From: a virus
Taxonomy: Duplodnaviria > Heunggongvirae > Uroviricota > Caudoviricetes
Virus record (IMG/VR): IMGVR_UViG_2695420687_000001
Coordinates: 1 to 7,314 of that record
Length of the DNA stretch: 7,314 nt
Direction: 5' to 3' (one strand)
Shown here: positions 1-7,314 of the stretch, one piece after another
How the letters are laid out: each line of letters opens with the position of its first letter
Position numbering within the stretch: position 1 is the first letter of the stretch
The notes under the pieces: model-generated
The model's input: the letters and a program-made list of their open reading frames with translations, nothing else
What the model was told of the DNA's origin: nothing
Databases searched by the model: none
Position numbers and translations under genes: made by a program

Positions 1-986
1 AGCAGGTGAGCCGTAATTATCATCTGCGCGGGCGTATTCTGCAGGTGCCGTCGAATTATAACCCGCAGACGCGGCAATACAGCGGTATNNAGNANGNCAC
101 TNNNCATTAACGGCAGATTTCTTTCCGATGCAAAGTCGACAGCAGCCTTTGCTTCAGGCGACATATCACCACGAACAGCCCTCGAAACCGCACTCGCTGT
201 ATTTTCCAGCCCCTTACCAATACCACCAATGCCAGCAGAAATTACCGTTTGTAACGGATCAATATCTTCTCCACCAGCAAGGCTGGTGGCTCCCTGTAGT
301 GCTAAATCTGTAGCTGCTGATTTTCCTATGGCACCAAGCACCGTTCCAGCCCTGCCCGCTGGTGTAAACGCCAGCGCATTAGCAAGAAACGAAGTCAGGT
401 CTTGCGGTGATAAACCCGGCTTGTTCAGGGCATAATCACCTGATGGCAGAGAAACGATAGTATTCCCCTTCTCATCCTGCCTTAATGTCGCCCCCATTCC
501 CTGAAGAATCTTTTCCTGAGACGCGTCAGAGCCGAAAAGTTGAGACCATCCAGCCTTCAGGGCATCCATGCTTAGTGAGTTCAATTCTGGGGCAGAGGCG
601 ACATTTTGCAGTCTCTCCATCTCTGGAGTCATTCGGCTTTCGCCTGTTATAGCATCGCGCATCGCAGCCCCAAGACTGGCTCCCTGTTCTGCTGAACGCT
701 CAAGCCCCTCTCTTTGCTGAGTAGCTAACTTTGCATACCCTGACGCAAGAGAATTATCAGATGATGTATGTTGAATATTTTGAGTTGCTGATTGGGATCG
801 GTCTATTTCATTCGTAGATGGTAGTGGATAGGCAGCATAAAAAGCCTGCTTAGCCTGCTCTACACTTTCTCCGGCTTGCGGGGCCACGACTTCATTGAAG
901 TATTGCTCCTGAGCCTGCACTTTTTGTTCTGGTGCTAACGCCTGATACTGTGGAGAGGCGATAACATCTTTCCATGCTTTAGCCAT
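1..986 (-). CDS. Partial CDS (5' part only; 3' end beyond window edge): hypothetical phage protein, possibly P22 gp16-like ejection protein
   Basis: ATG at 986-984 overlaps the stop of the upstream gene (TAATG). I translated the minus-strand frame codon by codon from 986 down to 105 (294 codons, MAKAWKDVIASPQYQALAPEQ…) and found no stop. It then runs into ambiguous bases (89-104) and stays open to position 3, but that last stretch is unreliable. Not in the supplied ORF track, presumably because it has no stop inside the window. Confidence 0.5.
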   Translation of the reverse strand, partial: MAKAWKDVIASPQYQALAPEQKVQAQEQYFNEVVAPQAGESVEQAKQAFYAAYPLPSTNEIDRSQSATQNIQHTSSDNSLASGYAKLATQQREGLERSAEQGASLGAAMRDAITGESRMTPEMERLQNVASAPELNSLSMDALKAGWSQLFGSDASQEKILQGMGATLRQDEKGNTIVSLPSGDYALNKPGLSPQDLTSFLANALAFTPAGRAGTVLGAIGKSAATDLALQGATSLAGGEDIDPLQTVISAGIGGIGKGLENTASAVSRAVRGDMSPEAKAAVDFASERNLPLMXSXXXXTAVLPRLRVIIRRHLQNTPAQMIITAHL

Positions 987-2395
987 TAATCACCCCATAG
1001 TGAAGAAAAATTACTGCTGGCTGCTGGCTGTGATACCTGCTCAGATTGCGGCAATGTCTGCGACGAAGAAGAAGAAGTTCCTCTGTCAACTGCTGAAATA
1101 ACACGCAAAGCATCATAAGCTCGACCAGAAGCAGCTTTCAGCGAATTGAACTGGTTTTCCATCTTCCGGCGCTTGGTATCAATGGTTTTTGTGGAGTCGC
1201 CAGGCTGAGGGAAATACATTTGATAATATTTTGACATTTCAGCAGGTACGATAGCTGCCCCTGTTTCCTGACGGAGTATTGCCATTATTGCGTCATTAGC
1301 ATTAACAACGTATTGCTGCTCTGTTGGGCTGAGCGTTAAGTTAGCCAGCGTCCCATTACCCAAAGCATTATTAATGATCGCCACTCGCTGTGGGCTAAGC
1401 TGGCCTTTCAGTGTATCCATTGAATCAAGAGCATCCCTAACTCTGTATGCAAATCCAGCAGCTTTTTTAGCCCCTTCTGGCGACTTTTCCATGATCTTTT
1501 GGGCTGTTGGCAAAGCTATTGGACGAAACCCATCTCCAGATATTGGCTGGTTTAGTTTTCCCTGCTCTTCACTTCCGTCTGTGTAGTATTTTGTGACAGT
1601 GCCATCATCGTTTTCCCTAACACTCATTAATTTTTTGGCGTTTGTATTAATTCCAGCCGCTGCCCCCTCTGGATCCGCCTTTAACATTTGCGCGTACTGA
1701 TTGTAATTCTGCATTGCGGCTGTTGGTGCATATGCTGACGTTAACGCATTTGCTCGGCTAATATCCTGCCCTCTCGCCTGAAGCGCCTCTCCAGCCTGAT
1801 TGCTGCGGATTGTCTCTGCCAACTTGCCACGCTCAATATCCCGACCTTCCATTCGATCTTTGATATCGAAGTACTTCTCATGACCGAGAGAAAACAGTGC
1901 CATACTACCAGCAAGCCGCTGGAATTCCTGTGGATCATTAACATGCATTTCGGCAACAGACTCAGGAGAAATTCCCAAGCGACGCATTTCATCTTCGTTA
2001 TCTGCTATGAATTTTCCAAATGCCCCAGTTCCGAGCGAAGATGCGATTTGAGCACTAGTCGCAAGATGACCAATAGAATTTCTCTGGTCGTCATCAATAA
2101 AGCCCATCCCTTTCTGAACGCTTTCAAATTCTTCTGGATACTCAGAAATAAGACTGCGCATTTTGTTTCTGTCTCCAGACTCAAAAGCCCCGGCATATGC
2201 TTTCTGAAACTCTGCTTTACGCTGTTGTTGACGTGCCTGCTGATTAATCTCAGCAACGCCTCTTAGCCCCTGTAGCGCCATTAAACCTACGTTTGGCTGC
2301 TGCTGATACTGCACAGGCTGAGGAACGGAAGAACGAGGAGCATTATCATTTTGCGGTGCCATGCTAGGCAGCCCGCCAAGTTGCCATGTCGCCAT
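986..2395 (-). CDS. Hypothetical phage structural protein; putative ejection/internal virion protein (P22 gp20-like, hypothesis)
   Basis: 469-codon ORF coupled at both ends by TAATG overlaps (2395 and 986). Gln/Ala/Ser-rich, with a low-complexity Ser tract near the C-terminus. No resemblance to lambda J. Size is close to P22 gp20 (~471 aa). Functional call is inferred, not verified. Confidence 0.55.
   Translation of the reverse strand: MATWQLGGLPSMAPQNDNAPRSSVPQPVQYQQQPNVGLMALQGLRGVAEINQQARQQQRKAEFQKAYAGAFESGDRNKMRSLISEYPEEFESVQKGMGFIDDDQRNSIGHLATSAQIASSLGTGAFGKFIADNEDEMRRLGISPESVAEMHVNDPQEFQRLAGSMALFSLGHEKYFDIKDRMEGRDIERGKLAETIRSNQAGEALQARGQDISRANALTSAYAPTAAMQNYNQYAQMLKADPEGAAAGINTNAKKLMSVRENDDGTVTKYYTDGSEEQGKLNQPISGDGFRPIALPTAQKIMEKSPEGAKKAAGFAYRVRDALDSMDTLKGQLSPQRVAIINNALGNGTLANLTLSPTEQQYVVNANDAIMAILRQETGAAIVPAEMSKYYQMYFPQPGDSTKTIDTKRRKMENQFNSLKAASGRAYDALRVISAVDRGTSSSSSQTLPQSEQVSQPAASSNFSSLWGD
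1065..1076. repeat. (GAA)4 trinucleotide tract, giving (TCT)n poly-Ser codons on the coding strand
   Basis: Plus strand reads gaagaagaagaa at 1065-1076; on the minus strand it encodes the SSSSS tract near the C-terminus of the 469-aa protein. An adjacent tandem heptamer, ctgctgg x2, sits at 1014-1027. Confidence 0.6.
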
Positions 2396-3072
2396 TAGAA
2401 TCCAAGCCCCCCAACAAGACCAATAAGCCCACCACCAATAGCCCCGGCGACATTACCTATACCCGGAACAACGGAACCAAGTTGCGCACCCGCTAAAGCG
2501 CCTGATGCCGCCCCACCAATACCACGCGCAAGACTGGATGGCTGCTGCGCCTGACCTGCACGAATAGCGCCAAGCCCCTGCAAGAGTTGTCCGGTATTAT
2601 TGGCGTAGTTTTGCCCTGCTGTTGCCTGCCCTGATGCCGCATTCATCCCGACATTTAGCAGGTTTCCATAATTTTGCATTTGCCCACTGAGCCAATTGTT
2701 ATAAAGCATGGGCGCAATGGAAGATAACTGGTTACTGGTAGCTGTTGTGCCAAGCCCCCCGGTAGCTTCTGCTGAGACAAGGTTCTGATAACGGGCCTGA
2801 TCTGCTTGTGTTTTATATAAACCAGAACCAAAGAAATCATTCGCGGCTTTATTCTGCCCTTCCAGAGTCATCAGTCCTTGTAGTTGTTGTAAAGCAGGCA
2901 ATCCGACTTCTGCATACGGCTTGAGATTATTCATCACCGTATTCCACTGCTCGCGCTGCAAATCAATTGCCTGCTGCTGGGCCTTCGCCTGAGCTTTAGA
3001 GGCACCACCATCACCGCCTTTTTCGTATACGGCACGATTGAGATATTTATGAGCTATATGGGTAATTAACAT
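2395..3072 (-). CDS. Hypothetical phage structural protein; putative ejection/internal virion protein (P22 gp7-like, hypothesis)
   Basis: 225-codon ORF with ATG start and a Shine-Dalgarno. N-terminal charged/Gln-rich region, C-terminal Gly/Ala-rich hydrophobic tail (…GIGNVAGAIGGGLIGLVGGLGF). Stop overlaps the next start (TAATG). Not similar to lambda gpI. The functional call rests only on size, gene order and composition; the ORF itself is likely real. Confidence 0.55.
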   Translation of the reverse strand: MLITHIAHKYLNRAVYEKGGDGGASKAQAKAQQQAIDLQREQWNTVMNNLKPYAEVGLPALQQLQGLMTLEGQNKAANDFFGSGLYKTQADQARYQNLVSAEATGGLGTTATSNQLSSIAPMLYNNWLSGQMQNYGNLLNVGMNAASGQATAGQNYANNTGQLLQGLGAIRAGQAQQPSSLARGIGGAASGALAGAQLGSVVPGIGNVAGAIGGGLIGLVGGLGF

Positions 3073-3080
3073 TCGCTGAA

Positions 3081-3086
3081 TTCCTT
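3081..3086 (-). promoter_or_regulatory. Shine-Dalgarno (AAGGAA) for the 225-aa gene
   Basis: Plus-strand ttcctt is AAGGAA on the minus strand, 8 nt upstream of the ATG at 3072, within the 28-nt K-remnant/225-aa intergenic spacer. Confidence 0.4.
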
Positions 3087-3100
3087 ATATTGTTGCCGAG

Positions 3101-3553
3101 TTAACTGATAAAGCGCCACCAGTCATCCTCACGCTCAAAATCCGGCATATCAATTCCCGCCAGATGGTAGGCATCCCGGAACAGCGTGTAACAGTCCGTC
3201 ACCCCGTGCTCAAAGCGCCGTCCTGTCAGATGTGGCACACAGCGGAATTTATGAATTTCCCCCCGGCAGACCAGCCACCAGGACAGTGCACTTTTTATCT
3301 GCAGCCGCCGGTCGGCCTCGCTCAGCCAGGGCAGACCACCGGGATGACTGTGGACCAGTGCCACAATCTCCCCCTGCATCTCTGCCCGCAGCCAGTCTTC
3401 CGGTGCAATACGAAAATACGCCTCCGGCTCTGCAGAGATATTCACACAAGGGATATACCGCTCCCCCTCCGGCGTTCTCACCACGAAGCCGCACGACTCC
3501 GCAGGCGCACACCGCCGGGCATGCGCCAGAATCGCTGATTCTGTCTGTGTCAT
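3101..3553 (-). CDS. K: Tail assembly protein K (lambda gpK-like), C-terminally truncated; likely pseudogene or remnant
   Basis: 150-codon ORF with N-terminus MTQTESAILAHARRCAPAESCGFVV… as in lambda K. The JAMM/MPN motif HSHPGGLPWLSEAD (HxHx7Sx2D) is intact at 3311-3352. The NlpC/P60-type region begins (…GVTDCYTLF…) but the ORF ends at …DDWWRFIS*, about 50 residues short of lambda K (199 aa as I recall). Confidence 0.85.
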   Translation of the reverse strand: MTQTESAILAHARRCAPAESCGFVVRTPEGERYIPCVNISAEPEAYFRIAPEDWLRAEMQGEIVALVHSHPGGLPWLSEADRRLQIKSALSWWLVCRGEIHKFRCVPHLTGRRFEHGVTDCYTLFRDAYHLAGIDMPDFEREDDWWRFIS

Positions 3554-3558
3554 TGGAT

Positions 3559-4257
3559 TTACTGCGAAAGTTTGTTAATGGAAAGGAAACCGCCAAAATT
3601 AACCGCCATGCCGCGCATCTCACACCCGCGCATGCACTTGCTGCATCTGTCCTTACGGATATCGGTGGTGGGTTTATCGAACTCATCCGCCACCGCAGGA
3701 CCGTTATACCCGCATTCATCTCCCCGGTAATCCCACATACAGGTGTTCGCCAGCATGATGCGACCGGGAAACAGCGCTCCGTCCGTCTCCGTCGGTGTTG
3801 CCAGCACAAACGAGGCTGTCATGGCCGTCAGCTCTGACATCTGCTCCACCACCCAGCGGTCGCTCAGCTCCTGCTCCGGGTCCGCTTCCGGATTGCCCGC
3901 CACAAAATTCACCGCATCCAGAAAACAGGCATACACCCGGCGGCGGACCACCGTGGCCCCCACCAGGCTCTGCAGGTCCTCCGCCATTCCGGTGACCAGA
4001 CCGAACAGATTCGACACCGTCAGCGACGGGCGGGCACTGCTGCCCTTCCCGTTCATCTCAAAGCCACTGCCGTCAATCGGGTATACCTGATATTGCCGCC
4101 CCTGCCAGGTGACCGCCTCCCCTTTTTCATTCAGCTCATTACAGAAAAAATACCGCTCACCGCCCTGCACCGTCAGGTCAATTTCCCAGAGCACCACCCG
4201 CGGTGACTGCTCTGATTTAACCGACTCGTTCAGACTTTCTTCATGAATGTCCTGCAT
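3559..4257 (-). CDS. L: Minor tail protein L (lambda gpL-like)
   Basis: 232-codon ORF, the same length as lambda gpL. N-terminus MQDIHEESLNE…VVLWEIDLT…GGERYFFCNE and C-terminus …NFGGFLSINKLSQ closely resemble lambda L from memory. The C-terminal cysteine cluster is conserved (…NTCMWDYRGDECGY… and …DRCSKCMRGC…). Confidence 0.92.
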   Translation of the reverse strand: MQDIHEESLNESVKSEQSPRVVLWEIDLTVQGGERYFFCNELNEKGEAVTWQGRQYQVYPIDGSGFEMNGKGSSARPSLTVSNLFGLVTGMAEDLQSLVGATVVRRRVYACFLDAVNFVAGNPEADPEQELSDRWVVEQMSELTAMTASFVLATPTETDGALFPGRIMLANTCMWDYRGDECGYNGPAVADEFDKPTTDIRKDRCSKCMRGCEMRGMAVNFGGFLSINKLSQ

Positions 4258-4598
4258 CAGTTCACCACCTGCTCAATCGTACAGCTGAAATCACTGTACC
4301 GGGCGTTATCCGTGACGCTCCACTCCCGGCACACCACCCTCACCGTCCGGTTATGTTTCGGCGGTCGCCACAAAAAGGCACGGTAACCACCATGCCAGGA
4401 TAAAAATTCATCCAGCCAGCGCCGGGTTGACTCATCCGTCACCCGGAACACCGCCTGAAACGTCTTCAGTTGAGGATTCAGCCCTGTGGGGCGGCGCTGT
4501 TCATAACCGTCACCAAACCGCACCCTCACCACCGACGGCTTCTCACTCACCTGCATCCCTTCACGCGGGACCAGATGCAGCGTTTTTATCTCAGCCAC
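4257..4598 (-). CDS. M: Minor tail protein M (lambda gpM-like)
   Basis: 113-codon ORF. Internal segment …SVVRVRFGDGYEQR… and C-terminus …IEQVVN are recognisably lambda gpM-like. The start codon at 4598-4596 is GTG, not ATG, and is preceded by a GGAGGA Shine-Dalgarno. It overlaps the 3' end of H by 8 nt, and its stop overlaps the L start (TGATG). Confidence 0.88.
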   Translation of the reverse strand: MAEIKTLHLVPREGMQVSEKPSVVRVRFGDGYEQRRPTGLNPQLKTFQAVFRVTDESTRRWLDEFLSWHGGYRAFLWRPPKHNRTVRVVCREWSVTDNARYSDFSCTIEQVVN

Positions 4599-7206
4599 TC
4601 AGCATTCCTCCGTCACGTCGCATGGACAACATCACCGCCTGCACCCGCTGGTCAATCAGCTGCACAAGACTGCCTGCCGCCTCCGGCCCTATCTGGCCAT
4701 TAGTCCCGTCATTCTGAATGGCGATATGGTAGACCGGGGAATACACCAGGCCCGCACTACCGTTCATACTGCCCACCGCTCGCACACCCAGCGAGCCATC
4801 CGCCGCCCGGGTCAGGGGCATAATGGCTTCAGGACCGGCCTCCCCCATCAGCCCCGCCCCTTTTGCAAAGGCAAAGTACGTGGGCGTATCCACAATACTG
4901 TTGCTGTACGCACTCAGGTTTGCCGAGGTATACACGCCGCCTTTTGCATTGGCCACCGCTCCGCCCAGCCAGTCACCAATGCTGCCAATAAATCCTCCCG
5001 CACCGGACATACCGTTTGCCGCCGTCTTAATTCCGTTGACAATGGCCGCATTCATAAGAACTTTTGATATTTCCTGCAGTACGGATGAGGCCCAGTTGCG
5101 CCATTCCACTTTGTTTCCGTTCAGCATCTCCGTGATGTTATTCACCAGTCCTGAAATCCCCTCCGTTGCCAGCTGTGCTGCCTGTGAGGCGTAATCGGAC
5201 GCATTGTCCACCCAGTTACTGAGCCCCTCCTGCAAGCCTTTCTGCCAGTCCGCACGCTGCGCATCCGATTCGGCATAAAAGGCTGCCTGGTCCTTAAGGC
5301 GTTCGCTCAGATACTGCGCGTTCTGTGCCCGTGCCTGTCTGTAAAAATCCTCACTGATATCCCCGGTCTGATACTGAGACTGAAGGTCCGCATCCTTCTG
5401 GCGGAAGCTGTCGCGGATCTGCTGCAACTCCCGCATGCGTTCCCTGGCTCGTTCTCCCTGCCCGTATCCCAGCAGTTCGGCTTCATTTGATGCACGCGCA
5501 GCCACATTATCATTCTTCAGGGTCTCTTCCCGGGATCGCAACTGTTCCCGGATTTTTTGCTGGTCAATCAGGGCCGCGTTACGCAGCAGTTCCTGCTTCT
5601 GCATCTCCGTCAGGGTTTTCAGTTCGCCCTGCGCAGTCTGGTACTTCAGCTTCGCCAGCTCTGTATTCTGACCCGCCAGTGCCAGTTGCTCTTTCTGCTG
5701 CTTCAGTAGCCGGGAAAAACTGTCTTCCGCTTTTTCCGTCTCTGATTTTCCACCCCGGGATTTGGGTTTATTCGCCTCGTTATTGCGCCAGGCTTCCAGG
5801 GCATTACTGATATAACGTTGTCTCGCCTCCTGATACGGATCACCCACAAAACCGAGGTCATCCGCCGCATACCCCAGCCGGGCACGCTCTTTTTCTTCCC
5901 CTTTCAGTCTGGACAGGGCCAGCTCACGCTCTGTTTTTGTCAGGGCACTCTGCTGTTTATCATCCAGAGTGGCCTGTGGCAGCCGTAACGGCACATTCAC
6001 CAGTCCCTGCCGCTGCTGAAGCAGTTCATTACCCAGCCCCAGCAGACGGTTGAATTCCGTATGCTGACCGTTCATAACCAGCATGGACTGGTACACCTTA
6101 TTCTGCTCTGCCGCCTGCTGACGAATTAACGCCACACGACGGTCTTCCAGCCCGGCAAGCACATCCTGAATGGACTGCGCTTTTTCCTGCATCTGTGCCA
6201 GACGGGACTGCTCAACGGCAAGCTGCTCTGTTGCCTGAGCAAGCCCTTCCGTTACGGTCTTCACCGAGGTCAGATGGTTTATCATGAATCCGTCACCGGT
6301 CGTCCAGCCCGGATTAGCCAGCACATACTGATACCCGGCGATTTTTTCCTGCAGGGATTTCACCCGGCTGGCCTGCTCATCAATCAGCCGGTTCTGCTCT
6401 GTCAGCGCCGCCCGTGTTCGTCCTTCATTATCTGAGGCTTCAGGCAAAGACATTGACGGCGTTTTATGCGCGATTTCATCTATCGTCAGTGCATACTGGC
6501 GCGCAGACTCCCTGGCCTGCTCCTGATTCTGGTACAGCGTGTACCATGCTGCAGCCCCCAGCATCACCAGTCCGGGTACGCCACCAACCAGCCCCAGCGC
6601 ACCGCTCATCAGACGTGAGCCCACCGCCGTTGTACTGTTCAGCGCATTCTGGGCGGCGCTTCTGGCAGCAATATTTCTGTTCAGGCGTTCCTGTGTGGCC
6701 GCCAGACGGGCCTCTGCAGCAATCTGCATCTCCGTCCCGCGGGCTGCCGCCACGGCCTGCTGAGCACGGTACACGGCTGCTCTTGCCCGCGCCGTGGCAA
6801 TCTGCGTTCCCCTGAACTGTGCTTCCGCCAGTGCAACTTCATTACGTGCAGCCGTCACAAGTCCTGCCGTGGCAGACATCGCTCCGGAGGCCATATTGCC
6901 AAAGTACCGGGCCACCCCGACGGCAACCAGTGCCCCCACGGCTGTTGCCACATTATCAATCTGTCCGGCAACACCGTTCAGCACGCCGGAGAGCGTTTTC
7001 GTCACCCCGCTGGCCTCATTCGCACCACCCACCCAGGCCATAAAGGCGTTTTCCACCTTTGTGATCCCGTCAGAGACCGTTTCCGGCATGGCCGCGTATT
7101 CATCACGCAATACCTCCAGCTGGCTGATTAACGCAGGAACGACTTTATCCGCCGTCAGTTGACCATCGTCCGCCATCGCCTTCAGATCTTTACGGGCCAC
7201 GCCCAT
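4591..7206 (-). CDS. H: Phage tail tape measure protein (lambda gpH family)
   Basis: 871-codon minus-strand ORF with ATG at 7206-7204. The C-terminus (…[19 protein letters not shown]…[10 protein letters not shown]) matches, from memory, the conserved C-terminal domain of lambda gpH-type tape measure proteins. Long Ala/Gln/Arg/Glu-rich central region typical of tape measure coiled coils; hydrophobic Gly/Ala-rich segments near residues ~86-120 and ~195-225. Followed by M, L, K in lambda order. An in-frame stop lies 7 codons upstream (7228-7230), so the true N-terminus is uncertain. Confidence 0.9.
4606..4611 (-). promoter_or_regulatory. Shine-Dalgarno (GGAGGA) for M
   Basis: Plus-strand tcctcc is GGAGGA on the minus strand, 7 nt upstream of the GTG start of M; it lies inside the 3' end of H. 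Confidence 0.45.
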
Positions 7207-7314
7207 GCCTGCAGCCAGTGCACGCCTTCAATGACGCGGTACGCCACACGTTGAAAGAAGAAGAAAAACTGGCCAACTCCAGCGACTGGGGATATGACGC
7301 TCAGGCTTTCGCCC

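Follow-up and report, generated by a model that had tools for sequence, protein, structure and literature searches.

Structure of the Contig

The window analysed here, i.e., the whole stretch of 7,314 nt, is the complete 7,314-bp contig CDRK01000332.1 of a draft Escherichia albertii assembly (GCA_000936005.1). It consists of four unrelated pieces, and every breakpoint lies in the middle of a gene. These pieces are a fragment of the lambda-type gene J (J'), a cassette of ejection genes, a block of tail genes (H'-M-L-K'), and a fragment of the chromosomal gene ybjT (ybjT'). A literature search by accession for GCA_000936005, ERR738819, and CDRK01 found no mention of them.

The left end of the contig (1–88, plus strand) is internal to the tail-tip gene J, and the contig ends inside this gene. 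Its plus-strand frame reads ...GRILQVPSNYNPQTRQYSG, and 88 of 88 nucleotides (100%) match gpJ of approximately 1,000 complete E. coli genomes. The J' strand is opposite to that of the H-M-L-K' block, i.e., the fragment is inverted. The right end (7225–7314, plus strand, 90 nt) is internal to E. albertii ybjT, and the contig ends inside this gene. When the GTDB species representatives were searched with a degenerate ybjT pattern, 89 of 90 nucleotides were identical to E. albertii NBRC 107761, the type strain, in which the 476-aa ORF containing the breakpoint is intact. The other near-full-length ybjT matches, including those from E. coli, E. ruysiae, and Shigella, did not exceed 89%; one shorter match (91.5% over 82 nt) covered the fragment only in part. 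We also considered 7225–7314 as a divergent N-terminus of the tape-measure protein; this was rejected on the basis of an in-frame stop upstream of 7206 and the 99% match to E. albertii ybjT.

Identification of the Ejection Genes

The cassette contains three genes on the minus strand. The first encodes an intact protein of 225 aa (2395–3072), the second a protein of 469 aa (986–2395), and the third is represented by its first 294 codons (105–986), being cut at position 105. The gp7/gp20 and gp20/gp16 stop/start junctions, at 2395 and 986, are both TAATG with a 1-nt overlap. The ORFs and overlaps listed in the original prediction are all present, as is the Gln/Ala/Gly-rich composition: Q, A, and G together account for 42% of the 225-aa protein and for 29% of each of the other two. 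For the third gene, the gp16-like reading holds from 986 down to 105; below that point, 89–104 contains Ns and 1–88 is unrelated gpJ on the other strand. All related loci retain the 1-nt overlaps, for instance at 10001–10678, 10678–12102, and 12102–14207 of the island L006.

The 225-aa protein matched PF25688 (P22_gp7) with an E-value of 8.1e-72 and 242 bits against a cut-off of 28. BLASTP showed 55% identity to gp7 of P22 (E 8e-53), and the identity to Kapi1_056 was 57%. The public collection has this exact protein in 339 blocks. The 469-aa protein matched PF16928 (Inj_translocase) over residues 34–213 (E 5.9e-59, 200 bits against a cut-off of 29.7) and phrog_917 (E 2.6e-109). It aligned by BLASTP with residues 1–239 of P22 gp20 at 38% identity (E 3e-45), and its C-terminal half was not alignable. 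The third protein matched phrog_770, annotated as 'DNA transfer protein' (E 1.6e-34), and phrog_29864 (E 7.9e-113). The PHROG families of the cassette carry the descriptions DNA ejection, released upon infection, and DNA transfer. The gp16 fragment is identical to residues 1–294 of a 701-aa protein encoded on Logan contig L004, for which a precomputed PF26808 match is available. This full-length protein showed 30% identity to P22 gp16 over 482 aa (BLASTP, E 7e-52); about 85 of the 294 residues in the window fall within the P22-alignable part.

A remnant of a fourth gene, gp14 (DUF2824), was found at 3066–3115 on the minus strand by a match to L004. It comprises the last ~50 nt of the gene and includes the ribosome-binding site of gp7. 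The window is 100% identical to L004 up to 3115, and L004 goes on as a 153-aa DUF2824 gene; the native gp14 overlaps the gp7 start by 7 nt. The gp14 protein aligned with that of P22 with an E-value of 2e-7 (BLASTP). No match was obtained for gp16 in the local Pfam and NCBIfam libraries, for gp7 and gp20 in NCBIfam, or for gp7, gp20, and full-length gp16 in a sequence search against all PDB chains.

At the level of sequence comparison, the identification of the window genes as homologues of the P22-type gp7-gp20-gp16 DNA-ejection proteins is supported. The predicted P22 identity was confirmed by Pfam, PHROG, and BLASTP against the P22 proteins, and the fallback proposal, uncharacterised structural proteins in place of the tail tip, is wrong. 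The cassette shares with P22 the gene order 14-7-20-16 and the tight stop/start overlaps, and all four proteins show significant pairwise homology, with sizes of 225/469/701 aa compared to 229/471/609 aa in P22. The identity nevertheless reaches just 55% for gp7, 38% for gp20, where only the N-terminal half aligns, and 30% for gp16. The gp20 C-terminal half is unrelated to that of P22, and the first ~210 residues of the cassette gp16 have no counterpart in P22. The best phage relatives of gp20 (52% over 93% of its length) are found in the APSE phages of Hamiltonella defensa, which are P22-like podoviruses. Their host is an aphid symbiont, and the phages are complete and have no island context.

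Tail Block and Its Joints

The tail block lies on the minus strand. The tape-measure gene H (4591–7224) is without about 203 N-terminal codons, and its alignment to phrog_339 spans profile positions 199–1116 of 1123. It is 100% identical to a contig (L005) whose 1,080-aa gene runs on past 7224. The genes for the minor tail proteins M (4257–4598, 113 aa; PF05939, E 4.8e-29) and L (3559–4257, 232 aa; PF05100, E 1.7e-90) are intact. A chimeric ORF of 150 aa follows at 3101–3553. It contains residues 1–146 of K, then four codons and a stop from the cassette side, and matched PF14464 (Prok-JAB, E 2.8e-16), i.e., the JAB/MPN domain only, without the NlpC/P60 part. The lambda-type tail-tip set H-M-L-K-I-J is thus incomplete: H and K are cut, I is missing, and all that remains of J is an inverted 88-nt scrap. 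Many Stx1a and Stx2c phages are 97% identical to window 3113–7224, in which M and L are intact; unlike in lambdoid prophages, H and K of the window break off where the segment ends, and neither I nor J comes after them.

The breakpoint between the cassette and K was placed at 3114–3115 by aligning the window with both K (L002) and gp14 (L004), and shows a 2-nt CG microhomology. Both parents have at this position a common 9-mer, CGTTACGCC, which is 5 nt out of register. The 7224/7225 joint also shows a 2-nt CG microhomology, and there are no Ns at either joint. De Bruijn repeat collapse was rejected as the origin of the joins, since no more than 2 nt are common to the parents at 3115 and at 7224. 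PstI sites are located near the joints, not at them, and GCGC occurs at the 3115 joint only.

The joint between the J and gp16 fragments has a different character. It is a false-overlap zone of 16 nt (89–104) with 8 Ns. All eight Ns stand at sites of disagreement between the continuations of J and gp16, the five positions of agreement are all called, and the remaining three discordant positions carry the gp16 base. The confinement of the Ns to J/gp16 disagreements has a hypergeometric P of 0.013.

Both Segments in an Independent Assembly

The same sequences were found in the assembly of run ERR738819. Its contig_105 (7,575 nt) is 100% identical to window 105–3115 and runs on at both sides as normal island sequence. 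Over its whole length, from just after the primase to before perC, it is colinear at 99.7% with the L006 island. A second contig, contig_241, is 100% identical to window 3559–7224 and runs on into the full 1,080-aa tape measure and the tail and head-tail genes of a normal tail operon. Both large pieces are on separate contigs, which pass unbranched through 105, 3115, and 7224. This contig continuity suggests that the junctions lack support. The exact L protein is also encoded on contig_241; the exact chimeric K' protein is on record solely on CDRK01000332.1 and is missing from the proteins called in ERR738819. For gp20 and L, the exact proteins have only two sources on record, ERR738819 and GCA_000936005.1, with 100% nucleotide identity over 6.7 kb; on these grounds, ERR738819 is the putative read set of GCA_000936005.1.

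The K'/gp14' junction was also searched for elsewhere. A 1-kb query found no place with at least 80% coverage in 5,426 complete E. coli genomes. A 39-mer across the junction was absent from the GTDB species representatives, IMG/VR, and the JGI metagenomes in an exact search, a result that is uninformative alone because the source assembly is not in those three sets.

Native Location of the Cassette

The native gene order is integrase-AlpA-AntA-Ash-Toprim/DUF927 primase-gp14(DUF2824)-gp7-gp20-gp16-AlpA_1-PerC. All ten non-redundant places with the exact gp7 protein are islands of the type int...primase-DUF2824-gp7-gp20(-gp16)...AlpA-PerC, three of the copies being damaged; the copy L014 has lost the primase and gp16. 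The island core (integrase, AlpA, and primase, with no capsid or terminase genes) was seen in those ten places and in E. coli MP1; for the source isolate, the comparison with such islands covered the 7.6 kb of contig_105. E. coli TUM10008 has the same layout, as does E. coli MP1 at the coordinates published for EcCIMP1. Among 5,426 complete E. coli genomes, 177 contain at least 80% of the cassette.

The original prediction had pointed to P22-like portal and head-completion genes upstream in the source genome. This expectation failed, as the native upstream neighbour is a satellite primase: in every native locus, a 53-aa ORF and the Toprim/DUF927 primase precede the cassette. The head-assembly operon that precedes these genes in P22 (portal, scaffold, coat, gp4, gp10, and gp26) was not found upstream in the native loci.

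EcCIMP1 is a phage-inducible chromosomal island (PICI) of E. coli MP1 described in 2025, which was shown experimentally to depend on the P22-like helper phage Kapi1 for excision and transfer (PMC11773190). Its architecture is the same as that of the islands found here, with the same AlpA, AntA, Ash, Toprim/DUF927 primase, and PerC genes. The gp14 and gp7 proteins are 98.7% and 99.6% identical to those of the cassette. In contrast, gp20 and gp16 are other alleles (35% and 22% identity; 439 and 906 aa in MP1), and the cassette host here is E. albertii.

Origin of the Arrangement

Based on this comparison, window 105–3115 would belong to the virion-protein module of a PICI of the EcCIMP1 type, which is a satellite of P22-like podoviruses, and J', the PICI cassette, H'-M-L-K', and ybjT' would have been falsely joined in the draft E. 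albertii contig. We consider it highly probable that the cassette comes from an island of this type and that its place beside lambda-type tail genes is an assembly chimera. Adjacency to the tail genes was correctly described as far as the contig goes, since K, L, M, and H lie directly upstream on the same strand, but it is not demonstrable in any genome.

An alternative is that the junctions are real and that the contig represents a graveyard of scrambled prophage and satellite parts, ybjT'::H'-M-L-K'::gp14'-gp7-gp20-gp16'::J', which arose by successive illegitimate recombinations in an isolate that also has the intact parents. Decayed prophages do occur in enterobacterial genomes, and the 3115 and 7224 joints are clean and show a microhomology of 2 nt each, as in real illegitimate recombination, with the 9-mer in addition at 3115. 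Such an origin would, however, require, within 7.3 kb, an inversion as well as three or four separate events inside genes, and one of the joints is an N-filled pseudo-overlap that tracks the disagreements of the parents. Together with the unbranched ERR738819 contigs and the absence of the K'/gp14' junction from the genomes and collections scanned, this makes the explanation improbable.

It is still less likely that the cassette derives from a complete or decayed P22-like prophage and not from a satellite island. The order 14-7-20-16 is that of P22, and gp14 and gp7 are 83% and 57% identical to those of Kapi1; against this, the island-colinear contig_105 has only 372 nt in common with Kapi1, and no phage record contains a gp20 with more than 60% identity. 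Finally, a functional hybrid phage with a lambda-type tail and P22-type ejection proteins, for which solely the co-linearity and common strand of K' and gp7 in the window speak, can practically be dismissed: it is contradicted by the truncations (the tape measure lacks ~200 N-terminal residues and K its C-terminal domain), by the absence of I and the inverted J scrap, and by the finding that coverage of the window reaches 80% in none of 50,697 phage records and that none among the matches listed spans both halves.

The juxtaposition of ejection genes and lambda-type tail genes almost certainly results from a mis-join in the draft assembly and does not represent a hybrid phage. The cross-morphotype mosaic proposed earlier is not sustained, as K breaks off at codon 146, only ~50 nt of gp14 are left, H has lost its N-terminal part, one of the four mid-gene breakpoints is marked by Ns, and ERR738819 has both segments at 100% in separate normal contexts. 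This verdict prevents a false siphovirus/podovirus hybrid lead and flags CDRK01000332.1 as mis-assembled.

Possible Role of the Cassette in the Satellite

The ejection proteins of P22 are packed in the capsid, leave it at infection, and build a DNA channel through the cell envelope. By analogy, the gp7, gp20, and gp16 proteins of the island may be loaded into helper-made capsids, where they could deliver island DNA or modify the helper particles. We tentatively propose, as a possibility that we rate below even, that satellites of the EcCIMP1 family have a full gp14-gp7-gp20-gp16 set of their own, in which gp20/gp16 alleles are exchanged between islands that are otherwise near-identical, and load helper-built P22-like capsids with it, either to secure the delivery of island DNA or to spoil helper particles. 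If true, the strategy of these satellites would target the ejection machinery and not capsid size or packaging specificity.

The island type of the cassette is already known, and naming gp14, gp7, gp20, and gp16 is an annotation refinement, not a discovery. In the EcCIMP1 paper, the genes are labelled hypothetical or 'DNA transfer' and a packaging role is proposed; they are not named there as a gp7/gp20/gp16 set (PMC11773190). The P22-type naming of the virion-protein module sharpens the hypothesis left open in that work.

The dN/dS ratio could be determined for one comparison only. Divergence is too low among the ten loci with the exact gp7, and gp20 and gp16 are saturated with respect to EcCIMP1 (dS above 1.5). 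The usable comparison, with the diverged island CUWW11, gave dN/dS values of 0.28 for gp20 and 0.21 for gp16.

Gene Content of the Window and Identity of the Ejection-Type Genes

All long ORFs of the window lie on the minus strand. Read from right to left, they comprise a gene for the tape measure (7206..4591), M (4598..4257), L (4257..3559), a K-like ORF of 150 aa (3553..3101), a 225-aa gene (3072..2395), a 469-aa gene (2395..986) and an open-ended gene that starts at 986 and runs leftwards. The last three are linked at 2395 and 986, where stop and start codons overlap in the sequence TAATG, exactly as the original prediction had described. At roughly 3100, the G+C content shifts from about 0.58 to about 0.47, and eight Ns are spread across 89-104.

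In Pfam, the 225-aa protein matched P22_gp7 (E 8.1e-72) and the 469-aa protein matched Inj_translocase, the gp20 family (E 5.9e-59). The PHROGs labels across the three genes were "DNA ejection", "released from the phage upon host infection" and "DNA transfer protein". The P22 proteins were then retrieved and compared directly with those of the cassette, the gp16 query being the complete protein of 701 aa encoded on a related contig. Identity was 55% for gp7 (E 8e-53), 38% across the N-terminal 239 residues for gp20 (E 3e-45) and 30% over 482 residues for gp16 (E 7e-52). Pfam, PHROGs and the direct comparison thus agree with the proposed assignment to the P22 gp7/gp20/gp16 type; the P22 sizes quoted with it (229, 471 and 609 aa) were checked on the P22 proteins and are correct. 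The C-terminal half of P22 gp20 is, however, unlike that of the cassette protein. Among phages, the window gp20 (989-2395) comes closest to the APSE phages, which infect the aphid symbiont Hamiltonella (52% identity over 93% of the gp20 length); in P22-like phages of E. coli and Salmonella, the match is confined to the N-terminal half, at 34-45%. None of 50,697 phage records contained a gp20 more than 60% identical. Neither the local Pfam library nor the local NCBIfam library gave a match for the gp16 copy, and a search of solved structures by sequence returned no relative for gp7, gp20 or gp16.

Breakpoints and Origin of the Joins

Similarity searches divided the window cleanly into segments. 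The lambdoid tail piece (3113-7224, minus strand) matches the tail region of numerous Stx-converting lambdoid phages at 97% identity, and the cassette piece (105-3115, minus strand) shares 99.5% identity with part of E. coli TUM10008. Positions 1-88 (plus strand) are 100% identical to an internal part of gpJ, inverted relative to H-M-L-K. Positions 7225-7314 (plus strand) match ybjT of Escherichia albertii NBRC 107761 at 89 of 90 nucleotides. This last piece has no close match in E. coli; its other near-full-length matches reach 89% or lower, and a single 82-nt partial match reaches 91.5%. Every breakpoint is intragenic: the ybjT ORF, 476 aa long, is uninterrupted in the E. albertii type strain, about 203 residues are missing from the N-terminus of the tape measure, K breaks off after residue 146, where four foreign codons and a stop take over, only the last ~50 nt of gp14 are left, and gp16 is cut after residue 294.

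In the Stx2a phage F349, L and K are separated by 1.6 kb of inserted sequence that the window lacks (3488-5083 of the F349 locus); the insert encodes an antirepressor and two small ORFs and is an ordinary moron-type difference. The "phage" record ON470620 holds host ybjT, ybjS, amiD, ybjQ, ybjP and artP directly after the P2-type tail-fibre gene H (2767-4577 of its locus), and therefore reaches past the prophage end.

An exact-protein look-up showed that the window is the entire contig CDRK01000332.1 (7,314 bp) of the draft assembly GCA_000936005.1, and the same look-up found the chimeric K protein in no second record. The exact gp20 and the exact L each occur in one other source only, the Logan assembly of run ERR738819. 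There, contig_105 matches window 105-3115 at 100% identity and extends past both ends as ordinary sequence, into a complete gp14 at one end and, at the other, the remainder of the 701-aa gp16 and then an AlpA gene. Likewise, contig_241 shows 100% identity to window 3559-7224 and continues past 7224 into a tape measure of the full 1,080 aa, upstream of which lie tail-tube, chaperone and head-tail genes. Were the window junctions real in this genome, forks in the assembly graph would be expected at 105, 3115 and 7224; at all three, the contigs run straight through. ERR738819 is not provably the read set behind GCA_000936005.1, and junction support was judged from contigs rather than mapped reads. 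For the left joint, the window was aligned to the true continuations of J and of gp16. All 8 Ns fall where the two disagree, and all 5 agreeing positions are called (P = 0.013), which is the look of a consensus across two wrongly overlapped ends. A 1-kb query across the K/gp14 junction found no place with at least 80% coverage in 5,426 complete E. coli genomes, 4,387 of which match one side or the other, and neither the GTDB species representatives nor IMG/VR nor the JGI metagenomes contain the junction 39-mer.

The cross-morphotype mosaic of the original prediction is therefore not borne out: with its joints in mid-gene and the ERR738819 contigs running through the breakpoints, the podovirus/siphovirus combination is almost certainly artefactual, the product of a chimeric draft contig. 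A genuine rearrangement without function would also fit the clean joints at 3115 and 7224, as their 2-nt CG microhomology is compatible with illegitimate recombination, but the unforked ERR738819 contigs at 105, 3115 and 7224 make it improbable. That the window represents a functional hybrid phage is hardly credible. Some short sequences at the joints of the chimeric contig were also recorded. A 9-mer, CGTTACGCC, is common to K and gp14, 5 nt out of register, at the 3115 joint (3109-3122); both the 3115 and 7224 joints read ...CG before and CC... after the join, and TACGCCAC lies in ybjT, 20 nt inside. These features could be a clue to the origin of the chimeric molecules or joins, or a coincidence.

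Native Island of the Cassette

The exact gp7 protein was found in the same island in all 10 non-redundant places. The island begins with a tyrosine integrase, AlpA, AntA, DUF4222, Ash, several small ORFs and a 918-aa Zn-ribbon/Toprim/DUF927 primase, followed by a 53-aa ORF, DUF2824 (gp14), gp7, gp20, gp16, a second AlpA and PerC. No portal, coat or terminase genes were found in these islands. The ERR738819 contig_105 is colinear with the island (99.7%) over a stretch that starts immediately behind the primase and stops just short of perC. At least 80% of the cassette is present in 177 of the 5,426 complete E. coli genomes, so it is common in this species. Three of the ten islands are damaged copies. 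In L014, gp20 is shortened and the primase and gp16 are lost; in L009, no gene was called for gp16; RefSeq lists the gp16 of TUM10008 as a pseudogene, and it lies beside an IS3 element.

In another such island (L006), a perfect 48-nt inverted repeat (8809-8856 and 16387-16434, corresponding to both ends of contig_105) flanks a 7.5-kb block directly after the primase gene, from the 53-aa ORF through gp14-gp7-gp20-gp16 to alpA_1. The repeat is made of 9-bp iterons (GTTGGTTCA, three to four times), with more TGAACCAAC copies nearby; the iteron motif is absent from the window. The repeat pair resembles paired ori/crr-type iteron clusters, as in P4.

E. coli MP1 was among the genome matches, and its annotated region at the published EcCIMP1 coordinates has the same layout. 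The cassette is thus a copy of an already described type of satellite island. EcCIMP1 is a PICI that excises only upon induction of the P22-like phage Kapi1 and is transduced by it; its authors annotated the cassette genes as hypothetical or "DNA transfer", suggested a packaging role and did not name them as a gp7/gp20/gp16 set (PMC11773190). Between the near-identical islands of EcCIMP1 and contig_105, gp14 and gp7 are about 99% identical, whereas gp20 and gp16 share 35% and 22% and differ in length (439/906 aa versus 469/701 aa). This points to replacement of the distal ejection genes gp20 and gp16 as alleles within the island family. A related island, that of E. coli CUWW11 (7777-11348 of its locus), lacks gp14 and gp7, and its gp20 and gp16 share 83% and 98% identity with the window type; a DUF5906 replication protein replaces the Toprim/DUF927 primase, and an Abi-family gene lies beside perC.

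Proposed Function

In P22, gp7, gp20 and gp16 are carried inside the capsid, and at infection they are released and carry DNA across the envelope. From the observed homology and island context, we infer that, where an island needs a P22-like helper and brings its own gp14-gp7-gp20-gp16, these proteins would most likely enter helper-made capsids. Compared with the cassette, the helper Kapi1 has gp14 at 83%, gp7 at 57% and gp20 at 35% identity (N-terminal part only), and a counterpart of the cassette gp16 is undetectable in it. The dN/dS values from the single usable pair, 0.28 for gp20 and 0.21 for gp16, are consistent with selection for function.

Follow-up and report, generated by a model that had tools for sequence, protein, structure and literature searches.

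Taken together, the alignments favor an interpretation in which the abrupt junction at positions 3113-3115 is very probably a false join, one of three in a chimeric contig, rather than a product of biological recombination. The window analyzed here is the entire contig CDRK01000332.1 (7314 bases), and an exact look-up of the K' protein encoded across this junction, among 153 billion gene positions, returned this one contig only, from the draft assembly GCA_000936005.1. We suggest that the false joins were introduced as a short-read draft genome, probably that of Escherichia albertii, was assembled or was scaffolded and gap-closed, and that the contig strings together a fragment of gpJ, part of an EcCIMP1-type island, part of the tail module of a lambdoid prophage and a fragment of ybjT. 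We favor this reading because three joins between unlinked loci all fall within genes, because one end piece is inverted and ambiguous bases mark the first junction, and because contigs assembled from run ERR738819 continue past three of the breakpoint sides while the junction itself is unique to one assembly. The initial annotation of this sequence had offered two readings, either that unrelated phage modules had recombined or that the contig was misjoined; the breakpoint is confirmed, as is the lack of relationship between the two blocks, and it is the misjoin that is favored and not the recombination of phage modules.

Four pieces and their junctions

The contig comprises a gpJ fragment, a set of P22-type ejection genes, a lambdoid K'-L-M-H' block and a ybjT fragment, separated by three abrupt junctions within 7.3 kb (89-104, 3113-3115 and 7223-7224). 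The pieces on either side of the junctions are each 98.7-100% identical to different, unlinked loci, genes are cut mid-frame at all three, and just 2-3 bases are common to both sources; longer shared sequence at the joins, which might have acted as a k-mer bridge, was looked for in the alignments, and only these 2-3 bases were found. The end pieces are very short, namely 88 bases of gpJ, which are inverted, and 90 bases of ybjT, and all long open reading frames of the window lie on the minus strand. Base composition changes sharply at the central junction, with 48.4% GC on the left (105-3112) and 58.0% on the right (3113-7224), and with third-position GC of 0.39-0.42 to the left and 0.63-0.70 to the right of the break. 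The compositional shift that had been read from hand-sampled lines (45-55% versus 57-70% GC) is thereby borne out.

At the left end, positions 1-88 (plus strand) hold an internal fragment of gpJ that matches the gpJ of many E. coli genomes at 100% identity and whose sense, oriented by its match to E. coli UTME-12, is inverted relative to H-M-L-K. The first putative false join, between this fragment and gp16, occupies a 16-base zone at 89-104 that contains all eight Ns of the contig (89, 90, 93, 95, 97, 102, 103 and 104); no Ns occur elsewhere, including the second and third junctions. Of the eight Ns, seven coincide with disagreements between the gpJ and gp16 sequences, and five of the six positions at which these agree were called (16 bases; one-sided Fisher p = 0.06), as would be expected of a consensus drawn from two different, superimposed sequences. 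These Ns and the junctions at 89-104 and 7223-7224 had escaped the initial annotation.

At the right end, the third putative false join, between H and ybjT, lies at 7223-7224, where the bases CG are common to both sources in an alignment with contig ERR738819_241 of the Logan assembly and an E. albertii contig. It is followed by a 90-base internal fragment of the chromosomal gene ybjT (7225-7314, plus strand), which is of the E. albertii type and only 86-91% identical to ybjT of E. coli; this end of the window shares a 59-mer exactly with E. albertii NBRC 107761 and agrees with it at 91 of 92 bases over 7223-7314. The chromosomal neighborhood of ybjT in the E. albertii type strain is the usual one, syntenic with that of E. 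coli. Because the ybjT piece matches E. albertii far better than E. coli, the organism is, judging from its sequence, probably E. albertii. We also considered the lambdoid piece as an insertion into gp14 and rejected this, as 7225-7314 is ybjT and not gp14.

The difference between an E. albertii-like ybjT (91 of 92 bases) and phage and island pieces that are 98.7-100% identical to E. coli might instead reflect a mixed sample of two strains or species, in which the assembler bridged contigs of different genomes. We give this explanation hardly any weight: prophages and islands are common to E. coli and E. albertii at such identities, which makes contamination unnecessary, and a mixed sample would in any event be a sub-case of an assembly artifact.

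Within the lambdoid block, all on the minus strand, L (3559-4257, 232 aa; Pfam Phage_tail_L, 1.7e-90) and M (4257-4598, 113 aa; Pfam Phage_min_tail, 4.8e-29) are intact minor tail protein genes, and they follow the order of their homologues in lambda. H', the 3' part of the tape measure gene, extends over 4591-7224 with its longest open reading frame at 4591-7206 (871 aa) and matches Phage_HK97_TLTM, Tape_meas_lam_C and TMP_3. Full-length H has 1080 aa in both E. coli UTME-12 and ERR738819_241, and the Pfam and PHROG tape-measure matches to H' begin at profile position about 199; the roughly 200 N-terminal residues are therefore absent, leaving 871 of 1080, a cut that had previously been missed. 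H' abuts the ybjT fragment and is not preceded in the window by genes for a tail tube, a chaperone or the head. The earlier recognition of H, M, L and the first 147 residues of K in lambda order nevertheless holds, with Pfam assigning the four to tape measure, Phage_min_tail, Phage_tail_L and Prok-JAB families, respectively.

The junction within K

When the window is aligned beside P22-type and lambdoid references, lambdoid identity (98.7%) begins at 3113, and identity of the left block to a different locus (99.3-99.5%) runs through 3115; in complete E. coli genomes, that locus matches the window over 105-3112 at 99.0-99.5%. The exact breakpoint, which the initial annotation had left to such an alignment, thus lies at 3113-3115, where GCG is common to both sources and where we place the second putative false join. 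The best matches among 5426 complete E. coli genomes cover only 3113-7224, at up to 98.7% identity, and are annotated there as tape measure, L, C40 peptidase and tail protein; on the other side, the matches to E. coli TUM10008 and to Logan contig ERR738819_105 both stop at 3115.

K' (3101-3553, minus strand, 150 aa) consists of 147 codons of a lambdoid K followed by FIS and a stop codon, read out of frame from gp14-derived bases. Intact relatives of K have 247 aa, carry both PF14464 and PF00877 and read ...REDDWWRNGQNLYLDNM... where the window reads ...REDDWWRFIS and stops; the K of lambda itself has 199 aa. For K', Pfam returns Prok-JAB (MPN/JAB) alone, and the NlpC/P60 (C40) domain expected of K is missing. 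In the lambdoid reference of E. coli UTME-12, the 247-aa K is followed by I and J; after K' in the window come genes matching P22_gp7 and Inj_translocase, and not I and J. The alignment to the 247-aa relatives therefore upholds the earlier description of a K that diverges after DDWWR, ends in FIS and is followed by unrelated genes. The contrary possibility, that a 150-aa K is natural and that the proteins next to it belong to the tail tip, fails on both points, as the relatives are longer and the adjacent proteins are of the P22 gp7 and gp20 types. In our interpretation, the truncated 150-aa K would be a chimeric reading frame that exists only in this contig, and the lack of I and J would be an artifact of the join.

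The 28 bases between K' and gp7 (3073-3100) are not a spacer; they are the 3' end of a gp14/DUF2824 gene. The remnant of this gene (3066-3115, minus strand) comprises the last 16 codons and the stop codon, and ERR738819_105, in which the 153-aa gene is intact, has the identical C-terminus. The sequence LYQLTRQQYKEFSEC and its stop are readable across 3066-3113, and the remainder of gp14 is missing from the window.

The intact K of this isolate was sought by a homologue search, which returned cluster representatives only, all with at least two mismatches to K'. The 90% cluster of K' has 1556 members; apart from K', 14 were listed, all of them fragments of 66-150 aa and most, with few exceptions, labeled partial. 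Because the listed members are of this kind, the K gene seems to be a habitual point of contig breakage in draft E. coli assemblies, and such breakage is consistent with a repeat boundary at which misjoins are likely.

To the left of the junction, again on the minus strand, lie a gp7-type ejection protein gene (2395-3072, 225 aa; Pfam P22_gp7, 8.1e-72; PHROG 598) and a gp20-type ejection protein gene (986-2395, 469 aa; Pfam Inj_translocase, 5.9e-59; PHROG 917), both intact, adjacent, co-oriented and overlapping at 2395. The view that the 225- and 469-aa proteins bear no resemblance to gpI or gpJ is thus correct, and the Pfam matches now place them as P22 gp7 and gp20. They are followed by gp16' (91-985), the 5' part of a gp16 gene of about 298 codons, to which ERR738819_105 is identical except at the Ns; the complete gp16 in that contig has 701 aa and matches Pfam PF26808 (Phage_P22_gp16), and the homologue in E. 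coli TUM10008 is annotated as a P22-gp16 family protein. The gene order of phage P22 is gp14-gp7-gp20-gp16, and neither of the flanking ejection genes is complete in the window, with gp16 cut at about codon 298 by the first junction and gp14 reduced to 16 codons by the second. The exact gp7 protein is widespread, and the gene preceding it is a 153-aa DUF2824 gene in 10 of the 10 other places listed and K in none.

The shared orientation of K' and gp7 and the 28-base gap between them are the only features that would suit a working mosaic, in which a siphovirus-type tail had exchanged the C-terminus of K together with I and J for the podovirus-type genes gp7, gp20 and gp16. Such a phage would have to function with an H that lacks its N-terminal ~200 residues, abuts ybjT and has no tube, chaperone or head genes before it, with a K devoid of its NlpC/P60 domain, with a 16-codon remnant of gp14 at the join and with a gp16 cut at about residue 298, and the arrangement occurs in no phage or genome record searched. 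With truncations in H, K, gp14 and gp16 alike, we regard a functional combination of tail and ejection genes as effectively excluded, and its probability as close to nil.

The search for the junction in other records gave a consistent picture. The 40-base junction sequence, used as an exact pattern, is absent from 185,579 species representatives (one genome each) and from IMG/VR, and searches with the whole window found the two blocks side by side in none of the 5426 complete E. coli genomes and in none of 50,697 phage records.

The contigs of run ERR738819

The exact gp20 and L proteins each occur, among 153 billion gene positions, on two contigs only: the window itself and one contig of the Logan assembly of run ERR738819, namely ERR738819_105 for gp20 and ERR738819_241 for L. 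Because these rare exact sequences are shared, we infer that ERR738819 derives from the same isolate, and most likely from the same reads, as GCA_000936005.1. ERR738819_105 (7575 bases) is identical, except for the Ns, to window positions 91-3115 (3025 bases) and continues past both ends of the ejection block, with an intact 153-aa gp14/DUF2824 gene before gp7 and an intact 701-aa gp16 after gp20. ERR738819_241 is 100.000% identical to window positions 3559-7224 (3666 bases) and runs beyond 7224 into a full H of 1080 aa, preceded by T, tail chaperone, tail tube and head-tail genes; at its other end, it terminates at the stop codon of L, window position 3559. The breakpoint sides covered by the Logan contigs are thus the P22-type side of the first and second junctions and the H side of the third. 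With an intact gp14 through the second junction and a full-length H in these contigs, the proposal of a defective prophage or novel mosaic without I and J is not supported.

The main competing explanation is that the joins truly exist, in this isolate alone, with illegitimate recombination and deletion in a decaying prophage region having fused tail and island fragments into dead remnants. The 2-3 shared bases at the second and third junctions are what illegitimate recombination typically leaves, decayed prophages are numerous in enterobacterial genomes (the gp16 pseudogene of E. coli TUM10008 beside an IS3 element is one example), and the Logan contigs cover the gp7 side of the second junction and not its K side. 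A sister isolate with the ancestral arrangement would, moreover, give the same Logan picture. Real joins would, however, require three independent mid-gene events within 7.3 kb, one of them inverted and one bearing Ns, as well as genuine 88- and 90-base fragments at which the contig ends by chance. In the one further data set with these alleles, the P22-type block and H are intact and 100% identical, and the junction occurs in no other assembly. We further reason that a real additional chimeric copy would create branch points in the assembly graph, at which the Logan contigs would be expected to end; they do not, and show no graph break at the breakpoints. We therefore consider real joins unlikely. 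Were they real, one E. albertii isolate would carry a scrambled locus fusing tail, island and ybjT pieces, a snapshot of mobile elements that had decayed or shattered at multiple breakpoints in the very recent past, though still a dead remnant.

Returning to false joins as the preferred reading, we propose that the ejection genes of the real genome most likely follow the order primase, small ORF, gp14, gp7, gp20 and gp16, and that its tail genes most likely lie in an ordinary prophage module with the order H-M-L-K-I-J, in which K would continue into I and J. Caution is needed in databases and in studies of mosaicism, where the truncated K, the lack of I and J and the apparent fusion of a siphovirus tail to podovirus ejection genes should not be treated as biology. 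The spurious 150-aa K' and an 869-aa H' protein are already present as genes in public protein collections, and the main value of the present analysis lies in flagging this misassembled public contig and the proteins derived from it.

The natural setting of the ejection genes and comparison with known systems

The ejection genes themselves point to a different home. The same genes occur in E. coli 042 (99.0% identity over 3040 aligned positions), within an island of ~19 kb that is bounded by an integrase and located between yicC and dinD, which encodes an antirepressor, an Ash-family protein, a TOPRIM/DUF927 primase, a 53-aa ORF, gp14-gp7-gp20-gp16 and AlpA-like and PerC regulators, and in which capsid, terminase and tail genes are absent. 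The same EcCIMP1-type context, i.e. a position downstream of the primase with integrase, AlpA and PerC nearby and no capsid or terminase genes, surrounds identical or near-identical loci elsewhere; the window itself holds just the gp14'-gp7-gp20-gp16' part of such an island. With these island genes as its natural neighbors, the left block as part of a P22-like prophage was rejected. At least 80% of window positions 1-3112 is present in 176 of the 5426 complete E. coli genomes.

EcCIMP1 is a phage-inducible chromosomal island of E. coli MP1 that is mobilized by phage Kapi1, and the genes downstream of its primase have been described only as hypothetical, showing some similarity to DNA-transfer and DUF2824 proteins (PMC11773190). 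With current Pfam models, the homologues of those genes studied here are P22 gp7, gp20 and gp16. The 225- and 469-aa proteins belong to a described class of islands, the EcCIMP1 type, that carries a full P22-type ejection set, and satellites equipped with ejection proteins of their own may be worth studying. The ejection segment spans 10569-18154 of the E. coli 042 island locus and 9871-18495 of the EcCIMP1 locus, and the MP1 island adjoins tRNA-Thr and proA.

Several further features of these islands were observed. An imperfect direct repeat of about 97 bases (~76% identity) flanks a 7.5-kb segment comprising the 53-aa ORF, gp14-gp7-gp20-gp16 and the AlpA-like gene, at 1-97 and 7490-7575 of ERR738819_105 and at 10569-10654 and 18058-18154 of the E. 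coli 042 island locus; ERR738819_105 ends exactly at these repeats. The length of the gp20-type protein varies among otherwise near-identical islands (408, 439, 469 and 473-475 aa). Because of this variation, and because EcCIMP1 has a different gene at the gp16 position, the ejection module of the islands appears to be swapped piecemeal. In E. coli TUM10008 (locus 163-3882), gp16 is a pseudogene that lacks its C-terminus and lies beside an IS3-family transposase, an instance of real decay in the same island that differs from the break in the window.

As a contig, the window resembles misjoined short-read drafts in its abrupt joins of unlinked loci in multi-copy prophage regions, in the ambiguous bases at one join and in being unique to one assembly and contradicted by an independent one. 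It differs from the usual case in being unusually dense, with three joins in 7.3 kb and ends of 88-90 bases. Compared with the lambda-type H-M-L-K-I-J module of E. coli UTME-12, the H', M, L and 147 K codons of the window are 98.7% identical and in the same order, whereas ~200 N-terminal residues of H and the C-terminal NlpC/P60 half of K are gone and I and J are missing from their place, with the 88-base gpJ fragment inverted at the far end of the window. Similarly, gp7, gp20 and the N-terminal part of a gp16-type protein match the ejection proteins of P22, with the same gp14-gp7-gp20-gp16 order, but this allele set is naturally found in an island devoid of capsid, portal, terminase and tail genes and not in a P22-like prophage. 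Finally, we note that EcCIMP1 has the same neighborhood, consisting of integrase, antirepressor, Ash, TOPRIM/DUF927 primase, 53-aa ORF, DUF2824, 225-aa protein, ejection protein, AlpA and PerC, and is 99.8% identical to window positions 2235-3115, but carries another gp20 allele and, at the gp16 position, a 906-aa protein with a lytic transglycosylase domain. The allele set of the window matches the island of E. coli 042 rather than EcCIMP1.
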